This document shows, piece by piece, positions 1 to 64,000 of a stretch of DNA of 64,000 bases (within the stretch, counting starts at the first letter, position 1; each line of letters opens with the position of its first letter). Origin of the DNA: Rickettsiales bacterium (GTDB lineage: Bacteria > Pseudomonadota > Alphaproteobacteria > Rickettsiales > UBA1997). Under the pieces are notes generated by a model that saw only the letters and a program-made list of their open reading frames with translations, did no database searches and had not been told where the DNA came from. The position numbers were made by a program, and so were the translations under genes. The stretch covers positions 78,112 to 142,111 of the forward strand of contig JAGWYT010000001.1 in assembly GCA_018969185.1 (NCBI GenBank). Reading direction: 5' to 3'.

Positions 1-604
1 CTATATCGGCGGCACGAATATTTAAAAGCCAACATAGATTTTCTGGCTTTGTGAGGATCATTGCATCAGATTCAAATCCTTCTAAAACTTTCTTACGTTT
101 TGCAATTGAATCAATTCCAACAATTTTTTTACCGCAAGAAAAAACCTTAGATCTGATTACTTCAGGACGATCTTTCCAAATTTCATCAATAGGATTTTTC
201 TCAAGAAAAATTATTTTGCTGTCTAATCTCTTTAGTGATTTAACAAAATTAAGGCTGCTTAATTTGGGGTCAATTCCAAGTGTTGTTTTCTTATCTAAAT
301 TTTCTTTAAGCCATGACAGAACTGACTTCTCAGCAATATTAATAATTTCAAATTCTCTTTTATCTAATTGTTTTTTTGCCTGCAAAACATAGCGACCATC
401 AGTGAAGAAATAGGATTTTTTTTGAGTAAAAATAATAGTGGCGCTTGAGCCATTGAAGCCACTTATAAACTCAATTCTTTTTTCATTTTGAGGTAAATAT
501 TCTGAAAAAAATTCGTCAGAATTGGGAAGAATAAAATAATCGATTTTATTAGTTCCAAGAAGTTTTTTTAGAGAGTTGGAGCGGCTTTTAAAGACATCTT
601 TCAT
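1..604 (-). CDS. pepP: Xaa-Pro aminopeptidase (M24 family), N-terminal part; gene continues beyond the left edge
   Basis: I translated the minus strand from the ATG (complement of 602-604): MKDVFKSRSNSLKKLLGTNKIDYFILPNSDEFFSEYLPQNEKRIEFISGFNGSSATIIFTQKKSYFFTDGRYVLQAKKQL... This fits the creatinase/prolidase-type N-domain of aminopeptidase P. The frame is open to base 1. It is absent from the ORF track because it is truncated. Confidence 0.6.
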   Translation of the reverse strand, partial: MKDVFKSRSNSLKKLLGTNKIDYFILPNSDEFFSEYLPQNEKRIEFISGFNGSSATIIFTQKKSYFFTDGRYVLQAKKQLDKREFEIINIAEKSVLSWLKENLDKKTTLGIDPKLSSLNFVKSLKRLDSKIIFLEKNPIDEIWKDRPEVIRSKVFSCGKKIVGIDSIAKRKKVLEGFESDAMILTKPENLCWLLNIRAADI

Positions 605-619
605 AAGTTTGTTTTTTTA

Positions 620-695
620 GTAGAGATCCTGAAACAAGTTCAGGATAACAAACCAAACTGCCATCGTCATTCTGAACTTGTTTCAGGATCTCTAT
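620..695. repeat. PE-A palindromic element: two inverted units, variant core TGAAACAAGTTCAGG
   Basis: TAGAGATCCTGAAACAAGTTCAGGA (621-645) is the reverse complement of TCTGAACTTGTTTCAGGATCTCTA (671-694). It has GTCATYCTGA...GGATCTC termini like the other PE-A copies. It lies between pepP and hemC. Confidence 0.8.
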
Positions 696-702
696 ACTTT
701 TT

Positions 703-1641
703 TTAATTACAAATCTTTTTCAACAATTCAGTAGCTTCAGCTTTAGTTTTAATTGCAGCTGTTTTTGCAAGTCTAATTCCATCTTCTAATTTAAATTCAG
801 ATGTGGCGAATGTTTCAAAAATTTCACTGCCATCATAATCAAGAATCATGGTTTTTAAATTTAACAAACCATTCTCAAGATATGCGTAAACTGCAACCGG
901 AGTTGCGCAAGAAGCACCTAGTTCTTTTAAAAAAACTCTCTCACTTTCAAGACAAATTTGAGTTTTTTGGTCATTAATTTGCTCTATTATTTTAAAAGTA
1001 ACATCATCATTTTTACGTGTTTGTATGGCAAGTGAGCCTTGTCCACCAGCAGGTAACATCATTTCTGTTGAAATAACTTCTTTAGCAACATTCTTTTCAA
1101 GCCTTTGTAAACCACATATTGCAAGGATTGAAGCATCAACTTCATCTTTACTGATTTTATTTAAACGAGTATCAACATTACCACGGAAATTTACAATTTT
1201 TAAATCAGGTCTTAAACGCAGCAAAATAGCTTTTCTACGCGCTGAAGAAGTACCAACTACAGCACCTTGTGGAAGTTCTTTAAATGAATTAAATTTTTTT
1301 GAAATAAAACAATCTCTAACGTCAAATCTTCTTGTAAAAGCGGCAATAATAGTTTCTTCGCTAATGAATGGAGGCACGTCTTTTGCAGAATGAACGGCAA
1401 TGTCGATTTTATTTTGTAGTAAAGCTTCTTCTAATTCTTTGATAAAAAGTCCCTTACCGCCAATTTCAGCAAGGTTACGATCTTGAATCTTGTCGCCAGA
1501 AGTTGTAAAGGAAACAATCTCAATTTGATTTTCTGTGATGTTGGTGTTTTTTAAGATAAGATTTTTAACTTCCAAAGATTGTGCCATTGCAAGATTGCTT
1601 GCTCTGGTGCCAATCCTAATTTTTTTGGAAATCAAAGACAT
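703..1641 (-). CDS. hemC: hydroxymethylbilane synthase (porphobilinogen deaminase)
   Basis: 312-aa ORF. N-terminus IRIGTRASNLAMAQS and overall collinearity match HemC. Confidence 0.9.
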   Translation of the reverse strand: MSLISKKIRIGTRASNLAMAQSLEVKNLILKNTNITENQIEIVSFTTSGDKIQDRNLAEIGGKGLFIKELEEALLQNKIDIAVHSAKDVPPFISEETIIAAFTRRFDVRDCFISKKFNSFKELPQGAVVGTSSARRKAILLRLRPDLKIVNFRGNVDTRLNKISKDEVDASILAICGLQRLEKNVAKEVISTEMMLPAGGQGSLAIQTRKNDDVTFKIIEQINDQKTQICLESERVFLKELGASCATPVAVYAYLENGLLNLKTMILDYDGSEIFETFATSEFKLEDGIRLAKTAAIKTKAEATELLKKICN

Positions 1642-1663
1642 TTATTTAAAGAAGAGTTTAATG

Positions 1664-1694
1664 TAAAAAGGCGACCTCAGGGGCCGCCTTTTTG
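1664..1694 (-). terminator. intrinsic terminator-like hairpin downstream of rpmJ
   Basis: AGGCGACC-loop-GGCCGCCT stem, flanked by an A-run and a T-run on both sides. It lies between the rpmJ stop and the hemC start. Confidence 0.5.
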
Positions 1695-1716
1695 CACAAA
1701 TTAATTTTTAAAAAAC

Positions 1717-1842
1717 TTAACCTTGTCTTGCTTTGAAGCGAGGATTAGTTTTGTTAATGATATAAAGACGACCTTTACGACGCACGATTTTGCAGTCTTT
1801 ATGTCTTTTTTTAGCAGATTTTAACGAATTATAAATTTTCAT
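1717..1842 (-). CDS. rpmJ: 50S ribosomal protein L36
   Basis: My own translation, not in the ORF track because it is under 60 aa: [41 protein letters not shown], 41 aa. This is the canonical L36 sequence pattern. Confidence 0.85.
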
Positions 1843-1955
1843 CCTGTTTACCTATATAAATTAAAAGATTAGCTATGGTTTTTATATTTTAAACCTTACT
1901 AGCATCAGAAATTAAGAACACTTGCGAGGCAGAAATTAGGTGTCTTCTTGCGGGA

Positions 1956-1983
1956 ATTCTACGTAAAAGATTTTATTTGTCAA
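1956..1983 (-). promoter_or_regulatory. candidate sigma70 promoter for rpmJ
   Basis: The minus strand reads TTGACA (complement of 1978-1983), a 16-nt spacer, then TAGAAT (complement of 1956-1961). It is about 110 nt upstream of the rpmJ ATG. Confidence 0.35.
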
Positions 1984-2060
1984 TGAAGGTTTTTAACACC
2001 AAAAGAAAAAGTAGGTATCACGCCGTGAGGCGTGAATAAGGATTTGATAACAGAATTAAA

Positions 2061-3197
2061 TCAAGAAATTTCTCTCAAATTGTCTTCAATTTTTTTTACC
2101 AAATGCAGCGTATTTTCCAGCAATTCTTTATTTTCAGGAGAAGAGCTTGAAACCTGTTTTTGCAGATTTTCTTTTATTTCTGAAGTGCGATGTTTAGCTT
2201 CAATAATTACAGTTAATAATCTTTCAGCTTCTTTGTGTTTTTTTCTATAGATAAAGACAAATAATAATGTTGAGGTAAAAAATAATATTAATATTTCCAC
2301 AAATCTTGATATAAAGCTGCTCCATAGCCCATTAGCAATCATTTTATCATCATATCTTAGAACTAGATAATAGGGATAGTTTTTGATTCTTTTAACTAAA
2401 ATTCCATGGCGATTTTTAAATAATGAGATATCAATAATACTTATTTCTTCATCAGAATCTTGTAATTTTTGTAACATTGTTTTTATTAAATTGGCATCAA
2501 CAAAAATTCCTCGTGAGAAGCCAAATGAGGTGTTGTATCCGTAAAGCACAGTTACACCTTTAAAGTTTACTAATTCAAATCCCACATTGTTATTTTGTAA
2601 TGTTTTGCGGAGTGATCTTGCCAGTGCATTTATTTCAAATCCTATTGTTAATGCGCCAAGATATTTGCCGCTCGAATCAACTGCACCAACGCCTCCCGGT
2701 ATCATCCATTTTTTACTTGTTGAACCAAGAACAGGATTTCCTAAATGAAATTCGTCAGGTCTATCAACTGTGAGGTGAATATAATCGCGGTTTGAAAGGT
2801 CATAAGGTTCTGTCATTACGCCATATTTTGCATCAACAGTAATTTGATGATGAGAATTTGCCCAAGAAAAAAGAGTCCAAGAGAATGCTTCGCTTAAGTC
2901 AGGGCTGGTTTTAAACTTGGAAATAATCTGGTTAATATAGGTTTTATTATTTGGATCTTTAGCAATTTGCTCATTCATATTTTTTATAATGGCAAATGTG
3001 TGTTCTACGCTGTCAATCAAGCTTGCCTCAATTCTTATTGCTTCAATTCCAAGAGCATTTTTTATTTTATCTTCTTCAATTTTAACGAGATGAACAAAGA
3101 ACCAAGCTGTTAGAGCTAGAACAGAGATGGGAATAATTATGAAAATTGTGGGGACGTCGTTGAGTAACTTAGAAAATATTTCTAAATTTTTTTTCAT
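2061..3197 (-). CDS. membrane protein with a periplasmic Cache-like sensor domain; no kinase or output domain
   Basis: 378-aa ORF with an N-terminal TM segment, a ~270-aa extracytoplasmic region, a second TM (ILILFFTSTLLFVFIY), then only ~60 aa of coiled tail. The Cache-like assignment is by pattern only. Confidence 0.45.
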   Translation of the reverse strand: MKKNLEIFSKLLNDVPTIFIIIPISVLALTAWFFVHLVKIEEDKIKNALGIEAIRIEASLIDSVEHTFAIIKNMNEQIAKDPNNKTYINQIISKFKTSPDLSEAFSWTLFSWANSHHQITVDAKYGVMTEPYDLSNRDYIHLTVDRPDEFHLGNPVLGSTSKKWMIPGGVGAVDSSGKYLGALTIGFEINALARSLRKTLQNNNVGFELVNFKGVTVLYGYNTSFGFSRGIFVDANLIKTMLQKLQDSDEEISIIDISLFKNRHGILVKRIKNYPYYLVLRYDDKMIANGLWSSFISRFVEILILFFTSTLLFVFIYRKKHKEAERLLTVIIEAKHRTSEIKENLQKQVSSSSPENKELLENTLHLVKKIEDNLREIS

Positions 3198-3301
3198 AAG
3201 TGTGTTTTTTTAATCTAAAAAATTCCTTTAAAAAACTCGTTTTTGCAGAAAATAAAAATAACTAATCAGTTTTCAGCAGGAGGATCTTTCTAAAGAAACT
3301 C

Positions 3302-4489
3302 TTATCTATCAACTTCACCAAACACAATATCTTGTGTTGAAATTACTGTAACAACGTCAGCAAGCATGTGTCCCTTAACCATAAAATCTAATGCTTGAAG
3401 ATGGGCAAAACCTGGTGCACGAACACGGCAACGGTGAGGTTTATTGCCACCATTTGAAATGATATAAACGCCAAATTCACCTTTTGGAGCTTCAACGCAT
3501 CCGTAAGCTTCACCTTTCGGCACGTGATAACCTTCAGTAAATAATTTGAAATGATTAATCAAGCTTTCCATTGAGTGTTTCATCTCGCCTCTTTTTGGCG
3601 GAGCGATTTTAGAATCTAAAGTCATGATTGCACCTTTTGGCATTTTTTCTAAACATTGCTTGATGATCTTAATTGATTCACGCATTTCAGAAACGCGAAC
3701 TAAATAACGATCATAAGAATCACCATTCTTGCCAATTGGAATGTCAAAATCTAATTCAGAATAAACTTCATAAGGTTGGCTTTTGCGTAGGTCCCAAGCA
3801 ATTCCAGAACCACGAATCATTGGGCCAGAAAAACCCCAAGCTAAAGCTTCATCTTTTGAAACAACACCAATTTCAACCATTCTTTGTTTGAAGATACGAT
3901 TGTCAGTTAAAAGAGTTTCAAGGTCATCAACATATTTGATGAAATTATTAGCGAAATCAAAAATTTCTTCTTCTAATTTTGCTGGCAAATCTTGATGAAC
4001 ACCACCCGGACGAACATAAGCAGCGTGCATTCTTGAGCCAGAAACTTTTTCATAAAAGCCCATCATTTTTTCACGTTCTTCAAACATCCAAAGAAGTGGC
4101 GTCATGGCACCAACGTCAAGAGCTTGCGTGGTAACTGCCATGATGTGATTTAGGATTCGAGTAATTTCTGAAAATAAAACACGAATATATTTTGCTCTAA
4201 GTGGAACTTCGCATCCAAGAAGCTTTTCAACAGCTAAAGCGTAAGCGTGTTCTTGACACATTGGAGATACGTAATCAAGGCGATCAAAATAAGGAATTGC
4301 TTGAGTGTAAGTTTTATATTCAATTAATTTTTCAGTACCGCGATGAAGCAAGCCAATATGTGGATCAGCGCGGGTGATAACTTCACCATCCATTTCTAAA
4401 ACTAAACGCAGCACGCCGTGAGCGGCAGGGTGTTGCGGACCAAAATTTATGGTCATATTTTTAAGATCAACTTGATTAGCAGATGACAT
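3302..4489 (-). CDS. nuoD: NADH-quinone oxidoreductase subunit D
   Basis: 395-aa ORF with [15 protein letters not shown] near the N-terminus and ...DIVFGEVDR at the C-terminus, both classic NuoD. No other nuo genes are adjacent. Confidence 0.95.
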
Positions 4490-4593
4490 TGTTTTTTGAA
4501 AATTTGAATCTGATTTAAATGAGATTATGCATTTTTAGACCATTGGATCAAAAAAAACAAATTAAAAAAAGGATTTTTCAAATGAAAACAGAT

Positions 4594-4739
4594 GTTATGC
4601 CTGACAAACAATTTCTTAGTTGGCTTTGCCAACTTAGAAATTGTAGATTCGGCATCCATAGTTATTTTTTATGAACTGCGGATGAATAATTTCTAGGAAT
4701 CGCTTTGCAATTCTAAGAAATTATATCTCTGCAATGACG
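4594..4739. repeat. PE-B composite palindromic element, copy 1 (reverse orientation)
   Basis: Its reverse complement begins CGTCATTGCAGAG..TTTCTTAGA.., continues ..TCATCCGCA.. and ..TCTACAATTTCTAAG.., and ends ..TGTCAGGCATAAC. It is collinear with the copies at 23595-23739 and 45149-45286. Confidence 0.8.
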
Positions 4740-4784
4740 AAATCTGTTATTATTTGACAAGCTCTAGGTACTTTTTGATTATGA

Positions 4785-5726
4785 TTAAAGTTTCTGTATC
4801 AGAATATTTCTATTAATTGCTGTTTCATAACCAAGCAGCAATGGCATCATGTTTTTTGAATGTCCAAGGCAGTTTGATTTTTCTTTTAGAACTGGAATTT
4901 TTAAATTATTTTCCGCAATTTTGGCAATAAATCTTTTAATTGCCATATCAATATTTTTTGCCTTTGGAGTGCCGTGTGGATTACTTTCTAAAAAATTTCC
5001 AAGTAAAATTGCTTTTGGATATTTTTTTGTTTCAAGCAGGATTGTTATTATTTGGTTGAAGTAACGATCAAGCCTTTCGCCATCTTCTCCCTCATCTTCT
5101 AAAAAAAGAATTTTGTTTTCGAAGTCAATTTGATTTTTAGTGCCAAAATTTCCTGCTAAAACGCTGATACAGCCACCGACTATGCTGCATTTATTGTTAT
5201 TGAAAGAAATATTATTTAATTGTTTTAAATTATATTTTAGTTCTTTGGTTTTTCCAAAAAGTAAATTTATTATGGTGGAAACTGATTTTTCTGACACTTT
5301 ATTTAAAGCAATTTGAGCAAGGACGGGCGCGCATATAGCAGACCAATTCCACTTTTGTTCCATAAATGTTGTAAGCGAAACTATGTCAGAAAAACCAATA
5401 AAAATTTTTTGATTTTCTGGCTTTGGCATTTTTTGTAAAAAAGGCAAAATCTCTGCGCTACCATAGCCACCGCGGGCGCACCAAATTATTTTTGATTCAG
5501 AATTTTCAACTGCATATTTAAATTCTTTGAAGCGATTAATTGCCGCAAAGCTTGGAAATTCATGATTTATAGCTTTTTTTAAAATTAATTTTTCATCAAT
5601 AATTCTTGGAGTAAGACCAATTTTTTTGATAAAATTTTTTATTTTTGTGATTTCGTCTTTAGTGCAAGCGGTTGCGGGTGATATAATATCAACAACATCA
5701 CCTTTTTTTAAAGCTTTAAAATTCAT
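4785..5726 (-). CDS. ldcA: LD-carboxypeptidase (peptidase S66, muramoyltetrapeptide carboxypeptidase-like)
   Basis: 313-aa ORF with a GFSDIVSL nucleophile motif, an EDEGE acidic patch and a C-terminal GH, as in the S66 family. Confidence 0.7.
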   Translation of the reverse strand: MNFKALKKGDVVDIISPATACTKDEITKIKNFIKKIGLTPRIIDEKLILKKAINHEFPSFAAINRFKEFKYAVENSESKIIWCARGGYGSAEILPFLQKMPKPENQKIFIGFSDIVSLTTFMEQKWNWSAICAPVLAQIALNKVSEKSVSTIINLLFGKTKELKYNLKQLNNISFNNNKCSIVGGCISVLAGNFGTKNQIDFENKILFLEDEGEDGERLDRYFNQIITILLETKKYPKAILLGNFLESNPHGTPKAKNIDMAIKRFIAKIAENNLKIPVLKEKSNCLGHSKNMMPLLLGYETAINRNILIQKL

Positions 5727-5812
5727 AGGATTTTTTGATTTACATAAATAATCTGTAACCTAGAATTAACGATCCGAATTAATTTCCAATTAAAATTTTT
5801 TAAAAAAAGATT

Positions 5813-7315
5813 ATGAAAGATAAAGTTATTATCTTTGACACAACTTTGCGTGATGGTGAGCAAGCTCCCGGAGCTACGATGAATTTGGAAGAAAAATTAC
5901 TGATTGCGAAGAACTTAGAAAAAATGGGCGTTGATGTAATTGAAGCTGGGTTTCCGGCTGCGTCAAATGGTGATTTTGAAGCGGTTAATAGAATTGCTAA
6001 AACTATTAAAAATTCAGTTGTATGTGGTTTAGCGCGCGCTAAAAAATCTGACATTGAAAGAACTGCGGAAGCTGTGAAGCCAGCAGCAAAGCCAAGAATT
6101 CACACTTTTCTTGCCACAAGCAAAATCCACATGCAATATAAGTTGAAAATGGACGAAGCACAAGTTTTAAATGCCATTACAGAAAGCGTTTCTTTAGCGC
6201 GTGGCTTATGTCCGGAAGTTGATTGGTCGCCAGAAGATGCAACACGTTCAGAACATGATTTCTTATTTAAAGCAATTGAAACTGCAATTAAGGCTGGAGC
6301 TAATACTATCAACATCCCGGACACTGTTGGTTATACAACTCCTGAAGAATATTTTGCCTTAATTTCAGCAATAAAAAATAATGTTTCTAACATTGATAAG
6401 GCAATAATTTCATCGCATTGTCATAATGATTTAGGCATGGCGGTGGCAAATTCTTTAGCAGCAATGAGAGCTGGTGCCAGACAAATTGAATGCACAATTA
6501 ATGGTATTGGTGAACGGGCAGGCAACGCTGCTTTAGAAGAAATTGTTATGGCAATTAAAACACGCGGTGATTTTTATGGTGTTGAAACAGGCGTTGACAC
6601 CACAATGATTACCAGAATTTCAAAATTAGTTTCAAGCATTACAGGTTTTCCAGTGCAATATAATAAGGCGATTGTTGGCGCTAACGCCTTTGCTCATGAA
6701 AGTGGAATTCATCAAGATGGAATTTTGAAAAATCGCGAGACTTATGAAATTATGACTCCAGAGTCAGTTGGTTTAGAAAAATCTTCTTTGGTTTTAGGAA
6801 AATTATCTGGGCGCGCTGCTTTCAAGGATCGCTTAAAAGAAATTGGTTATGATTTAAGTGAAGAGACTTTGGCGGAAGCTTTCAAGAAATTTAAGGATTT
6901 AGCGGACAAAAAGAAAGAAATTCTTGATGAAGACATTATCTCTTTAGTTGATGATTCGTTGATTAATCAAGGTTCGCGTTATCAGCTAATTGATTTGGAC
7001 GTTAAATGTGGTGCGGCTAAGGATGCAAAAATTTCAATTAAAATAAAAATTGACAATGAGGAGAAAAATGCTAATTTTTCTTCGAAGGATGGTCCGGTGG
7101 ATGCAATTTTTGGTGCCATCAAGTCTTTAATACCGCATAATGCTACGCTAGAACTATATCAGCTTCACGGCGTAACAGAAGGAACAGATGCTCAAGCAAC
7201 TGCAACTGTAAGATTAAGGCAAAATAACAGAACTTTTAGTGCTAATGGTTCAGATACTGATGTGCTTGTGGCATCAGCTTTGGCCTACATAAATTGTTTA
7301 GACAAAATTAAATAA
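5813..7315 (+). CDS. leuA: 2-isopropylmalate synthase
   Basis: 500-aa ORF with IFDTTLRDGEQAPGA, HCHNDLGMAVANSLAA and a C-terminal LeuA-dimer-like region. Confidence 0.8.
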   Translation: MKDKVIIFDTTLRDGEQAPGATMNLEEKLLIAKNLEKMGVDVIEAGFPAASNGDFEAVNRIAKTIKNSVVCGLARAKKSDIERTAEAVKPAAKPRIHTFLATSKIHMQYKLKMDEAQVLNAITESVSLARGLCPEVDWSPEDATRSEHDFLFKAIETAIKAGANTINIPDTVGYTTPEEYFALISAIKNNVSNIDKAIISSHCHNDLGMAVANSLAAMRAGARQIECTINGIGERAGNAALEEIVMAIKTRGDFYGVETGVDTTMITRISKLVSSITGFPVQYNKAIVGANAFAHESGIHQDGILKNRETYEIMTPESVGLEKSSLVLGKLSGRAAFKDRLKEIGYDLSEETLAEAFKKFKDLADKKKEILDEDIISLVDDSLINQGSRYQLIDLDVKCGAAKDAKISIKIKIDNEEKNANFSSKDGPVDAIFGAIKSLIPHNATLELYQLHGVTEGTDAQATATVRLRQNNRTFSANGSDTDVLVASALAYINCLDKIK

Positions 7316-8380
<1,065 letters not shown>

Positions 8381-8397
8381 TAGACTCTTGCCTTTGT

Positions 8398-9243
8398 TTG
8401 AGTATGAAGCATTATTTGCATTTCAGCAAGTCAAATACACATTATAGCTTAAGTCATGATTTTACTTCGGTTTTTAAAAGAATCGAATTTCCTTTCTTCT
8501 GTTTTCTTTGTCTTGTTTTTATTGTTACTTCAAAAATAAATAAGGATTTTTCAAGATCAGTTTCTGGTAGTTTTATTGGTATATCAATGCCAATCACTAA
8601 ATTTGCGGCCTTGCCGTTTAATACGGCGATTAATCTTTTAACCAATTTTCAAGAATTAATTGAAGCTAAAAAAAATAACGAAGTTTTAAAAGCAGAGAAT
8701 GAAAAGCTAAAATCATTTTATATTAACGCGGTGAATATTGGACGTGAGAATAAAGAGCTGAAACAGACATTGCAATTTATCACAACAAAAAGTTCTAGTT
8801 ACAAAGTAGGGCATATTATTGGCAGAACTCATCAAATATTTAATCAGGCTGTTTATATTGATATAGGCAAGAATCGCGATGTTAAAGAAGGTTCAATTGT
8901 TTCAGGAAATCGTGGTGTGATTGGTAGAATTTCAGAAGTATTTGATGATAAATCACGCCTGTTACTTGTTACTGACGCTAATTCACGAATTCCAATTATT
9001 ACTTCTAAAGCTAGAGTTCGCGGTATTTTAGCTGGTAATAACAGTTCAACTATGGAAATTTTATATTTGCAAAAAAATCATGCGATTAGACCCGGAGATT
9101 TTGTATTTACTTCAGGGGATGGTGACACTTTACCAGCAGGAATTTTGATTGGTATAGTGAAGAGAGTTGATAAAGGCTATGCCGCAGTTGAGATGGTCGA
9201 AAACATTAATAATGCGGATATTATTACGGTGATGGATTATTGA
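8398..9243 (+). CDS. mreC: rod shape-determining protein MreC
   Basis: 281-aa ORF directly after mreB, with a coiled-coil segment (ENEKLK) followed by beta-rich domains ending ...TSGDGDTLPAGILIG. The exact start is uncertain. Confidence 0.8.
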   Translation: MSMKHYLHFSKSNTHYSLSHDFTSVFKRIEFPFFCFLCLVFIVTSKINKDFSRSVSGSFIGISMPITKFAALPFNTAINLLTNFQELIEAKKNNEVLKAENEKLKSFYINAVNIGRENKELKQTLQFITTKSSSYKVGHIIGRTHQIFNQAVYIDIGKNRDVKEGSIVSGNRGVIGRISEVFDDKSRLLLVTDANSRIPIITSKARVRGILAGNNSSTMEILYLQKNHAIRPGDFVFTSGDGDTLPAGILIGIVKRVDKGYAAVEMVENINNADIITVMDY

Positions 9244-9254
9244 GAATAAAAAAT

Positions 9255-9735
9255 GTCATCCCAATAGGGAGATCACTGCCTCTGGCGGGGGACTAACCAA
9301 GGTTTGGCCTATGCGTAAGTATTTAATTTATTAATATTTTTTACTTTTTACTTACGTGTCATCCTGAGCCTTAGAATTTGTTTTACAAATTCTTGGCGAA
9401 GGATCTCATGTGTTTTGAGTTTTTTTTAAATTTGCAAAAAGAATTTTGTTTAAAGTTGCATGAGATCCTTCTCTCACAGTCACTAGAAGTGACTGTAGAG
9501 CTCAGAATGACAGTGTAATGAATTTAATTTTTAATAAGAATTAAATTTAGTTTATTTTTTAGGATTCGTTCAAAACAAACTCAGAACAAATCCCATTATT
9601 TCGTTAACATAAACCGCCTTCTGGCGGTTCATAAACATAGCTCCAGCTTCGTTGGGGGTAATTGACCCTTGATTTTACGAAGTAAAATCAAGTATCTTAT
9701 GCGTTTTAGGGAAGAGATCCTATTTCAAGGATGAC
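9255..9735. repeat. ~480-bp gene-free nest of palindromic elements (PE-A units nested inside an outer PE-A pair)
   Basis: Outer pair: GTCATCCCAATAGGGAGATC (9255-9274) and GAGATCCTATTTCAAGGATGAC (9714-9735). Inner inverted pair: 9358-9410 and 9459-9511. There are further AT-rich and GC hairpins at about 9525-9560, 9615-9632 and 9668-9692. Confidence 0.75.
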
Positions 9736-9750
9736 GCGATTTGATTCTTA

Positions 9751-10311
9751 TTACTTCTTCATTTCACGCATCATAAATGGCATTTGAGAGATGGTGAAAA
9801 TTATTGAGATGGGTAAAATGCCAAATACTTTGAACTGAACCCAAAAGTCAGTTGGGAAACTTCTCCAGATTATTTCATTTAGTAAAGCTAAGAATACGAA
9901 GAATAAGGCCCAGCGTAAGGAAAGCTTTAGCCACGCGGAATTGGACATTTTAATTTCTGTGCCAAGTAAATAGGAAATAAGCGGTTTCTTGGTAAAATAT
10001 CCGTAAAATAAAATAGCAGCAAAAACCAAATTGATGATTGTTGGTTTAATTTTGATAAAGTTTTCATCTTTAAAAATTATTGTCAATCCACCAAAAGTTC
10101 CTAAAATTAACCCTGAAAATAGAGCCATTTTAGAAATATGTTTGGTTAGAATATATGATATGATTAAAGAGATGAAGGTTGAGATGAGTAAGCAGATTGT
10201 GGCAAATAAAAGAGGATTTTCGCCTTTATTTAATTTATAAGCTACGAAGAAAATGGCTAAAGGTGCATAGTCGCACAATATTTTTGATAGTGCTTCTTTA
10301 TTCTTAATCAC
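9751..10311 (-). CDS. yciB: intracellular septation protein A (YciB/IspZ)
   Basis: The 186-aa ORF is collinear with E. coli YciB as I remember it: ...FFVAYK..., ...KMAL...GGLT..F.DE.FIK.K.T..., ...W..FKVFG.... Confidence 0.85.
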   Translation of the reverse strand: MIKNKEALSKILCDYAPLAIFFVAYKLNKGENPLLFATICLLISTFISLIISYILTKHISKMALFSGLILGTFGGLTIIFKDENFIKIKPTIINLVFAAILFYGYFTKKPLISYLLGTEIKMSNSAWLKLSLRWALFFVFLALLNEIIWRSFPTDFWVQFKVFGILPISIIFTISQMPFMMREMKK

Positions 10312-10840
10312 AGGATAATTTTACTTTTAAAGTGGAAGTTTTTTTATTGATATCAACTATAGTGATATTGTATTTAACATCACTTTTAAGTTTTGGAAGA
10401 CTAGGGCCGGTTGCTTGATTTGTATTCATTACATCCATGATATTGATTTTCTTGGTTTCTCCAATTTTCATACCCATAATATTTTTTTCTATAACGGTAT
10501 CAATCTTACTGCCAATAGTGAATTTTTTATTTTTCTCTGTGTAAAGTTTTTTATCATTATTATAAATGCTGTAATCTGTTATAACTTCGTCACCACATTC
10601 TATAATAACATCTCCCATTTTAGTATTTTCTGCCGCAACTTTTTTAGCAGCGCCAACATTGGTGATAATAAATTTACTTTTACTTCCAGCTTCATGTAAA
10701 TTTTTTTCGATCTTGTCCTTAGATAGTCTATTTCTAAGGCTGTCAGGGTTTTTCTTATCGGAAAATAAGGCAAGATAAAGAATTACTGCAATGGCGCCAA
10801 TTTTTACTAATGGATTTTTTAATATTTCATTTGTTAGCAT
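10304..10840 (-). CDS. membrane-anchored protein with an FKBP-type PPIase-like C-terminal domain
   Basis: 178-aa ORF with an N-terminal TM segment. FTIGSKIDTVIEKNIMGMKIGETKKINI resembles the FKBP F.lG....i.G.e.gl.GMk.GE motif. The match is weak. Confidence 0.4.
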   Translation of the reverse strand: MLTNEILKNPLVKIGAIAVILYLALFSDKKNPDSLRNRLSKDKIEKNLHEAGSKSKFIITNVGAAKKVAAENTKMGDVIIECGDEVITDYSIYNNDKKLYTEKNKKFTIGSKIDTVIEKNIMGMKIGETKKINIMDVMNTNQATGPSLPKLKSDVKYNITIVDINKKTSTLKVKLSCD

Positions 10841-11460
10841 AATTTAAACTCTTCTTCGCTTATCGCGCCGTGACGTAGAATTTTTATTTCTCCATTTATA
10901 ATTTTGACAACGGTTGAAATATCATTATTTCCTATCACACCGCCATCAATTATTAGACTTAGTTTTGAATTTAAAAAATATTTTTCAACATCTTTAGAGT
11001 TTATTGCTGGTTTTTCATTTGATAAATTAGCGCTGGTAACGGCTAAAATGCCGTTAAAAATTATCATTAATTTATTAATAAATTCACGATCAACAATTCT
11101 AAACCCTAAATAATCATCTTGATTATTTAGATTATGAGCAAGATTTTCTGAGGATTGCGGGCCTTTTTGCAAGACAAGAGTTAATGCTCCTGGTAAAAAT
11201 TTATTAGCAATTTTTTTAGCTAATTCATCAAATAAAAAAATCTTTTCTGCAACTTCAATATTTCTAACAAAGATGGCGATTGGTTTTTCTGTCTGACGTT
11301 TTTTTATTTCATATAATTTCTCAACAGCATTTGTATTGGAAGCGTCACAAGCAATTCCGTAAACCGTGTCTGTTGCAAAGGCAATAACATCGCCATTTTT
11401 TAAGGCGTTACAGGCAATTTCAACAGCATCTAATTTTTTTTCTGATATTATTTTAACCAT
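10834..11460 (-). CDS. tsaC: L-threonylcarbamoyladenylate synthase (YrdC/TsaC family)
   Basis: 208-aa ORF with FATDTVYGIACDASNTNAVEKLYEIKKR, the YrdC-domain signature. Confidence 0.8.
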   Translation of the reverse strand: MVKIISEKKLDAVEIACNALKNGDVIAFATDTVYGIACDASNTNAVEKLYEIKKRQTEKPIAIFVRNIEVAEKIFLFDELAKKIANKFLPGALTLVLQKGPQSSENLAHNLNNQDDYLGFRIVDREFINKLMIIFNGILAVTSANLSNEKPAINSKDVEKYFLNSKLSLIIDGGVIGNNDISTVVKIINGEIKILRHGAISEEEFKLC

Positions 11461-12083
11461 GATTTTATTGGTTCAAATGACTTACGATGAAATTCACAAA
11501 TGCCGAATTTTTTAATTTGATCAAGATGAAATTTTGTTCCATATCCAGCATTTTTATCAAAGCTATAATGAGTAAATTTTTGATGCAAATCAAGCATTAT
11601 TTGATCACGTGTTTCTTTCGCAATGATTGAAGCGGCAGCAATTGAAAGGCTTTTTTGATCGCCTTTTACTATGGGTAATATTTCAACAATAGCATCTTGT
11701 TTAGAAAATGGAGCAAAATTTCCATCAACTAAAATAACTTGTGGTGAAATTTTATATTTGTTGCATAAGTCTTGATAGGCAAGAAGCATGGCGAGTTTCG
11801 TTGCTTGTAAAATATTGATTTCATCTATTTTTTTTTCATCAACTATACCGATGCCAAATTTTGATTTTTCTTTTAATTCGTCAAATATTTTGAGGCGTAA
11901 TTTTTTTGATATTTTTTTCGAATCATTAATGCTATGTGGAAAATCATTGTGATCTAATATAGCGCAAGCAGCAACAACTGGTCCAGCAAGTGGTCCTCTT
12001 CCGGCCTCGTCAATACCTGCTACAACAAGGCTTTTATATTGATTTTCAATTAGGAAATTTGGGTAATTTTTCACCTCTTGCAT
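11448..12083 (-). CDS. rnhB: ribonuclease HII
   Basis: 211-aa ORF with the GIDEAGRGPLAGPVV active-site motif. Confidence 0.9.
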   Translation of the reverse strand: MQEVKNYPNFLIENQYKSLVVAGIDEAGRGPLAGPVVAACAILDHNDFPHSINDSKKISKKLRLKIFDELKEKSKFGIGIVDEKKIDEINILQATKLAMLLAYQDLCNKYKISPQVILVDGNFAPFSKQDAIVEILPIVKGDQKSLSIAAASIIAKETRDQIMLDLHQKFTHYSFDKNAGYGTKFHLDQIKKFGICEFHRKSFEPIKSWLK

Positions 12084-12153
12084 TTAAATAGGATTTTGAT
12101 TTAATTTCTCTTACAGAAAATACTCATTCATAAAAACTTAATTAATATAGAAT

Positions 12154-12999
12154 ATGTCGCTCTTAAATAAAGATAATTTTGAAAGTCAATCTTTCGTGAA
12201 ACCAATAATGATTGTTGTTGCTGTTCTTCTTATTGTTGGAGGAGCTTACTCTCTGTTTGGTAGTAAATCTAAGGAATCTAAAAATGAAAATGCTGCTGAA
12301 GTTAATTCAAGCGGTCTTGATCCTGATATGAAAGTAAAGAACGTTGCTGATGTTGAAAAAGTAATGGCAAAATGGATTGAGGCAAATCCTAAAGCAATCA
12401 TTGATTCAGTTGCTAATATGCAAAAAAAGGCAATGGAAGATCAACAAAAAGACTCACAAAAAAATATTATTGATAAAAAAGCTGACCTTGAAAGTGAAAG
12501 CTCTCCATCAGTTTCCCCATCTGGCTATGATGTAACTATTGTTGAATTTTTTGATTATTCATGCGGTTATTGCAAAAAAGCCCAAGCTACTGTGGAAACT
12601 CTTTTAAAGGATGATAATAAAGTTAGAGTTATTTTTAAGGAATTTCCTATCCTTGGACAAGCTTCAGTTGAAATGTCGCAAGTTGCAATTGCGGTTCATT
12701 TAATTGACAAAAATGCTTACAGAAAATTCCACGAAGCTATGATGAAATCAAGTGGCAGAGGTAAAGCTGAAGCAATTAAAGTTGCTAAATCTGTTGGTGT
12801 TGATTCTGCTAAATTAGAAGCAACTTTGAAAAATGATCAAGCAAAAATTGATAAGATTTTACAAGATAATTCTGAATTAGGTCATGCAATTGGTATTAAT
12901 GGAACTCCAGGTTTTGTGATTGGAGAAGAGTTAATTCCAGGTGCAATTGATGTAAATTCTTTCAAAGAAAAAATTTCTGCTTTAAGAAATAAAAAATAA
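12154..12999 (+). CDS. DsbA-family thiol:disulfide oxidoreductase (Com1-like), membrane-anchored
   Basis: 281-aa ORF with an N-terminal TM segment, the thioredoxin motif FFDYSCGYCKK (CxxC) and the cis-Pro region GINGTPGFVIG. Confidence 0.75.
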   Translation: MSLLNKDNFESQSFVKPIMIVVAVLLIVGGAYSLFGSKSKESKNENAAEVNSSGLDPDMKVKNVADVEKVMAKWIEANPKAIIDSVANMQKKAMEDQQKDSQKNIIDKKADLESESSPSVSPSGYDVTIVEFFDYSCGYCKKAQATVETLLKDDNKVRVIFKEFPILGQASVEMSQVAIAVHLIDKNAYRKFHEAMMKSSGRGKAEAIKVAKSVGVDSAKLEATLKNDQAKIDKILQDNSELGHAIGINGTPGFVIGEELIPGAIDVNSFKEKISALRNKK

Positions 13000-13006
13000 T
13001 TTTTAA

Positions 13007-13037
13007 ACCTCCTCTCGACAATAAAAAGAGAGGAGGT
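13007..13037 (+). terminator. hairpin between the dsbA-like gene and pif1; its 3' arm contains the pif1 Shine-Dalgarno
   Basis: ACCTCCTCTC (13007-13016) pairs with GAGAGGAGGT (13028-13037). The AGGAGG lies ~10 nt upstream of the ATG at 13047. There is no long T-run after it. Confidence 0.4.
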
Positions 13038-13046
13038 TCTTCCCCT

Positions 13047-14333
13047 ATGATAATTAACACCTCTCCTGATTTTAATTTTCTTTCTTTAAAACAAAAATCT
13101 GTTATAGAATCTTTTGAAAAAGGCGAAAATATTTTAATTACAGGAGGCGCTGGTACAGGAAAATCCTATCTTCTCAACTTTCTCAAAAGAAATTATTCTG
13201 CACTCGGCTTTGAAGTAACAGCAAGCACTGGCGTTGCAGCCGTGAATATTGGAGGATCAACAATTCATTCATGGTCTGGCATTGGTTTTGCTAATATGCC
13301 GGTTGATAGAATTGTCGAAAATCTTTTTAGTGCCAAATTTAGCAAGGTTCGGGCACGTATTAGAAAAACAAAAATTTTAGCAATTGATGAAGTTTCAATG
13401 ATCTCATCTAATATTTTTGATATTCTTGATTCAGTGTTACGTGCTGTTCGAAATAATGATAAAGTGATGGGAGGCTTACAGATTGTTCTATTCGGTGACT
13501 TCTTACAATTGCCGCCAATCTCAAGGGATAATTCAGCTTTTGATTTTTGCTTTAACTCTAAAGCTTTTCAAGAATTGAATTTGAAGACTTTTGTTTTAGA
13601 ACAAGTTTTTCGTCAGAATGATGAAAAATTTGTGAAGGTTTTAAATAATTTACGTTTAGGTTTGATTGATGAAGAAGATAGAGAAATACTGACTTCAAGG
13701 CTTAAAGCAAAAGATCAAATAGCCGCAATAAAACCAACAATTTTAACAACGCATAATTATAAAGTTGAAAAAATTAATGATTATGAATTGAAAAAAATTC
13801 CTCATAGCGAAGTTGTTTATAATGCAAATTATTTTGGTTCAAAAGATAAAATTGAATTTTTGAAGAAAAATTGTTTAGCGCCGGAAACTTTGAAATTAAA
13901 GGTTGGCGCTCAAGTGATGATGATAAAAAATACTTATCAAAAAGATGGAATTATTAATGGATCGCTTGGTGTTGTAAAAGAGTTTTCAGCGAAAAAAAAT
14001 TATCCCGTTGTGGAATTTGCTAATGGTAAAATAATTACTATCAGCCCTGAAGAATGGCTGCTTGAAAAATATGATGAACAAAAAAAAGAATTAATTTCTG
14101 AAGCAGGACTTGAACAAATTCCGCTTATTTTATCATGGGCAATGACAATTCACAAATCGCAAGGATTAACTTTAGATAAAATTTCTTGTGATTTATCAGA
14201 TAGCTTCAGCCCCGGACAGGTCTATGTTGCCTTATCAAGAGCCAGATCTTTGAGTGGTGTTTTTATTGAATCAATTAATTTTGCAAAGATTAATTCTAAT
14301 CGCGATGCAGTTAAGTTTTATCAAAATTTGTAA
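13047..14333 (+). CDS. pif1: Pif1-family (SF1B) DNA helicase
   Basis: 428-aa ORF with Walker A GGAGTGKSYLL, motif II LAIDEVSMI, a Pif1-signature-like DILDSVLRAVR, then GDFLQLPPI, TIHKSQGLTLD and YVALSRARS. Confidence 0.75.
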   Translation: MIINTSPDFNFLSLKQKSVIESFEKGENILITGGAGTGKSYLLNFLKRNYSALGFEVTASTGVAAVNIGGSTIHSWSGIGFANMPVDRIVENLFSAKFSKVRARIRKTKILAIDEVSMISSNIFDILDSVLRAVRNNDKVMGGLQIVLFGDFLQLPPISRDNSAFDFCFNSKAFQELNLKTFVLEQVFRQNDEKFVKVLNNLRLGLIDEEDREILTSRLKAKDQIAAIKPTILTTHNYKVEKINDYELKKIPHSEVVYNANYFGSKDKIEFLKKNCLAPETLKLKVGAQVMMIKNTYQKDGIINGSLGVVKEFSAKKNYPVVEFANGKIITISPEEWLLEKYDEQKKELISEAGLEQIPLILSWAMTIHKSQGLTLDKISCDLSDSFSPGQVYVALSRARSLSGVFIESINFAKINSNRDAVKFYQNL

Positions 14334-15215
14334 ATGAAATTTTATCATAGATTATCGCAAAATTCACAAGGCATATTTTTTATAATTCTTGCCTGTTTTT
14401 TGGCTTCAGTGTTGATAGCATTGGTGCGCTACTTATCAGAAAATTTCCACATTCTTTTTATTGTGATGGTGCGCAATTTTTTTGGTCTTTTGTTTTTTTT
14501 GCCGCAAATTTTAATTGATTATAAAAGTGTTTTTAAAACTTCGAAATTGAAGTTGCATATTTTTCGAGGGACAAATGGTCTTGCATCAATGATGATATGG
14601 TTTCACGTTGTAACTGTTTTGCCATTGTCAGAAGCGGTTTCAATTAGTTTTATCATTCCAATTATTACCACTTTGGTGGCGATGATTTATCTTAAAGAAA
14701 AAGTCACATCAAAAAATTGGATTGGCTGTTTTGTTGGTTTTGTGGGAATTTTGATAATTCTTCGCCCTGGATTTAAAGAATTTAATAACGCTTATTTTTA
14801 TTCTTTTGCTTCAGTGATTTTATGGGTTATTTCAAATATTATCATAAAAGTAATGACTAAAACTGAAAAGCCCCAAACTATTGTGGCTTATATGTCTCTG
14901 GTCATGCTAATTTGCTCAATTCCTTTCGCTTTACCGCATTTAAAAGCAATTGGTTTTGTTGATTTGTTATGGTTTGCTGCTCTTGGTTTGGTTTCTAATC
15001 TATTGCATATTTTTATTTCAACAGCCTATACTAAGGCAGATTTATCCTATGTTCAGCCTTTTGATTTTACTCGTTTAGTTTTTACGGCAATAATTTCTTA
15101 TTTTGCTTTTGACGAAGTAATTGATTTTTGGGTTATTGTAGGTTCTTTAATAATATTGTTTGGCGTGATTATAACATTGCCTAAGAAACAAAAAATTGTT
15201 GTAGCAGATTCTTAA
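14334..15215 (+). CDS. DMT-superfamily (EamA-type) transporter
   Basis: 293-aa ORF with ten hydrophobic segments in a two-EamA-repeat layout. Confidence 0.75.
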
Positions 15216-15216
15216 A

Positions 15217-16401
15217 ATGAATAAAAATTATTTGAATTTTTTTACAAGATCAATTGACAAGCTACACGAAGAAAGGCGTTATCGTGAGTTTGTTGATATT
15301 GCGCGAATTTGCGGAGAATTTCCTTATGCTATAAATAATAAAAATGGCAAAAAAATTACCGTATGGTGTTCCAATGATTATTTAGGAATGGGACAGAATG
15401 AAAAAGCAATTGATGAAGTTATAAAAGCGGTGAAGGCTTATGGGATTGGTTCTGGTGGCACAAGAAATATTTCTGGAAATACATCTTTAATTCTTGAAGT
15501 TGAGAAAGAAATTGCGGCATTAAGTCAAAAAGCGGCAGCTTTGGTCTTTGTTTCTGGCTATTTGGCGAATGATACAACAATTTCAACTTTAGCAAAAATA
15601 ATTCCCGATTTAGTAATTTTTTCCGATCAAAAAAATCATGCTTCAATCATTCAAGGCATTAAGAATAGTGGTCTTGAAAAGCATATTTTTAGACATAATG
15701 ATATGAATCACTTGGAAGAATTATTGAAATCATATCCTAATGAAAAACCAAAATTAATTATCTTTGAATCAGTTTATTCAATGGATGGAGATTTTGGAAA
15801 GTTTCGTGAAATTACTGATTTAGCAGCAAAATATAATGCCATGACTTATGTTGATGAAGTTCATGGAGTTGGGCTTTATGGCAAGCATGGGGCAGGGCTT
15901 GCAGAAGAGCTTGGTTTGTCAGATAAAATTGATATTATTCAAGGCACATTTGCTAAGGCTTTTGGTTCTATTGGCGGATATATTGCGGGAGATGCTAAAT
16001 TAATTGATGCAATCAGAAGTTATGCTTCAGGTTTTATTTTTACTACATCTTTGCCACCAATGGTTTTAGCAGGAATTTTGGCGAATGTTAGGCATTTAAA
16101 AAATAGCGATAGTGAAAGACGCTTGCACAAAAAACAGGTTAAAAAATTAAAAGATGCTTTAAAAAATGCAGAGATAAAAATCGTTGAGAACCAATCACAT
16201 ATTGTTTCGGTTGTAATTGGTGATGCTAAAAAATCACAAGAAATTTCAAAAAGGTTGTTGCAGGAATTTAATATTTACGTACAACACATTAATTATCCAA
16301 CAGTTGCTAAAGGGGACGAGAGGCTTAGAATAACAGTCACTCCGCTCCATAGTGATAGTATGATTGAGGAGTTGGTTTTGGCTTTAAAAGTAATTTTGTA
16401 G
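15217..16401 (+). CDS. hemA: 5-aminolevulinate synthase
   Basis: The 394-aa ORF is collinear with alphaproteobacterial ALAS: [43 protein letters not shown], and the PLP lysine context GTFAKAFG. Confidence 0.85.
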
Positions 16402-16469
16402 GTTTACAAATTCTTTTTGTATGTTATGATGTGTGTGTGTTGGTGTAAATTTTTTTTATGATGTCATAA

Positions 16470-17588
16470 ATGAATTTAGCAGTAATTACAAAAAATAGAA
16501 ACCTCACGATTGCTGTTGTTGCTGTGCTTTGCGTTGCCATTGGAGCATTTGGTTTTGCCCACTTAAGACATAGTAGAAATAAAGAAACAGAAAGTGAATA
16601 TCAAGTTGCAACGCCGTGACGTGAAACTATGGATATCAAAAAAGAATATGTTTCGCAAATTAGAGCAGTACAACATATTGAACTTCGATCTTTAGAAAAA
16701 GGTTATTTACAAAATATTTATGTAGATGAAGGACAGCTTGTTCATAAGGATCAGCCGATGTTTCAAATCATGCCATTATTATTAGAAGCAGAATTAAAGA
16801 AAGCTAAAGCTGAATATCAGCTTGCCAAAATTGAATATGATAACACCGCTATTTTAGAGAAAAGTAATGTTGTTTCCGCTAATGAGTTGGCGCTTACTAA
16901 AGCAAGGTTAGATAAGGCACACGCTGAAATGGAATTAGCAGAAACTCATGTAAAATTTACGACAGTTAAAGCGCCTTTTGATGGCATTATGGATCGTTTT
17001 CAGGTGCGTTTAGGAAGCCTTGTTAATGAAGGAGATCTGCTAACAACAATTGCAGATAATAGCCAAATGTGGGTCTATTTTAACGTATCAGAAGCGGATT
17101 ATTTAGATTACATGGAATATAAGAAGAATGATGTTGAGATGCCGGTGCAGCTGGTTTTGGCGAATGGTAGTTTATTTCCTTATGAAGGTAAAATTGATAC
17201 TATAGAAGCTGATTTCAATAATGAAGTTGGTAATGTGGCTTTTCGTGCAATTTTTCCTAATCCTGATGGGCTGTTAAGACATGGCGAGACTGGAACAATA
17301 TTACTCACAAAAAAATTTAATAACGCTTTAATTATTCCTCAGAAGGCCACTTATGAAGTCCTCGATAAAAAATTTGTCTATGTTGTTGATGAAAAAGGGG
17401 AAATTCAATCACGACAAATTACTATTGCTGCAGAAGTCCCGCACTTGTTTCTCATCTCTTCCGGAATTAATGACAATGATAAAATATTGTTAGAAGGCCT
17501 TGGTAAAGTTCATATAGGACAAATTATCAAAACGGAGGTTCAAGGCAAAGAAGAAATTCTTAAGAGTCTTGAGCTTGTTGCTGACTAA
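16470..17588 (+). pseudogene. RND efflux periplasmic adaptor (membrane fusion protein) interrupted by one in-frame TGA
   Basis: The ATG at 16470 encodes a TM/signal segment (MNLAVITKNRNLTIAVVAVLCVAIGAFGF...EYQVATP). An in-frame TGA follows at 16617-16619. The same frame then continues RETMDIKKEYVSQIRAVQHIELRSLEKGYLQNIYVDEGQ..., which is the track ORF 16629-17588. The two parts join like an intact AcrA/MexA-type adaptor. Confidence 0.7.
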
Positions 17589-17639
17589 CTTGATAATTGC
17601 ACATTAGAAAACCATTAGAGCTAGTTAATTGAAATAATT

Positions 17640-17726
17640 TTATCCGCTGGTTGAGCGAAGTCGAAACCAAGGATAAAATTATTCCAAAGCTTCTCTTGGT
17701 TTCGACTTCGCTCAACCAGCAAGAAG
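17640..17726. repeat. PE-C palindromic element, copy 1 (reverse orientation)
   Basis: GCTGGTTGAGCGAAGTCGAAACCAAGG...CTTGGTTTCGACTTCGCTCAACCAGC. It lies between the adaptor and pump genes of the RND operon. Confidence 0.85.
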
Positions 17727-17786
17727 CTGGAGAGTAATTGCTATTATTGTTAGTTTTCTTTTAAAGAGATCTAATATTTTATTTTC

Positions 17787-20150
17787 ATGTTTGAGAAATT
17801 CATACATCGACCAGTCTTGGCGATTGTCGTTTCCCTAATCATCGCCTTTCTTGGCATATTATCTGCGGTTACATTGCCGGTATCACAATTTCCAAAAATT
17901 GCTCCGCCGCAAGTAATCGTATTCCTTACATTTCCTGGCGCTAGTGCTGATGTTCTTGTAAATTCTGCTTTAATTCCAATTGAAAGGGCCATTAACGGTG
18001 TGCCGGGAATGCGCTATATTAGCTCTTCGGCAACAAGTGCTGGAGAAGCAACAATTCAAGTGCTTTTTGATTTAGACGTTGATCCTGATAATGCCATCGT
18101 GCAAGTAAAAACAAGGGTCGATCAGGCATTAAATAAATTGCCACCACTGGTGCAATTAGAAGGAGTGATTGTGCAATCAGTTCAGCCAAGCATGTTGATG
18201 TATGTAAATCTTTATGGTGATGAGGAAGGAATAGATGAGAAGTTTTTATTTAACTATGCTAACACTAATATAATACCAGAGGTACAAAGGATTAAGGGCA
18301 TTTCGCAAGCGCGTAATCTTGGATCGCGTAGTTATGCAATGCGTATTTGGCTTAACCCTGACCGTATGCGTGCTTATAAAATCGCAACTGACGATGTTAT
18401 GAAAGCAATTTCGGATCAAAGTATCATTGGTCATCCTGGAAGAATTGGTAGTAGCTCTGGTAAAGTTGCGCAATCACTTGAATATGTTTTAGTTTATAAG
18501 GGGCGATATAATAAGCCGGAAGAATATGAAGATATTGTTGTTCGTGCCAATCCAAATGGAGAAATTCTTTATTTAAAAGATATTGCCAAAGTGGAACTTG
18601 ATAGTGAGCTTTACGATATTTATTCAACTGTTGATGGACATCCTTCGGCATCAATTATGTTGAAGCAAACTTATAATAGTAATGCTAATGAAGTAATTGA
18701 TGAGGTTAAAGAAAAGTTAAATGAGATAAGTAAAGATTTTTCAGCTGGTGTTCATTATAAAATAAGTTATGATGTTTCTGATTTTCTTGATGCCTCTATT
18801 CATAAGGTTATACACACTCTTATTGAAGCATTTATTTTAGTTTCTCTTGTGGTTTTCGTGTTTTTGGGTGATTGGCGCTCAACTTTAATTCCAGTGTTGG
18901 TGGTGCCTGTTTCATTGATTGGTGCTTTCTTTTCAATGCAATTTTTTGGATTATCAATCAATCTCATCACTTTATTTGCAATGGTTTTGGCAATTGGTAT
19001 TGTTGTTGATGATGCGATTGTGGTTGTAGAAGCGGTGCATGCTAAAATGGCTGAAGAGAATATTTCTCCATATGCGGCGGTACAAAAAGTTCTTGGAGAA
19101 ATTAGTGGTGCAGTTATTGCAATAACGCTTTTGATGGTTGCGGTATTTGTGCCAATTGCCTTTATGACTGGGCCGGTTGGAATATTGTTAAAACAATTTT
19201 CAATTACTATGGCATCAGCAATTGTGCTTTCAGGTGTTGTGGCTCTTACTCTAACACCAGTATTGAGCGCGATGATTTTAAAGAAACATTCTCACGGAAA
19301 TGATGGCCATAAAAAAACTTTTATTTCTTCTATGCTTGATAAATTCAATCATAAATTTGATAAGGTTTGCGTCACTTATGTGACTTTTCTTAATCGCGTT
19401 ATTCATCGCAAAAAACTTACGGCCACTGTTCTCATTATTTTTGTCAGCGGCATATTATTGATGACTAAATTTGTGCCTTCAGGCTTTGTGCCAAATGAAG
19501 ATCAGGCAATGATTTATGCTATTATTCAAACTCCTCCCGGTTCAAGTTTAGAAAAGACTTTTGCGGTTTCAACTAAGTTACAAGAAGTTGCAAAGGAAAC
19601 ATTACCACGTGGCTATGATATTGCGTGGGAAGGGCTTTCATACGATGAGGCTTCGCGAGGTCATGAGGCAATTTATATTTTTGTTGTGGTGTTGTTATTC
19701 GTTTATCTTGTGTTAGCAGCGCAATATGAAAGTTTTATCATTCCGCTTGCAGTCATGTTCTCATTGCCTCCAGGGATTTTTGGATCATTCCTATTACTAA
19801 AATTAATGGGGCTTGCAAATGATGTATATGCGCAAGTTGGTTTAATTATGCTTGTGGGTTTGCTTGGTAAAAACGCGGTATTAATTGTGGAATTTGCACG
19901 TCAAAAACAGCAATCTGGTATGAGCGTGATAGAGGCTGCAATTGAAGGTGCTAAAGTGCGTTTCAGACCAATTTTAATGACGTCTTTTGCTTTTATTGCG
20001 GGATTGATTCCAATGGCTTTGGCAACAGGTGCTGGATCAGTTGCCAATAATACAATAGGTGCTTCAGCACTTGGTGGAATGTTGCTTGGTACTGTTTTTG
20101 GTGTATTAATTGTTCCGGGATTATATTGTATTTTTGCCTCACTTGTTTAA
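17787..20150 (+). CDS. RND (AcrB/HAE1-type) inner-membrane pump with a large in-frame internal deletion
   Basis: 787 aa against roughly 1030-1050 aa for AcrB-type pumps. It is collinear with AcrB through TM1-TM7. Then ...SLEKTFAVSTKLQEVAKE joins directly to TLPRGYDIAWEGLSYDE...LAAQYESF (AcrB: LPTGVGYDWTGMSYQE...LAALYESW). Most of the second periplasmic loop is therefore absent. Confidence 0.8.
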   Translation: MFEKFIHRPVLAIVVSLIIAFLGILSAVTLPVSQFPKIAPPQVIVFLTFPGASADVLVNSALIPIERAINGVPGMRYISSSATSAGEATIQVLFDLDVDPDNAIVQVKTRVDQALNKLPPLVQLEGVIVQSVQPSMLMYVNLYGDEEGIDEKFLFNYANTNIIPEVQRIKGISQARNLGSRSYAMRIWLNPDRMRAYKIATDDVMKAISDQSIIGHPGRIGSSSGKVAQSLEYVLVYKGRYNKPEEYEDIVVRANPNGEILYLKDIAKVELDSELYDIYSTVDGHPSASIMLKQTYNSNANEVIDEVKEKLNEISKDFSAGVHYKISYDVSDFLDASIHKVIHTLIEAFILVSLVVFVFLGDWRSTLIPVLVVPVSLIGAFFSMQFFGLSINLITLFAMVLAIGIVVDDAIVVVEAVHAKMAEENISPYAAVQKVLGEISGAVIAITLLMVAVFVPIAFMTGPVGILLKQFSITMASAIVLSGVVALTLTPVLSAMILKKHSHGNDGHKKTFISSMLDKFNHKFDKVCVTYVTFLNRVIHRKKLTATVLIIFVSGILLMTKFVPSGFVPNEDQAMIYAIIQTPPGSSLEKTFAVSTKLQEVAKETLPRGYDIAWEGLSYDEASRGHEAIYIFVVVLLFVYLVLAAQYESFIIPLAVMFSLPPGIFGSFLLLKLMGLANDVYAQVGLIMLVGLLGKNAVLIVEFARQKQQSGMSVIEAAIEGAKVRFRPILMTSFAFIAGLIPMALATGAGSVANNTIGASALGGMLLGTVFGVLIVPGLYCIFASLV

Positions 20151-20212
20151 TTCGTGATGAGCATGAAGAGCCATTAACAGAGAAATTTAATCGTATTAAT
20201 CGAGAATAAATT

Positions 20213-28826: not shown

Positions 28827-30103
28827 ATTATGGTATATAGATCATTCACTAAAACTTCTTTCTTCTCACCAGTTTTTCTATTTTTCATTTCAACCATATT
28901 AGCAGCAGCACTTTTTGGACCAATAATAATTTGTGTTGGAATGCCAATTAAATCCATAACAGCAAGCTTTTGACCAAGCCCAGCTTTAGTATCATCATAA
29001 ATAACATCAATATTTTTTTCTTTTAATTTAGAATAAATTTCTTCACAGAATTTATCGCAAAGTTCATCACCTTGTTTTACATTTACTAAAGCAATTTTGA
29101 AAGGTGTAAGAGCATCAGTCCAGATAATTCCCTTATCATCGTGATTTGCTTCAATTGCTGCAGCAACAACTCTTGAAACACCAATGCCATATGATCCCAT
29201 ATTAGGATAGATCGGGGAGGAGTTTGACCCCATTACTGAGGCTTCCATGGCTTTAGAGTATTTCAAACCGAAATTGAAAATATGTCCAACCTCAATGCCA
29301 CGGCGTGAAGCAATTTGCGTTTCAGAAATTGGACATTTTTCTGGCACATGCATTTCGTCAGCCATAGCATATAGGCTTTGCATAGCAGCAATATCAAGAG
29401 TTTTCGATTCAGAAAGTTCATCAAATTTTTTATCATAATAAATTGCACTTTCTCCTGTATCGGCAAGTAAGTGAAATTCGTGAGATAAATCTCCACCAAT
29501 TGCACCGGTGTCAGCGCGCACCGCCATTGGCTTTAAACCCATTCTTCTAAAAATCTTAAAATAAGTTTCATACATTAAATTATAAGTTTTTTTTGCAGAA
29601 ACCTCATCAAGATCAAAAGAATAAGAATCTTTCATTAAAAATTCACGGCCGCGCATTAAACCAAAGCGCGGGCGAATTTCATCACGAAATTTCCAATGAA
29701 TTTGATAAAGATTTTTTGGTAAATCTTTGTAAGAAGTAATGTTTTTTCTAAAGATATCAGTAATCACTTCTTCATGAGTTGGGCCGTAGAGAATGTCGCG
29801 ATCATGACGATCTTTAATACGTAACATTTCCTTACCATAAGCATCATATCTGCCAGATTCCTTCCATAATTCTGCTGGTTGAATTGTTGGCATCAAAACT
29901 TCAAGAGCACCTGATTTATCCATTTCTTCACGAATAATATTTTCAACTTTTCGCAAAACTTTTAAGCCCAAAGGAAGCCAAGTGTAAATGCCTGATGCAG
30001 TCTGGCGAATCATGCCAGCACGCACCATCAATTGATGCGATTTGATTGTGGCATCAATTGGATTTTCTTTTAAAGTTGGAAGGAAATATTGTGAAAGTTT
30101 CAT
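28817..30103 (-). CDS. proS: prolyl-tRNA synthetase (short form without the editing insertion)
   Basis: 428-aa ORF with MKLSQYFLPTLKE and class II motifs. The final codons and the TGA stop (complement of 28817-28826) lie inside the PE-A element. Confidence 0.9.
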   Translation of the reverse strand: MKLSQYFLPTLKENPIDATIKSHQLMVRAGMIRQTASGIYTWLPLGLKVLRKVENIIREEMDKSGALEVLMPTIQPAELWKESGRYDAYGKEMLRIKDRHDRDILYGPTHEEVITDIFRKNITSYKDLPKNLYQIHWKFRDEIRPRFGLMRGREFLMKDSYSFDLDEVSAKKTYNLMYETYFKIFRRMGLKPMAVRADTGAIGGDLSHEFHLLADTGESAIYYDKKFDELSESKTLDIAAMQSLYAMADEMHVPEKCPISETQIASRRGIEVGHIFNFGLKYSKAMEASVMGSNSSPIYPNMGSYGIGVSRVVAAAIEANHDDKGIIWTDALTPFKIALVNVKQGDELCDKFCEEIYSKLKEKNIDVIYDDTKAGLGQKLAVMDLIGIPTQIIIGPKSAAANMVEMKNRKTGEKKEVLVNDLYTIMSS

Positions 30104-30135
30104 ATTTTACTTAATAATTTTTGTGTGTATAATTA

Positions 30136-30163
30136 TTGACACTTTATTTTGCTTATTTATAAT
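30136..30163 (+). promoter_or_regulatory. near-consensus sigma70 promoter with no downstream plus-strand gene
   Basis: TTGACA (30136-30141), a 16-nt spacer, then TATAAT (30158-30163). Confidence 0.35.
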
Positions 30164-30182
30164 ACCGCCTTAATCACGATGA

Positions 30183-30225
30183 GGGGCGAATTATAAGGGG
30201 TAGTCCTTATGAGGTGCCCCTTTTT
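30183..30225. terminator. hairpin plus T5 run, ~20 nt downstream of the promoter above and immediately after the NYN gene stop
   Basis: GGGGC..ATAAGG-loop-CCTTAT..GCCCC followed by TTTTT on the plus strand. Confidence 0.4.
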
Positions 30226-30706
30226 ATTTGTGTAATTTTTCCTTCAAATCAGAAACAAAAGCAAGATGTTCTACTGGAATTCTTCTAAAAAGAGCTGAAT
30301 ATCCACCCCGATTTGGAATGAGTAATTTTTCTAACTTGTTTTTTTTGATTAAGAATTCTGCTAAACAGTAGAAGTCACCATCACCTGATACTATAACTGC
30401 TTTTTCATATAATTCTTCATAGGCTCCTGATACTGAATGTAACACAAGTTCAGAATCACAATTTCCTTTAATTTTACCATCTTTATTTTTCAAAGTTGGT
30501 CTGAAAATAAGAATATACCCCACTTCTTGAAGAAATTTATATAAATCTCCATTATTCTCAACAAAACCAATGAAGATATAAGCTTTTTCAACAGAATATT
30601 TATCTTTCAGATATTTTCTAAATTTTTTAAAATCTAATTTCCACCCCAAACCTGTAATTGATAAATTTAAATTCTGACTATCAATAAAAGCGTGGTTATT
30701 TTTCAT
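30224..30706 (-). CDS. NYN-domain (LabA/DUF88-like, PIN-fold) putative ribonuclease
   Basis: I place the start at MKNNHAFIDSQNL (complement of 30704-30706). It has FIDSQNL, GNCDSELV and VSGDGDF acidic motifs typical of NYN domains. It overlaps the upstream gene by 11 nt. Confidence 0.65.
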   Translation of the reverse strand: MKNNHAFIDSQNLNLSITGLGWKLDFKKFRKYLKDKYSVEKAYIFIGFVENNGDLYKFLQEVGYILIFRPTLKNKDGKIKGNCDSELVLHSVSGAYEELYEKAVIVSGDGDFYCLAEFLIKKNKLEKLLIPNRGGYSALFRRIPVEHLAFVSDLKEKLHK

Positions 30707-31367
30707 TGTGGTGAGTTTGCTTTTTAATAAAATTTTGTGCGGCTTTGACACCGTGAATATCGATTGAATGATCTAGATGAGGTATTGAATGAGATTCAAA
30801 ATTAATGCCTTTTTCATTAAGCAATTCTTGAGCTTCAAGAAAATTAGAAAATGGCACTACAGAATCTGCTTCACCATGAATTAAGCACATTTCTGGTTTT
30901 GAAATTATTTCTTCACCAAGAAGTTCTGGCAAAACTAATTTTCCAGAAAATGAAATTATTCCAGCTGGTTTTTCTGGTGCGATTAATCCTTGATAAAGGC
31001 TCATCATGCCGCCTTGCGAAAAACCAACTAAAAATAAATCCTTATAAGTTAGGGAAAATCTTTCTAATTGTGTATCAATAAAATTAGTGAGAATTTTATT
31101 TGCTCTTTTTACATCAGGAGTCATTTCAGCAATGCTTTTGTAAGCAAAACCAGAATAAAGCGAAAACCATTGATAAGAATCAGGAAATCCGCCTTCCCAA
31201 GCTTCGGGCGCATTTGGTGAAATGAAATGAGAATCTGGTAAAACATGAGCAAATTCGTGGCTTAGGCTAATTAAATTTTTACCATTGGCGCCATAGCCAT
31301 GTAAGAAAATAACTAGATATTTTGGATTTTGTGAAGCAACATGCTCAACAAATTTTAATTGTGACAT
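30696..31367 (-). CDS. alpha/beta hydrolase, phospholipase/carboxylesterase family
   Basis: 223-aa ORF with FLHGYGANG, the nucleophile elbow GFSQGG and a late HG.D...H. Confidence 0.75.
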   Translation of the reverse strand: MSQLKFVEHVASQNPKYLVIFLHGYGANGKNLISLSHEFAHVLPDSHFISPNAPEAWEGGFPDSYQWFSLYSGFAYKSIAEMTPDVKRANKILTNFIDTQLERFSLTYKDLFLVGFSQGGMMSLYQGLIAPEKPAGIISFSGKLVLPELLGEEIISKPEMCLIHGEADSVVPFSNFLEAQELLNEKGINFESHSIPHLDHSIDIHGVKAAQNFIKKQTHHNEK

Positions 31368-31397
31368 AATTTTAATCAGGAGTAGTGTTTCTAGGAC

Positions 31398-32009
31398 ATG
31401 TTAAGTGTTGATAATCTCTCATTATTCAAAAATCACAAGAAGATTTTTGAAAATATTGGTTTTTCCATTGATCTGGGTTCTGCGCTTGTAATCAACGGCA
31501 AGAACGGTTCAGGTAAAACTAGCTTGCTTAAAGTGATTGCTGGAATTTCAAAACAAACTTCGGGGAAAATTCTGTGGAGCGATATAGATATTGATGAGAT
31601 GCGTGAAGATTTTAATGGTGATTTGCAATTTATTGGACATAAGAATTTTCTAAAACAAGAATTAACCGTTGTTGAAAATTTAAAATTTTATGCATCGCTT
31701 CAAGATACGGAAATATTGATTCCAGCGGCATTGAGTTTTTTTGCTTTAGAAGGTTTAGCAAATGAAAAAGTAAAAAAATTATCTGCTGGTTGGCAAAAAA
31801 AAGTGATGCTGGCTAAACTTTTATGTTGTCCAGCAACAATTTGGTTGCTTGACGAGCCTTCAGAAAGCCTTGATAATGAAGCAAAGGAAAGGTTGTGTGG
31901 TTTGATTGAAACTAAAATAAAAGATGGTAAGGGATTAGTGATTATTGCCACTCATGATGAAATTTTTAATAAATTTGGAATGGCTGTAAGGATGGAGGAT
32001 TTTGGTTAA
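31398..32009 (+). CDS. ccmA: heme exporter ATP-binding protein CcmA
   Basis: 203-aa ABC ATPase with GKNGSGKTSLLK and LSAGWQKK. Its small size is typical of CcmA. Confidence 0.7.
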   Translation: MLSVDNLSLFKNHKKIFENIGFSIDLGSALVINGKNGSGKTSLLKVIAGISKQTSGKILWSDIDIDEMREDFNGDLQFIGHKNFLKQELTVVENLKFYASLQDTEILIPAALSFFALEGLANEKVKKLSAGWQKKVMLAKLLCCPATIWLLDEPSESLDNEAKERLCGLIETKIKDGKGLVIIATHDEIFNKFGMAVRMEDFG

Positions 32010-32875
32010 ATCATTTCAAACTTCGCTTCATCACTCTTCTTCAAAATTTGCAAAACTTCTGGTAAAATCATTTTCATTTTTTCATCTAATTGCCATGGAG
32101 CATTGAAAATAAACATTCCACAAGCATTCATTTTCTCTTCTTCTTCCGGTTTTTTACCAAGATTAAAAGTTACATGCAGCTTTTTTTCAAAAGATAATTT
32201 TCCAATTTCTTGATAAAATTTTTCTAAAACTTTCTTTTCTAAATCCTTATTAATTATTGGATACCAAACTAAATAAACACCATGAGAGAAGCGTTTATAG
32301 CCTTGTTTTAGAGCATTAATTATTTTTTCATAATCAGCAGAAATTGAACTTTGATCTTTTTCAAAAGCGGGATCAATTATCACAAGACCACGTTTTTCAA
32401 GGGGTGGAAGCTTTGAACTAAGTAAATGGAAGCCATCTTCTTTTGTGATAGAAAATTTTTTATTACCAGCAAAATTTCTTTTTAATTGCGCAAAATCATC
32501 ACGATTTAATTCAGCAAAAATTGCCTTATCTTGCGAGCGCAAATAGTCTTGAATTATGAATGGAGAGCCGGGATAAAACTTAAATTTATCGGCTAATTCA
32601 GAAATTTCACAGCGATTAATTTTAGCCAGAATTTTTAAATAGCGTGGTGGTAAAAAATCTATATTGTCAGATAGCAACTTCTTAATTCCGGCTTCAGCTT
32701 CAAAAGTTTTTAGGGATTTTTCGTCAGATAAATCATATTTACCAATTCCAGCGTGAGTATCTAAAACAAAGAAGGGGCTAGGTTTTTCATGAAATTTTTC
32801 TAAAGCAAGACAAAGAATTACGTGCTTAAAAATATCAGCAAAATTGCCAGCGTGATAGATGTGATGGTAGTTCAT
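32006..32875 (-). CDS. rlmJ: 23S rRNA (adenine2030-N6)-methyltransferase RlmJ
   Basis: The 289-aa ORF is collinear with E. coli RlmJ as I remember it: YHAGNFADIFKH, DTHAG, YPGSP, IDPAFE, LVWYPI. Confidence 0.85.
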   Translation of the reverse strand: MNYHHIYHAGNFADIFKHVILCLALEKFHEKPSPFFVLDTHAGIGKYDLSDEKSLKTFEAEAGIKKLLSDNIDFLPPRYLKILAKINRCEISELADKFKFYPGSPFIIQDYLRSQDKAIFAELNRDDFAQLKRNFAGNKKFSITKEDGFHLLSSKLPPLEKRGLVIIDPAFEKDQSSISADYEKIINALKQGYKRFSHGVYLVWYPIINKDLEKKVLEKFYQEIGKLSFEKKLHVTFNLGKKPEEEEKMNACGMFIFNAPWQLDEKMKMILPEVLQILKKSDEAKFEMI

Positions 32876-33279
32876 TTACGGTAACCTAAAGAGTCTCTTT
32901 CTATTTTTTGCGATACCGAAATTGCTTCGCTGACAGTAGCGCTTGGTAATGGTTTATGCGGTTCTTCTTCTATTATTTTAAATCTTAGTTCTTCCTTCGG
33001 CACTGGTTCTCCGTGAGTTATTTTTTTAGTTGCTGATGCTCGAGTTTGATTTATAGCATTTTCTAGTGACTCACTCAAAGGATCAACTAAATCTTTATTG
33101 AGGCTTCGCTTGAATGGTACTGCTAATTTATATTTTTCAAGATGAAATCTTCCAGGCGCTCTTAAGTGTTCTAATGATGTGCGTCTTTCGGTCTGTCTTT
33201 TGCGCTGTTCTATTAATTTAAGATCTTCTTCTTTTTCAGGATTTAAAGTTCTTGTTTCTTGTCTACGTTTTTTTATCAT
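32872..33279 (-). CDS. hypothetical basic protein
   Basis: 135-aa ORF with 4-nt overlaps to both neighbours (mlaE and rlmJ). I recognise no family. Confidence 0.45.
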   Translation of the reverse strand: MIKKRRQETRTLNPEKEEDLKLIEQRKRQTERRTSLEHLRAPGRFHLEKYKLAVPFKRSLNKDLVDPLSESLENAINQTRASATKKITHGEPVPKEELRFKIIEEEPHKPLPSATVSEAISVSQKIERDSLGYRK

Positions 33280-34061
33280 CCAAAAAATATTCCAGTAATT
33301 ATGTAATTGAAGAGCAGAATTGTAATTGACGCGGCAACAACGGCATTAGTTGTTGCAATGCCAACACCTTCAGCACCACCTTTAGAATTATAGCCAAAAT
33401 AACAACCCATAATTGAAATTATAAAGCCAAAAACTGCAGCTTTGGTTAGACCAGAAAATACATCAATTGGTTCCAAGAATTTGATGGTGTTGTTGATGTA
33501 AGGTCCTGGTGAGAATCCAAGGCTATGAACACTAACTAAATAACCACCCATAACACCAATAATATCAGCAATTAAAACCAAAAATGGTAACATTAAAACT
33601 CCAGCAATTACTCTTGGTGCAACTAAATAACGAACGGGATTTGTTGAAAGAGTGCGCAGTGCGTCAATTTGTTCAGTTACTTTCATAGTGCCAATTTCTG
33701 CTGCCATTGAAGCTCCAACTCTGCCTGAAACCATTAAACCAGCAAGAACAGGGCCAAGCTCACGAGTAATTGATAATACTACAACTGTGGCAATTGTGCT
33801 TTCAGCGTTAAAACGCGAAAAGCCGGAATAGCTTTGTAATGCCAAAACCGCGCCAGAAAAAATTGCAGTCAATCCAACAACTGGCAGTGAAAAATAACCA
33901 ATTTGAATAATTTGACGTAAAATTATTTTCGGATAAAAAGGTGGCGTGAAGCATGTTCTTACTGAGTTTCCAGCAAATATAGAAATTTCACCAATTTTAC
34001 TTAAATTACTTAAAGTAAAATTACCGATTTTTTGTAAAAGATTAAGAGTTTGTGAAATCAT
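33276..34061 (-). CDS. mlaE: phospholipid/ABC transporter permease MlaE
   Basis: 261-aa ORF with RELGPVLAGLMVSGRVGASMAAEIGTMKVTEQIDAL, the MlaE signature. Confidence 0.85.
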   Translation of the reverse strand: MISQTLNLLQKIGNFTLSNLSKIGEISIFAGNSVRTCFTPPFYPKIILRQIIQIGYFSLPVVGLTAIFSGAVLALQSYSGFSRFNAESTIATVVVLSITRELGPVLAGLMVSGRVGASMAAEIGTMKVTEQIDALRTLSTNPVRYLVAPRVIAGVLMLPFLVLIADIIGVMGGYLVSVHSLGFSPGPYINNTIKFLEPIDVFSGLTKAAVFGFIISIMGCYFGYNSKGGAEGVGIATTNAVVAASITILLFNYIITGIFFG

Positions 34062-34121
34062 TTGATTTTTTTTAAGATAATTATCAAAATTGCACCAATT
34101 AGTTCTTTCAATTATATTTCA

Positions 34122-34508
34122 ATGCTGCAGATAAAGTCAAAGTCAATTACTAAGTATTTTCTCTTACCGCTTTTGCTTGCGCTTTTTATAAGTAGCAAGG
34201 CTGTTTTATTTGCTCATAGTCTTTCGCATCAATTTCAACATTCAAATAATTTTGTAACTGCCGAAAATAGCATTTTAGAAAAAATAATTTCTTCGCATTT
34301 TGCTAATTTTGTTGATGCTTCTAAAAAGGCAGAAAATTGTTCTTTATGTGAATTATGGAATTTACAAAATCAAATTTTACCAGTCGCGCTTGCAGTTTTT
34401 ACAATTCTTGCTTTTTATTTAGCTTTTATTTCTCGAGAGTTTAATAAGGTTAAACTTTCTTATCTCCTTTCTTCTTACTATTCCAGAGCTCCTCCAGCTA
34501 TTTCATAA
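34122..34508 (+). CDS. small membrane protein upstream of a TonB-dependent receptor (possibly DUF2946-like)
   Basis: I place the start at MLQIKSK. It has an N-terminal TM/signal segment, a His-rich AHSLSHQFQH and a CSLCE motif. The family assignment is tentative. Confidence 0.35.
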   Translation: MLQIKSKSITKYFLLPLLLALFISSKAVLFAHSLSHQFQHSNNFVTAENSILEKIISSHFANFVDASKKAENCSLCELWNLQNQILPVALAVFTILAFYLAFISREFNKVKLSYLLSSYYSRAPPAIS

Positions 34509-34526
34509 ATTTATTGTAGACTTCAA

Positions 34527-34715
34527 AACCCCTTTGAAAAAGGGGGTGGCTAAAATGCGTTAGCATTTTAGTCGGGGGATTTAATCTGATTTTTCATCGC
34601 TGAATTTTAAATTCCCCTTTGTCTCTTCGCTCTGCTTCCCCCTTTTTACTTAGAATTATTTTTTCTAAGTAAGAAGTTGCAATCACTAAGATGATTGTCA
34701 AAGGGGGTTAAAAAT
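34527..34715. repeat. PE-D-like inverted pair (degenerate, AT-shifted) with a short spacer
   Basis: Left unit: AACCCCTTTGAAAAAGGGGGTGGCTAAAATGCGTTAGCATTTTAGTCGGGGGATT (34527-34581). It has the same layout as the PE-D units at recJ and folP-pstA. The right part (about 34611-34715) ends ..TCAAAGGGGGTT but is poorly conserved. Confidence 0.5.
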
Positions 34716-34717
34716 TA

Positions 34718-36835
34718 ATGAATATAATTATGAAAAAAAACATCTTATTTAATGCAATTACTGCACTTGCTTTACCAATACTTCTAATTGATTTTGCAAA
34801 TGCTGCGAATATAGAAGAATCAACAATTTTAGAATATCAAGTTACTGCTAAAAAACTTGATGAATCGCGTAATAAATTATCACCAAAAACGGGTGGTAGT
34901 TCTTTTACTTTTAAACAAAGTGATATTGAAAATTTACCGCAAGGTCAGGCAACTTCGCTAAACCAAGTGCTGTTGCGCGCGCCTTCTGTAACACAAGGGA
35001 CACAGGGTCAGCTTTTTGTGCGTGGAGATCATGCAAATTTACAATATCGTATTAATGGTGTGATGTTACCGGAAGGAATTACAGGTTTTTCGCAATCTTT
35101 AGATACACATTTTGCGGATAAAGTTGATTTTTTAACGGGAGCAATGCCAGCGCAATATGGATTCAGAACTGCAGGTGTGGTTGATATTACAACTAAGAGT
35201 GGTGCTTTTGAAAAAAATAATCGCTCAGAATTGATGATTGGTGGCAATAATACCAGACAATTCAACCAGCAAATTGGTGGTATAAAAGGTAATTTAAATT
35301 ATTATCTAAATGCTACATATCTTGAAAATAATCGTGGCATTGAATCAACAACGGCAGCAAGAAAATCAACGCATAATGATACTAATCAAAATAATCTTTT
35401 TGGTTATTTCTCTTATTTAATTGATGCTTCAAAGCGTTTGAATCTGATTGTTTCAAACTCTAATAATCGCTTTCAAATTCCAAATAATCCGGGTCAGAGT
35501 GCCAACTATAGTCTTAATGGTTATAATAATGTTGATTCAAATAGTCTTAATCAAAAACAAATTGAATCAAATAAATTTGTAATTGCTGCTTTGCAAGGCG
35601 TTGCAGATAATGATGTTGAATATCAATTATCACTTTATAGCCGTTATAGCGATTTAAAATTTAGATCTGATTATGTTGGTGATTTGGTTTTTAATGGTAT
35701 AGCTTCAGACCTTGACAGAAGCAGTTTTGCAAATGGTGTGCAAGGTGATTTTTCTTATGAATTAAATGAGAAAAATACTTTAAGAAGTGGTTTCTTACTT
35801 AATAATAATCGCGTTAAAAGCGCCACTAATAATCTTGTTTTTGCAACTGATGATGATGGCAATCAAACCTCTTCAGACCCTTTTGCAATTGATGAGGGAA
35901 GTTCTAAGAACTCACAATTTGTTGGTGCTTATATTCAAAATGAATGGAAAGCATTAGATAAATTGACTGTTAATTATGGTGTAAGATTAGATGCATCTTA
36001 TGCTTATGTTAATGAAAGTCAGGTTAGTCCAAGGTTAAATACTGTTTATGATTTAACTAAAGATACTAAAATTCATGCTGGTTATTCACGTTATTTTACT
36101 CCTCCTCCAGTTTCATCAATTTCTGAAACCACGCGTAATAGATTTGAAAATACTACAAATGCTTCAGAAAGCTCACGAAATGATAAGGTTAGAGCAGAGA
36201 GAACAAGCTATTATGACGTTGGTATAAGTCATAAAGTCACGCCAAATCTTACTTTAGCTCTTGATGGTTATTATAAGCAAATCAGAAATTTACTTGATGA
36301 ACATCAATTCGGCAATTCTTTGATTTATAGCCCTTTTAATTATCAGCAAGGTAAAGCCTATGGTCTTGAATTCAAAGCTGATTACAGAAAAGACGCTTTT
36401 GCTTCTTACTTTAATTTCTCTGCACAAAATGCTTATGGTAAGAATATTATTTCTGGTCAATATATTCATGATAGTGAAGAGCTTGAATATATTTCTAAAA
36501 ATAACGTGACTTTGGATCATAGTCAAAGCTATACAATGTCTGGTGGTATTTCGCATTCATTATTTGGCACTAAATATGGTGCTGATTTTATTTATGGATC
36601 TGGACTTCGCACTGGAGAAAATAATTTGAATACAATGCCATCTTATATTCAATTTAATGCTAATATTTCACGAGACGTTGATATTATTGCGCTTGGAAAA
36701 ATGAATTTGCGTTTAGCATTGGTTAATATTTTTGACAAAAAATATCAGTTAACTGATGGTAGTGGAATTGGCGTTAGTGCTTCGCAATATGCACTAAGAA
36801 GAACTGCTTATTTAATTGTAAGTAAGAAATTTTAA
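34718..36835 (+). CDS. TonB-dependent outer-membrane receptor
   Basis: 705-aa ORF with a signal peptide, a plug region (IENLPQGQATSLNQVLLRAPSV) and a long beta-barrel ending ...AYLIVSKKF (terminal Phe). Confidence 0.85.
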   Translation: MNIIMKKNILFNAITALALPILLIDFANAANIEESTILEYQVTAKKLDESRNKLSPKTGGSSFTFKQSDIENLPQGQATSLNQVLLRAPSVTQGTQGQLFVRGDHANLQYRINGVMLPEGITGFSQSLDTHFADKVDFLTGAMPAQYGFRTAGVVDITTKSGAFEKNNRSELMIGGNNTRQFNQQIGGIKGNLNYYLNATYLENNRGIESTTAARKSTHNDTNQNNLFGYFSYLIDASKRLNLIVSNSNNRFQIPNNPGQSANYSLNGYNNVDSNSLNQKQIESNKFVIAALQGVADNDVEYQLSLYSRYSDLKFRSDYVGDLVFNGIASDLDRSSFANGVQGDFSYELNEKNTLRSGFLLNNNRVKSATNNLVFATDDDGNQTSSDPFAIDEGSSKNSQFVGAYIQNEWKALDKLTVNYGVRLDASYAYVNESQVSPRLNTVYDLTKDTKIHAGYSRYFTPPPVSSISETTRNRFENTTNASESSRNDKVRAERTSYYDVGISHKVTPNLTLALDGYYKQIRNLLDEHQFGNSLIYSPFNYQQGKAYGLEFKADYRKDAFASYFNFSAQNAYGKNIISGQYIHDSEELEYISKNNVTLDHSQSYTMSGGISHSLFGTKYGADFIYGSGLRTGENNLNTMPSYIQFNANISRDVDIIALGKMNLRLALVNIFDKKYQLTDGSGIGVSASQYALRRTAYLIVSKKF

Positions 36836-36843
36836 AAAACTCC

Positions 36844-36956
36844 GTCATCCTGAGCATTACAATCGCTTTTAGCGATTGTTTGCGAAGGATCTCTTAACAG
36901 CCGCACGAGATCTTTCGCTAAGATTTTCTAGAAGAAAATCTATAGCTCAATATGAC
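36844..36956. repeat. PE-A full element (two inverted units plus spacer)
   Basis: GTCATCCTGAGCATTACAATCGCTTTTAGCGATTGTTTGCGAAGGATCTC ... GAGATCTTTCGCTAAGATTTTCTAGAAGAAAATCTATAGCTCAATATGAC. Confidence 0.85.
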
Positions 36957-36988
36957 ACTTGCTTAACCAAAAAATAATTTTTTAAACT

Positions 36989-37633
36989 ATGATATCAAAA
37001 ATAATAAATATTATGGAATTAGGCGGAATTTTAATGTATCCGCTTTTGATCTTAGCTGTAATCGCTCTGGCAATAATGATTGATAAAATTTTGCTTTATA
37101 AAAAATTAGTGAAGTTGCCAAAAGATTTGTTGGAACTCATTGAAACATATGATTTTTCATGGCAAGAGCTTGAAGAAAAAATAAAAAATCTTTCGCCTAA
37201 AAATTATTATCACGTATTTTTTAATGTGATTGTAAAGAATCGCACTAAGCCAATTTGGTGGCTTGAATCACGTGCTGCTGATGAAGCAAAATTAATTGAA
37301 AAATCTCTTAATGGTGCTTTATGGATTCTTGAAACAATCACAACCGTGGCGCCGCTCTTAGGGCTTCTTGGCACAATTGCGGGCATGATGGATTCTTTCA
37401 AATTAATTGGTGATGACACTTTAATTAATCCAACTGGAGTTACAGCTGGAGTTGCAGAGGCTCTGATTGCAACGGCTTTTGGTTTAGCAATTGCAATAGT
37501 TTCTCTTTTTGCCTTTAATTATTTTTCACGTCAAACAGATCAAGTCTTAGATGAGATGGAAAGGCTTGGAACTAGGATTGTAGACCATATTAGGCTATAC
37601 CAACCTCTTTTGAAAAAAGGCTTTGAGCGTTAA
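36989..37633 (+). CDS. exbB: MotA/TolQ/ExbB-family proton channel
   Basis: 214-aa ORF with three TM segments and LGLLGTIAGMM, located upstream of exbD and tonB. Confidence 0.85.
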   Translation: MISKIINIMELGGILMYPLLILAVIALAIMIDKILLYKKLVKLPKDLLELIETYDFSWQELEEKIKNLSPKNYYHVFFNVIVKNRTKPIWWLESRAADEAKLIEKSLNGALWILETITTVAPLLGLLGTIAGMMDSFKLIGDDTLINPTGVTAGVAEALIATAFGLAIAIVSLFAFNYFSRQTDQVLDEMERLGTRIVDHIRLYQPLLKKGFER

Positions 37634-37657
37634 AAAACGTGCTTAACGCACGTTTTT
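37633..37657 (+). terminator. hairpin with a T-run just after exbB (possible attenuator within the operon)
   Basis: AAAAACGTGC-TTAAC-GCACGTTTTT. A second small hairpin, CTTAGCAC-TAA-GTGCTAAG, follows. Confidence 0.4.
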
Positions 37658-37720
37658 AGCGAAAAGGCTTAGCACTAAGTGCTAAGACGTAGGATTTATA
37701 AAATTCTTTTTAAACAAGAT

Positions 37721-38122
37721 ATGAAACTTAAAAGATCAAGAAAATCAAAAAAGGGACGTATTGAAATTATTCCGATGATTGATGTGATGTTTTTCTTACT
37801 CGCAACTTTTATGCTGGCGTCTCTTTCAATGCATCGTTTCGACTCCATGCCCGTAAATCTTACAAAAGGCGAAGCAGAAAAAATAAATGAGGATGTGAAA
37901 ATCACTTTAACGATTGATGCAGATAATCATATTTTCTTAAATAAAGAGTTAGTTGATTTACAATCATTATCGCAAAATTTAAAACCATTACTGACGAAAT
38001 TTTCAAAAACTGTAATTGTTGTTTCTGATAGTGAAGCTAAGCAGGGAGTGGTGTCACAATCTATGTTAGAATCTCGTAAAGCGGGAGCTGAACATTTTTC
38101 AATAATAGTGCAGAATAAATGA
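37721..38122 (+). CDS. exbD: ExbD/TolR-family biopolymer transport protein
   Basis: I place the start at MKLKRSRKSKKGRIEIIPMIDVMFFLL. The GTG-extended track ORF (37679) begins inside hairpins. Confidence 0.85.
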   Translation: MKLKRSRKSKKGRIEIIPMIDVMFFLLATFMLASLSMHRFDSMPVNLTKGEAEKINEDVKITLTIDADNHIFLNKELVDLQSLSQNLKPLLTKFSKTVIVVSDSEAKQGVVSQSMLESRKAGAEHFSIIVQNK

Positions 38123-38619
38123 AGTACCCATTTATCAGTTTTGTTTTAGCCATTTTTATTCTACTTTCTTTGTTTTTTTTATCTTTCTTAAAAAAACGTG
38201 AAGTTATTATGCCTGCAACTATAGAGATAGATGCAACAATGATTGAAGAGGTTTCTGAAAAAAGATCTGAAGCAAAATTTGATGATGGTTATATCAAAAA
38301 AAATGCAGAAAAAAAAGAGAAGATCCTGAAACAAGTTCAGGATGACAAGAATAATAATTCAGATTCGCAAAATAAAGTTTTAGTGAAATATGGACCTTTG
38401 CCAAAAATTCCTGATCACTTACGCGATGAGGCATTTAACAGTTTTGCCATTGCACGTTTTTATATTAATGAAGATGGTTCAGCAAGAGCTGAATTAATCA
38501 AGCCTTGTACCAATCCTGAATTAAATTATTTGCTATTGAAGAGTTTGCAAAAATGGAAATTTGCTGAATCTAATAAAGAATCAATTCAGGATATTAAGGT
38601 GAATTTTACTGTGGAATAG
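38119..38619 (+). CDS. tonB: TonB-like energy transducer (short), with a PE-A unit in the linker
   Basis: 166-aa ORF with ATGA overlap to exbD, an N-terminal TM segment, a charged linker and a C-terminal domain (ARFYINEDGSA...KWKF). Confidence 0.6.
   Translation: MKYPFISFVLAIFILLSLFFLSFLKKREVIMPATIEIDATMIEEVSEKRSEAKFDDGYIKKNAEKKEKILKQVQDDKNNNSDSQNKVLVKYGPLPKIPDHLRDEAFNSFAIARFYINEDGSARAELIKPCTNPELNYLLLKSLQKWKFAESNKESIQDIKVNFTVE
38319..38346. repeat. single PE-A unit inside tonB
   Basis: GAAGATCCTGAAACAAGTTCAGGATGAC has the same core as the units at 620-695. It is translated as KILKQVQDD. Confidence 0.7.
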
Positions 38620-39181
38620 CTCTCTTAAGGAAAAAGCCAATTACAAAAATCAGTCCTAAACAATAAATCACATTCCATCCCGCCATTGAAACGCCTAAAA
38701 ATATAAATGCAGGCTCATCACATTTAATGGCTTTAGTATTGTTGATGGCAATTTTTAATTCTTCAAGATCAGTAATTTCATTTAAATTTTGTGAGGCTGA
38801 ACAAGTTGTTGGGCCTTTGAATATCTTATTTTCAACGCCAACATGATAAGAGGCAATTCCAATATTGATGAGTAGTAATAGAGCACAAAGATAAATTGAG
38901 ATTTTTTTAAATTTTTCAGATTTAAAAAATATTAAAGTAAGTGAGGTGAGGGCAATAATTGCAAAAAATGGCTTACGCTGATAAAAGCACAAAACACAAG
39001 GCTGCATATCAAAAACATATTGTGAAATATATGCGAAGCACAGTGCTGCTATTGATGAGATGAGGAGAAATAAGTTTACTATCTTAAGAGATCCTTCGCT
39101 ACGCTCAGGATGACACCACGAACTGTCATCCTGAGCGTAGCGAAGGATCTCTTGTTGTTTTTGTTCAGACTTGCTTATCAT
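38606..39181 (-). CDS. dsbB: DsbB-family disulfide oxidoreductase with a repeat-derived N-terminal extension
   Basis: 191-aa ORF with PCVLCFYQR (DsbB CxxC) and four TM segments. Residues ~10-32 (EILRYAQDDSSWCHPERSEGSLK) are translated from PE-A at 39087-39153. The start overlaps the pgi stop. Confidence 0.7.
   Translation of the reverse strand: MISKSEQKQQEILRYAQDDSSWCHPERSEGSLKIVNLFLLISSIAALCFAYISQYVFDMQPCVLCFYQRKPFFAIIALTSLTLIFFKSEKFKKISIYLCALLLLINIGIASYHVGVENKIFKGPTTCSASQNLNEITDLEELKIAINNTKAIKCDEPAFIFLGVSMAGWNVIYCLGLIFVIGFFLKRAIPQ
39087..39153. repeat. PE-A element, two minimal inverted units
   Basis: AAGAGATCCTTCGCTACGCTCAGGATGAC ... GTCATCCTGAGCGTAGCGAAGGATCTCTT. Confidence 0.85.
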
Positions 39182-40401
39182 TTTTTATTCAAAATTTTCT
39201 TCGCTAAATCTTTTCTTAGCTCAACTGCTGGCTGGTCAAAAGGGTTAATTTTTTTGACATAAGAAATTAAAATAGTTTCTAAGAACATTTGCATCATAAG
39301 TGCGCCAAGCACTTCTTCATCTAATTTTTTAATTTCAAAAATTCGAATTGGTAATTTTTTTCTATTTAAAACTTCAATCGTAGTTTCTTGTTCAATTTTA
39401 ACTATATCACTTAATTTCTCGCCACCAAACAAGGTTTTGCAATCTTTTAAATCATTAACTAAAAAATTAGCTTGATGATCTTTTGTTGTGACGAAAGTAA
39501 AAAATTTATCTTTCGGACCTTCAAGATAAAGCTGTAATTGACTGTGTTGATCTACAGTTCCCATTGAATTTATTGGTGTTGAACCAAAGCCAGATTTTCC
39601 TAAAGATTCTGCCCATAATTGGCGATACCAATCAGTGAAATTTTTTAAATTATCAACATAAGGCATGATAACATTATTGCTAAAGCCCTGTTCATAAAGG
39701 TAAAGCTGTGTGGCACATGACTTGATTAGACAATCATCATTTAAAAAATTTTTAATAATTTTTTTTGCGCCATTTCTAATTTTTTTAATATTAATCCCGC
39801 AAAGTAGCGCTGGAAGCATTCCAACAATAGAAAAGCATGAATAGCGTCCACCAATTTCACTCGGATGATTAGAAATTTCGGCACCAATTTCTTTAGCAAT
39901 TTTAGCAATTGAATTATTTTGTGACTGCGTGATGAATAAAAATCTCTTTGCAAAATTTGTGATTTTTTTCTTCTTCAATTCATCAAGAATTATCAAGGTT
40001 TGACATATTGTTTCTATTGTCTCGCCAGATTTGCTAATAACTACAAAAAATGTATTTTTAAAATCAATTTTATTTAAAGTGGTTTTGATTGTCAGTGGGT
40101 CAATTGACTCAAGAAATTCAATTTTATTCTGATCTTTTAATGAGGTTAAAGTTTTGCCACCAAGGCTTGAACCACCTACACCAAGAATTAAAATTTTTTT
40201 ATGTGAGGAAATTTTTTTAGATAATCTTTCAAATGTTTTTAAATCACTTTCATTAAAAACAACATCAATCATTGCAAGCTTTTTGCCACTTATCTCTGCG
40301 CGTAGGTCTTTTGCAGATTTAAGACAATTATTGTAAAATCCTTTCAAAGTTTTTTCAGAAGGAATATTTTTAAAGCTTTGTAAATAGATGGTTTGTGACA
40401 T
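39178..40401 (-). CDS. pgi: glucose-6-phosphate isomerase (short type)
   Basis: 407-aa ORF with GVGGSSLG, ISKSGETIET and QHSQLQL motifs. Confidence 0.85.
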   Translation of the reverse strand: MSQTIYLQSFKNIPSEKTLKGFYNNCLKSAKDLRAEISGKKLAMIDVVFNESDLKTFERLSKKISSHKKILILGVGGSSLGGKTLTSLKDQNKIEFLESIDPLTIKTTLNKIDFKNTFFVVISKSGETIETICQTLIILDELKKKKITNFAKRFLFITQSQNNSIAKIAKEIGAEISNHPSEIGGRYSCFSIVGMLPALLCGINIKKIRNGAKKIIKNFLNDDCLIKSCATQLYLYEQGFSNNVIMPYVDNLKNFTDWYRQLWAESLGKSGFGSTPINSMGTVDQHSQLQLYLEGPKDKFFTFVTTKDHQANFLVNDLKDCKTLFGGEKLSDIVKIEQETTIEVLNRKKLPIRIFEIKKLDEEVLGALMMQMFLETILISYVKKINPFDQPAVELRKDLAKKILNKK

Positions 40402-40549
40402 TTCTGGTTCAATTTATTAAAAATCGATTTCAAGATAAGAGGCTATTTTACTAGGGATTCTTAAAAAATGAAGGACAAAACTTGTAATATTGTTTTTTAT
40501 CCTTATATTTGAACCTTCCTGTCTAATTTTGTCACATTTTTCACATTTC

Positions 40550-40624
40550 GGCTGGGTAGCAAAGTGGTAATGCAGGAGCCTGCAAAGCTCTTATGCGTCG
40601 GTTCGATTCCGACCCCGGCCTCCA
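40550..40624 (+). tRNA. tRNA-Cys (anticodon GCA), CCA encoded
   Basis: Folded by hand. Acceptor stem GGCTGGG/CCCGGCC with one G-U pair. Anticodon stem-loop GGAGC-CTGCAAA-GCTCT. T-arm GTCGG-TTCGATT-CCGAC. Discriminator T followed by CCA. Confidence 0.85.
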
Positions 40625-40644
40625 AAAATCGTCATAAATAAATT

Positions 40645-41307
40645 CTACTTTTTTCTTTTAGTGATTTGTGGTTTTCTTAAATAGAGAGCATCATTATTTG
40701 TTGTAACTTCTTCTGTGTTGCAAATTTTTTCATAAGCCAGTAACCCAACTAAATCGGCCTCAATTACATCATCTTTTTCATCAATTATAGGTTGAAAATT
40801 ATTTTTTGTTAGAAGCGGTGCGATGATTTTTTTGCCGCTACCACATAAAATAAATTCTGACTTAGGTGCGAAGCTAGAAACGTCATGAATTTTCACTAAT
40901 TGAGATTTTAAAATTTGTTTATTTTCTTTGAAAGAAGCAATAAAAAATTCATCCATTTTAGCGTCAATTGTAACAAAAATTTCTGATGATTTTTCTCTAT
41001 GTTTGAAAGCTAAAACTTCAAGTGAATCAAGTAAAATCAATGGAAGGTTAGTGGCAATTTTCAAAGTGCGGGCAACGGATAATCCAATTCTTATGCCAGT
41101 AAAACTACCGGGTCCTGAAGTTGCAGCAATATAATTCAAATCTTCATACCAGATATTGCATTTTTTTAAAACTTTCTCAATTTCAGGAATTAATAATTCA
41201 GATTGTTTACCACTTTCGTAAATAGTGTTTTTTGCTAAGACTTTAGAATCTTCAAGAATCGCAACTGACAGAGTTGAATTTGTTGTGTCAAAAGCAAGAA
41301 TCTTCAT
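40645..41307 (-). CDS. tsaB: tRNA t6A biosynthesis protein TsaB (YeaZ)
   Basis: 220-aa ORF with MKILAFDTTNSTLSVAI and GPGSFTGIRIG. Confidence 0.85.
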   Translation of the reverse strand: MKILAFDTTNSTLSVAILEDSKVLAKNTIYESGKQSELLIPEIEKVLKKCNIWYEDLNYIAATSGPGSFTGIRIGLSVARTLKIATNLPLILLDSLEVLAFKHREKSSEIFVTIDAKMDEFFIASFKENKQILKSQLVKIHDVSSFAPKSEFILCGSGKKIIAPLLTKNNFQPIIDEKDDVIEADLVGLLAYEKICNTEEVTTNNDALYLRKPQITKRKK

Positions 41308-41315
41308 TAATTTTT

Positions 41316-41885
41316 TTAATTAACTCTTTCTTTGGGACTAGGAATATCAAGTGAAAAAGTTGGAATTTTAGCATTAAAAACTTCGCCATTACTTTTTTGC
41401 ATTTGATAATTGCCAGCCATAATTCCTGAAGGGTAACGCAAGTGAACTCCACTACTATATTCAAAATAGCCATTTGGTGAGATTAATGGTTTTTCTCCTA
41501 CAACGCCTTCACCATTAACTTCTTGAACATGTCCTTTTTCGTCAATTATTCTCCAGTAACGATTTATCAATCTTAAATCTTCGTTACTTTTATTAGTAAT
41601 TTTAACGTGATATATCCAAACAAATAAATTGCCAGCAAGGCTAACTTGGCTATCAATAAATTCAGGCCAAACGCTTATTTCAACATTATTTGTGCTAAGA
41701 ACATAAGACTTTTTTTTAAATATATTATCAGAAACATTTGGTATCAGTATATCCAAAGGTTTATTTGATTTTGTGATTTTGTAAGTCATTTTTAATTTAT
41801 TTGGTTTTATAACTTCTTTAACCCGCTTTTGCAAAAAAATGCGAGATATTTTTCTTTTTTGCGACGGAGTGTATTGAACATACAT
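41316..41885 (-). CDS. apaG: ApaG-domain (DUF525) protein
   Basis: VWIYHVKITNKSNEDLRLINRYWRIIDEKGHVQEVNGEGVVGEKPLISPNGYFEYSS is the ApaG core. The true start may be the internal MTYKIT. Confidence 0.8.
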   Translation of the reverse strand: MYVQYTPSQKRKISRIFLQKRVKEVIKPNKLKMTYKITKSNKPLDILIPNVSDNIFKKKSYVLSTNNVEISVWPEFIDSQVSLAGNLFVWIYHVKITNKSNEDLRLINRYWRIIDEKGHVQEVNGEGVVGEKPLISPNGYFEYSSGVHLRYPSGIMAGNYQMQKSNGEVFNAKIPTFSLDIPSPKERVN

Positions 41886-41948
41886 GAGTAAGCAAAAAAG
41901 AAAAATAACGAAGCAGTTTGAAGCAAAAGTTAGGGTTTTTAAAGTAAG

Positions 41949-43649
41949 TTATTCCATTCTGTCAGTCATATCAACTGTGCCAATCAATCCTTTCAGATCT
42001 ATTATTCCTGATACAACTTTTTGCAAGCCATCTTCAACCATTGGTTTAAACCCTTTGCTTACCGCGTGATTAAACATCTCTTTACGGCTTGCAGACGCCA
42101 TAATCATATCATCAAGTTCACGATCAAAAGGTAATATCTCACTTATTACGATACGACCCTTATATCCACTGTTATTGCATTGGTCGCAACCAACAGCTTG
42201 ATAAAGCATTGTTACATCTTCATATTTAGTGCCAAGTAATTTTTTTTCAAATGGTTCAATAGGATGCTCTTTTTTACAATGCGTACAAAGTTTTCTTGCT
42301 AACCTCTGTGCAACCACGCCAATCAATGAACCAGACATTAGATATGATGGAACACCCATGTTGAGCAATCTTGGAATTGCGCCTAAAGCATCGTTAGTGT
42401 GCAAGCTGCTATATACTTGGTGACCAGTCATCGCTGCTTGAATCGCAGTTGTAGCTGTTTCCTTATCACGCATTTCACCAATCAGAATCACGTCTGGATC
42501 TTGACGCAAAAGTGCTTTAATACCTGATGCGAAATCGACACCTACATCAGCCTTGATATTAGATTGACGAATCATCGGAATGTGATATTCAACCGGATCT
42601 TCAAGAGTCATAATGTTTTTATCAACTGAGTTAATAAAGTTTAATACTGTATAAAGAGTTGTTGTTTTACCTGAACCAGTAGGACCAGTTAAAATAATTA
42701 CACCTTCAGGGCGTTTAACCATTCTTTTTATGGTATTGATACCGTCTTCATTAAATCCTAGTTTTTCTAATGAGAGAATTGATTGCTTTTCGTCAAGAAT
42801 ACGCATAACAATATTCTCACCACTAATTGTTGGCTGAGTTGATACACGAAAATCAATCTTTCTTCCTAAGATTTCTGAGCTTATGTGACCATCTTGAGGC
42901 TTTCTATTTTCAGCAATATTCATACCAGACATGATTTTAAGACGTACTGCAATTGCCGACCAATAATCTCTGTGAATTGAACGAATTTGCACCATCTTTC
43001 CATCAATACGGTAACGAATACGTAAGAAAAGTGCTTCTGGTTCAAAGTGCAAGTCTGAAGCGGTGCGGTGCACAGCGTCTGTTAAAATTGCGTCCACTAA
43101 ACGCACCATCGGGCTTCGATAATCGCCACGTAAATGAGCTTCGTCGTTAATGGTTTTGTCATTACCACTATTTTCAATTTCTTTCAAAATACCTTCAATT
43201 GACATTTCATAGTCATAATATTGATCTATGGCATGTAAAATATCAGTTTCAGGAATGTAAACTGGAACAATTTTGAAATTAGGTGGAAAACATCTTTTAA
43301 CTTGGTCAAGCGCAACAATGTCGAATATATCTGACATGCCGATTGTAACCACGTTATTATTGCAGGAAAGCGCAATAAGTTTATTGTGAATAGCAAAATC
43401 TTTAGAGATTTTTTTTACTAATCTTGCGTCAATGATTGAAGATTTAATATCGAATTTTTTGATTTCAGAAGATTCATTTAAGATTTCTCCTAAAGCACCT
43501 TCAGAAACAAATCCTAGATCAACCAAAATTGCACCAATAGTTTTGGTGCCTTTCAGTCTTTCTTGTTCTTTTGTCGCAATTACTAATTGGTCATCAGAGA
43601 TAACTTTTTTCTCTAATAACCTTGCTCCAATGTCCATGTTTGATACCAT
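41949..43649 (-). CDS. pilB: GspE/PilB-family secretion/pilus assembly ATPase
   Basis: 566-aa ORF with Walker A GPTGSGKTTTL, LRQDPDVILIGEMRD and the tetracysteine CTHC...CDQC. No pilC/pilM-Q or gsp partners are in the window. Confidence 0.85.
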   Translation of the reverse strand: MVSNMDIGARLLEKKVISDDQLVIATKEQERLKGTKTIGAILVDLGFVSEGALGEILNESSEIKKFDIKSSIIDARLVKKISKDFAIHNKLIALSCNNNVVTIGMSDIFDIVALDQVKRCFPPNFKIVPVYIPETDILHAIDQYYDYEMSIEGILKEIENSGNDKTINDEAHLRGDYRSPMVRLVDAILTDAVHRTASDLHFEPEALFLRIRYRIDGKMVQIRSIHRDYWSAIAVRLKIMSGMNIAENRKPQDGHISSEILGRKIDFRVSTQPTISGENIVMRILDEKQSILSLEKLGFNEDGINTIKRMVKRPEGVIILTGPTGSGKTTTLYTVLNFINSVDKNIMTLEDPVEYHIPMIRQSNIKADVGVDFASGIKALLRQDPDVILIGEMRDKETATTAIQAAMTGHQVYSSLHTNDALGAIPRLLNMGVPSYLMSGSLIGVVAQRLARKLCTHCKKEHPIEPFEKKLLGTKYEDVTMLYQAVGCDQCNNSGYKGRIVISEILPFDRELDDMIMASASRKEMFNHAVSKGFKPMVEDGLQKVVSGIIDLKGLIGTVDMTDRME

Positions 43650-43758
43650 CTTGATTACTTAAAGATTTTTATTATTGTTCAGTAATTATATCTTTTTATA
43701 TCTTGTGATTAGGTTCCTTATTGTCAAGAATACAATAATTTAAATTTCCAAAAAAGTC

Positions 43759-45165
43759 ATGAATAAGTCAAATGTAATAACCAGATTCGCTCCATCTCCA
43801 ACAGGATATTTGCATATTGGTGGCGCAAGAACAGCTTTATTTAATTATCTCTTTTCAAGACACCATGGTGGAAAATTTTTACTTAGAATTGAAGATACCG
43901 ATGAAAAAAGATCAACTGTTGAAGCGGTTGATGCAATTCTTCAAGGTCTTGATTGGCTTGGCCTTGCGCATGATGGTGATTTTGTTTTGCAATCAAGAAA
44001 TTTAGCAAGACACAAAGAAGTGGCGGAAAAATTATTGGAAATGGGAAAGGCTTATTTATGTTATACGTCATCAGAAGAATTAGAAGAAATGCGAAAAAAT
44101 GCTGAAGCAAAAAAAGAAGTTTTTCGTTTCAGAAGTCCGTGGCGTGATAAAATAAATTCACAAAGCTCAACTGTAAAACCAGTCATTAGAATCAAAGCTC
44201 CTTTGATGGGAGAAATGATGATTAAAGATTTAGTGCAAGGTGAAATTAAAGTAAAAAATTCTGAGCTTGATGATTTAGTGATGCTACGCTCTGATGGCAC
44301 GCCAACTTACATGATGGCAGTTGTGGTTGATGATCATGACATGGAAATCACTCATATTATTCGTGGTGATGATCATTTAACAAATGCCTTTAGACAAAAA
44401 GTTATTTATGAAGCGATGAATTGGAATGTTCCTGAATTTGCACATATTCCTCTTATTCACGGCCCTGATGGAGCAAAAATGTCAAAAAGACATGGTGCAA
44501 CTTCTGTAATTGAATATAAGGAAATGGGATATTTACCTGAATCAATGCGAAATTATTTATTACGTTTAGGTTGGTCTCATGGTGACGCGGAAATTATTTC
44601 TGACGAAGAAGCAATAAAATGGTTTAGTTTAGATAAGGTTGGTAAATCACCTTCACGTTTTGATTTTGCTAAGTTAAAATCAGTTAACAAACATTATATA
44701 AAAGAAAAAAGTGAAGAAGAATTATTGAATTTGGTTGAAGAATTCCTTGAAAAGAAACCTTCTCAAAATGAGAAAATAAGAATTTTAAAAGCATTAAAAT
44801 TTGTTAAAGAAAGAGCAGAAGTTTTGAATGATTTGGCACAAAGTCTTGATGTTTATTTTGATGGTTTGAAAGCTGATTTTGATGAAAATTCAAAAAAATT
44901 AATTGCTGAAAAAAAATTATTATTAATTGATTTAGGAAAAGTTTTTGCTGATTTAAATGATTGGTCTCATGATGGAATAAAAAATTCTTTGAATGAATTT
45001 GCAACTGCTAAAGCCTTGAAAATCAAGGATTTTGGACCATTACTTAGAATTGTTCTAACATTTTCTTCATCTTCTGCTGGTGGAATTTTTGATGTGGTGG
45101 AAATTTTAGGTAAAGAAGAAGTTTTAAGTAGAATTGAGTGGGCAACATCGTCATTGCGGAGCTAG
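43759..45165 (+). CDS. gltX: glutamyl-tRNA synthetase
   Basis: 468-aa ORF with RFAPSPTGYLHIGGAR (HIGH) and KMSKR. The last codons (SSLRS) and the TAG stop come from PE-B copy 3. Confidence 0.9.
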   Translation: MNKSNVITRFAPSPTGYLHIGGARTALFNYLFSRHHGGKFLLRIEDTDEKRSTVEAVDAILQGLDWLGLAHDGDFVLQSRNLARHKEVAEKLLEMGKAYLCYTSSEELEEMRKNAEAKKEVFRFRSPWRDKINSQSSTVKPVIRIKAPLMGEMMIKDLVQGEIKVKNSELDDLVMLRSDGTPTYMMAVVVDDHDMEITHIIRGDDHLTNAFRQKVIYEAMNWNVPEFAHIPLIHGPDGAKMSKRHGATSVIEYKEMGYLPESMRNYLLRLGWSHGDAEIISDEEAIKWFSLDKVGKSPSRFDFAKLKSVNKHYIKEKSEEELLNLVEEFLEKKPSQNEKIRILKALKFVKERAEVLNDLAQSLDVYFDGLKADFDENSKKLIAEKKLLLIDLGKVFADLNDWSHDGIKNSLNEFATAKALKIKDFGPLLRIVLTFSSSSAGGIFDVVEILGKEEVLSRIEWATSSLRS

Positions 45166-45286
45166 AATTTCTTAGAAGCACGTTAGTGATTTTTAGAAAT
45201 TTTTCATCCGCAATCTACTATAGATACAGGATCTACAGTTTCTAAGCCAGCAAAGCTGACTAAGAAGCTGTTTGTCCGGCATGACG
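45149..45286. repeat. PE-B composite palindromic element, copy 3 (forward)
   Basis: CGTCATTGCGGAGCTAGAATTTCTTAGAA...TCATCCGCAATC...GGATCTACAGTTTCTAAGCCAGCAAAGCTGACTAAGAA..TGTCCGGCATGACG. Confidence 0.85.
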
Positions 45287-45425
45287 TAATTCAACACAAT
45301 GTCTTTAATAAATTAATTTGTTAATTGATTTTATTTTTAGAAAAAGTTATAAGCTTTAACAAGATGTTACTTTAGCTTTTCAGGGAGCCCCCGCCGTTAG
45401 TTCACTAGTTTTTAACTTCATCATT

Positions 45426-46040
45426 ATGAAAATTCTTTCGTCTGCCTTATTTTGCGCGTTTTTATTTTTTAGCTTCAATGCCAATGCTAAAATTTGGGGA
45501 AGAGATTTTAATGTAAAATCTTTTGCCACCATTGAATATCAAGCTCCTTCGCTTAGTGGCGCTGGAGATAATGCTGATTTCAAAACTAATAATTTTGGTA
45601 AACAATTAAGCAATTTTGAAAATATTGCAATTGGTGGTCATTTTAGAATTAATGAGCGTTTTGGTGTTAATATTAACTTTGTGCAAACCTCATTAAATCA
45701 TTATGCTTTGCAAGGCGTTTCTTTGTCGCAGAAAGCTAGATTCTCTTTAGACCAATACAATATGTCTGCTTTGTTTTTTAAACCGATTCAAAGAAATTTG
45801 TTTGAAGTTTTTGGCGAAGCGGGAGTCTCTAATATGAATAGTAAGTTGAAATATGTTTCTACTGAAGCTCATAAGGATAAATCTCGTGAAACAATGGTTT
45901 TTGTTGGCGCTGGTATGCAAATCACACCATTTAGATCGAATGACGCAATTAGATTTTCAGTACAAAGATATTTGGGAAAGCTTGATTTGCTTAATACTAA
46001 TTACACAACTGTTCGAGTTGGTTTTATAAAATCTTTTTAA
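45426..46040 (+). CDS. small outer-membrane beta-barrel protein
   Basis: 204-aa ORF with a signal peptide (...FNANA|K), alternating beta-strand pattern and a C-terminal ...VRVGFIKSF. Confidence 0.5.
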   Translation: MKILSSALFCAFLFFSFNANAKIWGRDFNVKSFATIEYQAPSLSGAGDNADFKTNNFGKQLSNFENIAIGGHFRINERFGVNINFVQTSLNHYALQGVSLSQKARFSLDQYNMSALFFKPIQRNLFEVFGEAGVSNMNSKLKYVSTEAHKDKSRETMVFVGAGMQITPFRSNDAIRFSVQRYLGKLDLLNTNYTTVRVGFIKSF

Positions 46041-46049
46041 TTTTTAACT

Positions 46050-47207
46050 ATGTCGAAGAAATATTTATTCACTTCTGAATCAGTTTCTGAAGGTCATCCG
46101 GATAAAATTTGTGATCAAATTTCGGATAGTTTAGTTGATACTTATTTAAAAAAAGATCCTTTTGCGCGTTTAGCAATAGAAACCTTTGCCACTACTAATA
46201 CAGTAATTATTGGTGGTGAAATTCGTGCACCAGAAATTTCTAAAAATGAAGTTGAAGAAATTATTCGTAATACAGTTAAAGAAATTGGTTATGAGCAAGA
46301 TGGTTTTCATTGGCAGAATCTTAAAATTACTAACTTAATTCATGAACAATCTGCTGATATTGCAGTTGGTGTGGACGCTTCTGCTAATAAGGATGAAGGT
46401 GCAGGAGATCAAGGAATTATGTTTGGTTATGCATGTAAGGAAACTGAGGCTTTAATGCCAGCGGCAATTTATTATGCACATCGTATTTTGCATAATATCA
46501 TGGACGCAATTAGGTCTGGTAAGCTCAAAGATCTTGGTCCAGATGCTAAAAGTCAAGTAACTTTATGTTATGAAGATAGAATTCCAGTTAAAGCTGAAAC
46601 TGTTTTAGTTTCAATTCAACATAAGGAAGGCATGACACAAAAGCAGGTTAAAGATTTGATAAGACCTTTTGTTGAAGCAACATTGCCTAAGGGTTGGATG
46701 TGCAAAGATGAAAATTTCTTAGTTAATCCAACTGGAAAATTTGTAATTGGTGGACCTGATGGTGATGCTGGTTTGACTGGAAGAAAAATTATTGTCGATA
46801 CCTACGGTGGTGCTGCACCTCATGGTGGTGGTGCGTTTTCTGGAAAAGATCCAACTAAGGTTGACCGTTCAGCAGCTTATATGGCGCGCTATTTGGCGAA
46901 GAATGTTGTGGCAGCAAATTTGGCTGATCGTTGCACAATTCAAATTGCTTATGCAATTGGTATTTCTAGACCTTTAGCACTTTATGTTAATACTCATAAC
47001 ACTGGTGCAAAAGGGGAATTATTAGTGAAAGCAATTAATGAATTAGTTGATTTAAGTCCACGTGGAATTAGAAATCATTTGCAATTAAATCGTCCAATTT
47101 ATAAGCGTACTGCAACTTACGGCCACTTTGGACGTGATGTTGAAGCTGACGGCGGATTTTCTTGGGAAAAAACTGATTTAGCAGAAAAACTAAAAAAATT
47201 TGTTTAA
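46050..47207 (+). CDS. metK: S-adenosylmethionine synthetase
   Basis: 385-aa ORF with [32 protein letters not shown] and [16 protein letters not shown]. Confidence 0.95.
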
Positions 47208-47209
47208 TA

Positions 47210-47605
47210 ATGAATATTTTACTAATCGCAATTGGTGGCGCTCTTGGTTCAGTGACGCGTTATTTATTTTCGGATTTCTTTTTGCGGTTAGTAAAATCAG
47301 GACAAATTTCTGCAGTCTTTCCTTATGGAACTTTTTTTGTAAATGTTTTTGGCTCTTTGCTTGCAGGTGTTATTTATTATTTTGTAATAAAAAATTTTGA
47401 TGCTTTTGATCCTCGTTTGAAGAATTTTTTAATTGTTGGTTTTCTTGGTGGTTTCACAACTTTCTCCGCTTTTTCACTTGATTTTTTTCGTTTAGTAATT
47501 GCAGGGCATCACTTGCAAGCCTTCATTTACGCGGTTTCATCGCTAGTATTAGCAATTTGTGCGGTGTTTTTTGGTTTTTATTTCATGAAAGTTATTTTCT
47601 CATAA
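47210..47605 (+). CDS. crcB: fluoride channel CrcB/FluC
   Basis: 131-aa ORF with four TM segments, GGALGSVTRY and GFLGGFTTFSAF. Confidence 0.85.
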   Translation: MNILLIAIGGALGSVTRYLFSDFFLRLVKSGQISAVFPYGTFFVNVFGSLLAGVIYYFVIKNFDAFDPRLKNFLIVGFLGGFTTFSAFSLDFFRLVIAGHHLQAFIYAVSSLVLAICAVFFGFYFMKVIFS

Positions 47606-47606
47606 G

Positions 47607-48458
47607 ATGAAAGATGTTCGTTTAGATAAATTTCTATGTAAAAAATTTGATATTTCTTTTGCTTTGGCACAAAAATTAATTCGTGAAAAAAAAGTTAAAG
47701 TTAATAACACAAGAGTTGATGGGTCTTACAAAGTAAATGAATCAGACCATATTGAAGTTTTTTCTAATTTAGTAAAAAGAATAGAAAAACAAAAAACAAA
47801 ACCAAAAATTTCATTTGAAAAACAAAAGAATTTTTTCTCATCAATAATTTTTGAAGATGAGAATTTAGTGGCAATTAATAAGCCATCAGGTCTTGCCACG
47901 CAAGGTGGAAGTGGAATTGAAATTTCGGTTGATGATTTTATTTTAAGTAAAAAATGGCAATTGGTTCATAGGCTTGATAAAGATACTTCAGGAATTTTAT
48001 TGATTGCAAAAAATTCTAAAACAGCAGATTTTTTAACCGATGCTTTTAGAAATAAAACTATCAAGAAGACTTATTTGGCTCTTGTTTCTGGCATTGTAAA
48101 AAAACAATCGGGCGTGATTAATATTCCATTAAGAAAAGAATTTTTTGGCAAGAATGAAAAAGTTCGCCCCAATTTTGAAGAAGGAAAAGAAGCAATTACG
48201 GAATTTAAATTATTAAAAACTTTTGTTGATTATTCAGCTCTTGAGTTAAATCCAATTACGGGCAGAACACATCAATTGCGTGTTCACACTAAAGAAATTG
48301 GGCATCCAATTTTAAATGATGTGAAATATGGTGGTAAAGAAGTTTTACGAAAAGACATTTGCAAAAGATTATGTTTGCACGCTTATAAAATTGAGCTTCA
48401 AGATTATTTTGGCAAGAGGCTTGAGATTAAGACAGAACTGCCGGAGTTTGTAAAATAA
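47607..48458 (+). CDS. RluA-family (RluC/D-like) 23S rRNA pseudouridine synthase
   Basis: 283-aa ORF with an S4-like N-terminus, the catalytic motif HRLDKDTSGILLIAK and GRTHQLRVH. Confidence 0.85.
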   Translation: MKDVRLDKFLCKKFDISFALAQKLIREKKVKVNNTRVDGSYKVNESDHIEVFSNLVKRIEKQKTKPKISFEKQKNFFSSIIFEDENLVAINKPSGLATQGGSGIEISVDDFILSKKWQLVHRLDKDTSGILLIAKNSKTADFLTDAFRNKTIKKTYLALVSGIVKKQSGVINIPLRKEFFGKNEKVRPNFEEGKEAITEFKLLKTFVDYSALELNPITGRTHQLRVHTKEIGHPILNDVKYGGKEVLRKDICKRLCLHAYKIELQDYFGKRLEIKTELPEFVK

Positions 48459-48478
48459 GAATTTTAGATTCGTATATT

Positions 48479-49324
48479 ATGAAAGAATTAACAGCATTAT
48501 CAGAAGTAGAAATAGGAAAGTTGTCAAATCAAGAGTTATGTGATCGAATGGATGCTATTCTTTATAGGATTTTGTGTGAATCTTATTCTAATCAAAGTGC
48601 TGTTGAAAGTTTTTCAAGGCAAAACATGAAAGATTTTTTTAATAGTAAAGAAATTCAACTATTACCAGAAAAGCATCAACGTAATGCACTAAAAAAATGT
48701 TTTGAGTATCTAGTTCAACTTGAATATGAAGCGAGAATAGGGGGGTGGGTTAATCAAGAGATTTATAATGCAAATTATAACGAAAACACTTCATGGTTAA
48801 ATACAAAAACTCATATTATTAATTGCACTGCAAATCAGATAAAAATTACATCTAGTTCAATTGCATGGGAAAAAATGAGAGATCTTCTATATAGCATAGA
48901 AAATTGAAGGAATGTTCCTGGTGGAAAAGATAGAACAAAAAATTTTAGAGAATGGATTTTACAACCACGTAATAAATTTGTTTTTTTTGCTCCAAATTTA
49001 GAACATGTGGAAAAATTCAAAAAATATTTTAGAACTCCAGAAGTTCATGGAAATTCTGAATTACCAGATAGATTATTGAGACTAGAAAAACCATCACATG
49101 AAGAAAATAACCAACCATTACGTCTTATTAATATACTTTCTGCGATGTGGAATCCTTTGTTAGAGATATTAAACGACATGAAGCCATCGACTACTGCTGG
49201 TTCTGGTACCAGTCCAGAATTTGGTTTAGAGTGGTTAAAAGCTATTCAAGAAAATAATTTAGAAGTAATTAATAAGGAACTTGATCGGATCAAGCAGGTT
49301 ATGATCGGTAAAAGTAATAATTAG
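48479..49324 (+). pseudogene. orphan ~281-codon reading frame split by a single in-frame TGA
   Basis: Track ORFs 48479-48907 and 49007-49324 are in the same frame. My reading shows the only stop between them is the TGA at 48905-48907 (...LLYSIEN, stop, RNVPGGKDRTKNFREWILQPRNKFVFFAPNLEHVEKFKKYF...). I recognise no family. Confidence 0.45.
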
Positions 49325-49351
49325 GTAATTCACATTTATTGGTTTTTTTAG

Positions 49352-49437
49352 CTTCTCGCGCCTTGAGCTTATCGAAACAAAGAAAAGCTAAATATAAATC
49401 TTATTCTTGGTTTCGACAAGCTCAACCAGCGAATAAG
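49352..49437. repeat. PE-C palindromic element, copy 3 (left arm degenerate)
   Basis: CTTCTCGCGCCTTGAGCTTATCGAAACAAAGAAAAG...CTTATTCTTGGTTTCGACAAGCTCAACCAGCGAATAAG. Confidence 0.75.
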
Positions 49438-49453
49438 ATTTATATTACCCATA

Positions 49454-49500
49454 TTGACATTTGTCAAAAAAATGACATATTATTAAAAAATGACATTTTT
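49454..49500 (+). promoter_or_regulatory. candidate vapBC promoter/operator
   Basis: The palindrome TTGACATTTGTCAA carries a consensus -35 (TTGACA, 49454-49459). TATTAT lies 18 nt downstream. Two further AATGACAT repeats start at 49471 and 49489, just upstream of vapB. Confidence 0.4.
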
Positions 49501-49517
49501 ATTAAAATAAACTTAAG

Positions 49518-49766
49518 TTGAATATGTTGAGTGATTGCAATGTAACAGTTAGTGATAATGGTAGAATTGTTTTGCCGGTTATATTTAGAAAACAGCTGAA
49601 TATAAAGCCTGGGGATGAACTTGTTTTAAGTATTTCATCTGAAAATGATATAATAATACATAGTCCTAAACAATCTTTACAAAAGCTTCAGAATCTTGCT
49701 TCCAAGAAGGGTAAAAAGAACTTGGTTAATGCGGTAATTGATATGCGACGTAAAGAAAAACTGTAA
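49518..49766 (+). CDS. vapB: AbrB/SpoVT-type antitoxin (VapB-like)
   Basis: 82-aa ORF with VTVSDNGRIVLPVIFRKQLNIKPGDELVL, a swapped-hairpin beta-barrel motif. The start is either TTG at 49518 or ATG at 49524. Confidence 0.7.
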   Translation: MNMLSDCNVTVSDNGRIVLPVIFRKQLNIKPGDELVLSISSENDIIIHSPKQSLQKLQNLASKKGKKNLVNAVIDMRRKEKL

Positions 49767-49780
49767 TAAATATTTTTTAT

Positions 49781-50179
49781 ATGCACCACAAAATTGTAGT
49801 TGATACTTCGGCGATAATAGCGTTAATCAACAAAGAAGAGGGTTTTGAAGCTGTAGAAAAGGTTATTGATAGGGCCATCATTTCAAGTGTAAATTTTTCT
49901 GAAATCATTACAGTATTAAATAGAGAATTGTTTAAAACTAAGAAGGAGAGAGAAGAGGGGTTACAACTAATCAAAAATACTTTTTCACATATTATAGAAT
50001 TTGATGATAAGCAGGCTGTGATTGCGGCTTCAATTGATTCTATTACTAAGAAATATGGTTTGTCCCTTGGAGACAGGGCATGTTTAGCTCTTGCAAAACA
50101 TTACAAACTTCCAGTATTAACAGCAGATAAGGTTTGGAAGAAGTTGGATTTAGGAGTTAAGATTGATCTAGTTAGATAG
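49781..50179 (+). CDS. vapC: PIN-domain toxin VapC
   Basis: 132-aa ORF with VVDTSAIIAL (first acidic residue), downstream conserved acidic positions and LGDRACLALA. Confidence 0.8.
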   Translation: MHHKIVVDTSAIIALINKEEGFEAVEKVIDRAIISSVNFSEIITVLNRELFKTKKEREEGLQLIKNTFSHIIEFDDKQAVIAASIDSITKKYGLSLGDRACLALAKHYKLPVLTADKVWKKLDLGVKIDLVR

Positions 50180-50197
50180 CACTAATATTTTAAATTT

Positions 50198-51244
50198 TTA
50201 AATCTCGCCAGCTTTAAATCCATAATGTTGTAAGAATCTCAGATCATTTTCAAAAAACATTCTTAAATCATTAATGCCATATTTTAACATGGCAAGACGT
50301 TCAACTCCAATTCCGAAAGCAAAGCCTTGATATTTGCTTGGATCAATATTGCAGTTTTTTAGAACGTTGTGGTGAATCATGCCGCAGCCTAAAATCTCCA
50401 TAAACTTCTCATTACTACCAATCTTGATGCGACCTTCCTTTGAAGAATAACCAATATCAACTTCGGCTGAAGGTTCAGTGAAAGGGAAGAAGCTTGGACG
50501 GAAACGCAATTCCAAATTTTCTACTTCAAAAAATGCTTTTAGAAATTTTTCTAAAACCCATTTCAAATTTCCCATATTGATATTTTCATCAACCATAAAT
50601 CCTTCAACTTGATGAAACATTGGAGTGTGAGTTTGATCAGAATCACGTCTGAAAACTCTGCCCAAAGCAGCGATTTTCAAAGGTGGTTTTGAATTTAACA
50701 TTTTTCGAATTTGTGTGTTTGAAGTGTGAGTGCGTAAAAGCAAATCAGAATTTTGTAAATAAAAAGTGTCTTGCATTTGGCGTGCTGGATGATCGGCCGG
50801 CATATTTAACGCGGTGAAGTTGTGGAAATCATCTTCAATTTCAGGGCCTTCTGCAAATTCAAAACCAAGAGTTGCAAAAATTTCTTCAATTTCAGCAACA
50901 ACCTTGCTAATTGGGTGAATCAAGCCTTGCGCTTCTTTTCTCGGATTTAGTGAAACGTCAATTTTTTCGCTGATTAATTTTTGTTCAAGATCAGCATTTT
51001 CAAATTGTTCTTTTTTGAATTCTATTTTTTGTGTAACTTCGTCGCGTAGCTTATTTACTTCAGCGCCAAAGGCTTTTATTTCTTCAGCAGCAATATTTTT
51101 TAATTGTGAAAAAAGTTCATTTACTGAGCCTTTTTTTCCCAAAAAATGAACACGAATTTCTTCAAGCTGTTCTTTATTTTGAACTGATGAAATTTTAGAA
51201 TTGAAATCGGATAATATATTTTTTGAACTAAGCACTGTTGGCAA
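50198..51244 (-). CDS. pheS: phenylalanyl-tRNA synthetase alpha subunit
   Basis: 348-aa ORF with a TTG start, HPARQMQDTFY, FRPSFFPFTEPS and GFAFGIGVERLAM. pheT is not adjacent. Confidence 0.9.
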   Translation of the reverse strand: MPTVLSSKNILSDFNSKISSVQNKEQLEEIRVHFLGKKGSVNELFSQLKNIAAEEIKAFGAEVNKLRDEVTQKIEFKKEQFENADLEQKLISEKIDVSLNPRKEAQGLIHPISKVVAEIEEIFATLGFEFAEGPEIEDDFHNFTALNMPADHPARQMQDTFYLQNSDLLLRTHTSNTQIRKMLNSKPPLKIAALGRVFRRDSDQTHTPMFHQVEGFMVDENINMGNLKWVLEKFLKAFFEVENLELRFRPSFFPFTEPSAEVDIGYSSKEGRIKIGSNEKFMEILGCGMIHHNVLKNCNIDPSKYQGFAFGIGVERLAMLKYGINDLRMFFENDLRFLQHYGFKAGEI

Positions 51245-51323
51245 ATATTAATTAATATGGCACTGTTAACCTTTACTAATAAGGCAGGGCGCAAATAGAG
51301 TTAAAAACAGTATTGCTAATGCC

Positions 51324-52232
51324 TTATGATGCAACAGAAATTCCCCATTTCTGACCTAGATATTTTTCAATTGCTTTTCTTTCTTCTGTTTTTAGAAAAC
51401 GACTATATAAAATAATTTCACCTATATAGCCATCATAAGGCCAAAATGTTGGAGAGTCGCTACTGCCAGTAAGATTTGATCCAATCCCAATTCTGAAATC
51501 AGGAGTTGTAGAAACTGTGTATGGCTTTGTTTCTGGGCTACCTGAAACCGCAGTGCCGCCATCATAAAATGCCATAGCTGTTCCGTCATAACTTCCAGTT
51601 AAAATATCTGGAGAATCGAGTATGATATTGCTGTATATTGGATTTAACCCATAGCTTGTACCACCATGAATCCATAGTTGGTAAGTTCTATTATAGGCAT
51701 ATAAAGTATAGCCTGAAAGACTAGAGCCAGAGTTACTTCGGGCACTAAAAATTGCGCCATAAGATACTACAGATCTGGTAGCAACAACTACAAAAACTGT
51801 TAATTGACTTGGATGAAAAGTAGGGTTATAAGGAACTGCTAAATATGTTCCAGTATTATCGTCGGTACGTCTAAATATAAGAGCTGGCAAGCCATTAATC
51901 CCTTGTTCTTTGTAAATTGGCTTATAAGAAGAATATTGCGAGGCAACAAATTTATTGGGTAATTGTGGGTTAATGCTGTACCAAGAGCTAATAGTATTTC
52001 CATCGTTAGTTTCAGCATCAATAAAACTTGTTTCTGCAGTTGTATCAAACCACAGCGCAAGATCTTTAATTCCGGCTACTGGTGAGCTTTTAGTTAATGT
52101 GCGGGCTGAAACTAATTTTGATTTGCTAAATAATTTTTGCCCTTGAGAGATGGCGGCAATTAAAATTCCTACTACTAAAACAACTAAGGAAAGCTCAATT
52201 AAAGAGAATGCTTTATGATCCTTTTTATGCAT
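51324..52232 (-). CDS. prepilin-signal / LamG-like protein, paralog 2 (intact)
   Basis: 302-aa ORF with a class III signal MHKKDHKAFSLIELSLVVLVVGILIA (Glu at +5). The beta-rich body ends YDGYIGEIILYSRFLKTEERKAIEKYLGQKWGI, a LamG-like jellyroll C-terminal pattern. Confidence 0.7.
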   Translation of the reverse strand: MHKKDHKAFSLIELSLVVLVVGILIAAISQGQKLFSKSKLVSARTLTKSSPVAGIKDLALWFDTTAETSFIDAETNDGNTISSWYSINPQLPNKFVASQYSSYKPIYKEQGINGLPALIFRRTDDNTGTYLAVPYNPTFHPSQLTVFVVVATRSVVSYGAIFSARSNSGSSLSGYTLYAYNRTYQLWIHGGTSYGLNPIYSNIILDSPDILTGSYDGTAMAFYDGGTAVSGSPETKPYTVSTTPDFRIGIGSNLTGSSDSPTFWPYDGYIGEIILYSRFLKTEERKAIEKYLGQKWGISVAS

Positions 52233-52289
52233 AGTAATAAATAAATCTTAAGTGTTGTTAAATAAAAAGTAGGATATCAGACTATAAGA

Positions 52290-53093
52290 ATGCTTTATGA
52301 TTTTAAAATTTATATGAATCAAAAATTAAAGATCAATTGGTTTGGTGCTTTCACTCTTTTAAAGAAAGAAGTTTGGCGTTTTTTAAAAGTTTATCATCAA
52401 ACTCTTTTTTCGCCTGTCGTAAATATCATTTTATTTTTGGCGGTATTTTCCTTGTCGGTTGGAAATCACATTAATGAAGTTGAGGGCGTGCCTTTTGCTG
52501 TCTTTATGTCGGCGGGTTTAATTATGATGGCGGCAATGCAAAATGCTTTTGCTAATTCTTCTTCATCTTTTGTGATGGGAAAAGTCATGGGGCATATTGT
52601 TGATTATTTAATTCCACCTCTTGGTGCCTTTGAATTATTATTTGCTTTTACTGTTGGTGCAATTTTACGCGGTATTGCTGTTGGAATTGTGGCATTTATT
52701 GCTATTTCATTTTTTGTTTCACTTCCTTGCTACAGCTTTCTTCATTTATTATTTTACATAGTTTTCGCCTGCATCTTTCTTGCGTTGCTTGGAGTTTTAT
52801 GTGGTGTTGTATCATCAACTTTTGATCATATGTCTGCAATGACAAGTTATGTTATCACGCCGCTTACTTTCTTATCAGGAACTTTCTATTCAACAAATTC
52901 ACTACCAGAGTTTTGGAAAAATATAGCGCATTTTAATCCATTTTTTTACATGATTGATGGCTTTAGATATGCAATTACAGGGCATAATGATGGTGATTTG
53001 ACAATTGGTATGATTTATATCCTTACAATCAACTTAGTTCTTGCAATTATTATTTATAAAATGATAAAAAAAGGTTATCGAATTAAATCGTAA
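52290..53093 (+). CDS. ABC-2 type transporter permease
   Basis: 267-aa ORF with six TM segments, laid out like YadH/ABC-2 permeases. No ATPase gene is adjacent. Confidence 0.65.
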   Translation: MLYDFKIYMNQKLKINWFGAFTLLKKEVWRFLKVYHQTLFSPVVNIILFLAVFSLSVGNHINEVEGVPFAVFMSAGLIMMAAMQNAFANSSSSFVMGKVMGHIVDYLIPPLGAFELLFAFTVGAILRGIAVGIVAFIAISFFVSLPCYSFLHLLFYIVFACIFLALLGVLCGVVSSTFDHMSAMTSYVITPLTFLSGTFYSTNSLPEFWKNIAHFNPFFYMIDGFRYAITGHNDGDLTIGMIYILTINLVLAIIIYKMIKKGYRIKS

Positions 53094-53137
53094 AATTAAA
53101 TAAAAGTAATTGTGCACCTAATATGACTGGTGAATTG

Positions 53138-53224
53138 TCTTTTTTCTGGTTGAGCTTGTCGAAACCAAGAAAAGACAAAAATGAACTTATCCTTGGTTTG
53201 TCACAAGCTCAACCAGTGGATAAA
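53138..53224. repeat. PE-C palindromic element, copy 4
   Basis: TCTTTTTTCTGGTTGAGCTTGTCGAAACCAAGAAAAGA...CTTATCCTTGGTTTGTCACAAGCTCAACCAGTGGATAA. Confidence 0.85.
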
Positions 53225-53278
53225 TTCATTTTTACAGTTATGTGGAGTGCAATTTTTTAACAACACACCACAATCACC

Positions 53279-54427
53279 ATGAAAATCACATCTACAAAAA
53301 ATATCACAAGACAAGAAAAGCTAAATTGGATTAGGCTGACAAGAAGCGAGAATATTGGTAGGTCAACATTCTTTCGTTTACTGGAATTATTTGGTTCAAG
53401 TGCTGCTGCTCTTGAAAGGCTTTCCGATCAAGCTTTTCAAGGTGGGTTAGGACGACCAATCAAGGTATGTTCTGAAATTGATGCTGAAAATGAACTTAAG
53501 AAAACTGAAAATTTTGCGGCAGAAATTGTTCTTTTTTGTGACGACAAATATCCAAGGTTACTTCGTGAAATAGATGATCCGCCGCCAATTCTTACTATAA
53601 AAGGAAAAAAAGAATTTCTTAATCAATATTCTGTTGCGGTTGTTGGACCGCGTAATGCCTCATTTAATGGCATTGCATTTGCTCGTAAAATTGCTAAAGA
53701 TTTGGGTGATAATTCTCTTCTTGTTATTTCTGGTCTTGCCAAAGGTATTGATGCTGCTGCTCATAGCGCAGCTCTTGATAGTGGAACAATTGGAGTAATT
53801 GCTGGAGGAATTGATCATATTTATCCAAGCGAAAATGCTGATCTTTATCAAGAAATTTATAAGCGTGGTTTAATCATATCAGAAACGCCATTTGGCGTGC
53901 CACCAAAGGGTGGAAACTTCATTCAAAGAAATCGTATAATTTCGGGCATGTCGCTTGGTGTCATTGTGGTTGAAGCTGGGCTTCGATCGGGAAGTTTAAC
54001 AACTGCAAGATTTGCGGCAGAACAGAGTAGAGAAGTTTTTTCTGTTCCCGGTTCACCTTTTGATCCGCGTTGCCATGGCACTAATCGCTTAATTAAGGAA
54101 GGTGCAAGATTAACTGAAACTATAGATGATATTTTAGGAGAAATAGTAACTATGAAAATTTTATTTGAGAAAGTTGGAACATTTGAAGAATCAGAAGCTG
54201 AAGATTTTATTATATCTACAGCTAAAACTCCAAGTGATGAGGATGTAAAAAAAGTGCGCGAAGAAATTGCAGCGAAATTAAGTTTCGTGCCAATTTCAAT
54301 TGAGGAAATAATTCAAGAATTACAAGTGCCGCCAAGGGTTGCAAATATTGCAGTGGTGCAGCTTGAACTTGCTGATAAAGTTGAAGTAAGGTTTGGGAAA
54401 GTATCTTTGAAGAAGGTTGGTTATTGA
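53279..54427 (+). CDS. dprA: DNA processing protein DprA (Smf)
   Basis: 382-aa ORF with VVGPRNAS, GLAKGIDAAAH and SGSLTTARFAAEQSREVFSVPG. Confidence 0.9.
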   Translation: MKITSTKNITRQEKLNWIRLTRSENIGRSTFFRLLELFGSSAAALERLSDQAFQGGLGRPIKVCSEIDAENELKKTENFAAEIVLFCDDKYPRLLREIDDPPPILTIKGKKEFLNQYSVAVVGPRNASFNGIAFARKIAKDLGDNSLLVISGLAKGIDAAAHSAALDSGTIGVIAGGIDHIYPSENADLYQEIYKRGLIISETPFGVPPKGGNFIQRNRIISGMSLGVIVVEAGLRSGSLTTARFAAEQSREVFSVPGSPFDPRCHGTNRLIKEGARLTETIDDILGEIVTMKILFEKVGTFEESEAEDFIISTAKTPSDEDVKKVREEIAAKLSFVPISIEEIIQELQVPPRVANIAVVQLELADKVEVRFGKVSLKKVGY

Positions 54428-54572
54428 GCGTTTTTCAATGAATATTTGGAATGGGTTAAGAGAGGCAGCCCAGCAAGGTGTTTATGAAAAAGGTAAGGTT
54501 AGAATTGCGTAAATATTTTTTAGGTGATTAAATTGTTCCAATAAATTTATACCAACATTTATCTTTTAAAAA

Positions 54573-56318
54573 ATGCCTAAATTTGATAAATCAAAATTAC
54601 CTTCACGTTATGTAACGAATTCTCATGGTTGCGAAGGGCGTAAAACCATGCTTTACAACATTAAAACTGATTTATATCCGCAAGGTTTGAATGATGCAGA
54701 TTTAGCTTCACCATTTGTTGGTGTGGTAAGTGCGTGGAATGAAGCCGCTCCTTGTAATATTGCTTTGCAGCGTCAGGCGCAACCTGCAAAAAAAGGCGTG
54801 AAAGATTTTGGTGGAACGCCTCGTGAATTTACAACAATCACAGTTACTGACGGCATTGCTAATGGTCATCAAGGTATGAAATCGTCTTTGGTTTCTCGTG
54901 AAGTGATTGCTGATTCAATTGAAGTTACAGTGCGTGGACATTGCTATGATGCTTTGGTTGGAATTGCTGGTTGTGACAAATCATTACCTGGTATGATGAT
55001 GGCGATGTGCCGTTTAAATGTGCCTTCGGTTTTCATGTATGGTGGTTCAATTCTACCAGGAAAATTCAAAGGTAAAGATGTGACAATTGTTGATGTGTTT
55101 GAAGCAGTGGGTCAGAGAGATGCTGGAAAAATGACTGAAGAAGATTTGCAAATTTTAACTAAAGCGGCTTGCCCTTCGGCTGGCGCCTGTGGTGGACAAT
55201 TTACGGCGAACACTATGGCTTGTGTAAGTGAGGCAATTGGTCTTGCACTTCCTGGATCGTCTGGTGCTCCAGCGCCTTATGAATCAAGAGATGAATATGC
55301 TTATGCTTCAGGAAAAGCAGTGATGAATTTAATCGAAAAAAACATTAAAGCGCGTGATATTGTTACAAGAAAATCTTTAGAAAATGCAGCGGCAATTGTT
55401 GCAGCAACTGGTGGCTCAACTAATGCGGTTCTTCATTTACCAGCAATAGCTAGTGAATGTGGAATTGATTTTGACGCTTTTGATATTGGTGAAATTTTTA
55501 AGCGCACGCCTTATATTGCTGACATGAAACCGGGTGGAAAATATGTGGCGAAAGATTTATATGAAGCGGGTGGTGTGCAAATGATTTTAAAAGTTCTTTT
55601 AGATGCTGGCTATATTCACGGTGATTGCTTGACTGTTACTGGAAAAACAATGGCAGAAAATCTTGCCGATGTGAAATTTAATGAAAAGCAAGATGTAGTT
55701 TACAAACCTGAGAAGCCTTTATCTAAAAGTGGTGGTGTGGTTGTGTTGAAGGGTAACTTGGCTATTGAAGGAGCGGTGGTTAAAATTGCTGGAATGCAAA
55801 ATGAGAATCTAAAGTTTGTTGGAAGCGCTCTTTGTTTTGATTCTGAAGAAGCTTGTTTCAAAGCTGTTGAAAGAAAGCAATATAAAGAGGGTGATGTGTT
55901 TGTAATTCGCTATGAAGGACCAAAAGGGGGGCCAGGAATGCGTGAAATGCTTGCAACAACTGCGGCAATTTATGGACAAGGTATGGGTAATAAAGTTGCG
56001 CTAATTACTGATGGTAGATTTTCTGGTGGAACAAGAGGTTTTTGTGTTGGTCACGTTGCACCGGAAGCAGCAGCTGGAGGCATGATAGCACTTTTAAAAA
56101 ATGGTGATAAAATTACAATTGATGCAATTAATGGCGCAATTGATGTTGATTTAAGTGAGGCTGAAATTGCTAAACGTAAGTCTGAGTGGCAAGCGCGTGA
56201 GAATGATTATAGATCAGGAACATTGTGGAAATATGCTAAAACAGTTGGTTCAGCAAGGTTTGGTGCGGTGACTCATCCGGGAGCTAAGGCGGAAAAAATT
56301 TCTTATGATAAAATATAA
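54573..56318 (+). CDS. ilvD: dihydroxy-acid dehydratase
   Basis: 581-aa ORF with [28 protein letters not shown] and [13 protein letters not shown]. Confidence 0.9.
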
Positions 56319-58569
56319 GAGTTCAATTTTAGGTCTAAGTTGGCAACAAAAAGATTATGACGAACGCTTGGCAATGGCGATTGCTCAAAGATTTGAACTG
56401 TCTCAAGTTTTAGCAAAATTAATTGCTGAACGTGAAATTTCATTAGATGAAATTGAGAATTTTTTAAATCCTAAAATAAAAACTAATCTTCCTGATCCAT
56501 TTACTCTTCTTGATATGAAAGAAGCGTTAGAGCATGTGATTGACGCCATTAAGAAAAATAAAAAAATTACAATTTTTGCGGATTATGATGTTGATGGTGC
56601 AACTTCATCAGCTTTGTTAAAAAGATTTTTTCGTGAAATTGGTGTTGATGTTTCAATTTACGTGCCAGATCGTATCTTGGAAGGTTATGGACCAAATGTT
56701 AATGCCTTGCTTAATTTAAAAAAATCAGGCACTGATTTAGTAATTACAGTTGATTGCGGAACTGTGTCTTTTGAGCCGTTAGAAGAAGCAGCAAAAGCGA
56801 ATTTAGATATTATTGTAATTGATCATCATATTGGAGTTACTGAAAAACCAAAGGCTTTGGCAGTGATAAATCCTAATCGTATTGATGAAAATTTTCCTCA
56901 TAAAAATATTTGTGCGGCAGGAGTGAGCTTTCTTTTTGCTGTTGCAATTAACAAAGCTTTGCGTGATGAAGGATTCTACTCCAGCGCAATTACTCCCCCC
57001 TTGAGGGGGAGTCGGCATGCCGAAGGCATGCCGGTGGGGGATCAAAATCTTTCAAAAGCAACTAGATTTTACTCCAAAGAAACCCTAGAAAAAGCAAAAG
57101 AGCTAAAAGTTAACCAAACAGATGCTGAGAATCTACTCTGGTATTATTTGCGAGATAAACAGTTAGATGGACATAAATTTAGAAGACAGCAAGCAATTGA
57201 TAATTACATTGTAGATTTTGTTTGTTTAGAAAAGAAGTTGGTTGTTGAGCTTGATGGTGGTCAGCATAGTGAAGATAAGGCTATAAAATATGATCAGAAT
57301 AGAACAGAGTTTTTGAATAAGAGTGGATTCAATGTTTTAAGATTTTGGAATGATGAGGTATTTAAGAATATGGAAGGTGTTTTGGATTCGGTGTTTTTTA
57401 ATTTAAATTATAACCCCTCCCCGAAGCTGCCTTTGGCAGCTTCGACCCTCCCTCAAGGGGAGGGTAAAAGACGTGAACCAAATTTATTAAATCTTTTAGA
57501 TCTTGTTGCACTTGGAACGGTTTGTGATGTGATGCCGCTAATAGGCTTAAATCGTGCTTTAGTGGCGCAGGGTTTAAAGATTATTAAGAATAGAAGTAAT
57601 TTAGGAATTCGCACAATTTGTGATTTAGCAGGTTTAAATGAAGAGCCAACTGCTTATCATTTAGGTTTTGTTATTGGACCACGAATTAACGCTGGCGGAA
57701 GAGTTGGTAAATCAGATTTGGGTGCAAGAATTTTATCAAGTGAAGATGAGGAAGAGGTGCAAAAAATTTCCTTGCAGTTAGAAGAATTTAACAAGCAGCG
57801 CAAGGATATTGAAATTCAAATTCAAGAAGAAGCACAAAATAATTTAGAAAAATCAATTGGTGGTTTTAGCATAAATGATTCAGTGATTTTTGCTGTTTCA
57901 AACTCTTGGCATCAAGGTGTGATTGGCATTGTGGCATCACGAATCAAAGATCTTTACAATAAACCAGTTGCAGTAATTACAGTTAAAGATGGAAAAGGGA
58001 AAGCATCATGCCGTTCAATTAATGGTGTTGATTTTGGTTCGGCAATTTTACAAGCAAGATTGGAAGGCTTGTTAATTGATGGCGGAGGGCATGCCATGGC
58101 GGGAGGATTCTCAGTTTTAGAAGAAAAAATTCCTGAGTTACATAAATTCTTTAATAAAATTTTGGGCGAAAAAATTATAGAATTTTCTTCAAAAAGAGAT
58201 ATGTTTTTTGCTGCAGAACTTGACTTAGCTCAAATAAATATTGAATTGATAAAAGACTTGGAAAAGCTTGAACCATTTGGTATGGGCAATTCTAAACCAA
58301 AATTTATTATTCGTGATTTACAAAAAGTAAGAGCAAATTTAATTGGTAAAAATCAAGATCATATTAGCTGTATTTTTTCATCTAAAACGGCAATTGGTTT
58401 TAGTGGAAATTTACAAGCAGTTGCTTTTAGAGGTGCGAATAGTCCTTTAGCAGAAATTCTTTTAGATCCAAAATTTACTAAACCAATTAATGTGGCTGGA
58501 CAGTTGAATATTAATTCTTGGATGGGAGTTGAAAAGGTACAATTATTAATTGAGGATATTTTGATTTAG
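56305..58569 (+). CDS. recJ: single-stranded-DNA-specific exonuclease RecJ carrying an in-frame ~165-aa DUF559/palindrome insertion
   Basis: 754 aa against ~577 aa in E. coli. DHH motifs are present ([16 protein letters not shown]). The sequence is collinear with E. coli RecJ on both sides of the block at 56991-57465 (...ALRDEGFY | insert | [23 protein letters not shown]...). The DHHA1 motif GGHAMAGG is present. Confidence 0.9.
56991..57465 (+). mobile_element. DUF559 (Vsr-like endonuclease fold) cassette flanked by inverted PE-D palindromic units
   Basis: Left unit 56991-57043: CTCCCCCCTTGAGGGGGAG + CGGCATGCC-GAA-GGCATGCCG + GTGGGGG. Right unit 57412-57465: AACCCCTCCCC-GAAGCTGCC-TTTG-GCAGCTTC-GACCCTCCCTCAAGGGGAGGGT. 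The two have the same layout in opposite orientation. Core: [60 protein letters not shown]...[12 protein letters not shown]. Confidence 0.7.
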
Positions 58570-58575
58570 GAAAGG

Positions 58576-58611
58576 GGTCAGGCTACTTTTCAACGAAAAG
58601 TAGCCTTGACC
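58576..58611. terminator. bidirectional intrinsic terminator between convergent recJ and dnaK
   Basis: GGTCAGGCTACTTTT-CAAC-GAAAAGTAGCCTTGACC, a ~15-bp stem flanked by A and T runs. Confidence 0.7.
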
Positions 58612-58621
58612 TTTTTCTAAT

Positions 58622-60547
58622 TTACTCTTTTTTATCGTCTTTTACTTCTTCATATTCAGCATCAACAACTTTTTCGCCTGATTCTGAATTGTTAGAAGCA
58701 CCAGCAGATTCCGCAGAAGAAGCTCCTGCAGTTGCTTGCGAAGCTTTATAAATTGCCTCACCAACTTTCATTGCTTTTTGCATTAAGCTTTCGGTTGCTG
58801 ATTTTAATTCTTCGGCTTTAGCATCTTCTTGAGCTAAAATATCCTTAACTTTTTGAATTTCTGCTTCAACTTCAGCCTTAGTTACTGGTTCAATTTTATC
58901 GCCATGCTCTCTTAAACTTTTTTCAGTTTCATAAACAGCAGTGTCAGCTTGATTCTTCGCTTCAACAAATTCTTTTCTTGCTTTATCTGCCGCTGCGTTA
59001 ACTTCGGCATCTTTCATCATTTTTTGAATTTCAGCTTCAGATAAACCGCCTGAAGATTGAATTCTAATTTGTTGTTCTTTGTTAGTTGCTTTATCTTTTG
59101 CAGAAACTTTTACCACGCCGTTTGCGTCAATATCAAAAGATACTTCAACTTGCGGCATGCCACGTGGAGCAGGGGCAATTCCTTCTAAATTAAATTCACC
59201 AAGAAGTTTATTGTGAATTGCAATATCTCTTTCACCTTGGAAAACTTTAATTGCAACTGCCGTTTGATTATCCGCCGCAGTTGAGAATACTTGGCTCTTA
59301 TTAGTTGGAATTGTAGTGTTACGGTCAATCAATCTGGTAAACACACCACCAGCAGTTTCAATACCAAGTGAAAGTGGAGTAACGTCTAAAAGTAATACAT
59401 CTTTCACGTCACCTTGTAAAACTGCGCCTTGAATTGCTGCACCAATTGCCACAACTTCATCAGGATTCACGCCTTTGCTTGGCTCTTTACCAAAAATCTT
59501 TTTTACAGTTTCAACAACTTTTGGCATACGAGTCATACCACCAACCAAAATAACTTCGTGAATGTCAGAAGCTTTTAGTCCAGCATCTTTCAAGGCATTT
59601 TCGCAAGGAACAATTGTCTTAGTGATTAAATCATCAACCAATTGCTCAAGTTTAGCACGGCTTAATTTCACGTTTAAGTGCTTAGGACCACTTGCATCAG
59701 CAGTGATGTAAGGCAAATTGATTTCAGTTTCCATTGTTGACGAAAGCTCAATTTTAGCTTTTTCTGCTGCTTCTTTCAAGCGTTGCAAAGCAAGAGGATC
59801 TTTAGATAAATCAATGCCATTATCTTTTTTAAATTCGTCAGATAAGAATTTTAAAATTCTCATGTCGAAATCTTCACCACCTAAAAAAGTGTCGCCGTTA
59901 GTTGATTTTACTTCAAAAACGCCATCACCAATTTCAAGAATTGAAACGTCGAAAGTTCCACCACCTAAGTCATAAACGGCAATTGTTTGGTTGCCTTTTT
60001 TATCAAGACCATAAGCAAGTGCTGCTGCTGTTGGTTCATTGATAATACGAAGAACTTCAAGACCAGCAATTTTTCCAGCGTCTTTTGTTGCTTGTCTTTG
60101 TGAGTCGTTGAAATAAGCAGGAACGGTGATTACAGCCTGTGTAACCTTTTCACCTAAATAGCTTTCAGCGGTCTCTTTCATTTTTGTTAGTGTGAAAGCT
60201 GAAATTTGACTTGGTGAAAATTTTTCACCTTTAATTTCAACCCAAGCATCACCATTGCCTGAAGACACGATGTCATAAGGCACCAGCTCTTTATCTTTTT
60301 TAGTAAGAGGATCTTCATATCTTCTACCAATTAATCTTTTAATACCAAAAATTGTATTTTTTGGATTAGTCACGCCTTGTCTTTTTGCTGGCGCGCCAAC
60401 AACTCTTTCGCCATTTGCCAAAAAGCCAACAATTGAAGGTGTTGTTCTTGCACCTTCTGAATTTTCAATAACTTTAGGATTCTTGCCTTCCATGATTGAC
60501 ACGCAAGAGTTCGTTGTTCCTAAGTCAATACCAATTACTTTACCCAT
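58622..60547 (-). CDS. dnaK: molecular chaperone DnaK (Hsp70)
   Basis: 641-aa ORF with [11 protein letters not shown] and [10 protein letters not shown]. grpE and dnaJ are not adjacent. Confidence 0.97.
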
Positions 60548-60577
60548 TTTAATTACTATATTTTTTATTATTTAAAA

Positions 60578-60608
60578 ATGATGTGGTTTTAAAAAACCTT
60601 AATTTCAA
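60578..60608 (-). promoter_or_regulatory. candidate heat-shock (sigma32-type) promoter of dnaK
   Basis: The minus strand reads TTGAAA (complement of 60603-60608), a 16-nt spacer, then CCACATCAT (complement of 60578-60586). It resembles CTTGAAA/CCCCATNT only loosely. Confidence 0.25.
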
Positions 60609-60659
60609 AAGGTGATTTAAGAATGGTTTTTGAAATTACAAGGGGGTGTCTAAAAAAGT

Positions 60660-61511
60660 CTATTGAGAAAGCGTAATCTTATATTTCTGTCCTAAATAGC
60701 TTTCAACGGATCTTCTTTCTACATCATTAAGAGTTCGTGAAAATGCAATAATTTCAGCAATATCGCCCTCATATTTATTACTGCCATAAGCTCCAGCTGA
60801 ATAATTGACAAGTGATGGAGCTAATGTTGTTTGCGAGCTATCAGCAGTCACTGGATTTTTGCCACCATTTAGCCAATATTTTTTACCAGCAGTGCCGCTA
60901 AGCCAGTAAGTATGTATTAATGGAACATGATTTACAAAATATTGTGAACTATAGTCTAAGTCATTGACCAAATAAAATATTGCAGTACTGCCATTTCTAT
61001 ATCCAAGCCTTGGATTACCTGCAGCAGAACCTGCTAAAAATTCATCGTAAGTAGAATTATCTCCTCCTCTTTTTTCAACAATAAAAATTGTGAAATTACT
61101 ATTTTCTAAACCTCTCATGCTAAGCACTATGTAATTTGTGCCATCAAATCTTACTGAGGGCAATCCGTTAAAAACATCATTATAAAATTTAGGTCTTACA
61201 CCTGGGGTTGATTGAGTGGCATCATTTTTTATCATTACTTATGGATTATTGTCATACCAAGTGCTGATTGTGTTGCCATCTGTTGTTTCAGTGCTAATAA
61301 AACTGCTTTCCAAAGAAGTTTCATGCCATACCACTAAATTTTTTATTCCACTTACAGGAGAACTTTTGGTAAGGCTTTGCGCAGTTTGAATCTGTATTTT
61401 TTTAAGCAAATTAACACCACCCATAACTCCGGCAACTAATATACCAATCACCAAAATGACGATTGAAAGTTCAATTAATGAAAAGGCTTTTAAGGATTTT
61501 TTATTAATCAT
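60660..61511 (-). pseudogene. prepilin-signal / LamG-like protein, paralog 3, interrupted by one in-frame TAA
   Basis: Track ORFs 61239-61511 (MINKKSLKAFSLIELSIVILVIGILVAG...TWYDNNP) and 60660-61235 are in the same frame. They are separated by TAA (complement of 61239-61241) at the position where both paralogs have Gln (NPQ). The C-terminus YEGDIAEIIAFSRTLNDVERRSVESYLGQKYKI is the family motif. Confidence 0.7.
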
Positions 61512-61562
61512 TTTTTTTTATTAATCATTTTTTTGTAGTTGTAAATTGATTGATTTATTAAA

Positions 61563-61648
61563 CTTCTCGCTGGTTGAGCTTGTCGAAACCAAGAGAAGTT
61601 TTGTAAAAATCTTATTCTTGGTTTCGACAAGCTCAACCAGCGAACAAG
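61563..61648. repeat. PE-C palindromic element, copy 5
   Basis: CTTCTCGCTGGTTGAGCTTGTCGAAACCAAGAGAAG...CTTATTCTTGGTTTCGACAAGCTCAACCAGCGAACAAG. Confidence 0.85.
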
Positions 61649-61658
61649 ATTACAATCA

Positions 61659-62642
61659 CTAATTTTTTAATAAGAAATTTCTTTTTATATCATGAACCCT
61701 AATAAAATCTACATTCTTCTTTATAAGATATTTAGAAATAACAAGAGTTTTATTTGCTCTATCTGGAGGCTGTTCCCAAACTACGCAAGGTAATAACGAG
61801 CTTTTTGCCTCATCTCGTGGCTCTTTTGATGCATCTGACTTCGGAAAATTTTCTTCAGATAATTGCATATCTGAAGAAAATTGTTTCTTGTCATCTGCAC
61901 AAAATAGCCTACGATCTGAGGTAAAAAGTTTGGGAACAGGCTCCAACTCTCCCATTTCAGAAAAATCAATGGCATCAAGAAAACTTTTTTTAGAATGTCC
62001 AACATAAAGTGGCAATCCTAAAACTCTAAAGGCATCGATGTTTTTTAAAATACGAATTGATTGCAAAGAATCTTTGCCAAAACCAATTCCAACATCAAAA
62101 ATCAATTGTGATTTTTTAACGCCTTTTTGCATCAGATAAGAAATTTTTTCTTGTGCCCATTTAATAATTTCGTCAGTCAAATTTAAATGTCTATTAATTA
62201 ACGTTCCTTCAACTGCTGGCACAGATAGATTATGCATCAAAATGGTTGTGATATTATTTTTGGCAATAAATTCAATGGTGCGATCATCAATTAAACCATC
62301 AACATCATTAATAATATCAACACCATTTTCAAAAGCTTTTTTGGCAGTTTCAAAGTGACGAGTGTCAATGCTGGTGGTAACTTTCTTACCAGTTTTTTGA
62401 TTAAAATTTTTTACTTCTGAAGTTATTGCTGGCAGAATTTTTTCTAATCTTTTCCATTCTTCTTCTGTGCTTACGGGTGTAAATCCAGGGCGGGTTGATT
62501 CAGCACCAATATCAATCATATCAGCGCCGTCATTTAACATTTCTTTTAGATGAGTAATGGCATTATCAAGCGAAGTGAATTTCCCACCATCGGAAAATGA
62601 ATCAGGAGTAATGTTTAAAATACCAACAATTTTTGTGGGCAT
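61659..62642 (-). CDS. folP: dihydropteroate synthase with an in-frame ~60-aa palindromic insertion
   Basis: 327 aa against 282 aa in E. coli. It has GILNITPDSFSDGG, IDIGAESTRPG, DVGIGFGK, VGHSKKSF and IRVHDI. About 70 aa lie between SKKSFLD and DRANKTLV, where E. coli has about 8. Confidence 0.85.
   Translation of the reverse strand: MPTKIVGILNITPDSFSDGGKFTSLDNAITHLKEMLNDGADMIDIGAESTRPGFTPVSTEEEWKRLEKILPAITSEVKNFNQKTGKKVTTSIDTRHFETAKKAFENGVDIINDVDGLIDDRTIEFIAKNNITTILMHNLSVPAVEGTLINRHLNLTDEIIKWAQEKISYLMQKGVKKSQLIFDVGIGFGKDSLQSIRILKNIDAFRVLGLPLYVGHSKKSFLDAIDFSEMGELEPVPKLFTSDRRLFCADDKKQFSSDMQLSEENFPKSDASKEPRDEAKSSLLPCVVWEQPPDRANKTLVISKYLIKKNVDFIRVHDIKRNFLLKN
61771..61938. repeat. 168-bp palindromic element inside folP (family unassigned)
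   Basis: Terminal inverted repeat TGTTCCCAAACT (61771-61782) / AGTTTGGGAACA (61927-61938). Central palindrome GAAAATTTTCTTCAGAT-AATTGCAT-ATCTGAAGAAAATT. 168 nt equals 56 codons. Confidence 0.7.
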
Positions 62643-62667
62643 AAATTTCTACTAATTTACTTTTAAT

Positions 62668-62800
62668 AACCCTCCCCTTGAGGGAGGGTCGACGAACAAG
62701 CTTTGCTTGTGAGTCGGGGAGGGGTTATAGTTTTTCAAAAACCTAATTTTACCCCTCCTCGAAGCTGCTAAAGCAGCTTCGATCCTCCCTCAAGGGGAGG
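62668..62800. repeat. inverted pair of PE-D units separated by only ~24 bp (cargo-less version of the recJ cassette)
   Basis: 62668-62726: AACCCTCCCCTTGAGGGAGGGTCGACGAACAAGCTTTGCTTGTGAGTCGGGGAGGGGTT (reverse orientation). 62751-62800: ACCCCTCCTCGAAGCTGCTAAAGCAGCTTCGATCCTCCCTCAAGGGGAGG (forward). The forward unit has the same inner hairpin stem (GAAGCTGC/GCAGCTTC) as the right unit in recJ. Confidence 0.8.
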
Positions 62801-62829
62801 ATAATTGGACCGAAATAAATAAAGAAATT

Positions 62830-63987
62830 CTACCACTTCTTTTCAAACTTTTTTCTTAAAATAACTGCAATCAAATTAAACAAAATCAGCATTGCTAAAA
62901 GCACCAAAATTGCGGCGGCAGTTTTTTCAGCAAATCCTGCTTCTGGGCTGTCAGACCATAGATAAATTTGTACAGGAAGAACGGTAGTAGGATCAGAAAA
63001 ATTTTGAGGAATATCAGCGATGAATGCAACCATACCAATCATCAAAAGTGGTGCGGTTTCGCCTAAAGCGCGTGAAATTGCTAAAATTGTTCCTGTCATA
63101 ATTCCCGGTATTGAAAGCGGTAATAAGTGATGCAAAACAATTTGCATTTTTGAAGCGCCAAGAGCCATCGCGCCATCTTTAATTGTTTTTGGAATTGAAC
63201 GAATTGTGTTGCGCGTTGCAATAATAATTACTGGTAAAACAAGCATGAATAAAGTCATGCCGCCAACCAAAGCTGAAGAGCGCGGCAGATAGAAAAATTG
63301 TAAATAAACTGTTAAACCAAGAAGGCCGTAAATGATTGAAGGAATTGCCGCCAAGTTATTAATACTGATTTCAATGATGTCAGTGATTTTATTTTTAGGA
63401 GCAAATTCTTCTAAATAAAAAGCGCACATTATGCCAATTGGAAAAGCGAGGCTTAAGAAAATTAACATCACTAAAATTGAACCTTTTAAACCAGCGCCAA
63501 TACCAGCAATTTCAGGTTCTCTTGAATCAGCGAATTTAAAGAAATTCCAATTTATTATAGTTTTTATTTTTTGATTTGAGATTAATTTTTCAGCTAAAAT
63601 TATTTGTTTTTCGCTTAGAGATGATTTTTCTTTATGTTTGAAATAAATGTCGAATTTTGAAGAGGTGCTAAGCCAAAAATTATTTTTACTACCAATTAAT
63701 TCTTGGCGTTTTTCGATTTGATTTCTCAATTCTAAAGCTGCGATTTTACTGGTTATTTGATATAAATTATTAACATCAGCAAGTTCAACTATTTCAGGAA
63801 ATTCTTCACGCAAAGATTGTTTTATAAGACGACGATAATTTATTTTTTCAATTAATTCAGCCTTTGATAATGTTGAAATATCTTTTAATTCAAGATCAGA
63901 ATTTTTGGCAATTGATTCTGCACTTAGGTCAATGTTAAGTGAAACTTCATGACGTAAAAAAGAGCTATATCCTTTAGTTATCAGCAT
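62830..63987 (-). CDS. pstA: phosphate ABC transporter permease PstA
   Basis: 385-aa ORF with a long N-terminal extension and the C-terminal permease core (NLAAIPSIIYGLLGL, ISRALGETAPLLMIG). The last 20 nt of the window read as the overlapping 3' end of an upstream ORF, probably pstC; that is too short to call. Confidence 0.85.
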   Translation of the reverse strand: MLITKGYSSFLRHEVSLNIDLSAESIAKNSDLELKDISTLSKAELIEKINYRRLIKQSLREEFPEIVELADVNNLYQITSKIAALELRNQIEKRQELIGSKNNFWLSTSSKFDIYFKHKEKSSLSEKQIILAEKLISNQKIKTIINWNFFKFADSREPEIAGIGAGLKGSILVMLIFLSLAFPIGIMCAFYLEEFAPKNKITDIIEISINNLAAIPSIIYGLLGLTVYLQFFYLPRSSALVGGMTLFMLVLPVIIIATRNTIRSIPKTIKDGAMALGASKMQIVLHHLLPLSIPGIMTGTILAISRALGETAPLLMIGMVAFIADIPQNFSDPTTVLPVQIYLWSDSPEAGFAEKTAAAILVLLAMLILFNLIAVILRKKFEKKW

Positions 63988-64000
63988 GCCAAATAAAAGC

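Follow-up and report, generated by a model that had tools for sequence, protein, structure and literature searches.

The recJ gene in the window, by which we mean the whole 64,000-nucleotide stretch analysed here, is interrupted at about 56990–57467 by a block that is probably a copy of a widespread selfish, REPtron-like DUF559 cassette, tolerated in frame by its host. Sequence comparisons suggest that the cassette is mobile and that its nuclease has a part in this mobility. The recJ features and a related doublet in the window are:

56305–58569, forward strand: recJ open reading frame, 754 residues, with the frame open across the whole cassette
RecJ Pfam domains, by residue: DHH 87–213, DUF559 260–367, DHHA1 524–621, RecJ_OB 637–751
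56990–57042, forward strand: left terminal module, beta subtype, comprising hp1, hp2 and then a G-run, translated through
56992–57012: left hp1, ACTCCCCCCTTGAGGGGGAGT
57013–57033: left hp2, CGGCATGCCGAAGGCATGCCG
57034–57042: left G-run
57064–57414, forward strand: DUF559 (Vsr-family PD-(D/E)xK) domain, residues 254–370, from Pfam, 3HRL, dN/dS and fold
57414–57467, forward strand: right terminal module, alpha subtype, inverted, comprising C-run, hp2 and then hp1, translated through
57414–57421: right C-run
57422–57444: right hp2, CGAAGCTGCCTTTGGCAGCTTCG
57445–57465: right hp1, ACCCTCCCTCAAGGGGAGGGT
62669–62802, no strand assigned: cargo-less doublet (REPIN- or MITE-like), intergenic, between folP-like and pstA-like genes
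62669–62726, 62727–62751 and 62752–62802: left unit, 25-nucleotide spacer and right unit of the doublet

The insert carries an intact DUF559 domain, as the preliminary description held. The DUF559 (PF04480) profile matches with an E-value of 2.3e-40 (137 bits, compared with a cut-off of 20.6) over positions 3–108 of 109, and the structure 3HRL matches both by sequence (E = 2.6e-27) and by fold (TM score 0.88, by target, with an rmsd of 1.6 Å). The D(F), E-x-D-G, Q-H and R-F-W-N motifs are invariant in all nine aligned RecJ-borne copies, and across 70 embedded DUF559 copies the D, E and D residues are invariant and the H nearly so. This combination of full-length profile match, core motifs and fold places the recJ-borne domain in the DUF559/Vsr clade. 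The dN/dS of the nuclease core, 0.076 (0.07–0.08), shows that the nuclease protein is under selection, its nuclease activity being putative; the recJ body has values of 0.04–0.055 between insert-bearing alleles, and purifying selection thus persists on both recJ and the nuclease. At E ≤ 0.001 the DUF559 family comprises 25,109 cluster representatives, and we know of no role that has been assigned to it.

The peptides quoted in the preliminary description are all found in the translation of the open reading frame. Its view that the protein is collinear with other RecJ proteins, the block apart, is borne out by an AlphaFold2 model of the 754-residue chain (mean pLDDT 89), which Foldseek matches to the solved RecJ structures 8y30, 5f56 and 2zxo. 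Residues 258–368 have a confident fold in this model, and residues 229–253 and 371–386, encoded by the left and right modules, have pLDDT values below 50. The nuclease is accordingly modelled as an extra, separately folded domain in a loop on the surface of the DHH domain, with the palindromes as two disordered linkers, much as had been proposed from the sequence.

As first described, the nuclease lies between two copies of a composite palindrome, one inverted relative to the other and each with a variable inner hairpin, the outer 25-nucleotide arms (56990–57014 and 57443–57467) being 84% complementary; the copies are not of a single kind, however, the left being of the beta subtype and the right of the alpha subtype. 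Each module combines a conserved hairpin (hp1) with a second, hypervariable one (hp2) and with a G/C run that is complementary to one arm of hp1. The stem of hp1 is 8 bp long and its loop 5 nucleotides; adjoining it are the CGA/CGG stem of hp2 and ATC/GAT. The hp1 pattern occurs four times in the window, compared with 0.00 expected from 100 shuffles, and every module folds into a pair of neighbouring DNA hairpins with energies of −17 to −21 kcal/mol (z −5.6 to −6.7) that none of 200 shuffles equals; we conclude that the modules are not the product of chance. At recJ the left module folds with −20.5 kcal/mol (z −6.2) and the right with −21.2 kcal/mol (z −6.7). The GC content of the window is 33.5%; hairpins made only of G and C are not something that a linker needs in a genome of 33% GC. 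The hp1 sequence of the left module is also present in the GC-rich genome of L005.

One of the six reading frames of the cassette is open, and it is that of recJ. The in-frame ATG at 57028–57030, suggested earlier as the start of a separate DUF559–RecJ C-terminal product, was rejected as an alternative start: it lies inside hp2, which varies in every orthologue, it is conserved in none of the orthologous cassettes, and there is just 1 nucleotide between it and the AAGG upstream. We find no support for such a product.

Comparison of RecJ sequences shows the cassette at one site in 12 proteins, scattered in the RecJ tree among more than 100 close relatives in which the site is empty; most of the clade is without the block. 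The cassette-bearing P0122 and P0123 are nested within a near-identical empty cluster, P0134 is, among relatives with an empty site, one of those closest to the window RecJ, and at least two further recJ cassettes are present among the metagenome matches listed. Presence or absence of the cassette differs between alleles that are 98% identical in protein, the subtypes of the terminal modules differ between 98%-identical hosts, and the number of modules differs among recJ alleles. The preliminary description had equated a block present in all RecJ relatives with an ancient fusion; since close relatives have empty recJ sites, the block is not universal, and none of the other observations that it had named as telling against a mobile cassette was made.

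Remnants are seen at the same site. In L208 this is hp1-hp2-hp1' with no nuclease, as recombination between two palindromic hp2 copies is expected to leave, and in L209 it is the right unit alone; the cassette decays by recombination between its palindromic modules, so that what remains is a doublet, a single unit or a cleanly emptied site. The terminal repeats of L007 are perfect 49-nucleotide inverted repeats, and the same sequence is found in L008 despite a diverged nuclease.

The recJ copy is no recent arrival, and the locus is an old presence/absence polymorphism. Insert and host identities are correlated (r = 0.81), and vertical descent, combined with loss on repeated occasions, could account for most of what is seen at recJ without recent movement. 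Between two insert-bearing alleles dS is 0.74 in the insert (about 80 synonymous sites) compared with 0.25–0.28 in the recJ body, for which hairpin-associated mutagenesis or, alternatively, gene conversion from paralogous cassettes could be the source. Comparison of filled and empty alleles at the DNA level (L007 and L088 with L087, whose empty site is at 2743–2784) shows that divergence is maximal within the 50 codons that surround the insertion point (pS 0.56–0.64, pN 0.10–0.13), which fits exchange of the cassette along with its flanks. Presence or absence at a precise site, with flanks that co-diverge, is also the signature of a homing endonuclease gene.

The cargo-less doublet of the window lies about 5 kb from the recJ cassette and is built of the same type of module, its right unit being ∼90% identical to the recJ right module, hp2 included. 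Its spacer is similar to the ∼30 nucleotides with which the interior of the recJ cassette begins (a similarity reached by 38 of 2000 shuffles), which suggests that the doublet arose by deletion and is not a virgin target. This doublet, the L208 remnant and convergent doublets elsewhere share their termini with the cassette and are derivable from it by internal deletion, in the manner of MITEs.

The same layout is seen well beyond recJ. Flanking inverted repeats were found at 49 of 68 distinct DUF559 loci (72%) and at none of 40 displaced controls, so that DUF559 genes elsewhere do mostly adjoin such palindrome units, as had been anticipated. Throughout the family the 5' side has a CTTGN loop and the 3' side an NCAAG loop, and the orientation of the gene relative to this asymmetry is fixed. 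In-frame DUF559 inserts were identified through Pfam in FolC, Ham1/RdgB, an AP_endonuc_2 barrel, a UvrD-like helicase, HsdM, RimI and Pth; HsdS, IleRS and RecO are further in-frame hosts. Among the nearest 50%-cluster representatives, 70 of 149 have 300 residues or more, with 60 Pfam families and 28 HsdS proteins among them. Peptides derived from the palindromes lie beside DUF559 on the left in 43 and on the right in 60 of the 149 proteins, compared with none in 103 control windows.

Exact copies of the 23-nucleotide hp1 are carried by at least 119 genome stretches, which come from many phyla, and by 21 viral contigs. Those listed are mostly convergent doublets of 117–167 nucleotides, three of them with DUF559 between the units; cargo-less doublets are far commoner than cargo-bearing ones, among the matches listed. 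DUF559 is present in only 10 of the 119 eight-kb stretches, and an hp1 pair in L093 encloses other DNA, both of which tell against the selfish-cassette reading. A set of 149 units contains 129 distinct hp2 sequences, in which pairing is retained, and the hp1 subtype agrees with the run subtype in all but two (147 of 149). Cargo-less doublets and single units also occur in frame within genes. No direct target-site duplication was found in 45 pairs, the flanks often being inverted repeats instead, and no other candidate enzyme was found beside the units. The claim that a palindrome-bounded DUF559 cassette is novel stands, in that a search of the literature open without subscription turned up no paper connecting DUF559 with either repeats or a mobile cassette.

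We consider it rather improbable that the block is a domesticated fusion, in which an alphaproteobacterial ancestor joined a Vsr-like nicking nuclease to RecJ and the cell now uses a nick-plus-5'-exonuclease enzyme; the palindromes would then be mere linker-coding relics, and relatives that lack the block would have lost it. The co-varying identities of insert and RecJ body, the strong purifying selection on both parts, the well-folded domain on flexible tethers in the AlphaFold2 model, and the role of many hosts in repair or restriction-modification (RecJ, UvrD-like, RecO, HsdM, HsdS and Ham1) would all suit a fusion, but the same hairpin-ended cassette is found between genes as well as in some 60 protein families with no relation to one another, and its terminal modules are still perfect inverted repeats where the coding part has diverged. 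Presence and absence between 98%-identical alleles, the occurrence of remnants and of extra modules, the absence of the block from most of the clade, and hairpins more G/C-rich than a linker would call for also argue against it. Unlikely, though deserving of serious mention, is the view that the doublets are an independent REPIN or MITE family moved by another enzyme. The excess of cargo-less doublets among the matches listed, the in-frame doublets and single units without DUF559, the hp1 pair of L093 that encloses other, non-DUF559 DNA, and the homing endonucleases known in this nuclease clade (PMC3424549, PMC2677866) are consistent with two such layers. The fixed orientation of the gene relative to the loop asymmetry is not, nor are the cassette-like spacer of the window doublet, which suggests deletion, the L208 remnant, which is a deletion product, and the lack of any other candidate enzyme beside the units. 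This view and the selfish-cassette reading differ solely in what moves the bare doublets.

It is very improbable that recombination between the terminal repeats flips the cassette at recJ, turning the gene off and producing phase-variable repair or a mutator state. An inverted cassette has eight stop codons in every frame, and DUF559 annotations are enriched among predicted programmed-inversion targets, with odds ratios of 14.3 for 'DUF559 domain-containing protein' and 9.6 for 'Endonuclease domain-containing protein' (PMC9881135), but all 13 RecJ-borne copies are in the forward orientation, there is no invertase nearby, and the enrichment may just reflect flanking inverted repeats or the numerous DUF559 inserts in hsdS, which is a classic shufflon gene. 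It is scarcely credible that the block is a self-removing element, an intein or frame-open intron absent from mature RecJ. Its in-frame position in a conserved repair gene is intein-like, but Pfam identifies no Hint or intein domain, the region has no match to an intron or any other Rfam family, the junction residues vary, and the model holds just the nuclease and two low-complexity linkers. Since an Rfam scan of the window at gathering thresholds yields one tRNA only, its hairpins are not explained by an intron or a known RNA.

In the selfish-cassette reading that we prefer, the nuclease would serve the cassette rather than RecJ. It may recognise or cut the conserved hp1 ends or unoccupied sites, with host recombination or repair then copying the cassette into an empty allele via recJ homology; alternatively, cargo-less doublets could be the copying target, their ∼50-bp modules acting as homology arms. 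PD-(D/E)xK nucleases do no strand transfer, and movement of the cassette would therefore have to rely on host repair. Its spread would resemble that of a homing endonuclease gene, with a layout like that of a RAYT/REP REPtron, and the genic copies that survive selection would be those in frame and in the same orientation, which could also borrow the expression of the host gene.

In REPtrons, genes for RAYT (TnpA-REP, a HUH tyrosine transposase) are located between inverted REP sequences, and REPIN doublets are dispersed. The DUF559 cassettes likewise have a nuclease gene between inverted copies of a short GC-rich hairpin repeat, dispersed cargo-less convergent doublets of ∼120–170 nucleotides, heterodimers of repeat subtypes and no target-site duplication. 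Their enzyme, in contrast, is of the PD-(D/E)xK (Vsr/DUF559) type and not HUH, so that no covalent strand transfer is expected; their units have no GTAG tag, they are often inside coding sequences, in frame and co-oriented, and their hairpin core is identical across phyla. With the REPtron/REPIN arrangement present but both RAYT and GTAG missing, the cassette is REPtron-like in layout and not a member of that class. The analogies drawn at the outset, with REPtrons and with the Rickettsia palindromic elements (RPEs), are apt in view of the cargo-less doublet 5 kb away and the cargo-less units in frame in genes.

As in the RPEs and the Coxiella QMITEs, translated palindromes are found in frame in surface regions of unrelated housekeeping genes, here in an AT-rich alphaproteobacterium. 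No enzyme is known for those palindromic elements (PMC10969869), and no dedicated transposase for the CGTC-type REPs, RPE-4 and RPE-6 among them (PMC3733652), whereas here a folded nuclease is carried between the palindromes. The cassette units also differ from RPEs in having no CGTC/TGTC tag, a distinction drawn by the tag. CGTC-tagged REPs (RPE-4, RPE-6 and Neisseria dRS3) were considered because of their alphaproteobacterial range, RPE link and missing transposase; they are defined by an 8–9 bp stem, a 4–5 nucleotide loop, a CGTC/TGTC/CCTC tag and a CCA tail, and although the 8-bp stem and 5-nucleotide loop of hp1 fit, the CGTC tag is absent and membership was rejected. True TGTC-tagged REPs, TGTC-ATCCCCGC-GCAA-GCGGGGAT-CCA, are present in L208 and are distinct from the hp1 units.

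The homing endonuclease I-Bth0305I is grouped with Vsr and DUF559 in one PD-(D/E)xK clade (PMC3424549), and hairpins have been noted adjoining Vsr-like homing endonuclease ORFs at 'fractured genes' loci (PMC2677866). These enzymes share with the recJ cassette both their clade and their insertion into DNA replication and repair genes. Their settings differ, however: some lie within group I introns, some between the two halves of a split intein, and others split the host gene, whereas the recJ cassette lacks any splicing device and its nuclease is read in the host frame; by sequence, the recJ insert gave no match to 3R3P at E ≤ 0.01. An in-frame homing insertion of the ShiLan type, in phage methylase genes (PMC11855218), also bears an endonuclease, leaves the host frame open without being an intein or an intron, and is present or absent among close relatives, but its HNH nuclease is out of frame and it has neither terminal hairpin modules nor dispersed cargo-less copies.

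More tentatively, DUF559 proteins might be the dedicated enzymes of pan-bacterial GC-rich hairpin repeats, a class comprising enterobacterial BoxC-like units and doublets from Alphaproteobacteria to Nitrospirota, and so represent a second, PD-(D/E)xK REPtron-type system that colonises genes in frame. Such a system would use host transcription and translation, and its nuclease would be displayed on dozens of housekeeping and restriction-modification proteins. Vsr-like nicking of T:G mismatches in extruded hairpins, keeping the stems G/C-only against AT-biased mutation, is a possibility. To our knowledge, no enzyme has been assigned to BoxC-type repeats in decades, and the orphan REPs and RPEs related to them are likewise unexplained; a link between DUF559 and the repeats, if true, would explain both, and it could readily be approached by experiment in E. 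coli through ycjD and BoxC. Such a link would also give nuclease-encoding selfish elements a third lifestyle inside essential genes, beside inteins and introns, namely in frame on disordered linkers encoded by the element's own terminal repeats, and many annotated DUF559 'fusions' (HsdS, IleRS, RecJ, RecO and others) would be insertions and not functional fusions. The conserved 23-nucleotide hairpin and ∼110-residue nuclease could also offer a sequence- or structure-specific DNA tool.

In E. coli K-12 the 3' end of ycjD, a DUF559 gene, enters a C-arm/G-arm/G-arm unit. The unit downstream reads CCCCTCGCCCC-TCT-GGGGAGAGGG-TTA-GGGTGAGGGG, in its arms it is nearly identical to the right-hand module of the L069 DUF559 insert, and the ycjD-adjacent 63-mer is found in all 5426 of 5426 E. 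coli genomes, at a median of 16 places per genome. This multicopy unit is probably BoxC, to judge by the BoxC sequence and by the discovery of that family beside envM (fabI). BoxC is a 56-bp repeat family of ∼22–32 copies, whose function is not known (PMC2267715). Unlike the recJ modules, the E. coli BoxC-like units have no hp2, and, unlike the recJ cassette, ycjD has a unit on one side only, together with a partial duplicate of the 3' end of the gene.

The recJ gene carries a DUF559 nuclease block between two inverted modules, each combining a conserved hairpin (hp1), a variable hairpin (hp2) and a G- or C-run.

Features of recJ and its cassette
56305..58569, + strand: recJ ORF, 754 aa
56992-57012, + strand: left module hp1, ACTCCCCC/CTTGA/GGGGGAGT
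57013-57033, + strand: left module hp2, CGGCATGCC/GAA/GGCATGCCG
57034-57042, + strand: left module G-run
57414-57421, + strand: right module C-run (architecture of the left module, inverted)
57422-57444, + strand: right module hp2 (inverted architecture)
57445-57465, + strand: right module hp1 (inverted architecture)

Pfam assigns DHH (residues 87-213), DUF559 (260-367), DHHA1 (524-621) and RecJ_OB (637-751) domains to the protein, the DUF559 match (E 2.3e-40) spanning profile positions 3-108 of 109. This bears out the preliminary description, which claimed a DUF559 domain inside RecJ, two inverted GC-rich palindromes around it (hp1, hp2 and run on each side) and a recJ frame open through the insert; of the six frames across the cassette, only that of recJ is open. 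The modules are GC-rich in a window of 33.5% GC, where the hp1 pattern occurs four times against 0.00 expected, and DNA folding gives two adjacent hairpins for each module (z-scores -5.6 to -6.7).

An AlphaFold2 model of the 754-residue RecJ, built with a 92-sequence alignment, has a mean pLDDT of 89, with values below 50 only at residues 229-253 and 371-386, exactly the palindrome-encoded segments. Between these disordered linkers, residues 258-368 are modelled with confidence as an alpha/beta domain, so that the independently folded insert proposed earlier is upheld in the predicted structure. Foldseek matches the RecJ body to the solved RecJ structures 8y30, 5f56 and 2zxo. For the insert its match is 3HRL, a DUF559 structure (TM 0.88 by target, rmsd 1.6 Å, 46% identity) and also the sole PDB match by sequence (E 2.6e-27).

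Protein searches returned 12 RecJ proteins with DUF559 (742-784 aa) and more than 100 close relatives without it (591-596 aa); the anticipated empty sites thus exist, and the insertion point is identical in all DUF559-bearing proteins, between GFY and (K/R)EPNLL. By sequence comparison, the recJ site is polymorphic for presence and absence of the cassette and holds decay products of recombination between its palindromes. A neighbour-joining tree built on the RecJ body scatters the insert-bearing proteins, each nested among empty relatives; two of them (P0122 and P0123) fall inside a near-identical empty cluster (P0135-P0144). Contig L208 (P0170) bears a cargo-less, in-frame scar of the form hp1-hp2-hp1', which corresponds to the expected leftover of recombination between left and right hp2, since any palindrome doubles as a direct repeat of itself; in L209 (P0213) a right module alone is left. 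Other alleles have gained modules, with three left units in P0124 and one additional unit in P0123/L088.

Identity of the insert core correlates with that of the RecJ body (r = 0.81), which indicates long residence in this clade, the cassette mostly travelling with recJ. Its history does not appear purely vertical. In two relatives with filled sites, L007 and L088, the RecJ bodies are 98% identical, dS is 0.74 for the nuclease core versus 0.25-0.28 for the recJ body, and the terminal modules differ in subtype. Between filled and empty alleles, divergence is maximal near the site, where a 50-codon stretch has pS 0.56-0.64 and pN 0.10-0.13, compared with most other body windows (pS 0.08-0.46, pN at most 0.044). 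Such a picture would be expected if the cassette and its immediate flanks swap by homologous recombination, and also from an old balanced presence/absence polymorphism. In insert-bearing lineages the nuclease core has a dN/dS of 0.076 and the recJ body one of 0.04-0.055; purifying selection on both is clear, and both are probably kept functional.

The association extends beyond recJ. Inverted repeats with a score of 14 or more flank 49 of the 68 distinct DUF559 loci gathered by protein similarity and 0 of 40 displaced controls. The preliminary description would have been refuted by DUF559 copies elsewhere never lying beside such units, which is not what these loci show. A census of the G/C hairpins across the family finds the loop CTTGN upstream of the DUF559 gene and NCAAG downstream; gene orientation is therefore fixed relative to the asymmetric loops. 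In-frame inserts, flanked by host Pfam domains on one side or both, occur in FolC (L009), Ham1/RdgB (L022), an AP_endonuc_2 TIM barrel (L032), a UvrD-type protein of 1442 aa (L069), HsdM (L005), RimI (L010) and Pth (L050). HMMER, run exhaustively over 1.84 billion cluster representatives, identified 25,109 DUF559 relatives. Among the nearest 149, 70 are at least 300 aa long, in 43 the domain has over 100 aa both before and after it, and 60 other Pfam families are represented, including 28 HsdS, class I tRNA synthetases, GHMP kinases, EPSP synthase, RecO, NUDIX, YkuD, Eco57I and others. Palindrome-derived peptides (e.g. HSPLEGES..) flank the DUF559 domains in this set, and none is seen in 103 control windows.

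In HsdS, the type I restriction specificity subunit (P0248, P0249, P0255, P0261 and about 24 more), the cassette recurs at a single site right after a conserved ..WFVDFDPVRAK.. motif, a second insertion hot spot like that of recJ. On contig L005 a direct repeat of ~35 bp (about 5945-5979 and 6611-6645) flanks a stand-alone DUF559 cassette, P0001, and equals the 3' end, including the stop codon, of a 47-aa gene upstream; apparently the cassette inserted at the end of this gene, and the end was duplicated or restored in the process. Just upstream of P0001, the called length of ileS (about 2400-5285) varies among the near-identical contigs L003-L006, giving IleRS of 907, 956 or 943 aa or split as 261 + 667, and palindromic units may be entering and leaving this gene.

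The modules also form a dispersed repeat family. The window holds a cargo-less inverted pair, or doublet, between two genes.

The doublet and its neighbours
61659-62642, - strand: folP-like gene, on one side of the doublet
62669-62802, no strand assigned: cargo-less inverted doublet, 25-nt spacer between modules
62830-63987, - strand: pstA-like gene, on the other side

Its right unit is ~90% identical to that of the recJ cassette, hp2 included, and its spacer is similar to the initial ~30 nt inside the cassette, a similarity equalled by 38 of 2000 shuffles; together these suggest, without proving, an internal-deletion derivative of the cassette. The terminal modules of L007 are perfect 49-nt inverted repeats, and L008 bears the same 49-nt sequence with a nuclease just 69-72% identical to that of the window. 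A scan of one genome per species with the 23-mer ACYCYCCCCTTGAGGGRGRGTCG returned at least 119 stretches; hosts among the matches listed include Alphaproteobacteria (Rhizomicrobium, Micropepsaceae, Rickettsiales MAGs), Gammaproteobacteria, Nitrospinota, Nitrospirales, Gemmatimonadota, Acidobacteria, Latescibacterota, Deferribacteraceae and others. Convergent doublets of 117-167 nt make up about 33 of the 119 stretches listed, and 3 have a DUF559 gene between two units. The exact 23-nt hp1 is also present in 21 viral or prophage contigs (L211-L231, IMG/VR), mostly as doublets, and some of these contigs carry two doublets; viruses may carry the modules from one phylum to another.

Within 149 units, hp2 takes 129 distinct sequences, nearly all still hairpins, and all four pair types are used at stem positions 5-9. 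An alpha subtype (ACCCTCCCC with GGGGAGGGGT, hp2 form CGAA..TTCG) and a beta subtype (ACTCCCCCC with GTGGGGGG, hp2 form CGG..CCG) are distinguished, hp1 and run agreeing in subtype in 147 of 149; the recJ cassette of the window is a heterodimer, beta on the left and alpha on the right. Among 156 units, hp2 is centred on GCGAAGC in 24 and GCGCAGC in 16, both unusually stable DNA mini-hairpins, which hints that the hairpins function in single-stranded DNA and not as RNA. The flanks of units showed no direct target-site duplication; the three bases bordering hp1 on its outer side are mostly ATC before and GAT after. The host flanks of some doublets are long locus-specific inverted repeats (L191, L175, L187, L174, L141; longest 20/20 nt, in L191), suggesting insertion at the centre of pre-existing palindromes or inverted target duplication. 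A beta-type pair at L093 2714-3205 encloses ~400 nt of tandemly repeated non-coding DNA and no DUF559; modules can therefore bracket other cargo. A single cargo-less unit lies in frame in a polyprenyl synthetase gene of a Muribaculaceae MAG (L118, about 5091; Bacteroidota, 37% GC). L208 also has a separate repeat family, TGTC-ATCCCCGC-GCAA-GCGGGGAT-CCA, at 11873-11905, 17060-17089 and 17125-17155, including one inverted pair; it matches the published description of CGTC/TGTC-tagged REPs and is distinct from hp1 units.

We interpret the cassette as a nuclease-encoding selfish element with a REPtron-like layout. The DUF559 nuclease would act for the cassette, cutting at conserved hp1 ends or unoccupied sites; host repair would then copy the cassette, templated by allelic recJ homology or by the ~50-bp modules as portable homology arms, and selection would remove all copies but those that lie in tolerant loops, in frame and co-oriented. 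The Vsr/DUF559 clade already includes a proven homing endonuclease, a precedent for such a mechanism (PMC3424549, PMC2677866). Against a cassette-serving nuclease stands the strong insert/host co-divergence seen at recJ. We also know of no strand-transfer chemistry in PD-(D/E)xK enzymes, which weighs on the same side.

A domesticated fusion of the nuclease with RecJ seems to us rather unlikely; the co-divergence of RecJ and insert speaks for it, the recurrence of the cassette layout in many genes and phyla against it. That DUF559 is a secondary invader of independent doublets is doubtful: the abundance of cargo-less doublets speaks for it, the fixed orientation of the gene relative to the loops against it. 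Milman et al. list DUF559 proteins, without comment, among families enriched for predicted inversions (PMC9881135), which flanking inverted repeats or the many hsdS inserts may explain; an inversion switch is very improbable. Pfam finds no Hint domain in the 754-aa RecJ and Rfam no intron or other family in the cassette region; with the AlphaFold2 and Foldseek results, this argues that the product is most likely a RecJ to which an additional nuclease domain is joined through two disordered tethers, and a self-splicing element is scarcely credible.

Among known systems, the REPtron with its REPINs has the same layout as the cassette and doublets but a different enzyme superfamily, and its GTAG tag is absent here. 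RPEs and QMITEs behave in the same way in genes but lack the protein cargo. Homing endonuclease genes share the population pattern but differ from the present cassette, which has no intron or intein. The ShiLan insert, the nearest published oddity, encodes an out-of-frame HNH nuclease (PMC11855218). CGTC-type REPs, including RPE-4 and RPE-6, have no dedicated transposase (Di Nocera et al., PMC3733652), an orphan-repeat problem of the same kind, although hp1 units lack the CGTC tag. In the literature searched (DUF559, PF04480, Vsr-like, REPIN/RAYT, MITE/in-frame, BoxC/ycjD) we found no description of the DUF559-palindrome association, in keeping with the initial view that such cargo was undescribed.

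In E. coli K-12, ycjD, in the stretch L210 (NC_000913.3 1351040-1351830), encodes a DUF559 protein, and the gene ends inside a C-arm/G-arm unit (G/C hairpin) that takes in its final codons. Downstream lie a partial duplicate of the ycjD 3' end and a unit, CCCCTCGCCCC-TCT-GGGGAGAGGG-TTA-GGGTGAGGGG, whose arms match the right module of the DUF559 insert in L069 almost exactly. The 63-mer of this unit was found in every E. coli genome searched (5426 of 5426), the median being 16 places in each. The unit probably belongs to the BoxC family, first seen beside envM (fabI), the neighbour of ycjD. BoxC is a 56-bp family of 22-32 copies (PMC2267715). The association is of high interest: it ties DUF559, a large orphan protein family, to repeat families that are orphans too, and E. 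coli allows a direct test of it. Upstream of ycjD, the sapF-ycjD intergenic region contains an unrelated long AT-rich hairpin, CACCTCATTCTGACAA..TTGTCAGAATGAGGTG.

Follow-up and report, generated by a model that had tools for sequence, protein, structure and literature searches.

A palindromic element of a TA-flanked family lies in frame in folP of an uncultured alphaproteobacterium and is probably a MITE comparable to RPEs

Among described repeats, the closest systems are MITEs that end in TA, form long stem-loops and occur fused in frame to genes, above all the RPEs of Rickettsia (PMC2229807, PMC10969869), of which RPE-1 to RPE-10 were described by Ogata et al. 2000 and are reviewed in the same two articles. 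RUP and Correia/NEMIS elements are likewise TA-flanked MITEs and are thought to be moved by IS630-family transposases (PMC2229807). Here, a palindromic element was analysed that interrupts folP, the gene for dihydropteroate synthase (DHPS), in a window of 64 kb (the whole stretch of DNA analysed, 64,000 nucleotides) from an alphaproteobacterium. The coordinates of the gene, of the extra segment and of the parts of the element are given in Table 1.

Table 1 Position of folP and of the inserted element and its parts in the window
Feature	Position	Strand	Basis or remark
folP, dihydropteroate synthase, 327 aa, insertion host	61659-62642	-	ORF, Pfam, PDB, AF2/Foldseek
Extra segment LEPVPKLF...VVWEQPP, 183 nt / 61 codons	61764-61946	-	FolP protein alignments; filled vs empty site
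TG where other copies have TA	61764-61765		coding strand CTA->CCA (Leu->Pro)
Left terminal inverted repeat TGGAGGCTGTTCCCAAACT	61764-61782		19 nt, 95% complementary (repeat search)
Element proper GAG...CTC, 178 bp	61766-61943		bounds set by comparing other copies
20-nt one-arm block, unpaired bulge	61781-61800		self-alignment and folds of both copies
Central hairpin, 15-bp stem and 6-nt loop, differs among copies	61847-61882		folds
Right terminal inverted repeat AGTTTGGGAACAGGCTCCA	61927-61945		pairs with left repeat, 19 nt, 95%
CA where other copies have TA	61944-61945		coding strand TTA->TTG, synonymous Leu

The folP reading frame runs uninterrupted through the insert, all 327 codons being open in a genome of 33% GC. 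The PF00809 match of FolP (E 1.8e-58) covers aa 7-226 only, stopping at aa 226 because the insert splits the domain match, and the match to DHPS in the PDB falls into two pieces (2-226 and 294-321). FolP was aligned in sets of 14 and of 119 sequences, with 118 orthologues aligned among the 119 best-scoring homologues. The 61-aa segment is absent from all 118, and no unrelated lineage among them shares it without palindromic DNA. It stands where the closest orthologue (P0002, 83% identical, 277 aa) has two codons, AAT TTA (Asn-Leu), so that GE-NL-DRA in the orthologue corresponds to GE-(61 aa)-DRA in the window. The sequence-only reading, which had called for such an alignment, had proposed that about 70 aa replace about 8; the replacement is borne out, and its sizes are corrected to 61 aa in place of 2 aa. 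The length of this loop differs from one orthologue to another, and one orthologue carries an unrelated 27-aa insert there. The closest FolP sequences come from freshwater metagenome bins, the best GTDB representative FolP in the related-locus scan (63%) belongs to a MAG labelled 'Alphaproteobacteria bacterium', and a search of sequence records for an exact match to the window FolP protein returned none. The sequence occurs in metagenome runs from freshwater, soil, sediment and estuary. All near-identical strain contigs that were seen to span the site, across several studies, contain the insert, and no joint skipping the element (an empty allele) was seen over the folP region in 10 runs.

The palindrome occupies window positions 61764-61945 (182 nt) with 19-nt terminal inverted repeats, and has a GC content of 40.7% versus 31.0% across the remaining folP. 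As DNA it folds at -54 kcal/mol (z = -11.7), a value that none of 200 shuffles reached, and the coding-strand RNA folds at -83.5 kcal/mol (z -9.4). A long palindrome had been claimed at this place in folP and folds far better than shuffles, its arms do align, and both the 12-nt termini, TGTTCCCAAACT and AGTTTGGGAACA, and the GAAAATTTTCTTCAGAT..ATCTGAAGAAAATT hairpin at the centre were found as described. Its extent had been given as 168 bp (61771-61938); the element is present there, but the repeat runs 7 nt further on each side, giving 182 nt. The term near-perfect does not hold, as the inner arms, ungapped, are only 70% complementary and one arm contains a 20-nt unpaired block, making this an imperfect palindrome. 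Open frames in the element (172-178 bp) consist of read-through frames of 57-60 codons only, with no transposase gene.

Within the 64-kb window, blastn with the element and a terminal-repeat search found only the element itself, in agreement with the earlier observation that the window holds no second copy and that the element is of a different family from the window's other palindromes; it is nonetheless multi-copy elsewhere. Contig depth over 61778-61908 is 3-6 fold that of the flanks in several metagenomes, and at least five further copies, each with unrelated flanks, occur in public metagenome contigs (30-nt loose ends and mismatch tables). These copies are known by their loose ends, complete copies having been read from the window and from a JGI contig (L151). 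When the 61-aa peptide was searched by phmmer in 1.84 billion representative proteins, a single match came up, P0121 (aa 43-99, 68% identity, E 4e-12), a YdhS-like FAD/NAD-binding protein unrelated to FolP in which L151 carries one more copy (907-1082), in frame and in the same reading frame; in-frame palindromic insertion in conserved protein genes is seen in both folP and the YdhS-like gene. The L151 copy is 82% identical to the window copy in DNA over 185 aligned nt, is palindromic (fold z -8.4) with a fully paired terminal stem, has a one-arm bulge at the same position, and is open in three of six frames. When it is removed from P0121, the Pfam NAD_binding_9 match becomes contiguous and rises from 48.7 to 57.7 bits. 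Four of the outer 48 stem pairs differ between the window and L151 copies, and all four are double compensatory changes (none one-sided), while the central hairpin is variable in the L151 and metagenome copies.

A search in the rest of the genome had been suggested earlier; the further copies were recovered through metagenome contigs and phmmer. No additional family members emerged when GTDB representative genomes and the metagenome contig collection were scanned for patterns, and a conserved-arm 22-mer scan gave 0 matches. A scan of genome contigs for TGTTCCCAAACT-N125-155-AGTTTGGGAACA gave 11 loci (anammox Planctomycetes, Marithrix and Desulfococcaceae), which proved to be clustered short REP-like hairpins (TTGTTCCCAAACTCTGTTTGGGAACAA) and unrelated MITEs with only the 12-mer in common, and are not relatives. 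The central hairpin is a poor probe because it is the most variable part of the family; scans with it of genome and metagenome contigs recovered only the ~38-nt hairpin, mostly in Imperialibacter/Bacteroides, with no extension by blastn. A degenerate two-arm pattern gave 21 chance matches, none extending, and Rfam gave only sub-threshold generic hairpin (miRNA-precursor) matches, judged to be chance. No match was found by a word-based protein search with the insert peptide or by searching plasmid and phage collections for the element, and a search for P0121 homologues that might show a second empty site returned only P0121. Neither the terminal-repeat search of the window nor the scans of genome and metagenome collections revealed an autonomous element or a transposase whose ends match.

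In the other copies, all ends that were observed have the form TA|GAG(G/C/T).. or ..CTC|TA, with similarity lost outside, and the L151 copy is bounded by T-TA-GAG...CTC-TA-G. The folP copy has TG and CA at these places (Table 1), and the two dinucleotides would be mutated copies of a duplicated target TA. The empty site of the nearest orthologue (L001) reads GGAGAAAAT T TA GATAGG, so that an empty T-TA-GAT can be set against a filled T-TG-(element)-CA-GAT, in one comparison with an orthologue that is 83% identical (dS 0.66). One codon (AAT) is missing at the left junction relative to this orthologue. The putative target is TTAG both at the empty site of folP and in L151, and CTAA in one of the metagenome copies. 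These ends fit an element of 172-178 bp with a 2-bp TA duplication, which would give 178+2 = 180 in folP and 172+2 = 174 in L151, both multiples of three. An exact multiple of three had been noted before, at 168 bp; that figure followed from the bounds chosen, and the property itself would hold for a unit of 178 + 2 = 180.

The reading we favour, with a probability of about 0.8, is that of a TA-inserting MITE family of which one copy landed in frame in folP, in the manner of an RPE; a new MITE family is the best reading of the element itself. Its central part, an inserted palindromic element, was already contained in the sequence-only reading and is upheld by absence from the 118 orthologues, foreign GC content, recurrence elsewhere and preservation of the frame. 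Family members would be ~172-178 bp long and almost wholly self-complementary, with ~19-nt terminal inverted repeats. Insertion would have occurred into the TA that makes up the second and third positions of a TTA (Leu) codon of folP, in the loop that joins the short loop-7 helix to the seventh barrel helix. Since the element is 3n+1 long and brings a 2-bp TA duplication, folP would stay in frame, and since there is no stop in this orientation and phase, the whole element would be read through and translated; the duplicated TA copies would afterwards have mutated to TG and CA. As to the mobilising enzyme, our guess is an IS630/Tc1-mariner-type transposase acting in trans, to which solely the putative TA duplication and the YTAR-like targets point.

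A different route of movement would be that of a hairpin-dependent repeat transferred as single-stranded DNA by an HUH/Y1 transposase, as in REP/BIME-RAYT or IS200/IS605, the TA then being part of the element. The element is almost entirely one long hairpin, the compensatory stem changes between copies are what a structure-recognising enzyme would select, and TA, being self-complementary, may simply form the outer end of the paired inverted repeat and cannot by itself tell a target duplication from a repeat end. Against this, the empty site in P0002 has a single TA exactly at the place of the two end dinucleotides. In IS200/IS605 relatives the ends are asymmetric, and terminal inverted repeats are lacking. 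REPs, as characterised in PMC3733652, are palindromes of 20-40 bp with a GTAG or CGTC head, whereas the element measures 178 bp, starts with GAG and has the ends GAG(G/C)CTGTTCC, which places it outside the REP/RAYT definition. We consider this route improbable.

The TA-inserting MITE reading leaves the fate of the enzyme to be considered, and here the alternative is that folP is a pseudogene, the insertion having inactivated the enzyme and the open frame reflecting too little time to decay. In the AF2 model of FolP the barrel has pLDDT >90 and the insert pLDDT <50, and Foldseek aligns the model with Anaplasma DHPS 6UCZ at TM 0.86-0.87; in the model, the TIM barrel is left intact by the insert, and the translated insert is probably a hydrophilic, disordered loop of ~60 residues. 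A structure model had been proposed as a check, and it gives a confident barrel with the insert as a disordered loop near loop 7. The insert site, with residues 232 and 294 as loop anchors, lies between the short loop-7 helix and helix 295-308, the seventh barrel helix, which is followed by strand 313-316 carrying RVHD; the insert had been placed just before the last helix, bearing RVHD, and while this proximity stands, the helix is the seventh and RVHD is on the next strand. Inactivation would be in keeping with where the insert sits: in loop 7, on the barrel's catalytic face, it immediately follows the conserved GHSKKSF motif and immediately precedes a helix that forms part of the dimer interface of other DHPS (PMC3098144). 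It would also be in keeping with an 80-bp mRNA hairpin of -83 kcal/mol that could be cut by RNase III, cleavage by which has been demonstrated for Correia elements (PMC10969869). Yet a frame of this length has stayed open at low GC content, and none of the 42 residues invariant in FolP has been lost on either side of the insert, K298, T299, R315 and H317 downstream of it included. The dN/dS of folP against P0002, the nearest orthologue, is 0.15, and although there has been time for both TA ends of the insertion to be lost, no frameshift or stop has arisen. Orthologues show indels in the same loop, and a Rickettsia guanylate kinase bearing an RPE is active (PMC2229807). Strain variants of folP show five synonymous and three conservative differences, which is weak evidence because they are clustered like recombination tracts. 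Whether the loop tolerates the insert or the enzyme is compromised had been left undecided; the evidence leans towards tolerance, which is favoured because of the kept invariant residues, the low dN/dS, the presence of the insert in all spanning strain contigs and the variable loop length. Translation of the insert and retained activity of FolP are what we infer, and a pseudogene, like single-stranded movement, appears improbable.

It is hardly credible that a functional loop or domain specific to the lineage happens to have self-complementary coding DNA here, or that the segment is an assembly artefact: a 68%-identical peptide does occur in the same frame in two proteins, but the peptide is less conserved than the DNA (82% over 185 nt), the stem is the conserved part, the element lies in two proteins unrelated to each other and has at least five other sets of flanks, the insert models as disordered, and independent contigs that span both junctions (X2 and X7 among them), coming from at least four studies, exclude an artefact. 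Inteins, which are at least ~130 aa long with an N-terminal Cys/Ser and a C-terminal His-Asn followed by Cys/Ser/Thr, were also rejected; the insert has 61 aa, begins with LEP and ends with QPP, followed by D.

The TA-inserting MITE in folP would extend selfish DNA in protein-coding genes from the RPEs of Rickettsia to a lineage of uncultured environmental alphaproteobacteria and to a drug-target enzyme. Inserts of this kind split Pfam and PDB matches, as in the DHPS match that ends at residue 226, and de Bruijn assemblies break at the palindrome centre, contigs ending at 61874/61877; both can mislead automated MAG annotation. A more speculative extension, which we regard as unlikely, is that the MITE is adapted to translation: selection for survivable genic insertion would have shaped the 3n+1 length that goes with the TA duplication, a preference for xTA codons and frames free of stops in either orientation, with the hairpin kept by compensatory evolution. 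If true, the RPE phenomenon would be a general strategy of mobile palindromes in free-living or protist-associated alphaproteobacteria and no oddity of Rickettsia. Going further along this unlikely line, the 60-residue loop beside the pABA/sulfonamide-binding loop 7 might alter substrate or sulfonamide discrimination by DHPS, or the mRNA hairpin might throttle folP expression.

Compared with known systems, ERIC and YPAL (RU-1, RU-2) of enterobacteria resemble the folP element in being imperfect palindromes of 127-168 bp whose open frames are contiguous and which are in some cases joined in frame to host ORFs, but are mostly intergenic and differ from it in hosts and sequences; YPAL, moreover, lacks TA ends and has variable duplications of 3-26 bp. 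RUP (Streptococcus pneumoniae) and Correia/NEMIS (Neisseria) share with it a length of <200 bp, terminal inverted repeats, TA ends (in the other copies of the family), insertion at TA and long stem-loop transcripts (the last two predicted for the folP element), and the 107-bp Correia element also has open frames and occurs fused to genes. They show no sequence similarity to the folP element, for which no cognate IS is known, and have terminal repeats only, in contrast to its near-complete palindrome; RUP, unlike the folP element, has no open frame. The RPEs come closest: they too have an alphaproteobacterial host, are roughly 100-180 bp long and highly self-complementary with 12-19 nt terminal inverted repeats and an open frame throughout, lie in frame in surface loops of conserved housekeeping enzymes, add a hydrophilic peptide, and show the same peptide recurring in unrelated proteins. 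They differ in length (105-146 bp, as against 178 bp here) and in host, which is here an uncultured freshwater or soil alphaproteobacterium and not the genus Rickettsia, and the search of 1.84 billion proteins, at the peptide level only, gave no Rickettsia match. Target duplication is listed as unknown for RPEs (PMC2229807), and the filled/empty pair in folP, with a plausible TA duplication from one comparison, would supply this mechanistic detail. The in-frame insertion of a MITE in folP is the same kind of event as the RPEs and not a new phenomenon.

The window folP gene carries a genuine long palindromic element within its coding sequence, as the sequence-only reading had claimed. The arms align when computed (table), the single-stranded DNA fold of a 201-nt stretch has an energy of -54 kcal/mol relative to -17.9 +/- 3.1 in dinucleotide shuffles (z -11.7), and the coding-strand RNA fold is -83.5 kcal/mol (z -9.4); these energies lie well outside the shuffles, so the palindrome is real and greatly exceeds what chance would give. 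It measures 182 nt rather than the 168 first given, and was wrongly described as near-perfect, as the inner arms are 70% complementary and self-alignment shows a 20-nt block on one arm only, together with several small indels. Its GC content is 40.7%, compared with 31.0% in the remainder of folP, and the Pfam PF00809 match ends at FolP residue 226 (position 214 of the 244-position profile). Blastn and tblastn with the element matched only the element itself in the window, in agreement with the earlier statement that no second copy is present there, and the 12-mer terminus does not occur elsewhere in the window above chance level.

Positions and details of folP, the palindromic element, its copies and other features
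Feature	Position	Strand	Details
folP ORF	61659-62642	minus	327 aa; Pfam PF00809 pterin-binding enzyme, E 1.8e-58
Inserted segment LEPVPKLFTSDRRLFCADDKKQFSSDMQLSEENFPKSDASKEPRDEAKSSLLPCVVWEQPP	61764-61946		61 aa
Element, GAG...CTC	61766-61943		178 bp
Terminal arms of inverted repeat	61764-61782 and 61927-61945		19 nt, 95% complementary
Inner arms of inverted repeat	61801-61861 and 61868-61928		61 nt, 70% complementary ungapped
One-arm block	61781-61800		20 nt
Element copy in P0121 gene	L151 907-1082		82% identical to window copy over 185 aligned nt
Metagenome copy, both ends			...CAACAC TA GAGCATGTCTTA / TAAGACATGCTC TA ATAACC...
Metagenome copy end			...TTC TA GGGCCTGTCAT
Metagenome copy end			...TGT TA GAGTCTGTCTT
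Metagenome copy end			...GCC TA GAGTCTGTCTTA
Metagenome copy end			...CACC TA GAGGCTGT
Palindrome family GCTGGTTGAGC..GTCGAAACCAAG	61567-61643 and 17646-17720		perfect 26-28-nt arms
Composite GC-rich palindromes (CCCTCCCCTTGAGGGAGGG ... CCTCCCTCAAGGGGAGG)	62650-62821		fill spacer between folP start codon and pstA-like gene
Palindrome in DsbB-like ORF	39086-39153 (related copy 621-694)		perfect 30-nt arms
DsbB-like ORF	38606-39181	minus	
Two ORFs, folP-dnaK gap	60660-61511		90 aa and 191 aa
Inserts in P0032 folP	L002 480-632 and about 880-960

FolP was compared with its 119 best homologues besides the window's own protein, drawn from 5.8 billion proteins, all of them 256-300 aa in length apart from one of 358 aa. 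The extra segment was present in the window FolP alone in alignments of both 14 and 119 sequences. The closest orthologue, P0002 (277 aa, 83% identical, encoded on a contig syntenic for pstC-pstA-folP-dnaK), has Asn-Leu alone where the window FolP has 61 aa. The empty site in P0002 DNA reads GAAATAGGAGAAAAT T TA GATAGGGCA, and the filled site in the window reads GAAATGGGAGAG T TG [GAGCC...GGCTC] CA GATAGAGCA. As judged from these alignments, the 61-aa segment is an insertion.

Logan contigs of metagenomes from freshwater, soil and sediment that contain the organism were compared with the folP region, and contig depth across 61778-61908 was 3-6 fold higher than across flanking folP, with at least five unrelated flanks leading into the element at 74-93% identity to the window copy. 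All observed ends of these copies share the TA-flanked form. When 1.84 billion representative proteins were searched exhaustively with phmmer, the 61-aa peptide had a single match, to residues 43-99 of P0121 (68% identity, E 4e-12), a 686-aa protein that its source calls 'NAD(P)/FAD-binding protein YdhS'. The copy in its DNA, L151, is also a strong palindrome (z -8.4), has the one-sided unpaired block at the same position and on the same arm, and is bounded as AATT TA GAGCCTGTTCCAAAAC ... GTTTTGGAACAGGCTC TA GAGG. It directly follows the Rossmann-fold GxGxxG helix, and once it is removed in silico the Pfam NAD_binding_9 match becomes contiguous (profile 1-93) and scores 57.7 bits instead of 48.7. 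The peptide match and the L151 DNA therefore place the element, with predicted translation, in the same reading frame inside two unrelated enzymes. The sequence-only reading is correct in essence, and the element is now better delimited and belongs to a multi-copy mobile family. Searches of GTDB representative genomes, plasmids, phages and Rfam, and the probes applied to the metagenome contig collection, yielded no relatives. De Bruijn assemblies break at the element, and this may account for the scarcity of complete copies in public contig collections; Logan contigs of several runs stop at the palindrome centre (61874-61877), and a 62-nt unitig (61845-61906) is common to different copies.

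When the copies are compared, the element runs from GAG to CTC and has a length of 178 bp in the window copy and 172 bp in the L151 copy. TA lies on both sides of every copy but the window's, which is flanked by TG and CA, and the empty site has one TA precisely at the insertion point. The simplest model would be that the element entered a TA and duplicated its 2 bp, adding 180 (178+2) and 174 (172+2) bp, so that both insertions keep frame. In both genic copies TA forms positions 2-3 of a TTA codon, and the element is thus read GAG CCT GTT CC. AAA CTT (E P V P K L); in the same orientation, the junction gives a stop in the remaining two phases (TAG immediately, the other after 12 codons). Two of six frames are stop-free in the window copy and three of six in the L151 copy, whereas at least two were open in 27/5000 composition-matched shuffles and at least three in 1/5000; part of this excess is a by-product of palindromy, because the two strands carry almost identical sequence. 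The targets would be TTAG (folP and L151) and CTAA (one metagenome copy), and IS630/Tc1-mariner transposases duplicate TA in a YTAR-like target. From this likeness, and from the pneumococcal RUP MITE, for which like evidence led to an attribution to IS630-Spn1 (PMC2229807), we infer purely by analogy that an IS630/Tc1-mariner-type transposase would mobilise the element in trans. Neither a transposase nor a full-length IS was seen.

The outer and middle helices of the two complete copies comprise 48 pairs, 44 of them invariant; all four varying pairs are double compensatory (G-C to A-T, C-G to A-T, TG/CA to CA/TG), with no one-sided changes, the shuffle control being weak with two sequences (36/500). 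Termini are likewise coordinated in partial metagenome copies, where GAGCATGTCTTA pairs with TAAGACATGCTC, and peptide identity between the copies (68%) is below DNA identity (82%). This pattern indicates that symmetry of the hairpin or of the terminal repeats is kept, rather than the protein sequence.

With the 119-sequence alignment as input, AlphaFold2 gave a confident FolP barrel (mean pLDDT 85; 224 residues >=90) in which residues 239-286 have pLDDT <50 and no predicted secondary structure. The insert follows strand 212-215 (YVGH) and short helix 220-224, and precedes helix 295-308 and then strand 313-316 (IRVH). The model resembles solved DHPS structures, best that of Anaplasma phagocytophilum (6UCZ, TM 0.86-0.87), in which the linker between the two matching pieces is 4 residues vs 67 in the window FolP. 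Beta-to-alpha connections of a TIM barrel lie on the catalytic face, and the inserted loop is therefore predicted to emerge from the rim of the barrel, on the side of the active site. The short helix belongs to loop 7 in the Burkholderia enzyme, whose dimer interface is poorly conserved and includes contributions from the helices that come next (PMC3098144). Counted toward tolerance of the insert are the retention of 42/42 invariant positions on both sides of it, a dN/dS of 0.10/0.66 = 0.15 against P0002, the unchanged insert in contigs from other studies (runs X2, X7, X4 and X19), the lack of any joint skipping the element in the 10 runs compared with the folP region, length differences of -5 to +3 aa in this loop across orthologues, and the presence in the orthologue P0032 of a 27-aa insert, unrelated and non-palindromic, at this very point. 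Strain differences in folP (5 synonymous, 3 conservative) fall into clusters (61989-62064 and 62129-62136) that resemble recombination tracts, and so say little on post-insertion selection. Variants in X2, X7 and X10 have 7 changes in ~80 nt relative to the window, in tight clusters, and match it exactly over the element and folP 3' end, a mosaic that suggests homologous recombination between strains.

Other repeats and insertions were seen around folP and in its relatives. One copy of the GCTGGTTGAGC..GTCGAAACCAAG palindrome family adjoins the folP stop on the 3' side, and its depth in run X1 (~110x vs 2.4x for flanks) marks it as a repeat of very high copy number in that community; with the composite palindromes upstream, folP is bracketed by repeats and has a third inside. 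The palindrome inside the 5' end of the DsbB-like ORF supplies its N-terminal peptide ..ILRYAQDDSSWCHPERSEGS.., and may be a second translated palindromic element or reflect a mis-extended start. P0032 (358 aa, ~66% identical, from another metagenome) has an independent in-frame palindromic insert in a different FolP loop (terminal repeat TTGGAACCTACTCAGAATC, DNA fold z -4.4), and its 27-aa insert is GC-rich; taken with the window insert, in-frame folP inserts are therefore recurrent in the clade. In the folP-dnaK gap, the 90-aa ORF has a prepilin-type N-terminal methylation motif and the 191-aa ORF no Pfam match; dnaK directly follows folP in the P0002 contig, so the two ORFs are probably a lineage-specific insertion. 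A terminal-repeat scan of genomes gave loci from anammox Planctomycetes, Candidatus Marithrix and Desulfococcaceae (L003-L013), where an abundant REP-like hairpin (TTGTTCCCAAACTCTGTTTGGGAACAA) has the 12-mer TGTTCCCAAACT as its half-site; the hairpins often occur in clusters, some with other MITEs inserted in their loops. These loci were rejected as relatives because their interiors are unrelated.

The window FolP is at most 63% identical to GTDB representatives found by the related-locus scan (top, a MAG labelled Alphaproteobacteria), further named matches are Pelagibacterales and Rickettsiales MAGs (63-66%), and the sequence is present in freshwater, soil, sediment and estuary metagenomes. 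Rickettsia palindromic elements (RPEs) are palindromes that measure 105-146 bp, have open frames and carry terminal repeats of ~12 nt. They were reported in frame from 19 protein genes, and a guanylate kinase with such an insert was shown to be active (PMC2229807; PMC10969869). The element behaves as RPEs do, but membership of their families is not supported, as its peptide has no similarity to any Rickettsia protein among the 1.84 billion representatives and the host is not Rickettsia. It has the defining structure of a bacterial MITE and is closest to the TA-flanked class (RUP, Correia); transcripts containing Correia elements are cleaved by RNase III (PMC10969869), and the strong hairpin in the folP mRNA may be cut likewise. 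The element is another case of a known phenomenon rather than a new kind, valuable mainly as a clean example, outside Rickettsia, of a MITE with predicted translation, adding evidence for TA target duplication and compensatory hairpin maintenance.

Follow-up and report, generated by a model that had tools for sequence, protein, structure and literature searches.

The window considered here is a 64,000-nt stretch of DNA from a Rickettsiales bacterium, and the question it raises concerns the 187 nt between folP and pstA. A preliminary description reported two inverted PE-D units at this site and took them for a cargo-less twin of a cassette in recJ, where similar units flank a DUF559 nuclease segment. 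The spacer could be a mobile element that has lost its gene, a repeat that never had one, or a structure that is kept by the host. The reading favored here is that it belongs to a family of selfish palindromic cassettes, as a non-coding copy that lacks cargo. Including its history of deletion and homing-like spread, this reading is given a probability of about 0.6.

The element is composed of AT-rich outer arms, two inverted units of two hairpins each, and a central spacer (Table 1). As single-stranded DNA, it has a fold of -51.4 kcal/mol (z = -10.4). The inverted repeat at this site (I9) has 43-nt arms that are 77% complementary, and it extends ~27-29 nt past each outer hairpin. Because the repeat extends past both hairpins, the entire spacer between the two genes is one palindrome. 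The element was originally placed at 62668-62800; both units are located there, but the palindrome is larger. Similarly, the ~24-bp spacer described between the units is present as 24 nt within the 27 nt that separate the G-run from the C-run. The element contains no open reading frame, and no T-run follows its hairpins. Its borders read TAG/AATTTCT at the pstA stop and AGAAATT/T ATG at the folP start, where no direct repeat can be told apart from the palindrome.

Table 1. Features of the folP-pstA element and of the recJ cassette (window coordinates; CM R1, covariance model of the unit).
Feature	Position	Strand	Remarks
folP	61659..62642	-	start codon abuts element
folP-pstA intergenic spacer, whole element	62643..62829	.	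187 nt, one palindrome, without cargo
Outer arm, folP side	62643..62669	.	AT-rich, AAATTTCTACTAATTTACTTTTAATAA; imperfect inverted repeat of 62802-62829
Left unit	62667..62724	+	"reverse" unit of the preliminary description, whalefall-1 orientation; CM R1 61.7 bits, E = 2e-14
Left unit, outer hairpin	62670-62688		CCCTCCCCTTGAGGGAGGG
Left unit, inner hairpin	62689-62716		flanks TCGA/TCG
Left unit, G-run	62716-62724		GGGGAGGGG
Central spacer	62725..62751	.	TTATAGTTTTTCAAAAACCTAATTTTA, 27 nt, AT-rich; putative remnant of the 5' end of the DUF559 cassette interior
Right unit	62752..62804	-	"forward" unit; CM R1 70.9 bits
Right unit, C-run	62752-62758		CCCCTCC
Right unit, inner hairpin	62759-62782		TCGAAGCTGCTAAAGCAGCTTCGA
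Right unit, outer hairpin	62783-62801		TCCTCCCTCAAGGGGAGGA
Outer arm, pstA side	62802..62829	.	AT-rich, ATAATTGGACCGAAATAAATAAAGAAATT; kept relative to L201
pstA	62830..63987	-	stop codon abuts element
recJ, host gene	56305..58569	+	754 aa
recJ cassette, left unit	56990..57041	+	divergent copy; CM R1 58.7 bits
recJ left unit, outer hairpin	56993-57011		CTCCCCCCTTGAGGGGGAG, then inner hairpin and G-run GGTGGGGG
recJ cassette, cargo	57042..57413	+	DUF559 coding segment (Vsr-like PD-(D/E)XK nuclease), in-frame
recJ cassette, right unit	57414..57467	-	CM R1 73.5 bits

The covariance model of the unit has exactly four matches in the 64 kb, with scores of 58.7-73.5 bits and E-values of 1e-13 to 1e-17. 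A regular-expression finder was too strict and missed CCTCCCC variants; the covariance model and an nhmmer profile were used instead. The four units form two pairs of identical relative orientation, one at folP-pstA and one around DUF559 in recJ, as the preliminary description had claimed. There are no singletons in the window, and the contrary pattern of mostly single or randomly oriented units is not observed there. The 17-mer CCTCCCTCAAGGGGAGG occurs three times (57447+, 62671-, and 62784+), compared to 0.03 copies expected from shuffled sequences. The claim of a shared inner stem also holds, as GAAGCTGC/GCAGCTTC is found in the right units of both loci. No part of the unit varies more across the family than the inner stem: it has five variable pairs, each with compensatory double changes in 8-15 of the 26 aligned units. 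In kind, the folP-pstA pair matches the recJ flanks, and it has no cargo.

The complete cassette consists of two inverted arms around a small DUF559 gene. From its AT-rich end, each arm runs through a conserved hairpin (CCCTCCC..GGGAGGG) and a second, variable one with TCGA flanks to a G-run. The recJ reading frame is uninterrupted through the insert, which stays translated as a nested domain; RecJ relatives that lack an insert are 591-596 aa long. DUF559 occupies aa 260-367 of RecJ (Pfam PF04480, E = 2e-40) and matches PDB entry 3HRL (E = 1e-27). The only Pfam matches of the cargo are DUF559 and REase_MTES_1575, and no intein or intron was found in the insert among Pfam or Rfam matches. Between the recJ copy and that of L283, pN is 0.11 and pS is 0.62. 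Due to the resulting dN/dS of ~0.09, the predicted DUF559 nuclease is counted as functional.

If the folP-pstA copy once carried this cargo, its central spacer could retain a trace of it. The preliminary description found both spacer ends similar to the sequences just inside the recJ units and proposed an internal deletion of the nuclease core. Pairwise alignment of the two loci does find similarity beyond the hairpins. The whole 27-nt spacer aligns with 57041-57071, the first 31 nt inside the recJ left unit, with 21 of 27 bases matched, and the matching recJ stretch is protein-coding (..SKATRFY..). When anchored at the unit boundary, the alignment scores 10, and the null mean is 4.2-4.5 (p ~0.01-0.015, allowing for three cassettes, two ends, and two orientations). 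A looser local alignment of the spacer to the cassette ends gives p = 0.06-0.09. The likeness seen by eye at the two ends takes another form here, running over the whole spacer, and the right end has no separate support. The likeness to coding sequence at the 5' end of the recJ cassette favors a deletion origin, which is modestly supported, short of proof. The polarity may also be the reverse, with the cargo entering a pre-existing doublet.

Doublet spacers of other genomes can be compared in the same way. In Rhizomicrobium, several spacers open on GGGG-TCATG or GGGG-CATG, which resembles the start codon of DUF559 in full copies. The doublet spacer of L201 differs in sequence from that of the window and has no significant match to cassette ends in the local test (p ~0.4).

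The orthologous folP-pstA site exists in filled (window and L201), replaced (L200 and L294), and empty (L120, L123, and L205) states. In the empty state, the two genes are separated by 2-8 nt with no element. The doublet of L201 occupies the same position, and its outer arms are homologous to those of the window. Its outer hairpins are identical to those of the window, though the pstA DNA is only ~80% identical. The folP-side arm has a homologous extension, TTTATTTCATTCGGTCTAATCAT, in L201 and another, CTCGATCTAATCA, in L284 and L053. L200 shares 96.5% of its pstA DNA and 92.6% of its folP DNA with L201 and possesses a different, small solo hairpin. The solo unit of L294 is likewise counted as another element. 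Among the searched genome contigs, the best PstA match is 75%. Units detectable by the covariance model are absent from L120-L127, L200, L202-L205, L282, L294, and L295. Units are rare in the AT-rich relatives, and proliferation in this lineage is low.

Turnover is also observed at recJ. The cassette is carried by 12 of 120 RecJ relatives, always at the same loop, and the filled alleles are scattered over the RecJ tree beside near-identical empty sister alleles. In total, the loop is filled in 12 alleles, holds a remnant in 2, and is empty in ~100. One remnant (L280/P0050) is an in-frame, 63-nt (21-codon) series of three hairpins without cargo, and is the sister of the filled P0025 in the RecJ tree. 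The other (P0093) is a solo unit. Two relatives, P0075 and P0078, have unrelated palindromic inserts in this loop. The hosts P0002 and P0003 are 98% identical, but their DUF559 segments are only 85% identical. Further in-frame DUF559 copies are found in a class-I tRNA synthetase (L284, 76% identical) and in PriA (L285 and L286, 62-67% identical).

The preliminary description regarded the cassette as mobile and not as a one-off fusion. This is supported by its patchy distribution in recJ, the remnants, the tRNA synthetase and PriA copies, the turnover at folP-pstA, and the doublets of other genomes; judged from these comparisons of sequence, the cassette appears to be mobile or recently mobile. 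The recJ pattern resembles site-specific homing more closely than it does random transposition. The loop residues of empty and filled recJ alleles differ. Between L282 (empty) and L283 (filled), identity is ~80-85% near the insertion and 93-95% elsewhere; co-conversion is not a firm explanation of this drop, since the loop itself is weakly constrained.

Outside the window, close pairs of the exact outer 19-mer are in (-,+) order in 40 of 44 cases and are 63-147 nt apart, and three 19-mer pairs that are 425-492 nt apart enclose DUF559. In an HMM census (nhmmer profile, 119 unrelated loci), 31 of 35 neighboring pairs have the orientation found in the window, with gaps of 12-67 nt. One Acetobacteraceae MAG contains near-identical copies with 76-78-nt spacing at no fewer than five loci, i.e., at least five. 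Units composed of a hairpin and a G-run or C-run are located beside the gene in 9 of 10 DUF559 homologue loci that were not selected for hairpins. At least 42 of 120 free-standing DUF559 homologues have unit-derived tails; these come from a DUF559-only protein search, which lists free-standing homologues and misses nested ones.

The arrangement of gene and units varies. The units have the opposite orientation (forward-gene-reverse) in PriA (L285 and L286), L053, and the whalefall contigs. In recJ and the tRNA synthetase, DUF559 is positioned between the G-run and C-run; in PriA and L053, it is located between the outer hairpins, and the L053 gene is flanked by two complete doublets. Given this variation, DUF559 and the units may be separable modules. 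The cassette family is widespread. No description of it turned up in the literature that could be searched, nor any relevant paper that combines DUF559, COG2852, or PF04480 with palindromic, mobile, or repeat DNA.

The strongest alternative, unlikely yet deserving attention, is that the folP-pstA doublet was never filled. The doublet would be a primary, REPIN- or RPE-type repeat with another way of spreading, DUF559 would be a later homing-type parasite targeting such repeats, and the recJ cassette would be an invaded doublet. This would fit the excess of empty doublets, which far outnumber filled ones, and the varied placement of DUF559 in recJ, the tRNA synthetase, PriA, and L053. L110 points the same way, as the doublet and filled cassette of this one genome belong to different unit subfamilies, and the unrelated palindromes of P0075 and P0078 would mean that the recJ loop is simply permissive. 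A doublet that was never filled gives no reason, however, for a window spacer that resembles DUF559 coding sequence, or for spacers of other genomes that begin like the DUF559 reading frame. No other candidate mobilizing gene is seen beside the doublets, and the cargo-less remnants P0050 and P0093 occur among filled relatives.

A structure selected by the host is considerably less probable. Between pstA and folP, the element would act as a small RNA of the whalefall-1 type, or would stabilize, attenuate, or terminate an mRNA, and the likeness to recJ would reflect a shared RNA motif. Whalefall-1 (RF01762) is a non-coding RNA motif known only from a whale-fall metagenome; its authors rated it "certainly RNA," and their description makes no link to DUF559 or DNA mobility (PMC2864571). 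All four window units align to positions 1-56 of the 56-position whalefall-1 model and co-align with three of its seed sequences. The scores are 27.9 bits (62751-62804, -) and 15.4 bits (62667-62726, +) at folP-pstA, and 29.7 and 19.5 bits for the right and left recJ units, all of which are below the Rfam gathering threshold of 37 bits.

Whalefall-1 and the window units are built alike. In both, a first hairpin that is C-rich/G-rich is joined by a short linker (TCGA or CAGA) to a second one, which is variable and covaries, and a purine-rich tail follows (GGGUGAGG in whalefall-1, GGGGAGGGG in the window). An inverted partner is also found ~50 nt away in the published flanks, but the pair in the whale-fall contigs faces the other way (forward-spacer-reverse). 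These full-length matches, the strong covariation of the inner stem, the very stable structure, and the outer hairpins that L201 retains despite ~80% pstA identity are what recommend a host RNA, even though every match is sub-threshold. The element is missing from the orthologous spacer of most relatives, however, and L200, a sibling 96.5% identical to the doublet-bearing L201, has another hairpin in its place. The units occur in inverted pairs, so any transcript would include one unit in sense and another in antisense. In RecJ, the tRNA synthetase, and PriA, such units are part of the translated reading frame, and the T-run of a terminator is missing. The inverted pairs and the translated copies point to a role at the DNA level. 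A generic terminator and a bona fide sRNA both rank low as explanations. Finally, generic hairpins rich in G/C could look alike by chance in an AT-rich genome. This explanation has nothing but low motif complexity in its favor and is refuted by the 17-mer count and the covariance-model search, and the same composite architecture recurs in dozens of unrelated genomes.

For the cargo-less cassette favored here, the following course of events is proposed. The folP-pstA copy would derive from the cassette lineage that now resides in recJ, and of its interior only ~30 nt from the 5' coding end would have been kept, as the spacer between the two arms. The nuclease would cut DNA at or near the arms or at empty target sites, and repair of the break by copying a filled copy would result in homing-like gene conversion. 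The ~55-85-nt arms would serve as portable homology, and occasional ectopic events would seed new sites. A point against this course is that, to our knowledge, PD-(D/E)XK nucleases alone perform no strand transfer. Empty doublets would persist, be copied or converted in trans, and decay to solo units.

DUF559/COG2852 is among the most common uncharacterized nuclease families and is routinely misannotated as "very short patch repair endonuclease." A broader interpretation, which is tentative and held with less confidence than the account of the locus, is that DUF559 proteins are the nucleases of an unrecognized class of selfish cassettes with inverted two-hairpin arms. Such cassettes would home into recJ, priA, and tRNA synthetases, where they are translated as nested domains (intein-like, without splicing), seed intergenic sites, and lose their cargo, so that REPIN-like doublets remain on which the nuclease can still act in trans. 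The whalefall-1 "RNA" would be one arm, a DNA feature rather than an sRNA gene.

If true, this would provide selfish mobility as a biological role for DUF559/COG2852 and would account for the frequent PSP..PLPQGEG-type tails on DUF559 proteins, as well as for many small GC-rich "hypothetical" peptides in alphaproteobacterial genomes. The orphan Rfam motif would be reread as the terminal repeat of a DNA element, and an orphan nuclease family and an orphan "RNA motif" would both be tied to mobile DNA. The cassettes would also matter in practice, as they break metagenome assemblies, inflate domain architectures (RecJ-DUF559 and PriA-DUF559), and could mislead functional annotation.

Several known systems resemble the cassette in part. 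The VSR/DUF559 clade includes the homing endonuclease I-Bth0305I (PMC3424549; PMC3239194). Vsr-like (EDxHD) homing endonucleases, inteins, and free-standing homing endonuclease genes are the related systems (PMC3239194, PMC2677866, PMC3424549). The recJ cargo, i.e., that of the partner and not of the empty doublet, is in the same PD-(D/E)XK clade, and the recJ cassette occupies one precise site of a DNA-metabolism gene, is patchy, and has degenerate and empty states. Unlike homing endonucleases and inteins, it has no intron or intein housing, and the insert remains a translated nested domain. Its inverted hairpin arms, cargo-less derivatives, and unrelated sites (recJ, tRNA synthetase, priA, and intergenic) are further differences.

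Bacterial MITEs, e.g., the Correia elements of Neisseria, are small, non-coding, hairpin-forming elements that are bounded by inverted repeats and share their termini with a larger coding partner. The folP-pstA element is small, has terminal inverted repeats, and lacks coding capacity. A larger coding partner in the same genome shares its termini, as the recJ arms match the covariance model and one inner stem is common to both. The partner encodes a Vsr-like DUF559 nuclease and no transposase, however. The term "MITE-like" used in the preliminary description thus suits the inverted repeats, size, non-coding nature, and shared termini, while its strict sense is not established, as no target-site duplication was found and the partner is not a known transposase. 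Two-hairpin modules tied to mobile endonuclease ORFs, with in-frame insertions, are represented by Allomyces DHE and organellar GC clusters. The present elements differ from these, as from MITEs, in nuclease family and hosts.

Rickettsia palindromic elements (RPEs) are reportedly 100-150 nt long and repeated in alphaproteobacterial genomes that are AT-rich. Some lie between genes, and others are inserted in-frame into essential proteins, in surface loops. The palindrome described here is similarly both intergenic (folP-pstA) and in-frame (recJ, tRNA synthetase, priA, and P0050), a likeness of layout. We know of no RPE that carries a gene and of no nuclease associated with RPEs, whereas the DUF559 family carries a nuclease gene.

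In the REPIN/RAYT system, REP doublets are said to be mobilized by a REP-associated Y1 tyrosine transposase. The window contains the same kind of inverted hairpin-repeat doublet with a short spacer, and both systems have many empty doublets per genome and one small gene flanked by the same repeats. The flanked gene here is a DUF559 PD-(D/E)XK nuclease and not an HUH/Y1 transposase. RAYTs are typically single-copy and vertically inherited, whereas the DUF559 cassette is in-frame in housekeeping genes and patchy between strains. If the broader interpretation is correct, the cassettes would be a nuclease-based counterpart to RAYT/REPIN and a non-splicing counterpart to inteins.

The window is AT-rich (33.5% G+C), and the gap between folP and pstA holds two G+C-rich units that are mutually inverted. 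The right unit is the mirror image of the left. An inverted-repeat search extended the repeat by ~27-29 nt past each outer hairpin, and thus the whole 187-nt spacer, from the pstA stop to the folP start, is one palindrome. Its predicted fold as single-stranded DNA is -51.4 kcal/mol (z = -10.4).

Coordinates of the folP-pstA element, the recJ units, and other palindromic repeats in the window
Feature	Positions	Strand
folP	61659-62642	minus
Left unit, outer hairpin CCCTCCCCTTGAGGGAGGG	62670-62688	
Left unit, second hairpin with TCGA/TCG flanks	62689-62716	
Left unit, run GGGGAGGGG	62716-62724	
Central spacer, AT-rich, 27 nt	62725-62751	
Right unit, CCCCTCC	62752-62758	
Right unit, hairpin TCGAAGCTGCTAAAGCAGCTTCGA	62759-62782	
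Right unit, outer hairpin	62783-62801	
pstA	62830-63987	minus
recJ cassette units	56990-57041 and 57414-57467	
GTCATCCTGAGC...GAAGGATCTC family copies	9357-9516, 28705-28827, 36839-36957, 38304-38348, 39086-39167	
TCTTGGTTTCGACAAGCTCAACCAGCGA... family copies	17660-17706, 26338-26444, 49334-49455, 53121-53242, 61545-61670	
Inverted repeat inside folP (61801-61928)	arms 61801-61861 and 61868-61928	

In recJ, a DUF559 domain (Pfam E = 2e-40) is inserted in frame and bracketed by units arranged as in folP-pstA. A covariance model of the unit has exactly four matches in the 64 kb (E = 1e-13 to 1e-17). These form two pairs of equal relative orientation, with no singletons. With three copies of the 17-mer core where 0.03 are expected, and with the covariance-model E-values, chance resemblance is ruled out. 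The inverted pair in the preliminary description is confirmed and extended to the full palindrome, its orientation matches the recJ flanks as claimed, and its kinship with the recJ cassette is well supported. Purifying selection on the DUF559 cargo is strong (pN 0.11, pS 0.62, dN/dS about 0.09).

The inverted-repeat search also found two other palindromic families. Copies of the GTCATCCTGAGC...GAAGGATCTC family are often inverted pairs. One copy of the TCTTGGTTTCGACAAGCTCAACCAGCGA... family lies immediately downstream of folP, where Rfam gives sub-threshold hairpin and miRNA-type matches (61523-61686). The window's folP encodes 327 aa, versus 264 aa at the related locus L294, and its internal inverted repeat is probably another in-frame palindromic insertion.

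Inverted pairs without cargo (doublets) are common elsewhere. The 19-mer CCCTCCCTCAAGGGGAGGG, scanned in one genome per species, occurs at 119 or more loci. Those listed are mostly from Alphaproteobacteria (Acetobacteraceae, Rhizomicrobium, Micropepsaceae, and Rickettsiales-like MAGs); other phyla contribute a few. Among the matches listed, 40 of 44 close pairs have the window-like (-,+) arrangement, spaced 63-147 nt apart except for three at 425-492 nt that contain DUF559. A profile census listed 93 units, and 31 of the 35 neighboring pairs among them have the window orientation. Their inner gaps are 12-67 nt in 30 pairs and 399 nt in one; the window's 27-nt gap falls within the main mode. 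One Acetobacteraceae MAG carries five or more near-identical doublets, a sign of recent copying.

The folP-pstA junction is polymorphic among relatives. At L120, L123, and L205 (PstA 67-75% identical), the gap is only 2-8 nt. L201 (PstA identity 84%) has a doublet at the same position as the window, with identical outer hairpins and G-runs, homologous AT-rich outer arms, and unlike inner hairpins and spacer. At the DNA level L200 is 96.5% identical to L201 in pstA and 92.6% in folP, yet its filling differs, being shorter with one small hairpin unit. L294 has another, distinct solo unit, and unrelated repeats occupy the junction of L121, L202, and L124. Those at L121 (5099-5400) and L202 (4099-4309) are tandem copies of an unrelated ~100-nt repeat. 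With filled, empty, and replaced junctions, this spacer is a site of recurrent gain, loss, or replacement, even among near-identical genomes.

The same polymorphism is observed in recJ. Among the best 120 RecJ homologues, 12 carry DUF559 at exactly one loop, as inserts of 153-192 aa, while in ~100 this loop is just 4-8 residues. In a tree of RecJ from which the insert was masked, filled alleles fall at scattered positions, each beside empty sisters. This one site has been occupied repeatedly. The filled P0002 and P0003 fall among near-identical empty alleles (P0015-P0024). Their RecJ proteins are 98% identical and their DUF559 domains only 85%, whereas some distant hosts have cargo more alike than theirs; host and cargo divergence are decoupled. 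The RecJ loop of P0050 has an insert of only 21 residues. Its DNA (L280) consists of an outer hairpin, one inner hairpin, and an outer hairpin, 63 nt in total: the element is present in recJ without any cargo. P0093 retains a solo right unit only.

Several other features of this locus were observed. An empty and a filled recJ (L282 and L283) share 93-95% DNA identity overall and ~80-85% within 60-100 nt each side of the insert; this dip could be a co-conversion tract or merely a weakly constrained loop. P0075 and P0078 have unrelated inserts of 44-50 aa in the loop equivalent to window 56985-57470, which makes this loop a hot spot for inserted elements in general, or a site permissive for them. 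A relative without the recJ insert has an rve-family (IS-type) integrase gene near ilvD-recJ (L294 2394-3206, L295 945-1757), with no apparent link to the units.

DUF559 cassettes also occupy other genes. A copy 76% identical to the window's, with like arms, is in frame in a class-I aminoacyl-tRNA synthetase (L284, 768-3929). Copies 62-67% identical are in frame in PriA, just upstream of the Walker A motif, in records whose labels, Brachyspira and 'bacterium RGIG8805', are non-alphaproteobacterial (L285, L286 1275-3956). The units have the opposite orientation at the PriA loci and L053 and on the published whale-fall contigs. L053 (1457-2401) has a free-standing DUF559 between two whole doublets, direct repeats of ~175 nt each, and a single 314-aa ORF spans both doublets and the nuclease. 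Of ten DUF559 loci found by protein similarity alone, nine have hairpin units with G-runs or C-runs beside the gene, including Legionellaceae, Oxalobacter, Fulvimarina, and Pseudaeromonas records. Of 120 free-standing homologues, at least 42 have tails derived from the unit, e.g., PSPxPLPQGEG. Most close free-standing homologues come from contigs only ~1-2 kb long; this would be expected if the gene and its arms were repeated in many copies, at which metagenome assemblies break. Mobility of the element, proposed earlier in place of a one-off fusion, is well supported by these other hosts and the scattered recJ alleles.

Whether the folP-pstA doublet lost its cargo or never had one bears on the proposed deletion origin. 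The spacer-end resemblance noted by eye is borderline in local alignment with the cassette ends (p = 0.06-0.09). In boundary-anchored alignment, the entire spacer (TTATAGTTTTTCAAAA--ACCTA-ATTTTA) lines up with the 31 nt that open the recJ cassette interior (ATCAAAATCTTTCAAAAGCAACTAGATTTTA). The score is 10, compared with 4.2-4.5 under the null (sd about 2), and p is about 0.01-0.015 when all configurations are counted. The matched stretch is coding (..SKATRFY..), and its protein sequence is conserved from cassette to cassette. A leftover of this sequence in a doublet that does not code for protein favors cargo loss over later gain. Several Rhizomicrobium doublet spacers open with GGGG-TCATG or GGGG-CATG, resembling the way DUF559 begins in full copies, and the recJ loop has a decay series of full cassette, 63-nt remnant, and solo unit; both also point to cargo loss. 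Conversely, no comparable match to the cassette interior was found in the L201 doublet spacer. The evidence that the doublet may have arisen by deletion from a cassette is therefore modest, and the reverse polarity, in which the doublet was never filled and cargo was gained later, is kept as a live rival.

DUF559 belongs to the VSR/DUF559 clade of PD-(D/E)XK nucleases, which includes the homing endonuclease I-Bth0305I (PMC3424549; PMC3239194), and a break-making role is proposed for it. A break made by the nuclease would allow the cassette to be copied into empty sites or empty doublets, with the arms acting as homology. Rare ectopic events would found new cassette sites, and deletions between or within arms would leave behind doublets, remnants with three hairpins, and solo units. 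The pattern is open to experiment.

The whalefall-1 motif (Rfam RF01762) was described as a likely sRNA from a whale-fall metagenome, its only known source (PMC2864571). The window unit matches it at full length but below threshold (15.4-29.7 bits versus 37) and co-aligns with its seed sequences, with strong covariation of the inner stem. This suggests that whalefall-1 is one arm of such a DUF559-type element. A full-text search of the searchable literature found no paper linking DUF559 to palindromic repeats or mobility. The pattern of a widespread cassette that is bounded by hairpins, carries DUF559, and has empty derivatives appears to be new.

The element resembles MITEs, as first described, but it lacks a transposase, no target duplication could be discerned, and the case for a MITE in the strict sense is not made. 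Like REPIN/RAYT, the system combines an inverted doublet with a flanked gene, but this gene is not a Y1 transposase. Like RPEs, the element gives palindromic in-frame inserts; unlike them, it has a nuclease partner. Though it has no splicing element, the DUF559 cassette resembles homing endonuclease genes and inteins in its patchy, site-specific occupation of DNA-metabolism genes.
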